Origin: Chiloscyllium plagiosum
Lineage: Eukaryota
Length of the DNA stretch: 64,000 nt
Direction of reading: 5' to 3'
NCBI RefSeq assembly: GCF_004010195.1
Contig: NC_057719.1
Span: forward strand, 13,688,731 to 13,752,730
The position numbers and the translations under genes were made by a program. Below, piece after piece: positions 1 through 64,000 of the stretch; position 1 is the first letter of the stretch, and each line of letters begins with the position of its first letter. The notes under the pieces were generated by a model. The model saw nothing but the letters and a program-made list of their open reading frames with translations. It was not told the origin of the DNA and ran no database searches.

Positions 1-203
1 TCACATTTCCAATGCCCCTCCCCCAAGTCCCTCCTCCCTACCTTTTATCTTAGCCTGCTGGACACACTCTCCTCATTCCTGAAGAAGGGCTCATGCCCGA
101 AACGTTGATTCTCCTGTTCCATGGATGCTGCCTGACCTGCTGCGCTTTTCCAGCAACACATTTTCAGCTCTGATCCCCAGCACCTGCAGCCCTCACTCTC
201 TCC
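1..203 (+). mobile_element. 3' end (pseudo-LTR) of a Penelope-like element, Neptune-type family A, with hammerhead motif at 79-106
   Basis: CTGAAGA-AGGGC-TCAT-GCCC-GAAAC-GTT followed by ggatgctgcctgacctgctgcgcttttccagc. The same tail is attached to GIY-YIG coding remnants at 41041-41585. Confidence 0.75.
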
Positions 204-280
204 ATCAATGCAGTGGCCCCAAAAATCTTAAAGAAACAAACAGCATCCAGTCATTAAAACAGAATCATCAGAACTGAGTA

Positions 281-410
281 CTGAAGATGGGTCGCTGGAC
301 TTGAAACATTAACTCTACTTTCTCTCCACAGATGCTGCCAGACCTGCTGACGTTTTCCAGCAATTTCTGTTTTTCCTTTAGATCTTCAGCAACCACAGCT
401 TGTTGTTTTA
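281..410 (+). mobile_element. Short PLE-derived repeat, family B, with degenerate hammerhead motif
   Basis: ctgaagatgggtcgctggacttgaaacatt...cacagatgctgccagacctgctg; related copies at 37600, 48160, 51750 and 57380. Confidence 0.6.
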
Positions 411-419
411 GAATACTGA

Positions 420-586
420 ATGGACTCAAATGTTTAGCATTCGCCTGTACCTGTGTTTTTGTTTTTGCCACTGTTTACCTATTATTTACTATCTATGCTA
501 TTTAACTCTGCGATCTGCCTGTATTGCTTGCAAGACAAAGCTTTTCTCAGTGCCTCGGTACACGTGGCAATAAATTCAATTCAATT
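420..586 (+). mobile_element. 3' UTR and tail of a Rex1/Babar-like LINE
   Basis: ctcggtacacgtggcaataaa followed by a (ttcaa)n tail; similar to the tail at 46530-46610. Confidence 0.5.
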
Positions 587-734
587 GTTTTATTCTCAGA
601 TGTAGAATCTTGCTTAGCAAAACCAAATGGAAACTTTCAGTTACACGGCTTAAGAAGAATTGAAATATAAATCAAAGGTATGTTCCTATCAACTTTGCTA
701 CATAACAGGAACCAGATAATAGAAAATATGTGGG

Positions 735-1033
735 GAATCCCTACAGTATGGAAGTAGGCCTTTTGAAGAGCACTCAAAGCCAGCTCCTACCCCATTTTTG
801 TGAACCCTGCATTTCCCATGGCTGATCCACCAAGCTTCAACATCCCTGGACACTATGGGCAACTTAGCATGACCACTCCACCTAACCTGCACAGCTTTGG
901 ACTGTGGGAGGGAACCCACACAAACATGGGGAAAATGTGCAGATTTCACTTGGCCAGCTGCCCAAGGCTATGATCAAACCTGACTCTCTAATACTGAGGC
1001 AGCGGTGCTAACCACTGAGCCACCATGTGACCC
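735..1033 (-). mobile_element. HE1-type V-SINE (diverged)
   Basis: Reverse complement of the tRNA-like head (gtgctaaccactgagccacc), V-domain and CR1-like tail. Confidence 0.85.
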
Positions 1034-1407
1034 GCACATCTGCAACAGCTTTTATTCTTGAAAACGCTCGTGCTGACCTAAACTGCATTCAGAAACTCAA
1101 AAGAAATTAATCAAGAAAAAGTACAGCATTACTTTGAAAGGGACTACCTAAACATTCAAAGGAAGTCGAAAGGTTGAATACAGTATCACTTTATCTTCAA
1201 TGTATTGCTTTGAATGAAGCAGGTGGAAGAATGTGGGTGACCGTTCTGGTCACAAGACCAACAGAGTGGAGTTCTAATACAATCCCAGTCCCCAAACCTG
1301 CTCTTGCATTTGTGTTGCATCAATATTAAAGGTGGTGGCAACAGGAATACACCCCTCCACCCACAATACATGAAAAATTAGCAAAATTATCCAAGAGCAT
1401 TAACAAA

Positions 1408-1885
1408 GGGGTGGCAGAGTGGCTAGCACTGCTGTCTCACAGCACCAGGGACCAAGGTTCGGTTCCAACCTTGGGCAACTGTCTGTGCGGAGTTTGCACG
1501 TTCTCCCCGTGTCTGCATGGGTTTCCTCTGGGTGCTCTGGTTTCCTCCCACAATCCAAAGATGTGCAAGTTAGGGGAATTGACAATGCTAAATTGCCCAT
1601 ACTGTTCAGGAATGTGTAGGTTAGATGCATTATTCTGGATTAGTGGTGCTGGAAGAGCACAGCAGTTCAGGCTACTCCTTGGATGCTGCCTGAACTGCTG
1701 TGCTCTTCCAGCACCACTAATCCAGAATCTGGTTTCCGCAGTCATTGTTTTACCCAGTTAGATGCATTAGTCAGGGGTAAATGTAGAGTAATAGGGTAGG
1801 GGGAATGGGTCTGGGTGGGTTACTCTTCAAGGGTCAGTGTTGGGCTGAGTGGCCTGTTTACACACTGTAGGGATTCTATGATTCT
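1408..1885 (+). mobile_element. HE1-type V-SINE interrupted by a palindromic insert
   Basis: gggtggcagagtggctagcactgctgtctcacagc head, gtttgcacgttctccccgtgtctgc core, tail cacactgtagggattctatgatt. Confidence 0.9.
1633..1756 (+). mobile_element. Palindromic non-autonomous PLE derivative with 13-bp TSD
   Basis: 40-bp inverted arms at 1633-1672 and 1688-1727; flanking direct repeat gttagatgcatta at 1620-1632 and 1757-1769. Confidence 0.8.
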
Positions 1886-2021
1886 GTGAAAGCTTGATGC
1901 AAATAGTGGCTCTTGGGAGGTTCCATTACATGAGCAACCAAGACTACAAACAAATTTCATAACTCCATCAAGAAAATGTTGCTTCAATTGCTCACCATTT
2001 AGCATTAGCACCTGAGCTTCT

Positions 2022-2190
2022 CAGAGTCATAGAGATGTACAGCACAGAAACAGACCCTTTGGTCCAACTCACCCATGCCGACCAGATATCCCACCTCAAT
2101 CTAATCCCACCTGCCAGTACCCAGCCCATATCCCTCCAAACCTTTCCTATTCATATACCCATCCAGATGCCTTTTAAATGTTGCAATTGT
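2022..2190 (-). mobile_element. CR1 (HER1-like) LINE 3' end
   Basis: agagtcatagagatgtacagcacagaaacagaccc..., the reverse complement of the CR1 tail seen at 33180-33355. Confidence 0.85.
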
Positions 2191-2199
2191 ATAAAGAAA

Positions 2200-3880
2200 A
2201 ATGTTGAATATACTTCATTTTTCTTAGAACACATTGTCCATATTGGATGCAGAAATATCAAAAGCCATTACTGAACCTTTGGGCTAAGATCTTCAAAAGT
2301 TTCTGGAAATGATCAATAACATGGCAGACATTTTAACCAATTTTACATTGTCATTAAACCTTTGAGGCAACTTCTAACGAAAGCTCAAGTATGGTGCTGG
2401 TAACTTCATGAAAAATAGACATTTCAGATGATTAAGAAAATGTAAAGTTCCACAGAAGTCTTAGCACATTAAGAAGGAACTCTCAAGAATACAGGATTTG
2501 AAAAGATTGATGAGATTTGGTTAAAAACTATTTATGTACAAGGTCACGTATAAACAACAGCAGATTCACTCTCCAGAGCAACTGTTGATAGCTTTACATG
2601 ACAGGATATTGATTCTCTTGAAGAAATTGACTCATGCACTCAATCGACTGGCAAGCAAGGGAGGATTGATTCAGACAAATTCATCAGGAGCAGATGCAGG
2701 GCTAGAAACTTATCAAGATCCATCAATATTATCAAGGAATTTGACCAAGATACAGGTATATTGTCATAAAAACCTACTTTGAACATGGCTAACACTTCAC
2801 TGCTACCAAAGAGATATTGGTCTCTGATGAGAGTTATGATGAGACCAGTTATCCCAATTTCACTCAAAGAAGCTACGTCAACGTCACGTGGGCATCACCA
2901 AATGAAAAACAATGACACAGTAATCAGTGTAGTAGCCCAAAGGCTAATGAGGAAACTACTTCTAATTGCCAAAATGTAATTCCCACTGACCAGACAGACA
3001 AAACCATCAAGATTGAGGAAATTTGTAAACTAGCCATGGGAAGGCTCAAAGTTGATCAATTTGTTTTCAATGGCAAGTCAAAGAGTCAGAGTTATAGAAT
3101 CATAGGATCATACAGCACAGAAAGAGACCCTTCGGTCCCACTAGTCTATGCTGAACATAATCCCAAACCAAACTAGCCCCACCTGCCTGCTCCTGGCCCA
3201 TATCCCTCCAATCCTTTTTTATTCATGTATCTATCCAAATGTCTTTTAAACATTATAATTGTACCCGCATCCATCACTTCCTCAGGAGGTTCATGCCAAC
3301 CACCCTCTGTGCAAAACATTTGCCTCTGTGTCTTACTTAAATCTCTTACCTCTCATCTTAAAAATACACCACCTAGTCTTGAAATCCCCCCAGCCTAGAA
3401 AAAAGACATCGATCTTTCCATTAACCCTATCTATACCTCTCATTACTTTATAAACTTCTATCAGGCTGCATGTCCACCTCCTACACTCCAGTGAAAGAAA
3501 TCCAAGATTATTCAGCCTTTTTATTATAACTCAAACCTTCCATATCTGGCAACACCCTGGTAAATCTCTTCTCAACCCGCTCCAAAGTAATAATATCCTA
3601 CCTATAACTTACATTTGATTGCGATTGACTACTTATCAAGAAAGATTGAAGTTAAAAATATTTACACTAAAACTACAAAAGCTGCCAGCAGAATTTTGGA
3701 AGACACTTCTGCGAATCATAGAATTCCACAAAGTTGTTTCTGACCACAACTGGCAAATGAACACTTCAATTACTTTGCAGAAGGTAGTGCACTCAAATAT
3801 TTTACAAACTTGGCAAGAGCTCCTCAGGATGGAACATAAATCTTGTTAAAAGGAGACAAGATGTTGAAACTTTTTATTTT
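2200..3880 (+). mobile_element. Heavily decayed Gypsy-type LTR retrotransposon pol remnant, interrupted by CR1
   Basis: Broken translations resemble the RT thumb (LQKFLEMIN..KPLRQLLTKAQVWCW), the integrase zinc region (HVGITK) and the start of the integrase core (LIAIDYLSRKIEV); many stops and frameshifts. Confidence 0.5.
3085..3608 (-). mobile_element. CR1 LINE 3' fragment
   Basis: Reverse complement of the RT C-terminus and 3' UTR (atagaatcataggatcatacagcacagaa...). Confidence 0.85.
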
Positions 3881-4319
3881 GCTTTTACCAGAATGAAAAC
3901 ATGAGAAACAGACTTGAAGAACGACACCATTTTAAATAGCACGAGAGGAAGATGCTGATTGGTTAGGCTGTTATTGGAACAGAGATGCAGCAAGAACAGT
4001 TAACTGTCAATATTCATTCTCAGAACAAGCAAGTAGATTCTGATTGGTCAGGGCATTGCCATGGGGATGCAACAGCGATTGGCTTTCTCCATGACCACTG
4101 TGTTTTGAAACAAAAGGTGCAACGTACTCAACAAATGTGATTACAGCAACAAAATTCCCGTCATGCTCAATAATGATCCCAAGTTTGTATCCATAGGAAC
4201 TGCTAGTACACATGATCAAACAGTCACACTTAACAGCAAGCTGCAGAGGTGCTAATTGAACTTGCATCGGTGTGGCAACGTGCCTGGGGATAATCATGAT
4301 AAGATTAATCCTCATCATT

Positions 4320-5400
4320 ACCATGAGATCTTGATCAACTGGGCCAACTGGCTGAGGATTGGCAGATGGAGTTTAAATTTGATAATTGTGAGGTATTGCA
4401 TTTTAGTAACACAAACAAGGGCAAGGCTTATACAATTAATTGTAGGGCTGTGAGTAGTATTGTCAAACACAGAGACTGAGGGATTTAGGTATGTGGTTCT
4501 TTGAAAGCTGGTTTCATGTAGACAGGTGGTTTAAAGGCTTTTATCCTCTTGTATTCATTGCTCTGGCCATTGACAATAGGAATTGGGACTTAATTTTGAG
4601 GTTTTACAAAACATTGATACGGCCACTTTTGGAGTACTGTGTACAGTTTTGGTTGCTCTGCACTTACGAACAATATTATTAGATTAGATTCCCTACAGTG
4701 TGAAAACAGGCCCTTCAGCCCAAACCAACCTCCAAAGAGGAACCCACCCCCCTCTGACTAACGCACCTAACACAATGGGAAATTTCCCTGACCTGCATAT
4801 CTTTGGACTGTGGGAGGGAACTGAAGCACAGGAGGAAACCCATACAGACACGGGGAGAAGGTGCAAACTCCGCACAGACAGTCACCTGAGGCTAGAATTG
4901 AACCCGGGACCCTACTGCTGTGAGGCAGCAGTGCTAACCACTGAGTCACTGCAGAAACAATTTATAAGAATGTTGCTGAGGCTAGATGGTTTAAGTTTTA
5001 AGGAGAAGTTGGGCAGGCTGGGATTTTTTTTTCACTGGAGCATATGAGATTGAGTGGTGACCTTGGAGAGTTTTATAAAATCATGAGGGGCATAGCTAAG
5101 GTGAATAGCAACAGTCTTTTCCCTCGGGTAGGAGAGCTCAGAACAATAAGGGTATGTTTTTAAGGTGAGAGGAGAAAGATTTTCAAGTGACCTGACGGTT
5201 AACATTTTTACACAGAGGGTGGTTTGTACGTGGAATGAAATGCCAGAGGATGTGATAGATGCAAGTACAGTCATTTCAAAGACATTTGGACAGGCATGTG
5301 AATATGAAAGGTTTAGAGGGATATGGACCATACACAGACAAATAGAACTAGTTTTGTTTGGGAAACTTGGTGGATGTATAACTTGCTGTATGTCTCTATG
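4320..5400 (+). mobile_element. CR1 LINE 3' portion, interrupted by an HE1 SINE
   Basis: Translation includes YKTLIRPLLEYCVQFW and NIFTQRVVCTWNEMPEDV, which are CR1 ORF2 C-terminal motifs. Confidence 0.9.
4678..4950 (-). mobile_element. HE1-type V-SINE nested in CR1
   Basis: ttagattagattccctacagtgtg tail through gtgctaaccactgagtcac head. Confidence 0.9.
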
Positions 5401-5401
5401 A

Positions 5402-5578
5402 CCACTCATGTGCAGGCTACCCAAGACACACAAAATCAATACAGCCCTATGACCTATTCTCTCTTTGATTGGCTCTGCACAACATGAATTGGCCAAGTTG
5501 CTAAGGGAGTTATTGCAACCATTTCGAAATGGGTTTTCCACATACCTAGTGCAGGATTCTTTCACATTTGTAAAACAA
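5402..5578 (+). mobile_element. Fragment of a Penelope-like RT N-terminal region
   Basis: Translates to RLPKTHK..AL*PILSLIGSAQHELAKLLRELLQP..VQDSFTFVK, matching the GLPK.HK...RPI motif of PLE RTs. Confidence 0.6.
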
Positions 5579-5599
5579 CATCGATTAATTGAGAGCAAT

Positions 5600-5855
5600 A
5601 GCATAGAGTCATGAGTCACAGCACAGAAGGAGGCCTTACGGCACATCGAGCATGCACTGGTCAAAAACAATGACTTAACTATTCTAAGCCTATTTCCCAG
5701 CACTTGGTCCATAGCCTTGTATGCCTTGGTCTTGGCCTTAATGATGGTTTCCACCTCTATCACCTTTCCAGGCAGTGGGTTTCAGATTCCCATCACTCCC
5801 TGGGTGAAAATGTTTTTTTCTTACGTCGCCTCTAAACCTCCTGTTCATTACCTTT
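5600..5855 (-). mobile_element. CR1 LINE 3' end
   Basis: catagagtcatgagtcacagcacagaaggaggcc...ccctgggtgaaaa. Confidence 0.75.
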
Positions 5856-6070
5856 CATAGAAAAATAGAAACTAAGACCAGGAGAATTAGTTCAGTCCTC
5901 CATTTGCTTCTCTGCATCTGGTCCACCATTCAATATGAGTTTGGTTGATCTTCTATCTCTTTGGACATTTCTAGCTTATTTACCAACACAGTGTTAAAGA
6001 AGCATTCTTCCAGCATCTACATGTCAATAATACCCCAATCCTCTTCTCTGCCCTGAGTCTTATTCTATAC

Positions 6071-6283
6071 CTGAAGCTGAAAACCTTTTGGCTGCCAAAC
6101 ACCGGTCTGGAGGCCCACATGTGTGGAAGGAAATGGGTAAGTGAGCCAAAGGCCGGGGAACAGAGTGAAGCAGGGATTTTGAGCCGCTTGGTAGAACTGG
6201 AGACGGAAGCTGCAAAGTCAAATGTTCATCAAGGAGATGTGTGCTCAACTGAAGAATCTCAGGATCTATATCTGAGAGCTGTG
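6071..6283 (-). CDS. Candidate internal coding exon (213 nt, phase 1-1) of an unidentified gene
   Basis: Minus strand: acceptor tcttttcctttttaaag, donor CAG/gtatag. Length is a multiple of 3 and only one frame is open (QLSDIDPEILQLSTHLLDEHLTLQLPSPVLP...AAKRFSAS). Non-repetitive sequence; protein not recognised. Confidence 0.45.
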
Positions 6284-6569
6284 CTTTAAAAAGGAAAAGA
6301 TTTGAATTAAAACAACATTTTATTCATCCATTAAATGCTGCAAATGGTGGGTGAGGTGGAGTGGCCCTTCGTCTTCCACAATAGGGTGAATGAATATTCA
6401 GAACTGTCATCAGTGCTTGCAACTCCCAAAACGATGGGCCGAATAGCAGCTTGATTCGCTGCACTCAGCGGAAGGACCAGGGAATGCTGTCTGTTCTGGT
6501 CTTCAGGTGAGCAGGACAGGACTGTAGATATGTCATTTCCCAGAGCAATAGTGATTTGAGTGGTGCCAT

Positions 6570-7510
6570 TTGGAGTGGCTCAGTGGTTAGCACTGCTGCC
6601 TCACAGTGCCAGGGGCCCAGGTTCAATTCCACCCTTGAGCGACTGTCCATGTGATGTTTGCACATTCTTCTGGTGTCTACATAAGTACCTCCGGTTTCCT
6701 CTCACAGTCTAAAGATATACAGATTAGGTGGATTAGCCATGGGAAATGCAAAGTTACTGGGATAGGTTAGGTCTGGGTACGGTGCTCTTCAGAGAGTTGG
6801 TGTGGACTTGATGGGTTGAATGGCCTGCCCCTGCTGTTATGGTCCAGGCCAGACCCCCTCAAAATATTTCCAGAAGGTGGTCAAGACCCTAACCTTTCTA
6901 GTTGTTTTAAGCAAGTGGAAGGTAGATATTCTGGGAGTGATGCAGCTGATCAAACCACCCAGTTTTGAACAAAACAGGATTTATTTACTAACTACCATGC
7001 AAAAGAAAACAGAATTTAGAATAACAACTATTTGAAAACTTTACCAACATGATCTGTCCCACAACTTAACAAAGAACTGCTCCGATTTCCTGCAAAATCC
7101 CATATCACACCCCTTGGCAAAAAGGTAAATGCAAACACTGGTTCTTACAGGAGAGAGACAGATTGCAGAGAGGATCAGCCATTGATCATTGGCCAAAACA
7201 TGGAACATCTTTTTTTCCCAGCAGCTTCTTGGGGTCCCCAGTTAAAACTGAACAAAACTAGAAAAATGCCTGAACTGGGAGAACTGGCCACTCCCCTTTC
7301 ATTGTTCAAGTGTTGTTTTAAAAAAAATCTGAAAGCCTTTTTACCTGATTGGTGCCTTAGGCAGTATCTGTTAGCCATTAGCAAAGTGGCCTTAACCCAG
7401 ACAAATCAGAACCTCTGCCTTTTATAACCCCTTTTAAAAATAAACAAAGACAGCATAACCTTGTTAAAGGAGCAGTGCCATCACACCATGCTGCAGGAAT
7501 TCTATGATTT
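6570..7510 (+). mobile_element. HE1-type V-SINE whose tail is split by a solo LTR
   Basis: Head gtggctcagtggttagcactgctgcctcacag at about 6575; the tail resumes at 7486 (ccatgctgcaggaattctatgatt). Confidence 0.85.
6835..7485. mobile_element. Probable solo LTR (about 650 bp)
   Basis: TG...CA termini, clean insertion inside a SINE, flanks ccctgc/ccatgc; the start resembles the element at 18223. Confidence 0.6.
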
Positions 7511-7809
7511 GAGAGGGTTACAGGCAGTGTAGTGACCATTCTGAACCAGGCCCAGCATTTACAGTCTGACAGCTTTTACACTTGATAGGGCATATTGCCA
7601 AAATTGATTGGCTGTACCCATGGGGAATTTGCCATCTGACTTTCAAGACCCAGTCTCAAAGTCCTGCTATTCCTCACCTAACATGTCAATCTCCCCAGCT
7701 TCCTGTATTACCCTACCAAATGGAGAGCAAATGGCCTTTATATTAACCATTGGATGATGATTCAATGTCCTTCTCATCCAATCTAATATTTTATAGCTGA
7801 TATGGGCAC

Positions 7810-8135
7810 CTGAGATAGCACCTTCCAAACCTGTGACCATGACCATCTAGGAATGACAAGGGTAGCAGATACAATGGGAACAGTACCACTTGCAAGTTCC
7901 CTCCAAGTCACTCACCATCCTGACTTGGAAATATATCCCGTTCCTTCACTGTCGCTGGGTCAAACTTCTGGAAGCACCTTCCTCAGGGCATTGTAGGTCA
8001 ACCTACAGCAGGTGGACTGCAGCAGTTCAAGGAGGCAGCTCACCCACACCTACTCATCTAAGGGCAACTAGGGATGGACAATAAATACTGGCCTGGTCGG
8101 CGATGCCCACTTCCATGAATGAGTAGAAAAAATAA
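7810..8135 (+). mobile_element. 3' end of an L2/CR1-group LINE (second family)
   Basis: cagcaccttccaaacc...gggcaactagggatggacaataaatactggcc...atgaatgagtagaaaaa; related to 29420-30200, 35640-36900 and 49920-50915. Confidence 0.7.
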
Positions 8136-8219
8136 AAGAAAATCAACGTGCGAAGAATTTGAAAATGAAAATCTCAATTTTTCAAGGCCAGCGTGTTTTC
8201 TCTTGCTGTTTCTGGATTT

Positions 8220-8592
8220 CTTCTTAGAGAACAGAAGGCTGAGAGGTGACCTGATTGAGGTGTACAAAATTCTGAGGGGCACAGACATGGTCAATAGGGA
8301 GATGTGCTCTCCACACAGTAGGTCAATAAGCTGGGGGTCAGGTCTAAGGCAAGGAGCAAGAGGTTTAGAGAACTGCAGGAAATCTCTCTTTACCTGAGTG
8401 TTATGGCTACCTAGAAAGGGGTAGGAGAGGCAGAAAGGCCTCAAGAAGTGCTTAGATGAGCACTTGAAATGCCATACCATATAAGGGTACGGGCTCACTG
8501 CTGGAAAGTGGACTCAGAGTAGATAGATGTTTGTTGGCCATCACAGCATGATGGGCTGAATGGCCTTTCTCTGTGCCATAAAATCTCCACGA
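8220..8592 (+). mobile_element. CR1 LINE 3' end
   Basis: LENRRLRGDLIEVYKILRG motif plus typical tail. Confidence 0.85.
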
Positions 8593-9527
8593 ATCTAACC
8601 TTTTCAAACCAGCCACTGTCAGACAATCCTCACTCCAACAGCCCATAGACAGCACACAGCAGGTATATCTGGGCAGCTTCATGAGGTACTGCTGATTTCC
8701 CTCTGTCTCTGGATGAACGAAAGATTGGTCTGACACTTTTCTCAGGAAGGAATTTGACTTTAAGAATCCCGATTGCAGGATTTAAGAGGACCTTGCAATT
8801 TTTGCCTTTTACTTCTGAACGATTCATTCTATTGCTCCTCTGAGAGAAAGTGAGCTGAATTCAATCTATCCGAGTCACTTATCCACCAGTATTGAGAGAA
8901 TATTAGCTTCCAATTTACTCTTGTTCCTTTGTCTGTTTTCTTTGTGTTTGTGTTTAGCTCAAAGCTTCCAGGCTCTAATTGATTAAACATGCTTGTGCAG
9001 ATGCAGTTAGTGATAATCACTGAAAAGAATGAAGGAGGACAGAGTGATCAATGAAACTTGTGCTGGAGGAATGAAGTGCTGTATATCTTAATGTCGGGGA
9101 TGACTGGAATCCACTGTAAATTGCAGGCATGTGCAGTCTACTTTCCTTAAAGAAACATTGGAGAAACTGAAGCATGGAAATGGTCTTTATTGGCCTTGTT
9201 GGTGAATTTTGAATAGAAGGCCAAAGATAACTTTGTGGGGTCTACTGCAGTGGGGTAGGAGGGAACTTCGCATCCAGTTTATAGTTCACTCTGCAGCCAA
9301 AATAACATCATGTCTTACTGATTACTAATATTTTCAGAACTTGCATGGAATCTGCAGCGAATTTACCTTCAACTGGGGGTTATACTTGATATAGCAATGT
9401 CTCTGTTATCTCCCACAATAGAAGACTCTGAACACAGATAGTGTGGCACTGATGAACCCAACAGGCATGTAGTACAACCAATGCTTATGTATAACTATCA
9501 CTTTCCTCAGATACATAATTAGACGAT

Positions 9528-9851
9528 GTCCTAGTGGTGTTATCACTGGACTGTTAATCCAGAGTACCAGGTGATACTCCGGACACCCAGGTTTGAATCC
9601 TGCCATGGCGGATATTGGAATTTGAATTCAGTTAATATCTGGAATTAAGAGTCTAATGATGACCATCAATCCACTGATGATTATCAAAAAAAAAACATTC
9701 GGTTCACTGATGTCTTTCAGTGGTCTGGCCTACTTGTGACTCCAGACCCACAGCAATGTGGTTGATTCTTAACTGCCTTCTGGGCAGTTAGGGATGGGAA
9801 ATAAATGATGGCCCATCCAGTGATACCCTCATCCTGTGAACAAATAAAAAA
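9528..9851 (+). mobile_element. tRNA-derived SINE (second family) with LINE-derived tail
   Basis: A-box-like tagtgg and B-box-like ggtttgaatcc; tail gggcagttagggatgggaaataaatg shared with the LINE at 8060-8135; further copies at 11040-11590 (-), 40060-40325 and 43305-43610. Confidence 0.7.
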
Positions 9852-10456
9852 CTAAATGGTGAGTGTCTGGGCTAACATTAGGTTATATGTTTACAAAGGA
9901 AGAGTATGCATCCATTGGAATGTCGTACTTCAAGTGACCCAATATAAGGTGGAGTTTGCGACTTTTATACCCTCAGGTCATAGGTTATGACACAGTGATG
10001 CTGAGATGCGCGTGTGTCCTAAAGGTACACTGACATACTGATTGTGATACAGCAGCATTCCCTCTAAACTGCACAGTCACACAGCTACCCTGACATCTTT
10101 GCACCCTGATCCACATGCTGACATCATTCCCAACTTTGACTTCTGACTTCGGAAGATGCTGCCAAGCCTGGTCTCTGAAGGCCTGTGTAGAAGGAAATAA
10201 GGGAACATGGTATTCAAGGACCTCATTGTTATGAGCTGCTTAGTTAAGCTGGTCTTTGGTGACTTCTAATGATGATAGTGCTAACTTTTGAGAAATTGAT
10301 TTGATAAACATCTTGCTGTTGAGTTGTTAACTATTCGTCAAGCATTTTGGTCCTCATGATAAAACTGCCTTATTAATACTTCCATTAGCATTGTCTGGTC
10401 ATGCTAGCTTAACACTCCTTCTAATAATCTCAGGAAAACTTGCACAATTAAGGTAG

Positions 10457-10667
10457 AATCGAGAGTGTGGTGCTGGAAAAGCACAGCAGGTCAGGCAACA
10501 TCTGAGGAGCAGGAAAATTGGGTGTAAGCCTTTCATCAAGAAAGGCTTCGTCGTGATGAAGGGCTTATGTCCGAAACGTCGATTTTGGATGTTGCCTGAC
10601 CTCCTGTGCTCTTCCAACACCACCCTCTTGATCCTGACCTCCAGCATCTGCAGTCCTCACTTTCTCT
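10457..10667 (+). mobile_element. Palindromic PLE family A derivative with 13-bp TSD
   Basis: Inverted arms; tgatgaagggcttatgtccgaaacgtc core; flanks acaattaaggtag (10444-10456) and acaattaagatag (10668-10680). Confidence 0.8.
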
Positions 10668-11242
10668 ACAATTAAGATAGTGTTAAGGTTAAGACAGTCC
10701 TGTGCCTATCAATAGCTGGGTTAGCTGTATCATTTGATTCATATAGTCTCTCTCTCTCTGTTGATTACTAAAACAAATTAAAGAACCTAACAGGATCTAC
10801 AAGAAAGTGCTAAATCTCTGAACAGTTTGTATTGGAAGCAGAACACTGTTAGTGTTGAGAATCACTGACCAACACTGTCACATCCATGGCACATACGAAA
10901 CATTCAGTGAAAAGCCGACTTTTCTTAACTTCAGCAATTAAAAAGAAGCAGTAAATGCAGAAGATTAAACATTACAGAAAGAGAACCTGACAGAATGTTT
11001 CCAGTCTATGATGTATCGGTTAAATCTTCCGAAGGATTTGGGAAAACCCAACAGACATTCCTGCGCCACTGGCTTGGCCTATCCCTAATTACCTACAGGG
11101 CAGTAAAAGGTCAACCACATTGTGGTGGGTTTGGAGTCACATGTAGACCATACCAGGAGAAAGATGCTGGATTTCAATCCCTAAATCAAGGATATGGGAC
11201 AAGTGCAGGAAATTGGGATTAGCACACCTTTAGTGGTAGTTA

Positions 11243-11344
11243 AAACCAAAAGAGAAAATGCTGGAAAATCTTAGCAAGCCTGACAGCATCTGTGAGGAGA
11301 GAAAAGAGCTGACGTTTCGAGTCTAACTGACCCTTTGTCAAAGC
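11243..11344 (-). mobile_element. Short PLE family B-like insert with 13-bp TSD
   Basis: TSD ttagtggtagtta at 11230-11242 and 11345-11357; minus strand reads ttgacaaagggtcagttagactcgaaacgtcagc. Confidence 0.7.
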
Positions 11345-11894
11345 TTAGTGGTAGTTATGTTAGTGCAGACCCAATGGTATTTTCTGCACTGTATGAACCT
11401 AAAATGTCATTCGTGTACCAGATGAATCTTTACAACAACCAATAGTGGTTACATAATCACCACAGGGATACCTTTTTAGATCCAGATTTTGGATACAAAT
11501 GTCACCATCTACCATAGCAGGATTTGAACCCACATCCCCAACATGTTAACTTGAGATTTGGGATTGCTCGCCCAGAGACATTACCATTTCATCACCAACT
11601 CACCTACATGTAAATTGCATAATCGATATGCAATGTCACATGCCATTTTTGATTTTTGACACAAGGGTGAGTTTTACAGTGCAGTTTGTGAGCTATGGAC
11701 CAGGGTGGGAGGTGCGTGGCTATATACATGGGTTCATCTTGGTTCTCCGATACTGCATCCTCACCCCTAGCAGTGTTTAAAGGCTTTCTTAAGAAGCTTC
11801 ACTGTTCCCACTCCACTCACCACTCCCAGGCCTCTCCATGCCTCTTCATTTCTCCCATGCCAGTTCATGCCAACCCTACAACCTCATGGTCATC

Positions 11895-12030
11895 GAATCA
11901 TAGAGTTATACAGCACAGAAACAGACCCTTGGGTCCAACCAGTCCATGCTGATCATAATCCCAAACTAAACTAGTACCACCTGCCTGATCCTAGCCTATG
12001 TCCTCCAAACCTTTCCTGTTCATGAACATA
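11895..12030 (-). mobile_element. CR1 LINE 3' tail
   Basis: gaatcatagagttatacagcacagaaacagaccc. Confidence 0.75.
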
Positions 12031-12140
12031 TTCAATTCTTTAAAAATGTCAGAATTGTGTCTACATTCATGTAGAACTTCAGAAGATCCAGGGTACCCCG
12101 GTGTATGTATACTCTGTAGTCACACATCCATAGAAAATAG

Positions 12141-13043
12141 TTCACCAAGGAGGAAGAAACCGACAACAAACTCGCATTCCTGGACGTCACAGTCAAAAGA
12201 ACGGATAACAGAGAACTACAAACCTGCGTATACAGAAAACCGACAAACACTGACCAAATGCTTAACTACAGCAGCAACCATCCCAACACACACAAACGAA
12301 GCTGTATCAGAACACTATTCCAACGAGCCACCTCACACTGCAGCACAGACGAACTTCGGAAAACAGAGGAGAACCACCTATACAACGTATTCAAGAAGAA
12401 CGGATACTCAAAAAATACAGTCCGCAGATTCCTCAAGAACAAACCACGACAAGCAGACCAAACACAGCCAGAAACCCTAACCACCTTACCATACATCAAA
12501 GAAGTTTCAGAAATGACAGCCAGACTATTAAGGCCCCTCGGATTTCTAGTAGCACACAAACCCACCAACACTCTCAAACAAAAACTAACAAACTTAAAAG
12601 ACCTAGTACATCCCATGGACAAAACCAACGTCATCTACAAAATTCCATGCAAGGACTGCCACAAACACTACATAGGACAGACAGGAAGAAAGTTAGCCAC
12701 TAGGATACACGAACACCAGCTAGCCACAAAAAGACACGACCCTCTCTCCCTCGTAGCCCGACACACGGAAGAAAAAAACCACCATTTTGACTGGGACAAC
12801 ACATCTATCCTGGGACAGGCTAAGCAAAGACATGCCAGAGAATTCCTAGAGGCCTGGCACTCCAACCACAATGCCATAAACAAACACATAGATCTAGATA
12901 CCATCTATCAACCCCTCAGAAAACGAACAGGAAATGACATCACCACAAACCCCAGGAACCCCATCCAGGACAAACATATAAATAGAAAGCAGGAGACAAC
13001 AGCTTCGCTTCACTTAGAGGTCGCCACTGATGATGTTACCTAG
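12141..13043 (+). CDS. Uninterrupted partial ORF of the Penelope-like element: RT C-terminus/thumb plus GIY-YIG endonuclease
   Basis: FTKEEETDNKLAFLDVTV..VYRKPTNTDQMLNYSSNHP..NVIYKIPCKDCHKHYIGQTGRKLATRIHEH..AREFLEAWHS; the frame is open from 12141 and in phase with the 12258 ORF. Confidence 0.9.
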   Translation, partial: FTKEEETDNKLAFLDVTVKRTDNRELQTCVYRKPTNTDQMLNYSSNHPNTHKRSCIRTLFQRATSHCSTDELRKTEENHLYNVFKKNGYSKNTVRRFLKNKPRQADQTQPETLTTLPYIKEVSEMTARLLRPLGFLVAHKPTNTLKQKLTNLKDLVHPMDKTNVIYKIPCKDCHKHYIGQTGRKLATRIHEHQLATKRHDPLSLVARHTEEKNHHFDWDNTSILGQAKQRHAREFLEAWHSNHNAINKHIDLDTIYQPLRKRTGNDITTNPRNPIQDKHINRKQETTASLHLEVATDDVT

Positions 13044-13063
13044 CCAGGTAATGAAATGTCTGG
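13024..13063 (+). ncRNA. Minimal type I hammerhead ribozyme motif (PLE-associated)
   Basis: cca-CTGATGA-tGTTACC-tagcca-GGTAAT-GAAATGTC-tgg: conserved core, helix II, helix I cca/tgg. Confidence 0.65.
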
Positions 13064-13489
13064 ATATCAAACCTACAGCTCAGCCAGCAAACTTACACCC
13101 TAGAAAATAGCTTACGAATCTTGGTGAAAAATGAGCCTTTCAACATCAATTGTAATTCTGTCATGTATAAAAAGAAACCTTATAATAATTGTTATCCTAT
13201 TAGCTTGTGTCATCAAATCCCAAAACACATTCAAGGCACAATCTGTTGTTACAACTGTCATTCATTCTCAGATGAATAGAGCAGCTATTGTGCTGAAATC
13301 CATTAACATTTGAAATTTAATTAAGCATTGAAAATAGTCGCTTTCCTTTTGGTGAGTTCAGTTTTCAGGACTCCTAGTGTTGAGTCACAATATTGTGAGT
13401 CCGCCAGCCAGCTGATTTACTGTGGGTTTACAAGCTGCACTACACAAGGTAACTCGTTGGTTGTAATGTCTACTTTAGAGCTTATAGTT

Positions 13490-13895
13490 AAAAATTATGC
13501 AATACCAGGTTAGGGTCAAACAGGTTTATTTGGAAGTACAAGCTTTCAGAGCATTGTCCCTTCATCAGGTAGTTCGTGGAGCAGGATGATAGGACACAGA
13601 ATTTACAGCAGAAGACCATAGTGTCATACAACTGATGCGATACGTTGAACAAACCTAGATTGCTGTTAAGTCTTTCATCTTTTAGAATGGGTTGCAGGTC
13701 TCAATTCATTAATACGTAAATCCCAGAACTTCTTTCAAGTAACACTCCTGAGATTACTTAAGGTTTCATAAAAAAAAATGACATCTCAGCTCAGATAAAA
13801 AAGCTTGTACTCCCAAATAAACCTGTTGAACTATAACCTGGTGTTGTGTTATTTTTAATTTTGTCCGGCCCAGTCCAACCCCGGCACCTCCACAT
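13490..13895. mobile_element. PLE-derived repeat, family C, with inverted arms
   Basis: accaggttagggtcaaacaggtttatttggaagtacaagcttt ... aaagcttgtactcccaaataaacctgttgaactataacctggt; degenerate hammerhead on the minus strand at 13540-13568. Confidence 0.65.
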
Positions 13896-14320
13896 TAAAA
13901 CTGATAGGAACGCAAAAACATAGGTAGGCCATTCAGCCCATCAAGCCTGCTCTGCCATTCAACACAATTATGGCTGACCAGCTACTTCAATGTCTTTTAC
14001 CCATGTCGTGACATCATTTAATGTGTTTGACTTCAAATAAGTTGACCTACTGATCACTGTCGGGTTACTGATTATGAGAGTATCACCATGAGAATGTCAC
14101 CACTACCTAAGGAATAAACTGCTGTTTGGGAAGAAAAGAACAGACGGTGTTCATTTCAATGTCAATTTGAAAATCGATTGCTTGTCAATCACAGGAAAGC
14201 AGATGGATGTTTTCCAACTCTCTATTCGAAAAGTACTATAATGCCTGGGATCAATTCATAGAATAGAATAGTATAGAATATCTTTTATTGTCAAGTGCTC
14301 TCCAGTACAGAAGTACAGAA

Positions 14321-15085
14321 GTTATAACACAGCAATGAACTCTTCTGCTAATTAAACCAAACACCCAAAAAAGCTCATCTCACCTCATAATCTGTCAAAA
14401 TATGAATGACAGAGAGCTCCCAAATTCCACTATTTAAAGAAAATAATATCAATTTATTCTTTAACTCTAAAAGAAAATATTAAACAACAACTATTCACAA
14501 CTCTAAGCCCCCCTTTCTCTTAACCCCTTAATGTCTACCTCCAACTCTATAAGAATATACTGTTCCGATAAAACACCTATTAAAGTTGCATCAACTTATT
14601 TTCAAAGCCATATAGCAGCTGTCATCATCGGTGTTTTTCTTCTTCCAGCATAGATCTCCCTGGGTTGTCTTCTTTCTTTTTACTGTGAATTTTTTTATAT
14701 GAAAAAGTATCTTTGTGAGAGAGAGTTTCAATGGCAGTTACTCTTTCGATGGCAGTTATTTGTCTGACTTCCAAACTGCCTCCATTTTTTGTACACCCCA
14801 ACATCGGATTCTCTCATTGGTTCGAAGTTGGCATTACAATAAATTCAAACTCGATTGGGTTTTAGTATCCTGAGGCTAATTTAAACTGATTGGTTAAATT
14901 TGAGTTGTTGTCAAAACAGTAACTAATTCAGGTATCTATTTCACAACCAAATGTTACATATTTTCAAATTTCCAGTGCACTCTGAGACTGCTAGTTAGTC
15001 GTAAGGCAGGTGCTTGTAAGCTTTCAGTTCAGCACAGCATTCTCTCTCTCTTGAAGGTTCAGAGTACACCTTCAACTTCATAACA
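14321..15085. mobile_element. Probable solo LTR (about 765 bp)
   Basis: Short inverted termini gttat.../...ataaca, no coding capacity, LTR-like size. Confidence 0.4.
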
Positions 15086-15324
15086 AATGAAAAGTTCAAG
15101 CAATGGGAGGTCAAAGTGAGACCTATTTACCTTTGCTGGACAAATCCCAGTGATCCTATCTCACTGCTTTCAAAACACATCAGCATCACAATATAATGAC
15201 TCATCATAAAACTTGAATGATTAACCCTGACTCTCAGATGTTCAAGATTCCTCAGCAAGTATTCCATTGGGAAGTGTGGGGGAAGGCTGGCTGGCTGTGA
15301 CGTACTGGTAAAGTGGTAGAGTCC

Positions 15325-15540
15325 TTGAATCATGCAGCACAGAAGCAGACCCTTTGGTCCAACCTATCCAGGCCAACCATGTTTCCCAAACTAAACATTT
15401 GCCTGCGTTTGGCCCATATCCCGCTAAACCTTTCCTATTCATCTCCAAATGTCTTTTAAATAATGTAACTCTATCTGCCTCTCTCAGTTTCATTGGCAGT
15501 TCATTCCACATATGCACCACCCTCTTCGGGAAAAGGGTCA
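15325..15540 (-). mobile_element. CR1 LINE 3' end
   Basis: LFPKRVVHMWNELP..FKRHLE on the minus strand. Confidence 0.8.
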
Positions 15541-16662
15541 ATATCCTGGAACTCCCTACCTAACGGCATTGTGGGTCTATTGATAGCATGAGGAAAGGGC
15601 AAGAAGGCAGCTCATTGACACCATCTCAAGGGGGCAACTCGGGACAGGGCAATAAATCCTGGCCCAGTTAGCGATGTCCACATCTCATGAATGAATAAGA
15701 AAAGAAATGTCCTTTTGATGAGGAAATCTGACATTTTTATCTGGTCTAGTGTACATATAACAGACCCACAGCAAAGTGGTTGCCTCTTAACTGGCCTCTG
15801 AAAACCCCCCAAGCCACTCAGCTCCAATAAGGAGTGGTCAATGAACACTGGCCCAGTTAGCATTGAACAAATCTTATGAGTGAATTTTTAAAAAACATTC
15901 TTCGTAAACCTCACACTTTTCATGAACTTCCAAAACCATTGCACCACCAGACCATCCAAGGCTTTGCACATTTTGATGGCAGTGGTGGATACGTTCTTGA
16001 TGTGCAAAAAGGGTGAAAGGTTATCAGGGAGAGGTGGGAATGCAGATAGGATCGGATCAGCTGGGATCGTATCAAATGGCGGAGTATCTCTGAAGGGCTG
16101 AATGGCCTATTCCTGCTCCCTGTTTGGATGACCACCGTGTGCAGGAGTGAATCAGATTTACTGACCCCATTTAAAGTGGGAAACCCAATGTCATTGGAGG
16201 TGTGTGAGAATAGGAACATGCCCGGTTCACTAAAAGGCCAGAGGAAGATGGGCTAGGGGCAGGCAAGGGAGTGAAATATCAGATTTCCTTCACAGAATGG
16301 GCATACATTGGCCAACTCGTGCTCCTGACCTGTGGCAATGACTGAGCCCATTAACTCTCTTTACCTCCCCTCAACAACTCCTTCATCTGCTGAGTATTTC
16401 CATTTGTATTTCAGATTCCCAGAGTCCACACTATTTTATTTCTTCCACCCTTACTCCAACCTTGGAAAGTACCCCTCAGTACTGATGGGATATTCCCATT
16501 ACCTATAGCTTGTGTCTGTGGAATGGATTTACCACTTTGTGCTATAGGCTTTCAGCACTTTGAGATATGTGTTGGCTATGAATGCAGCTATTTCTTTTTG
16601 TCTTTTTTAGAAGAATAAACATTGCAGACAGAAACAAAAATTGATTGGTTATATCCACTTAC

Positions 16663-16735
16663 CTCTGCGGAACGGCAAACGTTTTATCTCCAAAGAATTG
16701 CGCCGAGTTTTATAGTGAACTTTGTTTCTCTGCAT
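16663..16735 (-). CDS. Candidate first coding exon segment (MQRNKVHYKTRRNSLEIKRLPFRR, ends in phase 1)
   Basis: ATG preceded by an in-frame stop, consensus donor GAG/gtaagt, five CpGs in about 45 bp of otherwise CpG-poor unique DNA; phase-compatible with 6071-6283. Confidence 0.4.
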
Positions 16736-17489
16736 TGATTTGTTGAGGAATAATCAATTGAACTATATTTAGGGATCAGTATGTGAGAATGTCTGGAAAC
16801 ATGCTTTCACCACTGGGAACACACTTCAAATTCAAGCCTTCGACAAGAGCTGAAGCCTTTGCTGTCTCACAGAATGGTTGGGAATAACAAGCAAAATAAA
16901 TCTGGACAGTTTTAAAATCAAAAATATTTTGGAGACATAAAGTGATTTTAACCAATTCATGATATTGTATGCTCTTGCCATTGAAGAGAATTTGGAGTTA
17001 ATGTATTCACCTTTTCAACCGATAACTAGCAATCCAGTGCTTCCCAACATAACTTCAAAGACCACCTTTTGTTTATCCGAACTGTTTTGAGTAGTTATCT
17101 GAGCTATGTTTTCTATAATAAAGATCTGTTTTGTGTTTTAGTAATGGTTTAGAACATCCACTGAGTCAATCCCATTCTTTGACCTGCACATTCTTATATA
17201 AGACTTGTGAAAGAACATTCTTCATTTTTAGACGCACCCAGTCAGATAATAATACAGCAATCAAATGATAGTCTGTCCTGTGAGATAGTCTGTTATATGT
17301 TTTTCTTTCTTTGGTCATTCTGACAGATATATTGCAGCTTTACAAACTTTACATGTGTAAACTTTTCTCAGTATAAGTTTGCTTGTTTAGAATTAAGTTG
17401 GTGCGTAACTTCATCATTTAAATATGCAGCCAAAGGTTCAAGTTCATTAATTTATTCAATTCATATTTTGATACTTTATGCCTTTGAAA

Positions 17490-17812
17490 GGGGTGGCACG
17501 GTGGCTCAGTGGTTAGCACTGCTGCCTCGCAGCACCAGGGGCCTGGGTTCGATTCCACCTTCAGGTGACTGTCTGTGTGGAGTTTGCATATTCTCCCCGT
17601 GTCGGCGTGGGTCCCCTCAGGGCGCTTCAGCTTCCTCCCATAGTCCAAAGGAATGCAGGTTAGGTGGATTAACTATATTTAATTACCCCGTTGTGTCCAG
17701 GGATGTGCAGGCTAGGTGGATTAGCCATGGAAAATGCAAGGATGCTCTTTCAAGGGGTCAATGTGGACTTGATGGGTGGAATGGCCTCCTTCCACACTAT
17801 AGGGATTCTGTG
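17490..17812 (+). mobile_element. HE1-type V-SINE
   Basis: ggggtggcacggtggctcagtggttagcactgctgcctc head; full length. Confidence 0.92.
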
Positions 17813-17827
17813 AAAAGTTGCAAGAAG

Positions 17828-18062
17828 TGACTTGATTGAAATATGTGAGATTATTGACAGGGTGGATGTGGAAAAGATGTTTAGTCTTGTGAGAGGACCT
17901 AGAACTGATTGTTACGGTTTATAAATGTAGAGTTGCTCATTTAAGAAAGAGGTGAGGATTTTCTTTTTCTCATGAATCATTTCAGCTCTCTTCCTCATAA
18001 GGTAGCAGAAGCTGCGTCATTGAGTATTTTCACAGCAGAAGTAAATAGATTCTTGATAAACA
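17828..18062 (+). mobile_element. Old CR1 fragment
   Basis: gtgacttgattgaaatatgtgag..gacagggtggatgtggaaaagatgttt. Confidence 0.6.
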
Positions 18063-18222
18063 AGACACTGTGCTCACGGCATGTAGTCAGCATGGCTGAC
18101 ACTCCTTCATACACATAGTCCCATTCTCTCAGCCTTATCGCTGCCACTGGGATACAGGGTTTACCTGTCCTTAGCTACATCCTGTCTAAACACTTTATAA
18201 GTCACTGTTACACTGTTCCCAA

Positions 18223-18858
18223 TGTTATGCACCAGACCAGAACCCTCTCCTAAAGTATTGTAAGGAGATAATCTAGATGCTACTTTTAATTTTTAAAAAA
18301 CGCAAATATAAGGTGCTGTGTTCCAGTTGTGATTCAATTGGTCCACCAAATCAGAGCACACTTTATTCTTACAGCACAGTTAAAACATGGCAAAACAATT
18401 GGCATTGAAATGCTTGACAAAATAATGTAATATTTAACTAATTATCGACTGTTCCAATATTAGCAGTCTCGCATAAACGTACCTTTTGGCAAAAATGCAA
18501 TTCAGCAAAATAGTTATGATTCTCTGGTGCTGAGTCTCTCCAGTACTGAAGATAGAACAACCTGTCCATTTTGATTTTTAAAAGGAAGCCTCACTGTCTA
18601 AGTCCTTACTCTAGCAACCGGGAACTCAAGCTTTTAGCTGAGCAATAGCAGAAACCTTCTCACTAACTGAAAGAACAAGTAAAAAGCCTTCCTGGGTCTG
18701 AGTGAGCCCTGATCCTACCCACTCACAAACTTTTTTTTTTAAAAGAAAATCATCCATTTAAAATAAAAAGAAGGATACATTTCAGCACCACTGTGGCATA
18801 ACCCGTCTGCAGGAGAAACAGCACAGAACACCTCCCTTAAAGGCACAGTATTGTCCCA
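18223..18858. mobile_element. Probable solo LTR (about 636 bp) with 4-bp TSD
   Basis: TGTTA...CA termini with ccaa on both sides; the start resembles the element at 6835. Confidence 0.6.
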
Positions 18859-18869
18859 CCAATGTCTCA

Positions 18870-19010
18870 ATTAGAGTGGTGCTGGAAAAGCACAGCAGGT
18901 CAGGCAGCATCCGAGGAGCAGGAAAATCGACGTTTCGGGCAAAAACCCTTCATCAGGAATAGAGGCAGGGTGCCTGCAGAGTGGAGAGATAAATGAGAGG
19001 GGGGTGGGAG
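18870..19010 (-). mobile_element. PLE family A 3' fragment with intact hammerhead core (18929-18956)
   Basis: Minus strand CTGATGA-AGGGT-TTTT-GCCC-GAAACGTC. Confidence 0.75.
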
Positions 19011-20737
19011 TGCTAATGGTCAGTGGATCCTTGTATCTTGTCATTGTCTAAGTGGGGAACATCACTTACAGATAATCAACTGGACAGTTCCAGAACCAAG
19101 CTTTTATTGACAGCCAATGAAAGGGACCAAAATGAATGGAGGTTGCAGTTCACCCTCCACAAGATAAATCAAATACTGGCATCTTGACCAACGAATATGT
19201 AACATTTTGTGATGGTCCGTTACACCCAACTGCGATTGACTGGAACCCGAGTGTCAGACTGCTCGCGGCAGCCTATGGCGTCCGACACCTGAGCTCTATC
19301 ATGGACAAGGAGAGTTCCTCCTCCCCACTCTGTACTCCTCAGACAACTGCTCTCCCACTTCCTCAACATTGATCACACCGCCTCATTGCCTGCTCCAGTT
19401 GTGCAGAACTCAGCACACCAGGATGATGTGGCACGCTCTGCATGGCATGTACTGGAGGGCACCCCCCCACCCCCACCAAGACTTTGGATGCTGTAGAACT
19501 GCAGCCCTGTCCCATCATGCCCCTGGTTGAAGCCAGCTTGATGAAGGTGCCAAGCTGACACATTACCAGGGCATACTGCATTGCATCTAAAAGGTGTAAA
19601 TGCTCCACTCTAACTCTCTTCCCATAACAGACTCATACCAACATTCCATTCTCTACTATATTCATTAGACTCCATCATCATCCTTACATGACAGAGGGTG
19701 CAGAGATGCTCCCCTTGTCTCAACAGGCCTTTGGAAGTTCCAAAACCAGCATTTTAAACTCATGGCCACTAACTTCTGCATCTTTGAGATGTCAATGTTT
19801 GACCCGCAATGACATGGTGCGATCTGCCTTTAACCAATAATTGAGGGCTAAGCTTGTTCGTGCAGCATGCATTGCAAATGGGCAACAAAAGGACTAGATT
19901 ACCCACCGTCGGCATGGACAAGTTGGACCAAAGGTTCTGTTTCCGAGCAGTATATCTCTCTGACTCAATGACTCTAAATGAGTGCAAATGAAAAATAGTT
20001 GAAGGTTGCTAACCCATGCCCCATTTATTTGTTGTCTCAATGTCCTGATGTCTCGCAGTACTTTCACCCATCAAAGTGGCACTGACTTCGCCTCCCTCGG
20101 GCATTTGCCCACCATTTCCCAGTAGCAGTTTGCATCTAGACAAAGGAAGGGCAGGGCGGAGAATACAGCTCATGGTGGGCCCTGTCAGTAATGGGCTCTG
20201 CCAGGTACCCCCTCTCCAGTGCTTCCATATCCCCAATTTCCTTCACATTACCCTTACAATCCATTTTGTCACATCCTCCTCCACCAACACTCCCCATGTG
20301 GAGACCCATTGCAATGAACTTTACCTCCAAATGCCCACCCTCCCCACTTAGCCCCAACATTACACCTTAATAATGCCCACTGTGCTGCTCCACACTCTAC
20401 AGCGGGGACAGTAAAGCCACTTACCACATGTCACCATCGAACACGCACCCATTATCCCGGCTCTCCGTCGGGATAACCTCTTCACCAATTTCCCATGCTC
20501 CCTATGACTCTCTGCGCTTGCTTTTCATCAAGGTCTTCTTATGTGGAACCTATTGCATGTCTTCTGAAGTTCATTTAAGTAATAACCTAAATCCTCGCCA
20601 TTCCATTCTCCATTACATTCATTAGACTCCCTCACCTTCCTTATATGACAGATGATGCAGCAAGTCTCCCTTGTCACACCAGGCCTTTGGAAATTCCAAA
20701 ACCAGCATTTTCAAATCATTGCCACTAAATTTGACAA

Positions 20738-20940
20738 GAATCACAGAATTGTTATGGTGCAGAAGGAGGCCACTCGGCCCATCTTGTATGTTTCGGTTTT
20801 TCAAACGAGCAACATTAGTTAGAACCAATCTCCTGCTTCTTCGTTGCTCATGAACTCTACCTCGAATGCTCTCTCGAATGCTTCATTTGGATTTGCCTCC
20901 ATCATATTTCCAGGCAGTGCATCCCATACACGAACAGTTT
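20738..20940 (-). mobile_element. CR1 LINE 3' tail
   Basis: agaatcacagaattgttatggtgcagaaggaggccactcggccc. Confidence 0.65.
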
Positions 20941-21669
20941 CATTCTCTCACCACCCTTGCTTAGCTTGTACATCACTTCCCAGGTGTGTTCAACGTGACT
21001 TATCCATTACCAACAACGCTGGGTTCAAGTTTCCTCAGTCGGCCTGTCCCTTAATAGAGTCGAGTAAGCTCCTTACAACAGGCATTAAATTTTATTCTCT
21101 ATATCATAATTTAATTCAATTCCTGTTCAGTTTTCACACAGCAGACGAATCTGGATGGAACGCGTGAACTGCTCGAGGGGGGGAATAAGCTTGAACATTA
21201 TAAGTGATCAGAAATGTCTAGTTGTGTTTACACATCTAATTAGTAGCTTTTTTCTTAGTCTATATGTGCCTAGGGCTCCAGATCAACAGGATAGTAGGCA
21301 ATAACACAGTTTAATCTGTGTAGTGAAAAGATTCCTTGCTTTTAGAAATCAATGTGCAATCAGTGAAACCCATGGTAGGAGTAATCTTAAAGCGTGTAGC
21401 AGAGGTAGGTGCAAAAAGCTGGTGCATTACTGTACTTCAGGCGAACTCCAACTGAAGGAAATAGCCTTAGAATTTGATAGTTCCATCAGATTTTTGAGTT
21501 TAGTCATTCCCCTCCAGCCCCAGAGACACTTTGAAGCTTCTTAAATAAATAATGCATCCTTTTCATGTGGAAGTGCAAACTGATGACTAATGAATTGTTA
21601 AGCCTTTAACATTGAAGTGATAACATTCGGTGTTGGTACCTACGATGTAAATATGTTTCTTTAGGGTAA

Positions 21670-22075
21670 GATGTAGAGGTGCCAGTGTTGGGCTGGGGTG
21701 GACAAAGTCAAAACTCATACGACACCCACAGGTTTATTTGAAAGCTTTCGGAGCTTCTGATCCTGTCTCAGGAGAGAGAATACATCGGGCACAGAATTTA
21801 TTAGTAACGCGAATGTATTGAACAAATCTAGATGGCCATTAAGTCTTTAATCAGTTAGAATGGAGATGCAGGTTTCAATTGATTAATATGCAGATGCTGG
21901 AATATCTTTGAAGTTACTGCTCTAAGATCACTTCAGGTTTTATCAGGATAAGACAATGAGTGTGACCTGAGGTGACATCCTTATTCACAGCACTCAAAGT
22001 CTTGGTGGGGGAGTTCAAATAAACCTGTTGGACAGAAACCCAGCGTTATGTGAGTTTTGCCTTTAGGACAAGGCT
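21670..22075. mobile_element. PLE-derived repeat, family C
   Basis: atgtagaggtgccagtgttgggctggggtggacaaag..caggtttatttgaa ... ttcaaataaacctgttggac; the interior is similar to 13590-13790. Confidence 0.65.
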
Positions 22076-22141
22076 GACTTGCACTTGGTCTGTGGAATAG
22101 GCTGTGGAATAGGCTGTGGTCAGAACACTCCATACTGAAAT

Positions 22142-22508
22142 GGGGGTGGTACGGTGGCTCAGTGGTTAGCACCACTGTCGCACAGCACCAGGGGCCCAGG
22201 ATTGATCCTCGCCTTGGACGACTGTCTGTTTGGAATATGCCCATTCTCCCCGCATCTGTGTGGGTTTCCTCCTGATGCTCTGGTTTCCTCCCACACTCTA
22301 AAGAAGTGCAGGCTAGGTTGGTTGGTCATGATGTGCCAGCGAGGTAGATTAGTCATGAGAAATGGAGGGGGTGGGCCTGGGTAGATTGCTGTTTGCAAGG
22401 TCAATGCGGACTCCATGGGTTGAATGGCCTGCGCATCAGTTTCCAGGTTTGTTCGACATGGTTTACCCATTACAAGCAATGCTGGGATCTCTCCGTTCTA
22501 TGATTCTA
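22142..22508 (+). mobile_element. HE1-type V-SINE (diverged)
   Basis: ggtacggtggctcagtggttagcacc head and V-domain. Confidence 0.85.
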
Positions 22509-22966
22509 AGCTCTGATGCTGTCTCATTTGTTGGGAGATAGGGTGCGTGGTAGAGATGGAGGCGGGGGTGGGGGGGGGGGGGGGGGAGCTGCTGGTTACT
22601 GGTGGAATAAGTAGTTACATTCAAATACTTAATATTGAAGAGTCACTGCTTTGGATCACATTATAATCGAACCAGCTAAAAAAAAGTAAAGATTACCCAC
22701 CAGTTGGTGAGAAATGTATTATTGATCAAATGATTGTCATAAGCCAATCTTTTCGGTTAAAATGACTCAGAGTAATAACACACTATAATGAATCAAATCT
22801 CTTCTTGCAGGGAGTGTGGCTGCCTCAAAGTGAGCAGGACAACAATTTCACCTGCTTTCTTCAGAACTGGGATTGGGAATGGATTTAAGGGGGAAGAGCT
22901 GCAGTGATTGTTATCAGGTCAGCCAGGTGGACCTCATAGAATATGAGTTCCCTGATTAGGGATATT

Positions 22967-23430
22967 TAGATTAGATTCCCGACAGTGTGGACACAGGCCA
23001 TTTGGCCCAACAAGTCCACACCGACCCTCTGAAGAGTAACTTGGCCAGATCCATTCCCCTATATTTACTCCTGACTAATGTACCTAACACTACGGGCAAT
23101 TTAGCATGGCCAATTCACCTGACGTGCACATCTTTGGATTGTGGGAGGAAACCCACGCAGTCACGGGGAAGTTGTGCAAACCCCATACAGACAGTTACCT
23201 GAAGTGGGAATCGAGCTGAAAATGTGTTGCTGGAAAAGCGCAGCAGGTCAGGCAGCATCCAAGGAGCAGGAGAATCGATGTTTCTGCATTAGCCCTCCTT
23301 CAGGAATCAGGAATCTTTCAGCTCTGATCTCCAGCATCTGCAGTCCTCACTTTCTCCTTGAAGTGGGAATCGAACCAAGGTCTCTGGCACTGTGAGGCAG
23401 CAGTGCTAATCACTGAACCACTGTGCCACC
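22967..23430 (-). mobile_element. HE1-type V-SINE nested in the 5' LTR
   Basis: ttagattagattcccgacagtgtgg tail to cactgaaccactgtgccacc head. Confidence 0.9.
23215..23358. mobile_element. PLE family A derivative with 15-bp TSD, nested in the SINE
   Basis: TSD tgaagtgggaatcga at 23200-23214 and 23359-23373. Confidence 0.85.
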
Positions 23431-25812
23431 TATGTTAAATCAGGGAGCCCCAGCTAACAGATAAAAATGGGAGTGTCAGAGGTTCTGTTCACTCTGAGAG
23501 CTGTCTCAGACTGAGGCAGTACTAAAATAAAGGGTGGTTCATGTGTAGATAAAAGGCAACTTGGTGATGGGATACCAGCCTCTGTGGAGTTACTTCAGTG
23601 GTGAGGAGAGTAAAACACGACTCCAAGGAAACTTGCTCGCAACAGTTATCCTTGAGTTGGGGTAAGCATTTCTTACAGAATTCCTTTATTTGGGAACCTT
23701 GACTCGTTCGAGAACCGGGCCCAGTTTGTGAAAAGAATGCAATATTCTCCCTGGGCAAGTGACATCGTGGCAGATGAAAAGCAACCAGTCTGTCCTGACA
23801 GCCTGCGGGGCCACAGCCTTTTTTGATACTGGGAGCCTAACTTTTCCTGAGGCTCCAGAAAGCAAAACCTTTCAAGTTATTGATGGACATAGTTAAGGCA
23901 TATTATGACCCCCAAGCCTCCTCAAATTCTGAGTTGCTTTCATTTTTACTCAAGTACTGGGGAGAATTTGTACCCAGGAACCTTTGCAGATTAAGGGTTC
24001 AACTTCAGTTCGGGTCTCTTATGAAATTAGTAACCAATAATTGTAGTAAAAGTCTCGGGCCCAAACTTGATAGGACAAAATTCATTGCGACAGATTCACC
24101 TAGATTACCTCAAGTTGAGCTAATTTCAAATTGAGTGAAGTCCTAACTAATACCCAGAAATTTTTTTATGAAGGTCTGGGGATTATCCAGGTGACTTTGC
24201 ACGTTGACCCGGAAGCAATTCCGCATAGCCTAGCCTCCATCCTGGCACCTTTGTATCAAATCCTAAAAAAGGGGTCAGCCTTGAAAATGGTCACATAGAC
24301 AAAACCTACGTTTCAGTGAAGTAAATAAAAAGCTAATATCCTGTAAGGTGTCGGCACACTATACCCCAAGAAAGAGCTAGTATTGACATGTGATGTCTCC
24401 CTGGACCGCATTGGGGTAGTATTCGCTCATAGGTGGCCCTCAATGGAGAGGAACACCCAATAGCTTGTGCATCCAGGATTTTGACGAATGCAAAGTGTTA
24501 ATATGCCCAGAGCAGGAAGGATGGATGGTCATTTTTGGAGTCAGGAAGTACCACCAAAAGCTTTATGGCTGAAAATGTGTGATAATCAAGGACCACAAAC
24601 CCCTATTTGTACAAGACAGAGGACAAAGACAGAACGCAGCTGCTCCCTCACATACGTTGGAATGGCTAGGTAAATCTTGGACTCAGTTGATGTCGGCTAT
24701 GCAAATCCTTTTATGGGCTCACTGTTCTTAGTCACTATGGACACCCACTCAAAGTGGTTGGATGTGCATAGGGTCCATTCATCAAACACGGAGATGATGA
24801 TTGAAAAATTGCACACATCTTTTTTCTATACATGGAGTCTCAGAAGCATTGGTCACAAATAATCAGCCATCATTCACCAGCAGCAAACTTAAGGATTTCC
24901 GAAAGTCAAATGCCATTTGACATATAAGGATAGCTCCATAATCACTCATCATCCAATGGCCTGGCAGAAAGAACAGTCCAAACTTTGAAGGCTGGCTTGA
25001 AGAAATGGCCTACAGCCTCACGAGATACTAAAATGTCACGGTTCGTGTTTATTAGAAGTCCATTGCACATACAACGAGATGAATACCACTGACAGAGTTG
25101 CTAATAGGGAGAAGACTCTGCACCAGGTTAAATCTGATCTTCAAGGACCATGAGAGGAGGGTGAAACAGCATCCAGAATGCCCATGCCAAACACAAGACT
25201 CCCCCATGTGAAAGAAATAGTTTGATACAAGGGACGACATTTGGTGTAAGAATCAAGAAAGTGGCCCTACATGGGTAAGAGATATGGTTGATGTGAGGTC
25301 AGGACCAGTGACCTATAAGGTTCAGGTTGGTGCAATGGTCTTGAACAAGCATGTGAACCATATGAAAGCCACAAAGTCACAAACAATGTGGGAGCAAGAT
25401 GTGCTCTACCCCTCAGAAAGGCTGCTGGAACCCATGGGTTCACCCTCTCCTTCAAGTGCAAACTCTCCAAATCAGAGATGGACATGATGGATATATCTGC
25501 CTCAACACTTTTGCCACTGGAAGAAGAGAGTGAAATTTTACCAAGGTGCTCCTGGTGCAAGAAGCAAACTCCTGTACATTATACATCACTCATATCGATC
25601 ACGGAGTCAGAGGGACCTGACCCAGTTCTAAAATGCCCAAGGAGCCTCTCCAAGAAAGAGGACCGTCCTGTGTCATCGGATTCAGAGAGGGAGGGATGTA
25701 GCAATTGTAAGGAGGTCAGCCAGTTGGACCTCATAGAATATGAGCTCCTTGATTGGGGCTGTTAATCTGGTCCAATCAGGGAGCTCTGTCTGACAGATAA
25801 GAACAGGAATGT

Positions 25813-26034
25813 AACTCTATTTTGATTTAGTCCCTACCCTCCCCTTCACTGTTTTTGATCACACAGCACTGCCCTTTGATGTGTTTTCCTATCTTCCTGG
25901 TGGTGGAATTTGAATAAAGATTCGTGCACTTTGTGTCTTTCACTGTGTCTCACACCTGCACACACACACCATGGGTGCTGGGAAAAAAAAATAAGCACTA
26001 CTGCACTTAGGTGGTAGTGTGGGGGTTCAAAAAC
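25813..26034 (+). mobile_element. Tx1/L1-clade non-LTR retrotransposon, copy 1 (essentially 3' UTR only)
   Basis: Matches the 3' UTR of the neighbouring copies; flanked by aagaacaggaatgt at 25799-25812 and 26035-26048. Confidence 0.8.
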
Positions 26035-26048
26035 AAGAACAGGAATGT

Positions 26049-27094
26049 AACAGATCCAGGCAGTGGGCCGTGGAGGGAGTCGTTAGGGCCGACTGCCTGC
26101 CCCTCTTCCGCGGTTACGTTAGGGCCCGGGTGTCCTTGGAGAAGGAGCACGCGGTGTCCACCAACACCCTGGAGTTATTCAGGGAGAGGTGGGCGCCGCA
26201 GGGAGTGGAGTGCATCATTTCTCCCTCCAACTCTATTTTGATTTAGTCCCTACCCTCCCCTTCACTGTTTTGATCACACAGCACTGCCCTTTGATGTGAA
26301 GGACAGTGTTTGTCACTGGCCACCCGGGTGTTTTCCTATATTCCTGGTGGTGGAAATTGAATAAAGAGTGGTGCACTTTGTGTCTTTCACTGTGTCTCAC
26401 ACCTATACACACACNNNNNNNNNNNNNNNNNNNNNNNNNNNNNNNNNNNNNNNNNNNNNNNNNNNNNNNNNNNNNNNNNNNNNNNNNNNNNNNNNNNNNN
26501 NNNNNNNNNNNNNNNNNNNNNNNNNNNNNNNNNNNNNNNNNNNNNNNNNNNNNNNNNNNNNNNNNNNNNNNNNNNNNNNNNNNNNNNNNNNNNNNNNNNN
26601 NNNNNNNNNNNNNNNNNNNNNNNNNNNNNNNNNNNNNNNNNNNNNNNNNNNNNNNNNNNNNNNNNNNNNNNNNNNNNNNNNNNNNNNNNNNNNNNNNNNN
26701 NNNNNNNNNNNNNNNNNNNNNNNNNNNNNNNNNNNNNNNNNNNNNNNNNNNNNNNNNNNNNNNNNNNNNNNNNNNNNNNNNNNNNNNNNNNNNNNNNNNN
26801 NNNNNNNNNNNNNNNNNNNNNNNNNNNNNNNNNNNNNNNNNNNNNNNNNNNNNNNNNNNNNNNNNNNNNNNNNNNNNNNNNNNNNNNNNNNNNNNNNNNN
26901 NNNNNNNNNNNNNNNNNNNNNNNNNNNNNNNNNNNNNNNNNNNNNNNNNNNNNNNNNNNNNNNNNNNNNNNNNNNNNNNNNNNNNNNNNNNNNNNNNNNN
27001 NNNNNNNNNNNNNNNNNNNNNNNNNNNNNNNNNNNNNAAAATAAGCACTACCGCACTTAGGCGGTAGTGTGGGGGTTTTAAGAAAAAAAAAATT
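26049..27094 (+). mobile_element. Tx1/L1-clade copy 2 (ORF2 end plus 3' UTR, spanning the assembly gap; may be more than one copy)
   Basis: NRSRQWAVEGVVRADCLPLFRGYVRARVSLEKEHAVSTNTLELFRERW; CpG-rich, consistent with a young insertion. Confidence 0.8.
26415..27037. other. Assembly gap (N run)
   Basis: Run of n characters. Confidence 1.
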
Positions 27095-27100
27095 AACAGG

Positions 27101-27686
27101 GAATTCTCCCAGCCCAACTGCTTGTTCTGTGGCGCTGTGGAGTCCGTGGACCACGTGTATATTGGGTGTGGGCGTTTGCACTCCCTTTTTGATTTTCTGA
27201 AAAACCTTCTCCTCTGTTTTTGGCTGCACTTCAGTCCCACGCTCCTGATCTTTGGGCACCCGGTACGGAGGAAGGAGGGCAGGTCTGAAGACCTCCTCGT
27301 GGGTCTGCTCCTGGGCCTGGCCAAACTGGCCATCAACAGATCCAGGCAGCGGGCTGTGGAGGGGGTCATTAGGGCCGACTGCCTGCCCCTCTTCCGCGGT
27401 TACGTTAGAGCCCGGGTGTCTCTGCAGAAGGAGCACGTGGTGTCGACCAACACCCTGGAGTTGTTCAGGGAGAGGTGGGCGCCGCAGGGAGTGGAGTGCA
27501 TTATTTCCCCCTCCAAATTTTGATTTAATCCCTGCCCTCCCCTTCACTGTTTGATCACACAGCATTGCCCTTTGTGTAGGGCACTGCTTGTCACTGGCCA
27601 CTCGGGTGTTTTCCTATCTTCCTGGTGGGTACTGGGGGAAAAACAAGCACTACTTCAGTTAGGCGGTAGTGTGGGGGTTAAAAACA
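27101..27686 (+). mobile_element. Tx1/L1-clade copy 3 (ORF2 C-terminal zinc knuckle plus 3' UTR)
   Basis: CLFCGAVESVDHVYIGC (CCHC motif typical of the L1/Tx1 ORF2 end), LLLGLAKLAINRSR; frame open to 27523. Confidence 0.85.
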
Positions 27687-28165
27687 ATAAACAGGAGTGT
27701 CGGAGTTCTGTAAAATAATAAATAAATAAATAAATAAATAAATAGGAGTGTCAAAACTTCTATTCACTAAAAGAAAAGAACAGGAATGTCAGAGATACTT
27801 ACACTCTGAGAGCTGACTCAGTAATGGGCCGTTCACGTGTAACTAAAGGGTTACTTGGTGACAGGGCGTAGGCCTCTGTGGAGTCATGTCATAGCCATCC
27901 TGAAAGGAAAGAGTGAGTAATTGTAGCAGAGAATACAAATGGGTCAAAATAGGGGTGACTGATGTTTTTTCAAAACACTGACTCGTGTTGAGGTTACCCT
28001 CGACACCTATCCACTCTTGAACATAAAAATGGCAAAGTTAATATGCAGAACAGTAGTTTTGACTTTCCATACATATTAGAAAATACATATCAAGGCTTGA
28101 CAGATAAAATTCCTTTAAAGATTAATTTATATACTTGGTGCATCAGTAGTGACTTTCAGCACTTA

Positions 28166-28336
28166 GTTAAAAATCACACACCAGGTTATAATCCAACAGG
28201 TTTATTTGGAAACACTAGCTTTTGGAGGTGCTGCCTCAAGAGCTAGTGCTTTCAAATAAACCTGTTGGACTATAACCTGGTATTGTGTGGTTTTTAATTT
28301 TGTTCACCCCAGTCCAACACCGGCACCTCCAAATCA
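28166..28336. mobile_element. Palindromic PLE family C derivative
   Basis: Long inverted arms accaggttataatccaacaggtttatttggaaacactagct / agctagtgctttcaaataaacctgttggactataacctggt. Confidence 0.75.
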
Positions 28337-29419
28337 TTTTGGCATTTAAGCATTGTCCTTTTTGGGCTATAGTTATCAGACAGCCCGGGAATCTACCCTA
28401 GTGATGTATGTTGAGGTTTGGGAACTTAATGGTGGGTGTGGATCAGATATTTGACAATCTACTGCAATACCTTCTTAGTAATTGTAGTAGATAGACATTG
28501 AATCTTTGGCAGTTTAATAACAGTTTGTAAAAAGGTACATCAAAACTTCCAGACAATCCAATGAAAGTTCTCTCCTCTTCTGCAGTGAATGTCATATTTA
28601 GATATGCCAAATTCAATGTTTCATAATAAGACTTTATAAGAAATTCAAAGTCTTATGAAAATGTTTATTTGACCTGGAAGGTGCTCTATGACGTGCAAAA
28701 GCTGCTGACATTTCAGAATTCATTGATTTGATATTTTACATCTAGGTTTCAGAGTGCTGGTCATCAGACCGAAATTATAACCCATGATTGTTTCAGGAAC
28801 TTAAATGGACATTTCTTTGAGGAGTGAAAAGTCCATCCTGGGTGGTGCTGTAAAGTGGGTAATATGATAGATGGCTCCTCATACTGTCACAACTATAGGT
28901 CAGAACCCAAAATATTTTGGGCATTTTTAGCCCTTAACAGCATTTTTAGAATTATTTTCAAAAGAAGGCTGATGCTGCCAAAACTGGTTGCTGATTTAAA
29001 TTAAGGAGCTGCCTAGAGAGAGAAAGGGAGAGACCAATAGGAATGTAACAGTTGAAAGAGTCAAGGAAACTTCAAGCAAACTGATTCCCTTGTGACTACA
29101 GCTACTCCTCCAACTTTGGAGCGATTCCGGGGGCAGCTGTTAAATGTTTGTGCTCGCCTCTCTGAATGATGGAGAATTCTCACTGAATAGTTTGATACAT
29201 GGCTCCACATAAGGTGTGTTTGCCAAGTAACCTGCTGGTGTATACTATGAGTGTGACACTGACAGAACACATTGTTGGAAAGAAGATGTCCACCCTCTTG
29301 ACTGCTGACTGGTGCTCAGTGAGGCAAGCCGTCTGACGCTGTTACCGTGCTAGGCTGGACAAAGTGGTGAGCCTGCAGCATGCAGGGACAACATCCCTAC
29401 AGAAGTTCCTCAATGCAGT

Positions 29420-30205
29420 GCCCTTGGCCTAACCATCTTCAGCTGCTTCATCAATGACCTTCCCTCTTTCATAAGGTCATAAGTGGGGATGTTTGCTGGT
29501 GATTACACAATGTTCAGAACCGTTCATGGCTCCATAGATACTGAAACAGTCCATGTGCCAATGCACCAAGCCCTAAGTGGCCAGTCAACATTGATGATGC
29601 ACAAGTCCATGTTCAAATGGAACAAGATCTGGAGAGTATCCAGGCTTAGGGCTGACAAGGAGCAAGTAACATTCATGCTACACAATTGCCAGGCAATGAC
29701 TATTTCCACTAAGAGACAAGTTAACTACCAGCCCTTGACATTCACTGAATCCCCCATTATCAACATCTTTGGGGTTAACAGAAACTCAACTGGACTGACC
29801 ACATAAACACTGGCGACAAGAGCAGGTGCGAGGTTAGGAATACAACGGTAAGGAACTCACCTCCAAGGTCTGTCCACTATCTACAAGGCTCAAGTCAGGA
29901 GTGTGATGGAACATGCCCCACCAGTCTGGCTGGGTGCACCATCCAGGACAAAACAGCCCACTGATTGGCACCATATTCACAAGCATCCACTCCCTCCACC
30001 CACCGACGTTCAGTAGTATCAATGTGTACTATTTACAAGATGCACAGCGAACTTTACCAAAGATTCTTAGACAGCACCTTCCAAACCCATGACCACTTCC
30101 ATGACCACTTCCATCTAAAAGGACGAGGGCAAGTTCCCCTCTATGCCACTCAAAATCCTGACACTAAATTCTGGACAGCCATGTCCCATAAATGAATTAA
30201 AAAAA
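29420..30205 (+). mobile_element. L2/CR1-group LINE RT fragment
   Basis: LGLTIFSCFINDLPS..VGMFAGDYTMF (decayed FADD motif) and TIYKAQVRSVMEHAP. Confidence 0.8.
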
Positions 30206-31839
30206 AGGTGCTAAGTGAATGAGTACTGAGAGCAGGTGAGTAGCCCTAAGATTTTGCCCAGTCCAGTGTGTCCCTGCATGCACAGTGTCCTTGCAGCAGC
30301 AATGCATACATCAAAGTTCAGAAGCATCCTGCTAGTAAGTCAGCAAGGTGCCCTAAGCACTGTCAGTTGTCAGATACCAGCATCTATGCATGTGGTGTGC
30401 ATGTGTCTAATGCCCTGGAACATGTCCTGAGACATTGGTGCCGGTTGTTCAAGATGGCTGCCTGGAGAAGTAAGCAGTGAGCTGAGGTTGCCCCATCTAA
30501 CTTTTGTGTCAGGAATTGTTAACGTCTAGTTTCTTTGACAATCAATGGTTGAATGGGAAACTGCATATTAAGGATTTGAGGTTCGTTGTTAATAAGGCTA
30601 TTAATAATCAATAATCTCTTTTAATAATCATCTCACTGCTCCCTAGTGAGAATCACATCTTAACTCTCGGAACCCTGTTTGAAAATGTAACAAGTTGTTC
30701 CTGACCTCTCTGAGAAAGAGATTTTTCACCATACTGATGCCAGTAAGACACTTAGAAGATGACTCCATTTACATTTTCACTTTGAAGTATACACAAGGAT
30801 TCTGGTTAAAAAGCCAACTTCAACTCTACTGGAGTAGACTAGTGAGACTGAACATTCTCAAGTATATACTTGCTCATATTCATATTACAATGCTATGACA
30901 GTCACAGTCAAAGAAGTATCCCCTCTGTTACAGGTAAAGAGCCTCTCTCACTCTGAGTCCTGTAAACCTGTGAAAGAAGGAGCAGGATGTCAAAGCACTC
31001 TCTCTCAGCTTGTATGTTAGAATTAAAATCAATTGAACTCCAACCCAATTATCAATGTTAGCACTACTGCAGTGGCTGCAGTATGTAGCTATCACAAGCA
31101 AGTCAGAATCTTTTCCATATGTCTTTTTTTTTGGACATACCTTTTATTTCTAACCTGGGGGCATTTGTGTTACGTCTCATGCTTATGAATTAATATGCCC
31201 TCTTTTTGTTCATTCAAGAGTGTCTGTTTAAATTGGCTTCCTTTAAAATATACGTTCACATGGGTCTCAGAGAAGTATCCACAAGAGGTGGGGTCTTTTT
31301 TAGAATTAATCTTGTTGTACGAACTGAGGGGGTGAGTGAATCAAATAGGGAAGTCAGTCTGTCCTTCGCCACCTGGAAGCTCATCAGTAAGGAATATGCT
31401 GCCCAGAATTGTAATTAATTAGGAAACCTTACCCAGGGTTTGGTTGGAATAATGCTTAATTTCATCCACTGCAATGAATATGAATATTAGGAACTAAGTG
31501 AGGTAGATATCACCCAATTGGCATCATCTCAGTTTCATTCTTATAGAAAGATCTTCATTTTATTTTTGAATTTTTAAAAATAATCACACAGGTTCCAAAT
31601 CAATGACAATTCCAGCGAAGAAACCTTCTATCCTTCCCATTTCTGATGCATGCTTCCTACCAGCCTAGTGTTATGGGGTGTCAACTCCCAATGGGTGAAT
31701 AAGGAACCTTTATCACTGTACATTTACTTACTGGAGTCACATTGATATAAAGTTGACAAAGTCAATGAAATATGGAGAAGTGATAAAGCATTGTTTTTTT
31801 TTCTGGCCGGAGCAAAGTATAGAATGCAGCTCCCTAGGG

Positions 31840-32408
31840 TGGGGCTTTGAATCGCTACTTTTCTTGATCTGTATTCATAACTTAGACTCGGGAGTGGAGC
31901 ACAACTTTCAAAATTTGTAAATGAGCCAGATTTTGGAAATAGCCCGAATTGTGAGGAAGCTAATGAAAGGTGTACACAGGAGTGGGAGGATATATGGCCA
32001 ATGAAATTTAATGCCGAAAAGATGGAAGTGATACAGTTTGCTGGGAAGGAAACATGAAATAAAGGATACGATTCAAAAAGGATGGCAGCAGCAGAGGGAC
32101 CCAAATTGCCACAAATTATTGAAGATGTCCGAGCAGATTCCGGAAGTGGTGAATGAAGCACACAGCGTTCTGACCTTTATATATAGAAGCAGAATGCAAC
32201 ACCAAGGAAGTTGTGATGAACATTGTGAACATACTTGTTTGGCCTCAGTTGATGTATTTTTCCCATGTTCTGGGCTTCCACTTTCTAAAGGATGTAAAGG
32301 CTTTAGACAAGGTGCACAAGGGTACAGGAGATTCGTTCTGAGGATGAGGCATGGATGAACTGGTGGAGCTGTGGCTGTTCTCCCTTGGAACAGCAAACTG
32401 AAAGGAGA
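31840..32408 (+). mobile_element. Old CR1 RT fragment
   Basis: Decayed WPMKFNAEKMEVIQF motif. Confidence 0.65.
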
Positions 32409-32409
32409 G

Positions 32410-33357
32410 AAGTATAGTTCGTAAGTTTGCTGATGACACCAAAATTGGAGGGGTAGTGGATAGCGAAGGAGGTCAGCTTAGATTACAATGGGATCTTCAT
32501 CAGATGGGCCAATGGGCTGAGAAGTGGCAGATGGAGTTTAATCTAGATAAATGTGAGGTGCTGCATTTTGGAAAGCAAATCTTAGCAGGACTTATAAACT
32601 TAATGGGAAGGTCCTAGGGAGTGTTGCTGAACAAAGAGACCTTGGAGTGGAGGTTCATAGCTCCTTGAAAGTGGAGTCACAGATAGATAGATAGTGAAGA
32701 AGGCATTTGGTATGCTTTCTTTTATTGGTCAGACTATTGAGTACAGGAGTTGGGAGGTCATGTTGCGGCTGTACAGGACATTGGTTAGGCCACTTTTGGA
32801 ATAATGCTTGCAATTCTGATCTCCTTCCTATCGAAAAGATGTTGTGATATTTGAAAGGGTTCAGTAAAGATTTGCAAGGATGTTGTCAGGGTTGGAGGAT
32901 TTGAGCTACAGGGAGAGGTTGAATAGGCTAGGGCTGTTTTCCCTGGAGCGTCAGAGGCTGAGGGATGACCTTTTTGAGGTTTATAAAGATCATGAGGGGC
33001 ATGGATAAGATAAACAGACAAAGTCTTTTCCCTGGGGTGGGGGAGTCCAGAACTAGAGGGCATAGGTTTAAGGTGAGAGGGGAAAGATATAAAAGAGACT
33101 TAAGAGGCAACATTTTCACTCAGAGGGTGGTACTTATATGGAATGACTTGCCAGAGGAAGTGGTGCCAAACCACTGCAACAATTTAAATTGCAACATTTA
33201 AAAGGCATCTGGATGAGTACATGAATAGAAAGGGTGTGGAGGGATACGGGCCGGGTACTGGCAGGTGGGACAAGATTGGGTTGGGATATCTGGTCGGCAC
33301 GGACGGGTTGGACCGAAGAGTCTGTTTCCGTGCTGTACATCTCTATGACTCTACGAC
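32410..33357 (+). mobile_element. CR1 (HER1-like) LINE, 5'-truncated, about 950 bp
   Basis: KFADDTKIGG, WQMEFNLDKCEVLHFG, NIFTQRVV..WNDLPEEVV and a (ctctatga)-type tail. Confidence 0.95.
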
Positions 33358-33946
33358 TCTAAGTTGTTCAAAACCATCTGCTCAGAGTAGCTCGAGTGAG
33401 ACTGTTCCATTTGGTGGAAACAGATATCTCTAATGCAAGGTGGTTGGTAAAGAAAGCAAGAAGAAAGAGTTTTTTCTACACACAGAATAGATGCGATCTG
33501 GAATGGGTCGCCTGAGAGTGCGGTGGAAGCAGATTCAAATGTGGCTTTCAAAAGGAAATTGGAAAAAAAAAACGCCTGCAGAGAAAAACAGAATTGCAGG
33601 AGGAAAAGTTGGGAATGGGACCAGCAAAGGTACCATCTCAAGGGATGTGATGGGTTGAATAAATTCTTACCATCATTGAACATTCAAATTGCCCCAGATT
33701 CTATATTCACCATCTGTAGTACTGTATTCCTATGTTATGGAGTATGCTCATTTGAATTCTTGAGATGAGCCACAATGCACTCATGCCCTCTGACTGCAGG
33801 ATGGGAGCTGTCGTAAATGGCAATCCTATAATATTAACACAGAATTCATTTTACTGAATGCTCCTTCAGTAATGCAGCAAATCTTTCTGCACTTTGCTCC
33901 TCCCTCCCATATTCAGCAGTTTTGGCTGAATTCCCATTCTTTAATT

Positions 33947-34279
33947 ATAGAATCATGTGAACCCCACGTGTGGAAGCAGGTCATTTGGCCCATCGAGTCC
34001 ACATCATCCCCTCTGAAGGCTATCCCACCCAGACCCTCCCCAACCCTATAGTCCTGCATTTTCCCATTGCTAATCCACATCCCTGGACAATTTAGCATGG
34101 CCAATCTACCTAACCTGCACATTCTTGGACTGTGGGAGGTAAACAGAGCACCCAGAGGAAACCCAGACAGACACAGGAGAATGTACAAACTCCACACAGT
34201 CACCCAAGGCTGAAATTGAACTCAGGTCCCTGGTGCTATGAGCCAGCAGTACTTTACACTGAGCCACTATGCTATCCCA
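33947..34279 (-). mobile_element. HE1-type V-SINE
   Basis: Reverse complement of head, V-domain and tail. Confidence 0.88.
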
Positions 34280-34927
34280 ATGATTTAGGCAAAGATGTTG
34301 CTATCAGTATCTCCCTCAGGATTATTTTCTCAAAGGCCATGGAATGTAAAAAGGGTTGATTATTCTTGAAATCTGGCCTTCACAATCACATTTAATACCA
34401 AAGCATGTCTTTGTACTGTAATTATCACAGCAAGTGAACATCAATTTCATCTACATATCTTCAAACCTTATAATAATCTGAATGTTGGACTTCACATTCA
34501 ATTTTAAAACATTCGTGTATATAAAATTAGTATGTATTGCAAGTACCATCTCCTCATGGTAATCAATGGTTTCAACCTCTCATAATTTATCCAATATCCT
34601 CACACTCAAATCCAGTTGCTAGTCCATATTTTGGTTATTTTGATTCCTTTGTTGTACTGCACTTTCTGCACCGCTAAATACAACAGAGTGCAAAATTATG
34701 GTCCAGCAAGTGATGCCTTTAAATCAATTATTAATCTCCAGAGGTAAGCGAATAATGTTTGGCTAATTGGACTGGAATAAGCTCTGGCAGCCTTAGCCAA
34801 GTCTGTAATACCTGACATGAGCCAGTAATCACATTTACAAGAAAATCTGAATTCAGACAGAATATTAACTAAAACTGCAGTTCCACATCATGGCACCCAC
34901 AAAAAGAGAATAATTGATAGCCCCAAG

Positions 34928-35128
34928 TGTATTACAGGCTGTAACATAACTGAAGAGCTCATGTGGTATATGTATAATGAATGCTTGCAAATGAGTTACA
35001 GGCTGGAATCTAATCGAGGGGTTCAAATAGTTTTATAAAGAGAATAATGGATTCCTGAGAGTAAGCCAGAAATTGGAATCTATTTAAGTAGTTTATATAT
35101 AGAATGATAAATACGTGAGAATGAGTCA
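34928..35128 (+). repeat. Degenerate tandem repeat, about three units of 60-70 bp
   Basis: Recurring ttacaggctg(g)aa.cta and tttata.a.agaat blocks. Confidence 0.55.
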
Positions 35129-35639
35129 TGTACACCGACACAGAGAACTAGCCGTAGCTGATCTGCAGCTTCACAACTGCTTCACAACTTCACTGAAGAA
35201 ACAAGCACTGGTTGATCACACGTAAGAGTCCTTAAAATGATTTTTCTGTTAGTACTAAAACATTGGGCTAAATGGCTTCCATCTATGTCATACATACTTC
35301 ATGTTTTCTAGCTTTCAGTATTAAATCCATTGCTTTCCAGATATATATTCAGCACCTAGACTCAAATAGCATATTGTAAGTTTAAAATTTGCACATGACT
35401 GTGTGGAACTTGTTATCTGCAATGCAATCAATACTGAGTCTGGATTCCACTATCGACCCATTAGCTCCAGCCCCGTGTTGAAGAGTCCACATAAACCTGG
35501 ACAATCGAGTTGAATTTCATCAAAGACACAGCCCATTAATCGGTATGACCTTGTAAAATTCGAATCAATGGGAGAGGAGGAGGAGTTGGGGATGGGCAGG
35601 GTGGGGAATAGCATGGAAACCTCTACAAGATAGTTGTGG

Positions 35640-36905
35640 TTGCTGGACAGCAATCATTCAGAGTCAGGAGTTGGGTGCAGGAGTTTGTCAGGGTAGTGTT
35701 TTTGGCCCACCCATATTCGGTTGGTTTATCAGTGACTATCACCCCATCATCAGGTCAAAAGTGGGAATGTTTGCTGAGATTTGCACAGTGCTGCACACCA
35801 TTTGCAACTCCTCAGATATAGAAGCAGTCTGTGTCAATACTCAGCAAGGCCTGATCTGGGCTTATAAATGGCAATTAACATTCACACAAGGGAGTGACTA
35901 TCTCCAATATGACATAGTTTAATTACTTCCTCTTGACATTTGACACAGTTACAATCACTGAATCCTGTACCTTGAGTATTCTAGGAGTTAGCATTGACCA
36001 AGAATTGAACTATGGAAGCAATATAAACACTGTGTCTACAAAAGCAGGTCAGGGGTCATAGCTTCTGCATCAAGTAACTCACCTCCTGACTGCTACCAGT
36101 GATGGCCTACTCTCTATTTCCCTGGTACAGCCTGGCTGCAACAACCCTCAAACATCATGACATTATCTCAGACAAGGCAACCTACTTCATCTACACTGCT
36201 ACTGCTGTCTTAAATACTTACCCTGTTCAACAACAGTGCACATAGATAGCAAGCAGCACTGCAGGAACATACCAAGACTTCTTTGACAGCACCTCTCAAT
36301 TCAAAACTCAAGTTTAGACCTTTACCATCTGGAAAATCAAGGGAGAATGCATGCGTGGAATGCTTGCAAGTTGCCCTCCAAGCCCCACATCTTCTTGACT
36401 TGGAATTATCACTGGAACAAAATCTAGAAGTACAAACCCTACAAGAGATAAGAGTACATAGGTATCACATGAATTGCACTGGTTCAACATTAGGGCGGCA
36501 CGAAGGCTCAGTGGCTAGCACTGCTGCCTCACTGCACCAAGGACCCGGGTTTGATTCCAGCCTCGCGCGACTATCTGTTATAGCGTTCGAACATTCTCCC
36601 CGTGTCTGCCTGGGGTTCCTCCAGCTGCTTCAGTTTTCTCCCACAATCCAAAGATGTGCAGGTTAGGTGAATTGGCTATGCTAAATTGCCCATAGTGTTC
36701 AGGGATGTGTAGGTTAGGTGCATTAGTCAGGGGTAAGTATAGGCTTGGGGAATGGGTCTGCGTGGGGTTACTCAAGTCAGTGTGGACTTGTTGGACTTGT
36801 TGACTTGTTTGCACACTGTAATGTTTCAATGGTTTAAGACAGCTCACTACCACCTTCTAAAGGTAGGTAGTGCTGGGTATGTTAGTGACCTCATAATGAC
36901 TGAAA
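35640..36905 (+). mobile_element. Old L2/CR1-group LINE 3' portion, interrupted by HE1
   Basis: QGSVFGPPIFGWFISD..IRSKVGMFAE; same family as 29420. Confidence 0.7.
36493..36825 (+). mobile_element. HE1-type V-SINE
   Basis: gggcggcacgaaggctcagtggctagcactgctgcctc. Confidence 0.9.
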
Positions 36906-37599
36906 AAAATGTTCAAATTCTTTTAAGTTATTGGATGACAGTTATCCAGCAATATTATGCCATGAATTTGTTGCTCTTTCTTTTCACTTTCACTTTCACT
37001 TAAACTTAGCTTTGTTTCTTTTTTAATTCTGTTGGCTCCAGGGAAGTATAAATCAACAGGACAAATCTAACTGCTCATCCATGATAAGGACGTCACAAGC
37101 TGCTTAAACATTGATAACTCCACAAGGTCTACTCCAGGGATAAATCATGGACACTTGGGAGTCAATTAGAGTGGAACCTATAATTTTAGATAATGCTTGT
37201 CAATTCAAGTAGTTCAGCACCAGAATTCAGATAATAGCCTAACTAGCCAGCAGTGATATTTTATTGAAGGTATAAATATTGTTTTTTTTCCATAGCTAAC
37301 AACTTGGGAATGAACATGGTGAAGATAATGCAGTTTCTGTTAAATTGCACCAGTGTACTGCATATTTCTTGGGAAGTGTTGTGACAGGAGAAAGTTTTTA
37401 CACAGAGTTTGAAGAGTCCGTTAAAAAATATCCCACAGACAATTCCACCATGTAAATATTGAAGAATTATCACCTGTTTATTGGAACGACTGAGGATGGA
37501 GAGGTCCAACATTATTCTAATCCCAATAGTCCACATTTTATAACGTGTAATCCAGATTCTTTTCTCAGTTACCAGGATGGCCAATTATTTACCTTATCT

Positions 37600-37736
37600 A
37601 AATAAAAACTGAAAGAACTGTGGACATTGCTTCAGCGGAAGGGTCACTACACCTCAAACGTTAACCCTGATTTCTCTCCACTGATGCTGTCAGATCTGCT
37701 GAGCATTTCCAGCACTTTCTGTTTTTGTTTCTGATT
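37600..37736 (+). mobile_element. PLE family B short repeat
   Basis: aaaaactgaaagaactgtgga..gaagggtcactacacctcaaacgttaac..gatgctgtcagatctgctgag. Confidence 0.6.
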
Positions 37737-37920
37737 TAACTTAACTATACCAGGTTTTATATTTAAAAACATATCAATCAGATTACTTTAATAAATGCAA
37801 GTATTTATTTATTATAAAACCAAAATGTTTTCAATAAAGATAAATACCTGATTAAAATACACAGTAAGCAATATGGGAGTATAAACATCTATCCCTCTAA
37901 ATAATACAAAATACACAGAA

Positions 37921-38127
37921 TCACACACACGTGCACATACGTGCGCACACATACACACACACATGCACACAGACACACACGTGCACGCGCACACGCGCAC
38001 ACACACATGCAAACATACACGCACATAAGCACATACACGCACACACACACACATACACACACATACGCACATACACGCACACACACGCACACATACACAC
38101 ATGTGTGCGCACATACACACAGTCACA
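37921..38127. repeat. Imperfect (CA)n/(RY)n microsatellite, about 200 bp
   Basis: Alternating purine-pyrimidine tract cacacacgtgcacatacgtgcgcacac... Confidence 0.97.
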
Positions 38128-39204
38128 CCTTACTCCCCTCACCTTAAAAATGTGCTCCAAGTCTTGAAATCCCCCACCTTTGGGATAAAAAAAAATCTAT
38201 CTATACCTCTCATTATTTTATTAACATTCTGCAAGGAAAACAGATAATAAAAACAGGTTTGTCTCTTCAAAGGTACACTTTTGAAACAAAGAAGAACATT
38301 CTTGGGCCATTAGGGTTATACTTGAAGACAGAAGGATTGGGCATTAATTGTTTTGAGATCTGTTATCCTGAAATTCTACATGGTCACAAATGACTGTCTT
38401 TGGACTCTTGACAGATGCAGGTTTCTCACAATTTTACAATATTGAGAAGTTCCTTCAATCACTGTTCTGAAAGAACAAATAGGTTTTGCCCTGAACTCAA
38501 CAAGAGGAGTTTTTTTTCCGAAATAGGAGAGATCAGCTGGGCAACCACAGGTTTCTTGTTCCCCAACTAATTCCACACTAATTCTGAAATAATTTCTATC
38601 CACCCATTGTTTGAATAGCCTGAGCCAAGGTCTGTAGCAAAGTAAGTAGGTATCACAAGTCACATGATTTCTACGAAGCCTTGTTAAAATAAGTCTTCAA
38701 TGCCCGAGGTGACCAATCACTATGTCTTTTAAAGAAATCACATTAGTTGATACAACAATGCTTGAACTTTTTTCCACAATCCATTAAAACTTAAATTCAC
38801 CAAGATATAAACATGAAATGTCTAAATAACTAGGTGCCAACATCAATGAACGTTATCATCATTAAACAGCTGGATTTTACAAATGTCTAGTCAAAGTGAT
38901 CTCTTCATTTAGGTTTACACAAGAATGTAACAAGACGCCTCTTATTTCATCCTCCATGTACTGTCTCCCAATCTGACCTAACAGTTTTTCATCTTGTCCA
39001 ACCTAAAATCCATTTTCTTTAACTCACTGTCTCATGCAATTCTTCTGAAGTTAGATTAGATTACAGGCAACTGTAATATCCACAAGTAATAAGCATGAAA
39101 CACTTGCTCTTTCCACTTTCTAAGCTCGTGCCTTCTTCATCGCTAAGTTTGGACTATTTTCGCTTCATTTTCATTGAAACGTGAAACAATGATAAATGAT
39201 ATTA

Positions 39205-39665
39205 ATAAGCTGAAGAGGGTTCAGGTAAGATTTACCAGGATGTTACCAGGAATGGAGGGTTTGAGTTATAAGGAGAAGCTGGGACTGTTTTTCTGGAGCG
39301 TAGAAGGTTGAGAGGTGACCTTATGGAGGTTTATAAAATCATGAGGGCTATAGATAAGGTGAATGGCAGGTATCTTTTCTCTAGGGTGGGGAATTTCAAG
39401 ACTAGGCAACATGGTGAGAGACAGAAGATTTTAAAAAAACATGAGGGACAATTGTTTTACACAAAGAGTAGTTCATGTGTGGAATGAACTTCCAGAGGAA
39501 GTGATGGATGCAGGTACAATGTTGAAAAGATATTTGGATGAGTACATGAATAAGAAATGTTAGGCCAAGTGAAGGTAGGTGGGACCTGTTTAATTGGGGA
39601 TTATGGTCGGCATGGACTGGTTGGGCCAAAGGGTCTGTTTCTGTGCTTTATGACTATGACTCAAT
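39205..39665 (+). mobile_element. CR1 LINE 3' end
   Basis: LKRVQVRFTRMLPGMEGLSYKEK, RLRGDLMEVYKIMR. Confidence 0.9.
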
Positions 39666-40059
39666 GGGTCAAATTTAACTGCCCCAAGTAAATAGTAAGT
39701 CACAGGCTACTTCAACATTGTAGCTGTGATAACTGCATGGTCTGCTTTGAGGCAAATTTGGCCACTGTTAATAACTTTGACTAGCTGACAAATGAATTAA
39801 AATCAGCTGGTTTCTATTTCCCATATCAAATGCATGTAAATCTGAACTTTACTGAGTGGTTCCTCAGGGCATCCTGAATGACAGTGTCCAAGTTACAAAT
39901 TGGGTGATAAAACCTGCAAACAACAGTGATGGAACTGGGGATCCTTCACTCTTTAAATGTTAACCCTTTGTTACAACAGGAATGAAAAGCATTTCACAAA
40001 CAGATTCCTTTAGTATCAGTTCACGTGCTGCGCCAACAGGAGAGGGTCTAAAGGACATG

Positions 40060-40325
40060 GCATTAACCTGAAGTCCTGGGTTCAAGTCCCATCATGGCAG
40101 ATGGTGGGATTTGAGTTTCAGTTTGTTAAAAAAAATCTGCAAGTGAGAGTTTAACGATGACCTTGAAGCCGTCATTAATGATTGGGAATTACCTAGTCTG
40201 GCCTATTTGTGACTCCAGACCCACAGCAATGTGGTTGTCACTTAAGTGCCCTCTGGGCGAATAGGGATAGGCATTAAATGGATAATTGGTGATGCCCAAA
40301 AATGACGAATGAATAAAAATAATAA
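40060..40325 (+). mobile_element. tRNA-derived SINE (second family)
   Basis: ctgggttcaagtcccatcatggcagatggtggg..gtgactccagacccacagcaatgtggtt. Confidence 0.7.
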
Positions 40326-41040
40326 ACTGGCTGTACAATGGGGAAAGACTGCATAGTTGTTTGCTTTTGCAACAAGGACAATATTCCTTGTATCTCTTCA
40401 ATGCTGAGCTGGATTCTTGATCAAGAGGGGAATCAAGGGTTATGGGGAAAATGCAATAGAGTGGACGTGAGGAATGTTGGATCAGCCATGATCTTATTGA
40501 ATGGTGAAGCGGGTTTGAGGGGCCTAATGACCTACTCCCATTCCAGTTTCTTATGGACAACATTAAACCTAAAAGTTACTTCCACTGCCTCTCAAGAATA
40601 GATCAGTGTGGAAAAATTCAACATTAGTTAAAAATTTGTTTGAGGACTTTGTCTCCCACTCTTTCTCTCTTCTACTTATAATTCGAGTGACATTTTTGGA
40701 TTGACTTTTTCACTTTTACAGCAATTAGTAGTTGGTGCTGTAGGCTTCTTACTGTTCTCTGTATCTTTCTCCTTTCATTTATGTTTCCGCACTTCATCCA
40801 TCATCCCTAGTGGAGAGTCAAGTGTTTCTTAGAAGAAAGACTTCTTTTGTTCTTTCTTATTTTCAATGTTTGCCTTCCTCCCCTTTTCCTGAATCAAATA
40901 CACTCACTGAATCTTACACTTGACTCAGTGGGCTACTATAGGCTATGATGATAGAATAAGGTGAGAGGAAATGGGAAGAGTCTCAGGGGAGCATAAGCAC
41001 CGATGTGGACTATTTGGGCTGCATGGCCTGTTTCTATGTC

Positions 41041-41585
41041 TAGAATAGAGTGGTGCTGGAAAAGCACAGCAGGTCAGGCAGCATCCGAGGAGCAGGAAAA
41101 TCGATGTTTCGGGCAAAAGCCCTTCATCAGGAATGAGGCAGGGAGTCTCCGGGGTGAAGAGATAAATGGGAGGGGGGGTAGGGCTGGGCAGAAGGTAGCT
41201 GAGAGTACAACGGGTGGATGGAGGTGGAGAAGAAGGTGATAGGTCAGAGAGGAGGTGGAGCGGGTAGGTGGGAAGATAGATTGGCAGGTAGGACAGGTCA
41301 TGAGGACAGTGCTGAGTTGGCAGGTTGGAGCTGGGGTAAGGTGAGGGGAGGGGAAATAGGAAACTGGTGAAGTCCATATTGATGCCCTGGGTTGAAGTGT
41401 TCCGAGGGGGAAGATGAGGTTTTATTCCTCCAGGCATCAGGTGGTGAGGGAGTGGCGGTGGAGGAGGCCCAGGACTTGCATGTCCTTGGCAGAGCGGGAG
41501 GGGCAGTTGAAATGTTCAACCACAGGACAGTGGGGTTGATTGGTGTGGGTGTCCTGGAGACATTCCCTCAAGCACTCTGTGAGCA
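41041..41585 (-). mobile_element. Neptune-type Penelope-like element 3' portion (GIY-YIG C-terminus plus family A pseudo-LTR)
   Basis: Minus translation PVVEHFNCPSRSAKDMQVLGLL..LEE*NLIFPLGTLQP; hammerhead motif at 41103-41130; flanks share gtttctatg. Confidence 0.8.
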
Positions 41586-41719
41586 GTTTCTATGCCCTAT
41601 ATCTACGTGTGCTGCTGGCTCTCTGAGTCAGGGACTCTTTGCTCCATTCCAGAACTTGAGCACTAAGGCATGATGAGTATCAAATAAGATCAAAATGGAG
41701 AATAACATTAAAAAAGTTG

Positions 41720-43300
41720 CATTAAATGTATTCTATCTGGATGCATGCAGCATTCATCACATTTTTGATCATTTGAATGCTCAAATTGAGGTAAATGGAT
41801 ATGATTTAATTGATACTATTGAAATGTAGCTACTGACATCGGGAACTGAATATCCACGGATAATTTAGGAGTGATGGGAGAAAAAGGAAAAGGAGCATTC
41901 CGATGAAGGGATGACATCCGTACACATGTAAGACGGGATGTTCAATTGAAAGAGCCAGATGTAGAATCTGTTTGGGTAGGACTAAGAAACAGTGAGGGAA
42001 AGCAATCATTGGTGGGAGTTGTTGACAGAATACCAAGCTGTGGTATTAACGTTGGACTATAAAACAGGAAATTAGAGGTGCATAATGCAATGTGGGTAAC
42101 ATAGTGGCAGTGGGTATTGCATATAGTCTGGGTTAACCAAGTCCGAACTAATGCTGTGGAGCATGATTTCCTGGAGTGTGCACAGGATGGTTTGTGGAAG
42201 TCTGTTATGAGTCATCTGGGGAATCAGCTTACTATGGATTTGGTGCTGTGTAATGGGAAAAGGCTAGTCGATAACCAAGCTGTATTTGGAAAATAGTGGC
42301 GCGAATATCATTGGATTAGATATGAAGTTTGACTGTGACGTAGTTCATTCTGAAGCAAGGATCTTCAATCAGAGCAAAGGAGACTATGAGGATGTGAGAG
42401 ACATGTTAGCTATGGTAGATTTGGAAAATACAGTAAAAGACCAGATGGTAGGGAAGCAGTAACTAGTATTTAAAGAAATACCACAAGGTCTACAACAGAT
42501 ATATAGTTGAACACCCACAGGGAAAGATGAATGAATTATGGTTAATATAGATAGCATTAGCTCAAAGGATATGGCTTATAAGAATACCACAAATGATAGT
42601 AAGCCTGAGGATTGGGGGCAATTATAAAACTTTGGTTCGGCCACACTTAGAGTATTGCATTTAATTCTGGTAGAAAGGATATGAAGGCTTTGGAGAGGGT
42701 GCAGAACAGGTTTACCAGGATGCTGCCTAGGTTAGAAGGTATGAGGTATAAGGAGAGGCTAGAAAAGCTAGCTTTGTTTTCTCTGGAGTGGCAGAGGCTT
42801 GAGGGGTGGGGGTGGGTGGTGGGTAGCATGGGGGGAGGGGTGTGCTTGATAGAAGTCTATAAAATTGTGAGATGATTAACTAAGGTTGACAGACAGAATC
42901 TTTTCCCCAGAGTTGAAATGTCTAATACTAGGGGGCAAGCATTTAAGGTAAAAGGGGGCAAGTTCAAAAGAGATGTGAGTGGATAGTCACACACCTAGAG
43001 TCTGGAGCATGCTATCAGGGGTGGGGTGGAGGCAGAAATGATAGGGACGTTTAAGGGACTTTTAGATTAGCACATGAATATAAAAGGAATGGAGGGATAT
43101 GGACCAAGGGCAGGCAGAAGGGATTAGTTTAATTTGGCATCATGATTGGCACAACATTGTGGGCTGAAGGGCCTATTACTATGTTGTACAGTTCCATGTT
43201 ATACTACTGAGGTCCTAGTAAAGGAGGGCTAAGGAGACTGATAAGGTAAATGAAAAAAATTATGAATTCAAAGGAACATAAGAAAGGATTATAGAAGGTA
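41720..43300 (+). mobile_element. Old CR1 ORF2 endonuclease/tether region, interrupted by a younger CR1 3' end (42625-43205)
   Basis: Decayed YLDACSI..AQIEVNGYDLI..IE and FLECAQDGL..DLVLCN motifs; the insert has ALERVQNRFTRMLP. Confidence 0.75.
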
Positions 43301-43304
43301 TAAA

Positions 43305-43610
43305 TATCACTGGATTAGTAATCCAGAACACCAGGCTATTGTTATTGGGGCATGAGATCAAATCCCACTTTAGCAAATGGTGATATTGAAATTCAGTCAA
43401 AATCTGAGATACAAATTAAATTAGCCTAATGGCAGTCAGATAAGCACTATAAGAACTTCACTAATTCACTACTGTTCTTTAGAGAAGGAAATCTGCCATC
43501 CTTATCTGGTCTGACTCCAGATTCACAGTAAGGTGACTGACAGTGAATAATTAGAGTTGGGTAGTAAATGCTGGAATGCCTGTATTCCACAAACAAACTT
43601 TAAAAAAAAG
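43305..43610 (+). mobile_element. tRNA-derived SINE (second family)
   Basis: tatcactggattagtaatccaga..aaatcccac..gaaggaaatctgccatccttatctggtct. Confidence 0.65.
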
Positions 43611-43660
43611 CTTCCATCACGATGTGAAAGGAAAAAGACTGGCAAGGATAAATGTGGACT

Positions 43661-44128
43661 TGTTACAGATGGGACCTGGAAAATCTATAGCAGAGGAGCC
43701 TTAAGTGTTCAACAGCACAAGTCAATCTTTATTCAGAACTCGTGGGAGAGGTCTCTGTAAGCAGTCTCTAAGACACTCTGCCTGCCCCGATCAACTACAG
43801 AGTATTTATACAAGTCGTGCTACAGTGGTTACATCAGGTTATGAGGTTATCCGTTTACACCATCTGTTAGTCAATCCTCCCTGCTGGCAGGATGGAGCTT
43901 CTCTCTACTGTCTACAGCTACTTGTTTAAAGGAATTCAGTTACATCCCTCAATATTAGTTTGTCGGCTGCATTTATAATTTCATTATCAGTATCTTATCT
44001 ACTCACTTACCGCGGGTACAAAAACCATGATTTTGACCATGTAAATGACTGTCTTAGCTAACAAACTTCTTCGGCCATTTCATGTCAATTCAAACTCCTG
44101 GGTGGCCATTTTATGTCACCTCTACCCA
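43661..44128 (-). mobile_element. Possible solo LTR
   Basis: Starts with tgttaca; minus-strand AATAAA and TATAAATA occur in LTR-like order; the right end is uncertain. Confidence 0.3.
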
Positions 44129-44504
44129 TGGGCCACCCTGACAACCTCATGGTGTGGGGCAGGCATTTAAGATGGGGGTTAGGAGTAACTTTTTCACCTG
44201 GGGTGTGGTAAGTCTTTGGAATTCTCTACTCTGTGGAGCAGTAGAAGCTCAACGATTGAGTTTTCTGGAGACCAACAACATTGGAGGATGTTGGAGTTAG
44301 TGTGGGAAATGATTTTGAGATGATGATCAGCCATGATCTACAATGGTAAGGTAGGCCTGGTGTTCTGTTCGGCCTATATCTGCTCCCACCACAAAGATAT
44401 TGCTTTTCTCCCTCCAAGGAAGGAGTCTTCTTTTTGAGATGACTGTGGAAGAGAATCTGGCATTACTTGAAGAACTGAGAGTTCTCCCATCAACTTCACT
44501 AATT

Positions 44505-45138
44505 AGATAGGATAGTGAAGAAGGCATTTCGTATGCTTTCCTTTATTGGTCAGAGTATTGAGTATAGGGGTTGGGAGGTCATGTTGTGGCTGTACAGGAC
44601 ATTGGTTAGTCCACTGTTGGAATATTGTGTGCAATTCTGGTCTCCTTCCTATCGGAAAGATGTTGCAAGACTAAAAAGGGCTCAGAAAAGATTTACAAGG
44701 ATGTTGCCAGGGTTGGAGGATTTGAGCTATAGGGAGAGGCTGAACAGGTTGGGGCTGTTTTCCGTGGAGCGTCAGAGGCTGAGGGGTGACTTTATAGAGG
44801 TTTACAAAATTATGAGGGGGCATAGATAGGGTAAATAGGCAAAGTCTTTTCCCTGGGATCAGGGAGTCCAGAACTAGAGAGCATAGGTTTAGGGTGAGAG
44901 GGCAACCTTTTCACACGGACGGTGGTCCGTGTATGGAATGAGCTGCCAGAGGACGTGGTGGAGGCTGGTACAATTGCAGCATTTAAGAGGCATTTGGATG
45001 GGTATATGAATAGGAAAGGTTTGGAGGGATATGAGCCGGGTGCCGGCAGATGGGACTAGATTGGGTTGGGATATCTGGTCAAAATGGACGTGTTGGACCA
45101 AAGGGTCTGTTTCCATGCTGTACATCTGTATGACTCTA
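44505..45138 (+). mobile_element. CR1 (HER1-like) LINE 3' portion
   Basis: LYRTLVSPLLEYCVQFWSPSYRKD..RLRGDFIEVYKIMRG. Confidence 0.95.
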
Positions 45139-45776
45139 CCTTAGGGGGTTCTGTCATGAGTTCATAATCATTTGCAATGTTTCATCGGACATTTATGCCA
45201 ATACAGCCTACTAGGTGGTGCAGGAGAGCAGCCTCTTGTCCTCTGATGTTCCCCCCCACCAACCCCTCCCCCCAACCCCCTCCACCAATGGAAATTTACT
45301 GCATAGAAGGAAGCCTTTTAGCCTATCATGTCCATGCAAACTCAAAAAGAAGATACCTACTTATAGTGTCCTGTAGGCCTGGAGTTAACTTAAGTAGGCC
45401 CTAACTGCAGATGTAATTGTGACATGCCAGGCCATCTAACCTGTTCAATGCAATGCAGGTGGCATGACTTCAGTGTGCCACCTCCTCATTAACCTGCCTT
45501 CTTCATGCAGACAGCACAAAGTAGTAAGGAACCAAAAATCAACACTCACTGTCGCTACCTGTGGTCAGTATGTGCCTCTTAGAAGGGAGATGCACTGTGA
45601 TTGTATCAGGAACTGGGTGTCCTTTGTGATCTAAATCTGACCTGACCTGACCTGATCTGACAAAAGATAACCGTGTGAGAGCAGAGGTATGTGGATTTCC
45701 AAGACTGCACTGGAGGATCTGAGAAACAGGTGGAAAGGATTCCATCTGCATTTCCCATTGCCAATATCATCAAAGA

Positions 45777-45980
45777 TGAAAATGTGTTGCTGGAAAAGCG
45801 CAGCAGGTCAGGCAGCATCCAGGGAACAGGAGAATCGACATTTCGGGCATAGGCCTGAAGAAGGGCTTATGCCCGAAACGTCGATTCTCCTGTTCCCTGG
45901 ATGCTGCCTGACTTGCTGCACTTTTCCAGCAACACATTTTCAGCTCTGATCTCCAGCATCTGCAGACCTCACTTTCTCCT
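45777..45980 (+). mobile_element. Palindromic PLE family A element with perfect 15-bp TSD
   Basis: TSD caatatcatcaaaga at 45762-45776 and 45981-45995; inverted arms of about 75 bp. Confidence 0.9.
45855..45882 (+). ncRNA. Minimal hammerhead ribozyme core
   Basis: CTGAAGA-A-GGGC-TTAT-GCCC-GAAAC-GTC; helix I is weak. Confidence 0.55.
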
Positions 45981-46096
45981 CAATATCATCAAAGACCCCT
46001 CCCATCCCGGTTATAATCTCTCCCAATGGGCAGAAGATACAGAAGCTTAAACACACAAACCAACAGGTTCAAGAACAGCTTCTTCCCCGCTATTTA

Positions 46097-46413
46097 TAGA
46101 ATCCCTACAGTGTGGAAACAGGCCCTTCGGTCCAACAAGTCCACACTGACCCTTCAAAGATTAATCCATCCAGACCCATTCCCCAACATTCAACCCGCGA
46201 CTAATGCACCTAACCTACACATCCCTAAACACTGTGGGCAATTTTAGCATGGCCAATTCACCAAGCCTGCACATCTTTGGACTGTGGGAGAAAACCCACA
46301 GACACAGGGAGAATGTGCAAACTCCACACAGACAGTTGCCAGAGGCTGGGATTGAACTCGGGTCTCTAGCGCTGTGACGTAGCAGTGCTAACCACTGAGC
46401 CACCATACCACCC
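46097..46413 (-). mobile_element. HE1-type V-SINE
   Basis: tagaatccctacagtgtggaaacaggccc..gtgctaaccactgagccacc. Confidence 0.92.
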
Positions 46414-46624
46414 TGAGTGCATCTTTTAAATTTCAAATCTAATGTTGACCTTGTCATTTTTGCATGTACTTAGCAGCTGTAACTTTGTATTCCTCGCTCT
46501 GTTCAATCACCCTATGATCTTTGTATTATGATCTGCTGTCCTGCATACCAAACAACATTTTTCACTGTACGTAGGTACGTGATAAAAATAATAAATCAAA
46601 TCAAATCAGATCAAGTCAAGAAAC

Positions 46625-46859
46625 AGATCCTAAATCCACAGGGAACAAACAGATCTTGTATGTGCTGGGAATCAAGACATTTTGTATCTACAGAGAATGA
46701 AGTGGTTTCCTGTATTCCTAGGGATCAGGAGATTCTGTATTTACAGGGAACTGTGAGATCCTATATCCACAGGGAACCAAGATGTCTTGTATTCCCAGGG
46801 AACTAGGAGATTCTGTACCTACAGGAAACCAGGAGCTTCCAAATCCCCAGAGAGTCAGA
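46625..46859 (+). repeat. Degenerate 26-bp minisatellite, about nine units
   Basis: Units such as agatcctaaatccacagggaacaaac, agattctgtatttacagggaactgtg and agatcctatatccacagggaaccaag. Confidence 0.8.
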
Positions 46860-46874
46860 AGAGAGATGTTCTAC

Positions 46875-48260
46875 AAAGCAGTTATTCTGACAGTGTTTGG
46901 TTTCTCCAATGTAGAGTAGTCCACAGTGGGTGCAGCGAATGCAACACACCTGGTTGGAAGAGGCACAGGTGAAATGCTGCTTTACCTGGAAAGAGTGTTT
47001 CGGCCCTTGGATGGTGAGCAGGGAGGAGGGGAAGGGACAGGGGTTGCACTTTCTGCAGCTACACGGGAAGGTGCCATAAGAAGAGGCGATTGGTGTTGGT
47101 GGTGAAGGAATGGACTACGGTGTCCCAGACTGAGCGGTCCCTGCAAAATGCAGAAAGAGGGGAAGATGTGTTTGGTGGAGGGGCGCCTTTGAATGTGAAG
47201 GCTGGTGGGGTGAAAACTGAGCCTTTGAACAACATCTCATCTTCAAACTAAGCAGTTTACAGCCTTCTGGGCTCAAGATTGAGTTCAATACCTTCAAATT
47301 GTTAACCAAATGCAGAATGGGTGACCGCTTTGCGGAACTCACTTGTCATCCCACCAGCGTCCTCATTCAAAGGATCATTTGCAGCCATTTCTGACAACTC
47401 CAGCAGAATACCTCCACACAACACATCTTCCCCTCAATCCCACTGTCTGCATTTCACAGGGATTGTTCCCTCCGGGACATCCTAGTCTATTCCTCAACCA
47501 CTAACACCACACCCCTTTCCCTGTGTAACCACAGAAAGAGCAACCCCAGCCCCTTCCCCTCCTCCCCTGCTCACCGTCCAAGGGCCGAACCAATCTTTCC
47601 AGGTGAAGCAGCATTTCACCTGTACCTCCTCCAATCTTGTGTATTGTATTCACTGCACCTAATGTGGCCTACTCTACATTGGAGAAACCAACCACAGACT
47701 GGATAACCACTTTGCAGAACACCTCCAGTCGGTGCACAGGTATAACCCTGGCCTTCCCATAGTTGGTCATTATAACACAGTGTCCTGCTGGCCTGCCCAT
47801 GTGTCTGTCCTCGGCATGCTGCGGTGTTCTAGTGAATCACAGCACAAACTGGAGGGGCAACATCTCATCTTCAGACTAGGCAGCTTCCAACCTTTTGGGC
47901 TCAATATTGAGTTGAACACCTTCAAATTGTGAACCCATTCCTTCCCTCTCTTTCAGCTTTACTTGTTACACTCTCTGTCACCATGTTGTCTCTCTCCCCT
48001 CCCCTTGCTCCAGTTCCTCTCAGTCTGGCAGGTAGACACACCTTTGTTCTTCCATTCTCATGTTCTGATCATTTAGTCTGAATTATCAACATCCTTTCTC
48101 CTCCAGCACGCCAACAAACACTCCCCATTGCATAAATACTGCCCCTTCCACACTTCCCTTTAGCTCTGATGAAGAGTCACCTAGTCTCGAAACATTAGTT
48201 TGCTCTCTCTCCATGGGTGCTGCTTGACCTGCTGCGATCTCCAGCACTTGCTGTTTTTCC
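46875..48260. mobile_element. Neptune-type Penelope-like element (47345-48260, +) with an inverted partial copy (46875-47170, -)
   Basis: SNLVYCIHCT*CGLLYIGETNHRLDNHFAEHL (GIY-YIG) ..LEGQHLIFRLGSFQPFGLNIE; hammerhead-like motif at 48166-48196. Confidence 0.85.
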
Positions 48261-48814
48261 AAACTACAAAGCTAGTCTGTTCCCATTCCTTGGTAAAGAT
48301 AATGGTTCTGTGTGAGGGCTAAGTCCATGTGTTGGGTGCTCCAACTTGGCTGTGGTGGCCCAGTTGTAAATCTGTGTAGCTTTCAACAGGAGAAATTTTC
48401 TGATTTTATTGGGACTGCCTAGTTTTCTAGGGTGGCGTCTGTCCTTGGCTGTCTGCAGTCTTTGCTATTTGAAACAATGCCACTATCTGAGATCACTCTG
48501 TGGATAGTTTTTTTTTTGACACATTTTTATCTGATCATGGTGGATGGGCCACATTTCCTGAGCTGCCCTTCAAATAGTCCTTGAACCTTAATCTCGTTCA
48601 ACCTGGCAGGCAATGTGCGAGTTTAAACTGTGAATAGATAACTGCCTACAGGACCGTATCATCAATAATACGTATTATTACATGGTCACCCTATCTGAGC
48701 TGAGCTCTCATGATGACTGCTTCAGTTAGTGCTTTTTCAAGACTCTCAGGGCTTAGTGCTTTATCTTCTCATTCAATGGTAATAATGTTCCAAATGTATC
48801 CCTTATAGATAGTC

Positions 48815-49275
48815 ATCATCCTCCTCATCATCAGCAGTCTCTCGAAGACGAGGATAATGCTCTCCCACTCTCAGGGTGAGTCTGTAGGAGGCTAAACAGC
48901 CCTATATGGCTACCACAGGCTCTGTTACACTTGGTGCAGAAGGTGGTCATGGGAAGGAGGTGGATGGGAGTGTTGGTGTGGCAGCACGCTCCTTACGCTT
49001 TGTGACTTCAACTTTTTCCCGATGGCAGGTCTCGAGGTGCTCGACACCTTCCTGGATGCTCCTCCTCCACTTTGGATGGTCTTGGACCAGTGATTCCCAG
49101 GTATCTGTGGGAATGCTGCATTTCCCCAGTGAGGCCTTGGGGGCATCCCTGAAGCGCTTCCCCTGTCCACCTGGGGCTCGCCTGCCATTTCGGAGCTGGG
49201 AGTAGAGCAGCTGTTTGGGGGGGGGGGGTCTCATGTTGGTCATCCAGATGATGTGCCCAGCCCAGGACAGGATCT
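48815..49275 (-). mobile_element. RTE-clade (BovB-like) LINE 3' end
   Basis: LSWAGHIIWM..PKQLLYSQLRNGRRAPGGQGKRFRD..TWESLVQDHPKWR; (gat)n tail. Confidence 0.85.
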
Positions 49276-49604
49276 GGAAATGAACCACACTCCATTGGGA
49301 AACCATTTCAAAGACATGTGTGTCTGAGTGGGGAGTGACCCACAGCATATCATCTCCCCACTACCCATCCTCACATGGGTGAGCAGAACCTATCTATGTC
49401 CAAATCATACTATCAAGTCAATGATCACTGTGTTCAGCAATACAACAAGATGCTCGTGTTCCTTTGCTACATTTTGGTGCATTGGAGAGGGGATTACCAA
49501 TCTCAGCACATTCAATACTTGGAAGGCAAGTGCAAGTGACCTCACCCAGCAACCAACTGACCCATTGTCCAGCCATTCCAATGTACATGACCTTCAATGA
49601 TAGC

Positions 49605-49915
49605 AGGCGAAAGTGAGGACGGCAGATGCTGGAGATCAGAGTTGGAAAAGCACAGCAGGTCAGGCAGCATCCAAGGAGGAGCAGAATCGATATTTTGGAC
49701 AAAAGCCCATCATCAGGAATGAAGCTTGTGAGCCAAGGGGGTAGAGAGATAAATGGGAGAGGGGTGGGTCTGGGGGGAAGGTAGTTGAGAGTGCGAGAGG
49801 TAGATGGAGGTGGGGGTGAAGGTGATAGGTGGGAGGGGAGAGTGGAGCGGATCGGTGGGAAGGAAGACAGACAGGTAGGACAGGTCATGAGGGCGGTGCC
49901 GAGTGGGTAGGTTCA
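49605..49915 (-). mobile_element. PLE family A 3' fragment
   Basis: Closely similar to 41050-41330. Confidence 0.8.
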
Positions 49916-49919
49916 ATTT

Positions 49920-50915
49920 CTCTCTTGCTAGACATGGCCATTGCCTGATTCATGTATGGCACAAATGTTACTTGCCATTTGTCAGCCAAAGCTTAGATAT
50001 TGCCCAGATCTTGTTGCTTTGGACATGGGACTGCTTCGGTGCTTGAGGAGTTGCAAATGGTGCTGAACATTACATAATCATCGATGAACGTCCCCATCTC
50101 TGATCTTGTGATGGAAGGAAAGTCGTTGATGAAGCATCTAGAAATGGTTGGGCCTTGGACACTACCCTGAGGACTCTGGGTAAGTGTCTGGGTAAGACCC
50201 AGTGGGTAAGTGGCATTGAAATGCCCATCAACCATGATTGAATGGCGGAGTGGACTCGATGGGCCAAATGGCCTTATGTCAATGTCTATGTCTTATCGCC
50301 TTATGGACTTCTGCAGAGATGACTAACCTACAATAGCCACAACCATCTTCCTATGCACCAGGTATGACTCTAACCAGGTATGACTCTAACCAGCAGAGAG
50401 ATTCCCTTAGTTGCCATCGCCTCCTGCTTTGCTCGAGTTCCTTGGTGACACTCTTGATAAAATGTAGCCTTGATATTAAGTGCAGTCAACTTACATCATC
50501 TCTCCTGTTTAGCACCTTTGCCCATGTTTGAACCAAGGCTCGAATGCGGTCAGGAGCTGAGTGTGGCTGGCTGAGCTCTTGCTGAGCATCAGTGAACAGG
50601 TTAAACCTGAGTAAGTGAAACTTAATGGCATTGCTGATGACACCATTCATGATGATTTACTGATGATTGGGAGTAGACTGATGGGACAGTAACTGTCCAG
50701 GTTGGATTTGTCTTGGCTTTTTGTTTATAGGATTTTCCACATTGTTGGGTAAATGCCAGTGTTGTAACTGTACTGGAACAGCTTGGCGAGGGGAGCGGCA
50801 AATTCTGGAGCACAAGCCTTCAGTACTATTGCTGGAATGGTTGTTAGAGCCTATAGTCTTTGCAACATTCAGTGCCTCCAACCATTTCTTGATATCACAT
50901 GGAGTGAATCCAATT
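49920..50915 (-). mobile_element. L2/CR1-group LINE RT fragment, with a small CR1 tail inserted at about 50185-50305
   Basis: PQGSVQGPTISRCFINDFPSITRSEMGTFIDD on the minus strand. Confidence 0.8.
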
Positions 50916-51747
50916 AACACTTCTACAGCAAGAAATTAAAATATGAACCTTGTATCCAATTTTGGGGTTGGTTTTGTAAGATGAACTTGTTTGTGTGCTT
51001 TGGATACTGGCTTTAGTTTTTTCAGTAATGGGATGGCAATGAAGATGCTGTTTTACATCAGTAAGGGAAATCTTTTCCAATCTTGACATTCACTTAAGCA
51101 ACAATCTACACCTCAAATGTATGAACCTGCAATGCAGTGACAGCTCTGTCATCATCTTGCTTGCAAACATTGTGTAGAGAGAGAGAGACGGAACTTTTTT
51201 TTTAGTTGAAACTGTGGGTGTTTTTCCCATTGTTGAAATATTTTGGATAATTTAGCTCCCTTTCTTCAACATTGAATGTCAACTGGCAATCTATTCTCCC
51301 TTGTTTTCTTATTGGTATTTAACTGTAGACTAACAATTCAGACAACTTTAAATGGAAACAATTTAGGGACAGTCCCTACATTATATTTCTCTCCTACAGC
51401 TAACAACCACAGTTGAGTTGCCTCCTCATGAAGGTGAGCAGTCAATCTGATTAATGGAGATCCCATGGAGCTTTTAGGGAGTTCCAGACTTTCAAAGTAA
51501 TGGTATTGAAGGAGGTCAGGATGCCATGGTTGATGCATGATTGGATGGTGATGGTGATCCTATGGATCTGCTACTATAAGGTGTGGGTCACTGAGTTGGG
51601 TGCTACTGCTAATCAAGTCTTGCCTGCTTAATGCAGTGCCTCCGACACTTAATACTGCAATCCCAGAGAACCAAGGATGATGAAATTCAAGGTCATACTC
51701 AAGGATGAAATAGCAAGCAAGCAAACAATTTTCTCCCAGTTAGTTAA

Positions 51748-52002
51748 ATAAAAGCAAAATAATGCGGATGCTGGAAATTTGAGAAATAGAGAATGATGGA
51801 GAAACTCAGTAAATCTGACAGCATTTGTGGAGAGAGAAACAGTCAACATTTCAAGTCCAGTATAACTCTTTTTAGAATTGTTGAAAGGTGTGAAACCTCA
51901 GATTCTGAAGCAGTTGTCATACTGGACTTAATATGCTAACTGTTTCTTTCTACACAGATGATGCCAGAGTTACTGTGTTTTTCTAGCAGTCTCTGTGTTT
52001 GA
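51748..52002. mobile_element. Palindromic PLE family B derivative
   Basis: gagaaactcagtaaatctgacagcatttgtggagagagaaacagtcaac / gctaactgtttctttctacacagatgatgccagagttactg. Confidence 0.65.
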
Positions 52003-52096
52003 CCTGGTTAGTTTTATGAATTGAATATAATTGAGAAGTGTATTGGTCAGTAAAATGAGACTCAATAGCCAGATTGCTGATTGCCTACATTGCTGA

Positions 52097-52306
52097 GTCG
52101 GTAAAGTGTGATGCTGGAAAAAGCACGGCAGGGCAGGCAGCACCCCAGGAGCGCTTTAGCAGCTCATCAGGTCCTAATGAAGGGTCCTGCCCGAAACTGT
52201 CCTAAAGAGCTCCTCGGATGCTGCCTGGCCTGCTGTGCTTTTTCCAGTGCCACACTTTATTGAGTCTGACTCTCCAGCATCTGCAGACTTCCCTATCTCC
52301 TCGCCC
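52097..52306 (+). mobile_element. Palindromic PLE family A variant
   Basis: Inverted arms; flanks cctacattgctga and cctacattattga; degenerate hammerhead ctaatgaagggtcctgcccgaaactgtc. Confidence 0.75.
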
Positions 52307-54329
52307 CCTACATTATTGATAATAATGATTAGGATTTGGCTACTGGGCTACAATTTTGCATTGCAATTTCTCTCTACATTTCCTTCTCTTTTTTCTCATG
52401 CATCATGAGTTAGATGCCTTCTTGTAGCTGTCCCAGATAAGCTTAGCTATGGTTATAGCCTATTCAGCCTTACAGGTCTTCAACACTAAAGCCAGGATGG
52501 GCAAAATCATGGCCTTGGCTGAGTCTAGTGCACTTCATTGATGCCCTCATGGTGTGAATCGAAATGGCTTAAAGCCACTTCTGGCTGAAGCTAGCTGCAA
52601 AGTCTCAGAAGAATAACTATGTATGGAAGATTAGTCAGGGTTAACTCACTACTCTGATACACTTTGCTAATAAGACAGTGCTGTCTCCTAGCTCAGCAGT
52701 AACTGATGTTGCTTACCGAGTTAAGAAAGCAAAGAGTGCTCGAATCATCGAGGTCTAATATGGCTACAGTAATAAGGTAAACTGACAAGTGCAGTAGCAT
52801 ATGTTTTTGCAATGAGTTTGTTTCCTGTTGACATAAAAAGAGCCTTTGTGTGTTGTCAGTGTGATGCTGCAGTGGTTTAAGTAGAGCACGCCGGTAAGAG
52901 ATCTCCGAATCAGGTCAATCTTATTGCAGAGCTCAGTCCGCTCTCCATGCAGAAGCATGCTTTGTGATAAATCTGCCATCAGTCTGGAGACGGCAGCGTG
53001 AGTAAGTGCATCTGCCACTGGATACGCTGTGCTGTGTACTCCCAGGGTGCTCAGCCAGCTGCTTGTTAACAGAAACAAAACTTTTTTTCTGAGGTTGAGG
53101 AGCTGCTGTGCTGCGGAGAGTTTCAGAACCCTTCTGACATCGTAAATAAGCTGACATTCATTTGCTTCCTGCTCATTAGGTGAAAGATGATAGCACTGGG
53201 CTGTATGGAATTATTTGATTTAGTCATTTCTCTGTGTCCTCGGCCTCCTCATCAATAATCCCATTCACCAGGCAATGGATGAAGTAGTTAATCTTCCTTA
53301 GGAACCAAAATGCTGGCAGAAAATGGCACAGCATAGCTCTACATGATACAGATTTCTTCCTGCACTGTCACAGCCAGATGTGTGAATTATCATTTTGTTT
53401 GAGTACATAAGAGCCTTATGTCTAATCCATCTGAGGATAAGGCACTTGTGATTTTAACTCTTATCCAGTAAATAGTATGTTACTTCCATCTGTCCATAGT
53501 GCCAGAAAAGAACAGCCCACAAACACCTGTACAAATTTTGCGACCTGATATTTGCTAAATGACTTTATCAGAAATAGCCGGCCGTTTAATTCTTCATGAG
53601 TAAACACTCAGCAGGGTGTGTGTGAGTTATTGAGCATGCAAGTCAGCTCCTGATCCAGGAAAGAAGAGAGGATTTGTGCACAGCTTTCATAAGCTCAGAA
53701 AGTATCAAAGTGTGGTCACTATTGTAAGGTTAGTCAGAAGATAGCAAATGTACATAGCGAGATCTCAAATAAAGTAATATAAAATAATAATGCAAACTAA
53801 TCTCCAAAACTGTGGATTGATGAATAAATGTTGGTGAGGGCATAGTGAACTCCAAAGTTCACTGTGCCCTTAAAACGTACTGTGAGATCTTTGATTTTTG
53901 ACCAATTGAGAGTTTAGGTTTTCAGTTTAGTGGATCATCCCCAACAATGACATCTGCAGCAGCACAACACTTCCCTGACACTACGCTAAACATAAACCTT
54001 CATCAGATGATCATCCAGGGTCTCATTTGGACCCCCCTGGTGACATGGATAGAGAACCATAGAAATGATACAACAGTGAAGGGAGCCATTCAGCCCATCT
54101 CGTCCGTGTTGGTCTACTGCACAGAGGAAAGAAATTAAATATTGACAAAACCATTTGGCCAAACAGCGAGCATGGAGTAAACTTTAACCAGTGACAGACA
54201 GACATTTCTGCTCCTAATAGTTCCCGCAGTGTTAATCTTTCATGGACTTGTTCCTGCAATGATTTGGTGTTGCAGCTTTAACCATCACCTCATTTATTAA
54301 CAGTGTAGAAACTGGAATAAGGCACGCAT

Positions 54330-55170
54330 TTAAATTGGCATGCATGCATTGCAAGTAATGTGAATGGAGTGTACTGATCTGGAAGTGACATTGATAAAAC
54401 TAAGTGAAAAGATAAAAGGGCGACAACTGATTTTAAAGTCAGCAAACATGAGGACATCCACTTTGGCCCCAAAATAAATAGAGCAGGTTTCTTTCAAAAG
54501 AAAGAACTGAAAACAATGCAGGTCAAAAGAGATTTGGGATCCAAGTATGGAAAGCATTAAAATATTACGAATAAGTAAAAAGGAATGGAAATGGCTAGTG
54601 CTATGCTGACCTCTATAGCTAGGATAGCGATAGGTAGTTAACTAGGATACAAGGCGGTAAAACCCACAGCAATACAAAGCCGTGGTTAGACTAAACCTGG
54701 GAATGCTGCAACACGTGGTGACATGGATAGAGAACCATAGAAATGATACAACAGAGAAGAGAGCCATTCAGCTCATCTTGTTCATGTTGGTCCTCAGTGG
54801 TGATATGTTAACTTGGTGGAGGTGGTGGAGGGGGAGCAATGGAACTGCAATGCTGTTTTACTAGAATGATTTAGAAGGTAAGTTATGGGGAGAGAATTGG
54901 AAATCCTAGGAATTTAGAAGGTTATGGGTGATGTGTTTGTAATTTTCATGATGTGAAATGATTCCTGCTGGCTGGGGAGTCCAGCACTGAGCTGGGGACA
55001 GTGGGGTCAGGGTGCAAGGTATGGGACGACGCATTGTGTTGGGTGGGGGGGGGGGGAGCATGGTTGGATGGCATGGAACAATCTAAAGATTACAGCTGGA
55101 TCTTTCAGGTTAGAATTAGGAAATGCTTCTGCACATAGAAATTTTCAACAGCCTTTTACAAAGTGATGCT
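54330..55170 (+). mobile_element. Old CR1 RT fragment
   Basis: Decayed DFKVSKHEDIHFGPK and YKAVVRLNL motifs. Confidence 0.55.
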
Positions 55171-55199
55171 GGAGCAATTAGTAGACTCAGTAGTAGATT

Positions 55200-55483
55200 A
55201 ACGAGTTTTGAGAAGACCTGTGGCTCAGGTTGAGGTCCTAGATGTAGGTTTGCTCGCTGAGCTGGAATTTAGCATTTATCACCCTCTGAGAAAAAGAACA
55301 GGAAATGAAATCACCGTAGGAAATGATGTTACCACAGGAAATGACATCACCAACCCAAACATATAAATAGAAAGTGGGCTACACCGCCAGTGCTTCATCT
55401 GGAGGCTCACTGAAGATGTTACCTAGTAGGGTGATGAAATGTCTTAAAACGAACCTTTCAGCTTAGCGAGCAAATCTATGTTT
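55200..55483 (+). mobile_element. Short Poseidon-type PLE insertion (inverted 5' piece plus 3' end) with 11-bp TSD
   Basis: TSD agtagtagatt at 55189-55199 and 55484-55494; homologous to 12905-13100; hammerhead motif at about 55410-55443. Confidence 0.8.
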
Positions 55484-55880
55484 AGTAGTAGATTTGCTAA
55501 CTTTAAGGGTATTTAAATAGTCATTAGATAAATACATGAATGATAATGGAGTAGTGCAGGATAGATCGCCTCAGATGGGTTTCACAGGTTGGCACAACAT
55601 CTGCGCTGTAATGTTCTATGTTCTACGTTCAATTTTATTTTGTCTAAACTAGAGATTGGCGTTTTTTTCTTGACTAAAGGTATTAAGGGATATGGAGTGA
55701 AGGGAGTTGGGTTAGCTGATGGATCATTTCTGAAAAGCAGGAGACAGTAGGGGGCATTGCTCCCTCTAAGGTGTGCTCACATACAGCTGTTCTAATGTTC
55801 CACACATGGCTATCAGGCTGCCAACACGGATCACAGCTTTGATCTCCAGGTTCTGAAATTGATGCCACGTACTGGTTAAA

Positions 55881-56195
55881 TTAGATTAGATTCCCTACTT
55901 TGTGGAAACAGGCCCTTCAGCCCAACCAGTGCACACCGAACCTCAGAAAATAATCTCACCCAGACCCATTTCCCTCTGACTAATGCACCTAACACTATGG
56001 GCAATTTAGCACGGCCAATTCACCTGACCTGCACATCTTTGGATTATGGGAGGAAACCGGAGCACCCGGAGGAAACCCACGCAGACACGGGGAGAATGTG
56101 CAAACTCCACACAGACAGTCACCCGGGGTAGGACTTGAACCCAATTCCCTGGAGCTGTGAGGCAGCAGTGCTAACCACTGAGCCACTGTGCTGTC
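55881..56195 (-). mobile_element. HE1-type V-SINE
   Basis: ttagattagattccctac..gtgctaaccactgagccact. Confidence 0.93.
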
Positions 56196-56349
56196 ATAAC
56201 CTCGGCAGCATGCATGAGCTTGAAAAGAAACCAGAGGGAACACTGCTGCAGGGGTTAAATTTCGGGATCCTGCTCCTATGTTGTAAAACAAACCCTGCGC
56301 TGACACGCTGCGATTTGTAAAGCCAGGTTTCTAAGTGCTTCAGTGAGAC

Positions 56350-56363
56350 GTTGCTATGACAAC
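56350..56363. promoter_or_regulatory. RFX X-box-like palindrome
   Basis: GTTGCTATGACAAC versus the consensus GTTGCCATGGCAAC, in unique DNA with several CpGs. Confidence 0.35.
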
Positions 56364-56494
56364 GAGTCAATCAAATGCAGAATCAAGGATGCTTCAGTTC
56401 CAGAAGGCTTTTGCAATTGTGTGAAAAGAAAGATTTTTGACTTTCAACATAATACCGCATACATAGAGTACTATTCTTGAAATTGCACAATTGC

Positions 56495-57220
56495 ATTCTG
56501 TGTGAAAAAAATTGCCCCTTAGATCTCTTTTAAATCTTTCCCCTCTCACCTTAAAGCTATACCCTCTGCCTTCTCCTATCCTGGGTAAAAGGCCTTGTCA
56601 ATTTACCCTCTCCATGCCCCTCATGATTTTATAAACCTCTGTAAGGTCACCCCTCAGCCTCCGACACTCCAGGGAAAACAGCCCCAGCCTATTCAGGGTC
56701 TCCCTCTAGCTCAAATCCTCCAACCCTGGCCACATCTTTGTAAATCTTTTCTGAATCCTCCCAAGTTTTGCAACTTCCTATAGCAGGGAGACCAGAATTG
56801 CACACAATGTTCCAAAAGTGGCCTAACCAATGTCCTGTACAGCCACAACATGACCTCCCAACTCCTGTACTCAATACTCTGACCAATAAAGGAAAGCTTA
56901 CCAAACACGTTCTTCATTATTCTATCTACCTACGACTCCATTTTCAAGGAACTATGAACCTGCACTCCACGGTCTCTTTGTTCAGCAACATTCCCCAGGA
57001 TCTTACCACAAAGTGTGCAAGTCCTGCTCAGATTTCCCTTCCCAAAATGCAGCACCTCGCATTTATCTAAATTAAACTCCCTCTGCCACTCCTCAGCCCA
57101 TTGGCCTATCTGATCAAGATCCTGTTGTACTCTGAGGTGATCTTCTTCGCTGTCCAATTTTGGTAATATCTGCAAACTTACTAAGTATACATCCTATGTT
57201 CACAGCCAAATCATTTGTGT
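56495..57220 (-). mobile_element. CR1 LINE RT fragment
   Basis: WQREFNLDKCEVLHFG, LYRTLVRPLLEHCVQFWSP. Confidence 0.93.
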
Positions 57221-57587
57221 AGCAATTTTCATAATCTTCGATGGCTCTTTACTGTCAATTAATTACTTTTAATGTGTAGTAATTGGTGCAGGAAATGCAG
57301 AGCTAATTTGAACTCCTAATAAACTCCTGCTAAGAGTAGTTTAATAATGATCCAATTGTCTTTTTTGAATCTATATAATAAAGCAAAGAACTGTGGATGC
57401 TGAAAATCAGAAACAAACAAAACAGAAATCGCTGGAGAAACTCTGTAGGTCTGGCAGGATCTCTGAAAAGGGGTCACTGGCCTCGAAACACTAACTTTGT
57501 TTTCTCTCCACAGATGCTGTCTGACCTCTCCAGCAATTTCTGTTCTTTTTTCAAAAAATTGATTTGGTTAAGGATAAATATTGGCAG

Positions 57588-58066
57588 AGTACAGGACATT
57601 GGTTAGGCCTCCTTCCTATCGGAAAGATGTTGTGAAACCTGAAAGGGTTCAGGAAAGATTTACTAGAATGTTGCCAGAGTTGAAGGATTTGAGCTATGGG
57701 GAGAGGTTGAATAGTCTAGGGCTGTTTTCTGGAGCATTAGAGGCTGAGGGGTGACCTTATAGAGGTCTACAAAATTATGAGGGGCATGGATAGGATAAAT
57801 AGACAAAGTTTTTTCCCTGGGGTCGGGGAGTCCAGAACTAGAGGTTTAGGGTGAGAGGGGAAAGATATAAAAGTGACGTAAGGGGCAACTTTTTCACGCA
57901 GAGGGTGGTACATGTATGGAATGAGCTGCCAGAGGAAGTGGTGGAGGCTGCAACATAAATATGGCATTTGGATGGGTATACGAATAGGAAGGGTTACCTG
58001 GTTGGGATACCTGGTTGGCATGGACGGGTTGGACCGAAGGGTTTGTATATCTCTATGACTCTATGA
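57588..58066 (+). mobile_element. CR1 LINE 3' end
   Basis: Typical RLRGDLIEVYKIMRG motif and tail. Confidence 0.9.
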
Positions 58067-58264
58067 CGAACGAATGTTAGTCCACAATACTCAAAGATGA
58101 TCAAGGCTGGATAATGTCTTTGTTGAGACCAATGAAAAAGAAAAATATCATCACAGTAGTGAGTTGTAGTCACACCACAAACCTCATGTGTGGACAGATT
58201 GCTGTTTATCCACATTTCTGCAGATGCCATCCTCCTGGTTCTTGGACTGACTACAAACCCCTTG

Positions 58265-58530
58265 ATGTGGAGGAGCTGGTGTTGGACTGGGGTGGGCAAA
58301 GTTAAAAATCCACAAGGCAAAAGTGGGTACTGCAAATGCTGGAGATTAGAGTCAAGGTTAGAGTGGTGCTGGAAAAGCACATCAGGTCAGGCAGCATCCA
58401 AGGAGCAGAAAACTTTCAGGCAAAAGCCCTTCATCAGGTAATTGCCTGATGAAGGAGCAGCGCTTTGAAAGCTAGTGCTTCCAAATAAGCCTATTGGACC
58501 ATAACTTGATGTTGTGTGATTTGTAACTGC
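58265..58530. mobile_element. Composite of PLE family C and family A pieces with back-to-back hammerhead-like motifs
   Basis: ...cccttcatcagg-taattg-cCTGATGA-AGGAGC-AGC-GCTTT-GAAAG-CTA. Confidence 0.7.
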
Positions 58531-58639
58531 TAACACCTTGTAACATCACTCACTAGCTCAAATCAGCCCATCAGTGAGGTTTTTTCTCATTGCCCACGCC
58601 CAGACTGCACATGACTGGAAATCTTGCTCAAATGTTTCA

Positions 58640-58860
58640 TTGGGTCACAGAACACTGAAACAGACCCTTCGTCCAACCAGTCCTTGCTGACCCATAATCC
58701 CAAACTCAACTAACCCCAAATGCCTGCACTTGGTCCATATCTCTTCCAACATTTCTTATTCATGTACGTAGCTAAATTGTGCTGTATCCACCACATTCTC
58801 TGGAAGTTCATTCCACAAACGAATCACTTTCTGCATAAAATGCCATTCTTAAATCTTTCT
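58640..58860 (-). mobile_element. CR1 LINE 3' tail
   Basis: gtcacagaacactgaaacagacccttcg. Confidence 0.7.
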
Positions 58861-58861
58861 T

Positions 58862-59990
58862 AGCAATTTTTGAAAAGGTTTTTAGCTCAGGTTGAGGTTC
58901 TGGATGTAAGTTTGCTCGTTGAGCTGGAAGGTTTGTTTTCAGACGTTTCATTACCATACTAGGTAACATCTTCAGTGAGCCTCTGGTAAAGCGCTGGTGG
59001 TATGTCCCACTTTCTATTTATGTGTTTAGGCTTCTTTGGGTTGGTGATGTCCTTTCTGGTTCTTTTTCTCAGAGGATGTGTTTATTGATAGAGTTCCTGT
59101 TGCAATGCCATGCTTCAAGGAATTCTCATGCGTGTCTCTGTTTGGCTTGTCCTAGGATGGACGTGTCGTCCCAGTCAAAGTGGTGTCCTTCTTTGTCTGT
59201 ATGTAAGAAGACTAATGAGAGAGGATCATGTCTTTTTGCAGCTAGTTAATGTTCATGTATCCTGGTGGCTAGGTTTATGATTGTTTGTTTAATGTAGTGT
59301 TCATTACAGTTCTTGCACGGTATTTTGTAAATGACATTCATTTTGCTGGTTGTCTGTATGGGGCCTTTCAAGTTCATTAGTTGCTGTTTTAGTGTGTTGG
59401 TGGGTTTGCGGGCTACCATGATGCCAAAAGGTCTGAGTAGTCTGGCAGTTGTTTTGGAGATGTCTTTGATGTAGGGGAGAGTGGCGAGGGTTTCTGGATG
59501 GGTTTTGTCTGCTTGTTGGGGTTTGTTGCTGAGGAATTGGCGGGCTGTGTTAATTAGGGACCTGTTCTTCTTGAATACGCTGTATAGGTATTTCTCTTCT
59601 TCTCTTTGATGTTCCTTGGTGCTGCAGTGTGTGGTGGCTCGTTGAAATAATGCCTCAGTGCAGCTCGGTTTGTGGGTGTTGGGCTGCTTGCTTCTGTAGT
59701 TAACTATTAGCCCGTGTGTGTCATTTTCCTGTAGACGTTCTTCATTGAATGTTCGCTCTACTGTGACATCTAGGAATGGCAGTTTGTTGTTGCTCTCCTT
59801 TTTAGTGAATTTTATGTCAGTAAGGATATTATTGATGGCGTTGTAGGTTTCCTCTAATTTGTTTTGTTTAGTGATGACAAAAGTGTTATCCATTTGCAGA
59901 CACTAAGTTTGGGTTGGATGGTTGGGAGGGCTATTTATCGAGTCTCTGCATTACTGCTTCTGCTAGGACCCCGATATTGGTGATCTCTAA
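58862..59990 (-). mobile_element. Penelope/Poseidon-type element, 5'-truncated and decayed
   Basis: IKFTKKESNNKLPFLDVTV..NVIYKIPCKNCNEHYIKQT..LATRIHEH; paralogue of 12141-13100; hammerhead at 58942-58975. Confidence 0.92.
58939..58978 (-). ncRNA. Minimal type I hammerhead ribozyme motif
   Basis: tca-CTGAAGA-tGTTACC-tagtat-GGTAAT-GAAAC-GTC-tga. Confidence 0.7.
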
Positions 59991-60220
59991 CTGCCTGCCT
60001 CTTCCAGCTCATTGTGCAGAAACGTTCTTTGACATTCTCAGGACTTTCATTCAGATGCAGTAACCTGCATAAAGTAACTGATGTGTGCTCACAATGGCTG
60101 TGTTCTTGATGTATTTATAGCTTTCACAGTTAGTCATTTCCAGCCAGACATTGGAAATGGAATTTGTTGAGCTGTCAAATATAATGTCAGTAATAACGCT
60201 GCACATTTTTGTTTTTCATT

Positions 60221-60537
60221 GGCACGGTGGCACGGTGGCACAGTGGTTAGCACTGCTGCCTCGCAGCGCCAGAGACCCGGGTTCAATTCCCGCCTCAGGC
60301 GACTGACTGTGTGGAGTTTGCACGTTCTCCCCGTGTCTGCGTGGGTTTCCTCCGGGTGCTCCGGTTTCCTCCCACAGTCCAAAGATGTGCAGGTCAGGTG
60401 AATTGGCCATGCTAAATTGCCCGTAGTGTTAGGTAAGGGGTAAATGTCGGGGTATGGGTGGGTTACGCTTCGGCGGGTCGGTGTGGACTTGTTGGGCCGA
60501 AGGGCCTGTTTCCACACTGTAAAGTAATCTAATCTAA
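60221..60537 (+). mobile_element. HE1-type V-SINE, young (CpGs retained)
   Basis: A box tggcacagtgg, B box ggttcaattcc, V-domain and (aatct)n tail. Confidence 0.96.
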
Positions 60538-62479
60538 TTATAAACTTGTTATAAACAGGCATTTTCCACCAATCGTCCTAATAGTTTCCTCATTCCGTAT
60601 GTTAGGGGTGTCTTAAAATAATCTTTTACAATAAGTTCAGAGGCATCTACGTTGCAATCAGTAATAAGGGAGAAAATGTCATCATCTTCAAACTTTGATC
60701 TCCTCTGTAACTTCTGTTGAGATTTAGAGTCTATTCAGGTTGAACAGTTTCTGAATTTAACCAAGTGTCCATAGAAAGGTATACCTTGATTTCTTGCTAC
60801 ATGAGAAACAGTAAACATGAGCCGAGTCCCGACATGTCAGCTTATTTCCCCTGGTAACAGGCACAATGTTGAAGTGACAGCAAGTAAAATGTAGATTTTG
60901 CTCTGATGCAAAAGTTTAAATATTTAACCTGTTCAAAGATGACATGACACATCTTTGGGCCAGGCAGGACTTGAACCTGGGTTACCTGGTTCAGAGACCA
61001 CTGCACCAGATGGTTAATCTGGATAGTTATTGAGTCTGCAATAGGGTTTAATTCATGTGAATCTACATTCCAGTGAATCCAGTTTGTAAGTAGTGCTGAT
61101 TATTGGTGCAAGGATGTCTCGCAGCCTGCACTTTGAGACAATAGACAATCATCATTTACTTTGATCACAACCAGGCTGATACCTACTGATAAAAGGCATG
61201 ATGTACAGGACATAGAAACAGTAACAGGCAGTTTGGTTCCTCGAACCAATGCTTCCTTTCAGCAAGGTCCTGGCTTGAAGCTCAAACCTTTGATCCATTC
61301 AGATATATACAAAACCTACAGCACAGAAGGAGCCAACACTTTAAATAGAGAAGAGATGAAAGAAAACAGCCTGCACTCTGATCTCCTGTAACAACAACAA
61401 TAGCACAGGGTTGACAATCCCCTGCTCAACAGCAAGACCACACTCCCCCTGCCAGGATTATATCCCAAATTGTGGTCAGATCTTGTGCTTTTTCCTTCAA
61501 AGAATTCCCGAGACCAGTGGTTAAAAATCCCATCTCTAATGTGCAAATAGGACAATCATTCATGTGTGTCGGTTAGTGGGATTGATGCACCCACGTGAGG
61601 CAGTGGGCTACGTTACCAGTGTAGAGTAGCCTGCATTTTAAAAATTTGGATGACAATATACATTTTTTTTCTGTTCTGATTCAATCCAGCATTTGGCCTG
61701 TTTCCTGCAATTAATCTCATCAAGGCACAAAGGGTTGGAGGAGTTTTGGTACTTGAAGTGTCTCAGTATAAAAATGGTTTGTTTTTGGATGCTTTAGTAG
61801 GCTGAAACTAAGTGTTGAGGAACATCTCGGGACTCGTTGGTAATGACAACATTCTAAAACCTCAAGTGAAAGATTAACGTGAGGTTCCTATGCATCTGCT
61901 ACCCTTGCTCCCACCTCAGTTGTTATAATAATACATCTCCTCCCTCAACATCTCATATAGTGATTTGAGGTGCATGATTTAACTCTAATTAATATCATGT
62001 ATTTCAAATTATTGGATTTTGAACTAGTGGCATTGTTGTTTTCTATCTGCTGTAAAGAAGTTTTATGATTTACTTGCAAGTATTTCTATATCCATGTTGA
62101 TTCTTTTTAAAACACTGTGTGAGGGGCAGACTTGCTAGAAAATAATGGGGTTTTGATTACAATAAGAGTTTTACAAGCACAGATTAAACAGTGTAGAACA
62201 TCAGACTTCAGTTATCCCCTTCACTTAAGAGAAATATTAACTTCGTTTGGCAGGTTTTCTGAAGTTTTAGCTGAAGCTGTCTGAATAAGATAGTTGCTCC
62301 TGAAGAAGAGAGATAGTTTAAAAAGTTAAGAAATAAATTACTTCAGTGCAGGGAAGGAGGTTGAAGTGTTTGGTTAAAACTCTGAAGGGGCTATTTGAAG
62401 CTGACAAAGTCTAACCTCTGCTGTGTGAAGATTTGGGGAAGAGGCTGTCAGATTTTCAGGATTGCTGGGGATGCTGGAA

Positions 62480-63660
62480 GGTCTGAAGCTGGATAAATGA
62501 CTTACCCCAGTGTTCTGAAGAGGAGAGCTGAGGAGATTGTAGATGCAATGCTGGTGATCGTTCAGGAATCACTGGAATCACAGAAGGCCAGAAAATATAA
62601 ACATCTTTTTAAGGAAGGAGGCAGAGATTGAGAAATTATAGGATGGTTAGGCCATTTGTTGATTTTAGAATCTATTATTAAGTATGAGATTGTGGAATAT
62701 TTGGAAGTGCTTGGTAAAATAATTCTGAGTCAGAATGCTTCATCAACAGAAGGTCATTCTTTTTAACTGCTTGCTGTACCAGTCAGTGCTTATAATCTTC
62801 ACGTTACAATTCAGTTTTCAAGTGGGTTGCAAGAGAAAAATCAAGTGCTGAGACATGCCACAGAACTCTGCATGTTCAATTTCAGACAAAAGTACGTATG
62901 ATGGCACGGTGGCTCAGTGGTTAGCACTGCTGCCTCCCAGCGCCAGGGACCCAGGTTCAATTCCCGCCTCAGGTATCTGTCTGTGTGGAGTTTGCACATT
63001 CTCCCTGTGTCTGTGTGGGTTTCTTCCGGGTGCTCCGGTTTCCTCCCACATTCCAAAGATGCGCAGGTCAGGTAAATTGGCCATGCTAAATTGCCCATAG
63101 TGTTAGGTGCATTAGTCAGGGGTGAATGTGGGGAGTGGGTCTGGGTGGGTTGCTCTTCAGAGGGTCAGTGTGGACTTAATGGGCTGAAGGGCTTGTTTCC
63201 ACACTGTAGGGAGTCTAAGGGTCATGGCTGAAAAAATCTCTGATAGATTTCTTTGAGGAGGCAAGACCAAGTTAGATGAAGGACAACCAGTGGATATGAT
63301 CTATTTGGATTTCCAAAAGGCTTTTGATATTGTGCCACACAGGACACCACTACTAAATAAGATAAGAGTGTTAGGGGCAAGGTACTGGCATGGATAGAGG
63401 ATTGGCTGACTGGCAGAAGACAAATAGTGGGGATAAAGAGTCTTTGTCAGGAAGGCAGCTGATGACTAATGGACTTCTACAGGGATCAGTGTTGGGGTGA
63501 AGGAACTGAGGGTATTGTTGCTACATTTGTAGAGGACACAAAGATAAGTGGAGGGACAGATCATGTTGACAATGCAGACAGACTTGGACATGCTAGGAGA
63601 GTGGACAAAGAAGTGGCAGATGGAATAGAATGTGGAAATGTGTGAGGTAGCACATTTTGG
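62480..63660 (+). mobile_element. Old CR1 RT fragments (62480-62760 and 63235-63660)
   Basis: PSVLKRRAEEIVDAMLVI, VDMIYLDFQKAFDIVPH. Confidence 0.8.
62901..63218 (+). mobile_element. HE1-type V-SINE
   Basis: ggcacggtggctcagtggttagcactgctgcctc. Confidence 0.93.
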
Positions 63661-63777
63661 TAGTGTCCCTACCCCTGGACTGAGAGGCCTGGGTTCATAT
63701 CCCACCTGCTCCAGAGGTGTGTAATAACATCTCTAAACAGGCTGGCTAGAAAAATAGTTTACATATAAAAGAAAGCA

Positions 63778-64000
63778 GACCAGTCCAGGCAGCAAGCTGT
63801 GAAGGAAGTCAAATCTGCTGACTATCTGCCTCCTCCTCTGTGGATGTCCTTGGAGAGGGTGCGCGTGGTGTCCAATGATCTCGATGCTTTGGAGAGGTGG
63901 GCACTGCGGCGGATACACTGCTTTATTTCCCCCTCCAACTTCTTTTTAATCCAGCCTCTTCCCTGTCTCCCTAACCCCCTCTTCACTGTTGATAGTTTCC
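63778..64000 (+). mobile_element. Older Tx1/L1-clade fragment related to the 25813-27686 copies (runs off the window)
   Basis: tccaggcagc..gtccttggagaggg..gtggtgtcca..ggagaggtgggc..tttccccctccaact..cttcactgt all align with 27340-27550. Confidence 0.75.

What the first reader, a model, noticed from the sequence alone, without database searches (positions are those of the whole stretch)
25799..27789. Pile-up of Tx1/L1-clade retrotransposons at one 14-bp site inside a Gypsy LTR: candidate LTR-targeting LINE
Seen in the sequence: at least three same-orientation copies with different 5' truncation points (starts 25813, 26049, about 27101) lie head-to-tail. The LTR word AAGAACAGGAATGT recurs exactly at 25799, 26035 and 27776, and partially (aacaggga) at 27095. 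The empty homologous site in the 5' LTR (about 23460-23485, gataaaaatgggagtgtcagagg) has no insertion and differs in sequence. Established: several Tx1-clade LINEs are sequence-specific (snRNA genes, tRNA spacers, microsatellites, DNA transposons). Inference: this family specifically targets a site beside the TATA-like motif of an LTR family, making it a parasite of a parasite. I do not know of a description of this in sharks.
Basis: partly seen in the sequence, partly recalled or inferred. Interest (0 to 1): 0.8.

Follow-up and report, generated by a model that had tools for sequence, protein, structure and literature searches.

The report
LINE that borrows LTR promoters
A Tx1-type jumping gene lands again and again just behind the TATA-like box of another jumping gene's end-repeat, and its full-length copies begin with a piece of that end-repeat or of their own tail, so it likely borrows the host repeat's promoter and likely lets the copy already sitting there set where each newcomer starts.

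Summary
Real and genome-wide. The word AAGAACAGGAATGT (25799, 26035, 27776) is the target-site duplication (TSD) of a Tx1-clade LINE; ORF2 is 41-49% identical to Xenopus Tx1. In a positional sample, 31 of 58 loci sit at the TATA-like site of this LTR family; many others lie elsewhere with their own TSD. So this is strong preference, not strict specificity. LTR-preferring Tx1 families are in print (crocodilians), and this scan found this family before on other DNA of the same genome.

Added here: (1) the window shows two visible local insertions, not three; copy C came in with a foreign word and shares its junction with two other chromosomes. (2) Full-length copies start either with the LTR's own R region, rebuilding its core promoter, or with a copy of their own ORF2 end. 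(3) Units in one array share start points (69 of 114 loci, against 17 expected), and their private bases match only near the start, which points to 5' junctions templated by the resident copy. Promoter use is inferred; RNA reads showed no start site.

The parts
22901..23597 (+). Upstream LTR, interrupted at about 22965-23434 by unrelated repeats; target site (about 23458-23480) empty; followed by a primer-binding-site-like motif (label recalled)
   Evidence: (D12, D18)
23598..25697 (+). Degenerate LTR-retrotransposon interior, broken by many stops; Gypsy assignment rests on a weak RT_RNaseH_2 hit and recalled motifs
   Evidence: PF17919, E=0.072, below cutoff; about 68% DNA match to other loci next to the same LTR
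25698..25812 (+). Left part of the host LTR: CCAAT box, TATA-like motif (variant form here), first copy of the word at 25799-25812
25813..26034 (+). Unit A: 3'UTR-only copy with terminal hairpin and short A tail; begins with the same 3 bases as unit B, so likely the newest, promoter-proximal insertion
26035..26048 (+). Second copy of the local TSD word
26049..26414 (+). Unit B: end of ORF2 plus 3'UTR, running into the gap
   Evidence: D2: 93% to C
26415..27037 (.). Assembly gap (N run); not spanned by any record laid
27038..27103 (+). LINE 3' end with 10-bp hairpin, A tail and a foreign word; junction shared with contigs C33 and C5
   Evidence: z = -4.3
27101..27680 (+). Unit C: last 137 codons of ORF2 plus 3'UTR with an internal deletion
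27681..27775 (+). Tail, foreign word + 11 nt of another LTR copy, tail, foreign word + 17 nt of a third LTR copy, tail: carried-along flanks of earlier donor sites
27776..27891 (+). Third copy of the local word and right part of the host LTR
   Evidence: (D18)

Best explanation
This is an array of a Tx1-clade LINE that prefers the TATA-like site of one LTR family and likely uses that LTR's promoter in place of its own. Shown: insertion at one position and orientation with a TSD of about 14 bp; stacking at the regenerated word; foreign words and flanks carried inside inserts; full-length copies headed by the LTR's R region or by their own ORF2 end and 3'UTR; shared start points within arrays, with private bases shared only near the start. 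Inferred: (1) the APE endonuclease nicks in the TATA motif and primes reverse transcription on the A tail. (2) The upper-strand break sometimes falls tens to hundreds of bases downstream, and the overhang (word plus the start of whatever follows) anneals to homologous cDNA. (3) At an empty LTR this rebuilds CCAAT-TATA-initiator-R in front of the LINE; at an occupied LTR it gives the newcomer the resident's start and restores the leader. (4) Read-through transcripts move blocks of units. In the window, the block 26049-27775 would have come first and unit A second.
For: Tx1. Preference: 31 of 58 loci against 3 of 59 on the control strand; at least 8 of 65 LTR sites on contig C1 occupied. Transduction: 0 of 54 short word-led stubs repeat locally (5 are the element's own inner A run); LTR words inside TSD-bounded off-site inserts (L003; L171, L173, L180, L195, L196); C junction identical from -58 to +101 on C33. 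Heads: 30 of 30 have the own-3'-end leader; of 67 heads, 47 leader, 14 R, 2 both, 4 other; unbroken U3-TATA-R-5'UTR in L258, L260, L269, L271; 5' head shares private bases with the same locus's 3' flank in 4 of 6 assessable pairs (by eye). Same starts: 290 of 1649 pairs within loci against 1.5% between; 69 of 114 loci against a permutation mean of 17.1, maximum 27. Shared rare alleles 45, 24, 6, 7, 2, 0% by distance, controls 0-4%; the gradient persists in the 40 loci where the first unit is involved.
Against: No start site was seen in RNA: no pile-up, LINE 5'UTR depth 4 or less, and reads also over U3. Nearly half the loci are off-site. The same position also holds SINE-like and other inserts, so it may be a general hot spot. 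The first 25-nt bin of the gradient can be inflated by alignment edges, and counts are small (22, 11, 4, 6, 2, 0 shared alleles). Two of six R-head pairs (L312, L319) were ambiguous. Head classes were sampled with two biased queries. The idea that AATAAA at the tail-word junction ends read-through RNAs failed its test (41 of 63 against 38 of 60, p = 0.85). The gap could hide more local words.
Confidence: 0.6

Rival explanations
1. Ordinary target-preferring Tx1 with R1-like stacking. The R-like head is a fossil of one ancestral insertion and now holds, or is irrelevant to, an internal promoter; same-start units come from later gene conversion or unequal crossover between neighbours.
For: Tandem arrays separated by a 14-bp TSD and carried downstream flanks are described for Drosophila R1 (PMC2718515, passages). 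Within-locus pairs with different starts share a few rare alleles (2-4%); some same-start pairs are near identical throughout (L182, L028).
Against: Crossover at the word copies whole units and gives no gradient; concordance at common variants falls from 0.92 to the 0.7 baseline and does so also when the hybrid is the first unit. Leader lengths run from 13 to 626 nt and match residents' starts in L233, L240, L245.
Confidence: 0.27
2. The site is a general retroposition hot spot (a T/AAA nick site in open promoter DNA) used by a loosely specific L1-like enzyme; no family is dedicated to the LTR.
For: 27 of 58 loci off-site; two off-site hits sit at TATAAA after CCAAT boxes of another repeat (L171, L198); other RNAs land at the same place.
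Against: 1381 exact sites of the 24-mer in 3.56 Gb (a lower bound on LTR number) take over half of the loci; the LINE's own 5' end is made of this LTR's R region. Passengers mobilised by the same enzyme would share its target.
Confidence: 0.1
3. Assembly artefact or local tandem duplication.
For: N gaps are frequent in these arrays; no record laid spans the window's array; a 764-nt identical stretch in L074 could be an assembly effect.
Against: Units differ in start and by about 7% in sequence; contigs of run X1 show LTR-to-LINE joints at 25797-25812 to many different LINE positions; the pattern recurs on many chromosomes.
Confidence: 0.03

Closest known systems
Tx1-8_Crp and Tx1-4_AMi, crocodilian Tx1 families (PMC4494074; section 15, section 20 and passages read; supplements not available)
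   Same: [quoted passage not shown]
   Different: The main text gives no position in the LTR, no arrays and no target-derived head. Supplementary figure S4, which I could not see, may bear on this.
Tx1L of Xenopus laevis (PMC1950540, passages; YTX2_XENLA protein P0004)
   Same: Best named relative: 41% over the endonuclease half, 49% over 849 aa of the rest; sequence-guided insertion into another transposon.
   Different: Target is the DNA transposon Tx1D and is described as stringent; here about half of the loci are off-site.
R1 of Drosophila (PMC2718515, passages)
   Same: 14-bp TSD; tandem arrays made by insertion into the TSD at the 5' end of a resident; downstream flank carried to off-target sites; annealing at 5' junctions.
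   Different: Other clade, 28S rDNA target; annealing uses upstream target sequence and gives deletions. Here the head matches downstream target sequence or the resident copy and gives long duplications.
TART/HeT-A non-terminal repeats and Penelope pseudo-LTRs (PMC1636488, PMC5537684, PMC8557442, passages)
   Same: A copy of the element's 3' region stands in front of the 5'UTR.
   Different: The leader here is not closer to the element's own 3' copy (rank 1 in 2 of 12), has a fixed junction without tail or word, and sits behind a foreign promoter.

Membership tests
Tx1 clade non-LTR retrotransposon | ORF2 with APE endonuclease, RT and C-terminal zinc-binding domain | tested here: met
   PF03372, PF00078, PF13966 in order on L068 (only one RT piece passes the curated cutoff because the copy is frameshifted)
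Tx1 clade non-LTR retrotransposon | Groups with Tx1 in an ORF2 phylogeny | tested here: met
   FastTree on the endonuclease-linker part, 19 sequences: groups with Xenopus Tx1, a turtle and a sturgeon protein, support 0.999. No L1 outgroup and no named Keno or crocodilian sequences; P0013 left out.
Tx1 clade non-LTR retrotransposon | ORF1 with CCHC knuckle upstream of ORF2 | tested here: inconclusive
   CX2CX4HX4C seen by eye in L077; no Pfam hit
Tx1 clade non-LTR retrotransposon | A-rich tail, 5' truncation, TSD | tested here: met
Target-preferring Tx1 (criterion of PMC4494074: over 20% of flanks) | One repeat type in more than 20% of flanks | tested here: met
   31 of 58 loci
Strictly site-specific LINE (Tx1L, R1, R2 type) | Nearly all insertions at the target | tested here: not met
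   27 of 58 loci without LTR junction; 14 with their own TSD
Target-preferring Tx1 | Endonuclease nicks the target in vitro | not testable with these tools
   needs biochemistry
TART-type perfect non-terminal repeats | 5' repeat matches the same element's 3' copy better than other copies | tested here: not met
   rank 1 in 2 of 12 elements
Gypsy LTR retrotransposon (host) | RT-RNaseH-integrase order between LTRs with PBS and PPT | tested here: inconclusive
   one weak PF17919 hit, 0 hits for 4 other pieces; terminal motifs recognised from recall
Named Repbase/Dfam family | Match to a library consensus | not testable with these tools
   no such library on hand

The most novel reading that the evidence does not exclude
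A promoterless LINE whose 5' end is written by its target. It captured an LTR's R region from the initiator to just short of the LTR's poly(A) signal, so insertion at an empty LTR rebuilds a full promoter in front of it. As LTRs filled with its own truncated copies, it came to carry its own ORF2 end as a leader that anneals to the resident copy, which resets the 5' end at each insertion and turns dead stubs into both promoter-driven passengers and landing pads.
Probability: 0.4. Interest if true: 0.75.

Novelty: new variant of a known kind. Interest (0 to 1): 0.55.

Why it matters
LTR preference in Tx1 elements is known, but why a LINE would pick that site is not. A head made of the target's own transcribed region gives a reason: a borrowed promoter. 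How the 5' junction and second strand of a LINE insertion form is still poorly understood; hundreds of natural arrays in which the newcomer's first bases come from the resident copy record that step and make it testable. It also warns that downstream flanks overcount targeting when the target word rides on the RNA.

Tried and rejected
TART-like self-regenerated repeats: rejected. AATAAA at the tail-word junction as the cause of short stubs: no enrichment. Stubs as tail-only local insertions: rejected, 0 of 54 repeat locally. Whole-unit duplication as the main source of same-start units: not favoured. Order of the two head types: R-headed copies are less alike (0.877 against 0.912) and mostly near the midpoint root, but the classes are mixed in a 190-nt tree, so no order is claimed. 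RNA: no RNA holder was listed by the index. Run X21 gave sense-strand, family-level reads (1810 laid, 32 at 99% or better) with A-rich loose ends at the 3' end, which genomic tails could also give; X22 gave none. No start site. The loose word pattern flagged 10 of 14 off-site inserts; I count 5 as clear. Literature: searches found no shark Tx1 targeting paper and no description of a target-derived head in Tx1; Kojima and Fujiwara 2004, Repbase reports and the supplements of PMC4494074 were not seen. No structure or complex prediction was run.

Full report
Observation. The 14-mer lies exactly at 25799, 26035 and 27776 and nowhere else in the window. It splits an LTR into 25698-25812 and 27790-27891; three pieces of one LINE lie between, with an N gap at 26415-27037. 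The upstream LTR is empty at this site, but it is only 73-84% like the downstream one, so it serves as a family control, not a proven partner. The host interior is too decayed to classify firmly.

The element. Near-full-length copies elsewhere in the genome (L068, L077) show an ORF1 with a CCHC knuckle and an ORF2 with endonuclease, RT and zinc-binding domains. ORF2 is 41% and 49% identical to Xenopus Tx1 and groups with it at 0.999 in a small tree without an L1 outgroup. The 3' end carries a 10-bp hairpin. An exact 21-mer of the 3' end occurs 4067 times, the reversed control 0 times.

Targeting. I took the matches listed in order along the first 86 Mb of contig C1, merged into 58 loci (the last three listed clusters were not fetched). 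31 have the LTR's upstream part ending at the word, or its downstream part resuming after a tail; 3 of 59 records had such a hit on the opposite strand. Of the other 27, 14 have their own TSD of 14-18 bp (one 24) at an A-rich site and about 5 could not be resolved. From the LTR side, 1381 exact sites of a 24-base pattern exist, 668 followed by native bases. On C1, at least 8 of 65 hold this LINE and 3 more hold other inserts; the 33 native-looking sites were not fetched. Among 29 other LTRs found by similarity, 4 held this LINE and about 8 held something else at the same position (by eye). The verdict is strong preference, not strict specificity.

The word travels. Off-site inserts bounded by their own TSD contain LTR words inside (L003; 5 clear cases among 14). 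Of 54 short stubs that start with a word and end in a tail, none repeats what follows it (5 are the element's inner A run). In the window, the tail-word-start junction of unit C exists at three places in the genome; the copy on C33 is identical from -58 to +101 and has 2 differences to +242, then drops to family level. So the visible local events are two: the block 26049-27775 and unit A. A and B both begin with the same 3 bases after the word, which fits A arriving second and joining by microhomology. The gap may hide further events.

The 5' head. In 30 of 30 loci found with a full-length 5'UTR, a short LTR-like stretch and, before it, a copy of the LINE's own ORF2 end and 3'UTR precede the UTR, without tail or word between. 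Leaders run from 13 to 626 nt and are not closer to the element's own 3' copy (rank 1 in 2 of 12). A second type starts with the LTR's R region: in L258, L260, L269 and L271 the sequence runs unbroken from U3 through CCAAT, TATA and the word into R and then the LINE 5'UTR. Of 67 distinct heads, 47 are leader type, 14 R type, 2 both and 4 other, the last all in LTR context (two biased queries). In empty LTRs an initiator-like motif lies 30 bases after the start of the TATA motif and a poly(A) signal lies about 10 bases past the end of the captured stretch (motif labels recalled). In 4 of 6 assessable R-headed copies the 5' head shares private bases with the same locus's 3' flank for 25-40 nt (by eye), that is, a long duplication.

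Resident-templated starts. Among 584 units in 173 loci, 290 of 1649 within-locus pairs share a start against 1.5% between loci; 69 of 114 multi-unit loci have such a pair, against 17.1 (maximum 27) in 1000 permutations, and 63 of 69 also share the word. Rare alleles are shared in 45, 24, 6, 7, 2 and 0% of cases at 0-25, 25-50, 50-100, 100-175, 175-300 and 300-600 nt from the start, with controls at 0-4%; concordance at common variants falls from 0.92 to the 0.7 baseline. The first bin may be inflated by alignment edges, and two loci (L246, L247) may be one place. The gradient holds in the 40 loci where the first unit is involved. In L233 a private inverted piece heads both units. This fits an upper-strand overhang that includes the resident's first bases and anneals to the cDNA. 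Gene conversion cannot be fully excluded.

Expression and reality of the array. One raw RNA run gave sense-strand reads over the LINE 3' region at family level; contigs of another run show LTR-to-LINE joints at the same position with many start points, but nothing spans the array. No transcription start was seen on an R-headed copy. Promoter borrowing is therefore inferred from anatomy alone.

Comparison. LTR-preferring Tx1 families are reported in crocodilians (PMC4494074; supplements not seen). Arrays at a 14-bp TSD and carried flanks are described for R1 (PMC2718515). Repeats of the 3' region before the 5'UTR are known in TART, HeT-A and Penelope-like elements. Utopia and Keno passages were read for junction types. 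Seven searches found no shark report and no target-derived Tx1 head. This scan noted the family several times on other DNA of this genome; the short notes do not mention the heads or the shared starts (one search found none).

Verdict. A real, LTR-preferring Tx1 LINE: a known kind, with a variant 5' end and junction mechanism that are supported by sequence statistics but untested at the bench. Interest 0.55.

Noticed in passing
L242:350-895; L323-L352: A second, young, A-tailed family (GC-rich repeats, AT-rich end, copies 99% alike at the tail, 1839 candidates) uses the same LTR site: 19 of 30 loci, query included. No Tx1 ORF similarity in its own 650 nt; a passenger or the long 3'UTR of another LINE.
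   Followed up: partly
L025, L135/L232: tRNA-like pieces (Val-like and Asp-like, recalled) sit between a word and a tail inside arrays.
   Followed up: no
L093, L101, L094, L100, L306: SINE-like and unidentified sequences start exactly at the end of the word in otherwise empty LTRs.
   Followed up: no
L171, L198: Two off-site insertions fall at TATAAA after CCAAT boxes of what looks like another repeat family.
   Followed up: no
L231 (about 9370); L245 (160-660): An ORF2 end runs straight through the leader junction into a new 5'UTR, like LTR elements sharing one LTR; L245 holds an internally deleted mini-copy.
   Followed up: no
L151, L170: Off-site insertions with apparent duplications of about 100 bp.
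   Followed up: no
L074: Array of at least 24 units with a single local word; two long units identical for 764 nt, then 67 differences.
   Followed up: partly
window 28180-28281: 45-nt inverted repeat with a 12-nt spacer, made of a common repeat end.
   Followed up: no
window 22965-23434: Other repeats interrupt the upstream LTR away from the TATA site.
   Followed up: no

Follow-up and report, generated by a model that had tools for sequence, protein, structure and literature searches.

Behind the last of several 5'-truncated Tx1-type LINE copies, which split the 3' LTR of a decayed LTR retrotransposon at one site, lie two short pieces of LTR target sequence (fragments A and B) that differ from each other and from the local site. 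Judging from the sequence, these pieces are probably serial 3' transductions, picked up one after the other where the element had earlier inserted into two other copies of this LTR family. The features of the locus are collected in Table 1, with positions counted along the window, i.e., the whole 64-kb stretch of DNA that was analysed.

Table 1. Features of the LTR retrotransposon, of the Tx1-type stack within its 3' LTR and of the fragment-bearing tail.
Feature	Position	Strand	Remarks
Decayed LTR retrotransposon, whole	~22900-27891	+	LTR pair, purine tract, weak RNase H match
Upstream (5') LTR, holding the uninterrupted target site	22900..23598	+	BLAST to the 3' LTR halves 87% and 66%
Interruption of the 5' LTR by other repeats	~22962-23430	+	Repeat families D5, D10, D12, D15 inside
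Target site, single uninterrupted copy in the 5' LTR	23463..23494	+	TATA-like word ~25 nt after a CCAAT-like word
Decayed internal region; purine-rich tract ahead of the 3' LTR	23599..25696	+	Putatively Gypsy-like
Left half of the 3' LTR, with the left 14-bp target duplication (25799-25812) at its end	25697..25812	+	
Tx1-type copy 1, 5'-truncated, with 3' stem-loop and short A tail	25813..26034	+	Stem-loop -12.7 kcal/mol
Local 14-bp target, second exact copy, separating copies 1 and 2	26035..26048	+	14/14
Tx1-type copy 2, then N run, then Tx1 3' end with A tail	26049..27091	+	
Degenerate target-like 14-mer, left edge of copy 3	27092..27105	+	9/14 to the local site, 9/14 to A
Tx1-type copy 3, 5'-truncated: ORF2 C-terminus, 3' UTR, weakened stem-loop	27106..27679	+	
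Short A-rich tail after the element end (27679)	27680..27691	+	7 nt up to A; AATAAA 27686-27691 straddles the tail and the start of A
Fragment A, 25 nt, non-local LTR target site	27687..27711	+	Ends 20 nt after AATAAA
(AAAT)n tail, six overlapping AATAAA words running into B	27712..27737	+	Last AATAAA 27737-27742; TRF 27713-27744
Fragment B, 31 nt, non-local LTR target site	27738..27768	+	Ends 26 nt after the last AATAAA
Short A-rich tail, 7 nt, then the local site	27769..27775	+	
Right half of the 3' LTR, headed by the right 14-bp target duplication (27776-27789)	27776..27891	+	

The host repeat is a putatively Gypsy-like LTR retrotransposon. Its internal region gave one weak Pfam match, to RT_RNaseH (E 0.029, below the cut-off, in one of three frames); a Pfam search with five open pieces of this region returned no match, and a PDB sequence search with one internal piece a single irrelevant one (E 0.56). 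Pairwise alignments of the 5' with the 3' LTR matched at 52/62, 33/46 and 78/121 columns. The target site is present once in the 5' LTR, and its TATA-like and CCAAT-like words may, from their letters, be promoter elements. A purine-rich tract is found also ahead of the upstream LTR (22885-22899). With such a tract before both of them, the LTRs may not form a true pair that goes back to a single insertion, and their divergence would then be a poor clock.

The copies of the stack can be placed in the Tx1 clade by ORF2 similarity, which extends over the C-terminus only, the APE endonuclease and RT domains being absent from these truncated copies. With Xenopus Tx1L ORF2, the ORF piece of copy 3 shares 46% identity over 136 aa (E 5e-24), and a relative (P0001) matches the same ORF2 at 41% over 99% of the P0001 length and has a weak match to RVT_1. 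Pfam recognised no family in the ORF piece of copy 3, and the clade was assigned from homologues instead; those of the window's proteins came from cartilaginous fishes, turtles and frog, pointing to a cartilaginous fish as the likely source. A cluster look-up gave no useful names for three of the four proteins, and Rfam gave no match over 27040-27950. The stack contains an N run of 623 bases (26415-27037), and the copies are numbered from the sequence outside it. Copies 2 and 3 have diverged by 7%. Copy 3 is without a block of ca. 70 nt in the 3' UTR (containing AATAAA and a CA run) that copies 1 and 2 have and many reads contain; the break (27628-27629) falls at a short TGG repeat, and loose ends at 27628 were among the 24 listed out of 937. 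A 10-bp stem-loop stands ca. 8 nt ahead of the family 3' end (27647-27672, 25995-26020 and 27045-27070), weaker in copy 3 (-11.2 kcal/mol vs. -17.5 and -12.7 in the other copies). Stem-loops at LINE 3' ends have been noted before (PMC3747384), and this one may set the start of reverse transcription.

Elsewhere in the window the same Tx1-type 3' region is present in an older and diverged copy (63784-63990, 68-78% identity), with no LTR target recognised on its left and a 3' end that runs off the window. A metagenome search with the Tx1 3' end motif gave one match, an exact 21 nt within an intergenic hairpin (L001, 585-621), on a bacterial-looking contig with unrelated flanks, which we took as chance.

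Both fragments are recognisable as the LTR target site. Fragment A aligns with the 5' LTR at 23/28 columns (two gap openings) and fragment B at 24/29, and neither score was reached by any of 2000 dinucleotide shuffles of the LTR. Over both strands of the window, the 5' LTR site was the best non-self match of A and of B (scores 30 and 38, the best unrelated matches scoring 24 and 26), and an ungapped scan of 126,640 positions with that site found B as the only non-self position with at least 20/29 matches. The three versions of the site found behind copy 3 are nonetheless different from each other: A matches B at 19/25 positions and the local site at 17/25, B matches the local site at 20/30, and the local 14-mer agrees with A at 11/14 and with B at 10/14. 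Where the local site differs, A and B both carry the letters of the 5' LTR. The sequence and coordinates of the pieces, their alignment to one and the same LTR position and their mutual differences, all described in the earlier note, are thus borne out by alignments, shuffles and window scan; the length of 25-30 nt given there holds for A (25 nt) and falls slightly short for B (31 nt). The same note had considered an internal tandem repeat of the LTR as another source of the pieces, and the 5' LTR, checked for this, holds a single site.

Downstream of its core, B has three G-to-A differences from the 5' LTR (27752-27768). At 27757 it differs from the 5' LTR as well, and two other runs read the LTR letter there. 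These differences show a one-way bias.

The extra sequence made up of A and B stands between the element end at 27679 and the right duplication at 27776, with an A-rich tail of its own behind each fragment, and the arrangement suggests how it may have arisen. A Tx1 element would insert at the TATA-like word of the LTR, where its A tail together with ATAAA would make an AATAAA. Cleavage and polyadenylation of the read-through transcript 20-26 nt downstream would leave an RNA that ends in target sequence, and by reverse transcription primed at this distal poly(A) the target piece would reach the next LTR. Fragment B would have been gained in a second round, before the last, 5'-truncated insertion landed here with its 14-bp duplication. 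What we infer from this arrangement are the donor loci, the use of the AATAAA words, the transport of both pieces in a single RNA and the order in which the steps took place. The local site (27776-27810) reads AAGAAC and makes no AATAAA with the A tail.

The usual spacing between a poly(A) signal and the cleavage site is 10-30 nt, and the 20 and 26 nt that separate the two junction words from the ends of A and B lie within this range, which fits a poly(A) signal at each junction. The fragments end at GT and CT, unlike the CA at which cleavage often occurs, and this counts against the cleavage reading; no clear U-rich element was seen downstream of the fragments. The absent 70-nt block or the weaker stem-loop of copy 3 could favour read-through, and both may post-date the insertion. 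We also considered that the tail units match the site that follows them ((AAAT)n before B, AAAAG before the local site) and might reflect target-templated slippage, to which we give little weight because A tails commonly decay to such repeats.

At the RNA level, we counted 13 minus-direction reads at 27692, against 133 at 27685 and none at 27704 (in ca. 2% of one single-cell run). Larger groups of reads run into poly(A) as soon as the element ends (102 at 27682 and 114 at 27691), an outcome that oligo-dT priming on genomic tails can give as well, with intronic copies a further possibility. No pile-up of molecule ends was listed. In run X21 (single-cell RNA) the reads over the Tx1 3' region (27520-27680) are one-directional by ca. 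20-150 fold, as expected of sense transcripts or of priming at sense-strand A tails.

We compared the region 27440-27900 in four of 24 runs, of which one RNA and one DNA run came from organism A and the other two from organisms B and C. In organism B, a second species, a single contig spans 27632-27900 including the whole tail, with 19 other letters and eight gaps, and likely represents the orthologous locus. Another sample of organism A gave a contig that covers 27752-27900 with the junction between fragment B and the local site and has a single difference; at 27757 the contigs of both organisms have the same other letter, which is that of the 5' LTR. As independent contigs carry it, the fragment-bearing tail is no assembly artefact, and it is likely older than the split of organisms A and B.

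Summed contig depth falls steeply from the Tx1 end into the fragments. In three DNA runs it was 1.7e5, 5.9e5 and 3.8e5 at the Tx1 hairpin (27655), 1146, 1946 and 2068 at 27692, 30, 41 and 41 at 27704, and 7, 13 and 0 at 27757, values that are no copy numbers and should be read as orders of magnitude (27709-27751 was skipped as repeat). A fall of about four orders between the hairpin and 27704 implies that A and B are not the ordinary tail of the family. Beyond this locus a few contigs reach 27704 in fragment A, two of them in organism B, and the summed depth of organism A at 27704 is ca. four times that of the single-locus contig. These other contigs are candidate donor or sibling loci.

The earlier note had proposed that the fragments are pieces of LTR target from elsewhere, and their position agrees with this. 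They lie between two identical copies (14/14) of the local 14-mer, at the left flank of the stack and at the right local site (25799-25812 and 27776-27789). As the LTR upstream of the stack runs into the local-type 14-mer, A and B are inside material that was inserted after the local site had acquired its present form, and a local origin is unlikely. It is this flank argument that carries the point and not the difference counts. At the 7% divergence of Tx1 copies 2 and 3, differences from the local site at 8/25 aligned bases of A and 9/29 of B would be improbable (P ~2e-4 and ~1e-4), but at the 22% divergence of the LTR pair they are unremarkable (P 0.17 each), so the counts alone leave room for a very old local duplication. 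That A and B are such duplications, derived from tail-only insertions early in the life of the LTR and diverged since, is nevertheless very improbable in our view, for the LTR upstream of the stack continues into a local-type site, identical to the one at the right end (14/14), and not into an A-type one. We find it scarcely credible that the fragments are a fixed part of the Tx1 family 3' end or of the LTR consensus, an explanation already largely refuted at the family level. The few contigs beyond the locus that reach 27704 (depth 30-41) would allow for a very small A-bearing subfamily; on the other side there are, besides the fall in depth and the single site of the 5' LTR, copy 1 and the copy after the N run, both without the fragments.

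Two further explanations accept a foreign origin and differ on the route. One is that A and B are read-through pieces which arrived separately, as heavily truncated orphan transductions or template jumps, the local duplication having each time been lost or replaced by homology at the 5' junction. The site was indeed hit repeatedly, as its three exact target copies (25799, 26035 and 27776) indicate, and orphan transductions exist for SVA and L1 (PMC12593883). However, an exact local-type 14-mer separates copies 1 and 2, and none separates A from copy 3 or B from A; two independent losses would be needed, and we regard separate arrival as unlikely. The other is an exchange at the DNA level, by gene conversion or unequal recombination between Tx1-loaded LTR copies and without any RNA read-through. 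The multi-copy state of both families and the likewise non-local left edge of copy 3 would suit such an exchange; but it should have left continued LTR sequence or random breaks, and the fragments stop 20-26 nt after an AATAAA, each with a fresh A-rich tail, which makes it quite improbable. That left edge is not a clean local duplication (9/14) and lies beside the N run, so the extent of the last insertion is uncertain. The word at 27092-27105 may be a duplication that has decayed or was mis-called close to the N run; if it is a third foreign site instead, all of 26049-27775 could represent a single read-through cDNA, with an upstream copy as its driver. Serial 3' transduction remains the reading that we prefer.

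The target specificity for which the earlier note had argued receives independent backing. The Tx1 end (27677-27684) was found joined directly to the LTR site (27774-27779) in contigs of all three organisms, among the 15 joints listed out of 69; one joint, among the 12 listed of 113 with letters in between, carries a different LTR variant between the Tx1 end and the LTR site, and several of the contigs listed join tandem copies through target-like words. Depth at 27692 is <1% of that at the hairpin, a figure that, with variable tails and contig breaks, is no estimate of the LTR-inserted share. According to the rule of Kojima, a target-specific Tx1 family has >20% of its flanks of one type (PMC4494074).

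The pairing of RNA with the target during priming, which the same note had thought possible, is on the contrary not supported, as the fragments were retained with new tails. Following the logic of target-primed reverse transcription, a read-through piece paired with the nicked target would have synthesis start upstream of it and would itself be lost. The retention of the pieces, with a new tail behind them, thus points to priming at the distal poly(A) in the case of copy 3, by the same logic. Copy 1, without an extra piece, fits pairing and also plain poly(A) priming. R2Ol is helped by the annealing of read-through RNA to the target (PMC6530143), and R1Bm is said to depend on it (PMC7265360). 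Specificity can be explained without pairing, since the Tx1L endonuclease by itself nicks almost nothing but its target (PMC1950540). A more elaborate possibility, doubtful when all its parts are taken together, is that landing at the TATA-like word gives the element its own poly(A) signal, that its RNA would routinely end in a 20-26 nt target guide, and that this guide would normally pair with the next nicked LTR and be dropped, to be copied into DNA only when donor and acceptor mismatch. The nine mismatches between B and the local site fit such a failure, at one locus only. If this were true, such tails would be a log of failed pairing and a genealogy of the LTR loci visited.

Similar behaviours are known, each on its own, in other elements. 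In the concatenated 3' transductions of human SVA and L1, of which 27 have been described for SVA, pieces of flank accumulate serially when the element's own poly(A) signal is bypassed (PMC12593883), much like here. Those pieces come from unrelated genomic sites and have been traced to their sources (PMC12593883), whereas the ones here are 25-31 nt long and, owing to the element's site preference, all stem from one position within a single repeat family. The crocodilian Tx1-8_Crp and Tx1-4_AMi prefer LTR retrotransposons, like the Tx1 element of this locus (Kojima, 2015; PMC4494074), and in the tandem insertions of crocodilian Tx1-Mar and SINEU-3 around a TSD a duplication stands between stacked copies, as it does here (PMC4494074). 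In the portions of that paper available to us 5' transduction or extension is mentioned, but not target pieces carried over at the 3' end (Kojima, 2015; PMC4494074). Tx1L of Xenopus laevis likewise inserts site-specifically into a repeat, although its target, in Tx1D, is a different one (PMC1950540), and its specificity is carried by the endonuclease (PMC1950540), the domain absent from the truncated copies here.

The RNAs of the site-specific LINEs R1Bm, R7Ag and R2Ol extend into the downstream target (PMC7265360, PMC6530143), as we propose for this element, and short tails gave 3' transduction in assays of R7Ag and R1Bm (PMC7265360). These were reporter assays on conserved rDNA targets, in which annealing helps priming (PMC7265360, PMC6530143) and the target piece would not be retained; here, in contrast, the element targets a family of diverged LTRs, and the genome has retained the pieces. 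A literature search over titles and the beginnings of abstracts, with most subscription papers outside its reach, found no report of target pieces stacked behind a Tx1 element nor, within the same scope, of a poly(A) signal made from a tail and TATA. What we describe is a variant in which known behaviours, stacked transduction and LTR-preferring Tx1 insertion, are combined, and not a new principle; it is one tidy example of this combination.

A diverged target family does allow a test that conserved rDNA cannot offer, namely whether pieces are found mainly where donor and acceptor mismatch, as pairing predicts. An AATAAA made at the junction would show the choice of target setting the end of the element's RNA. 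And if the donors were found, such tails would be a natural record, from parent to offspring, of the insertions of a site-preferring vertebrate LINE.
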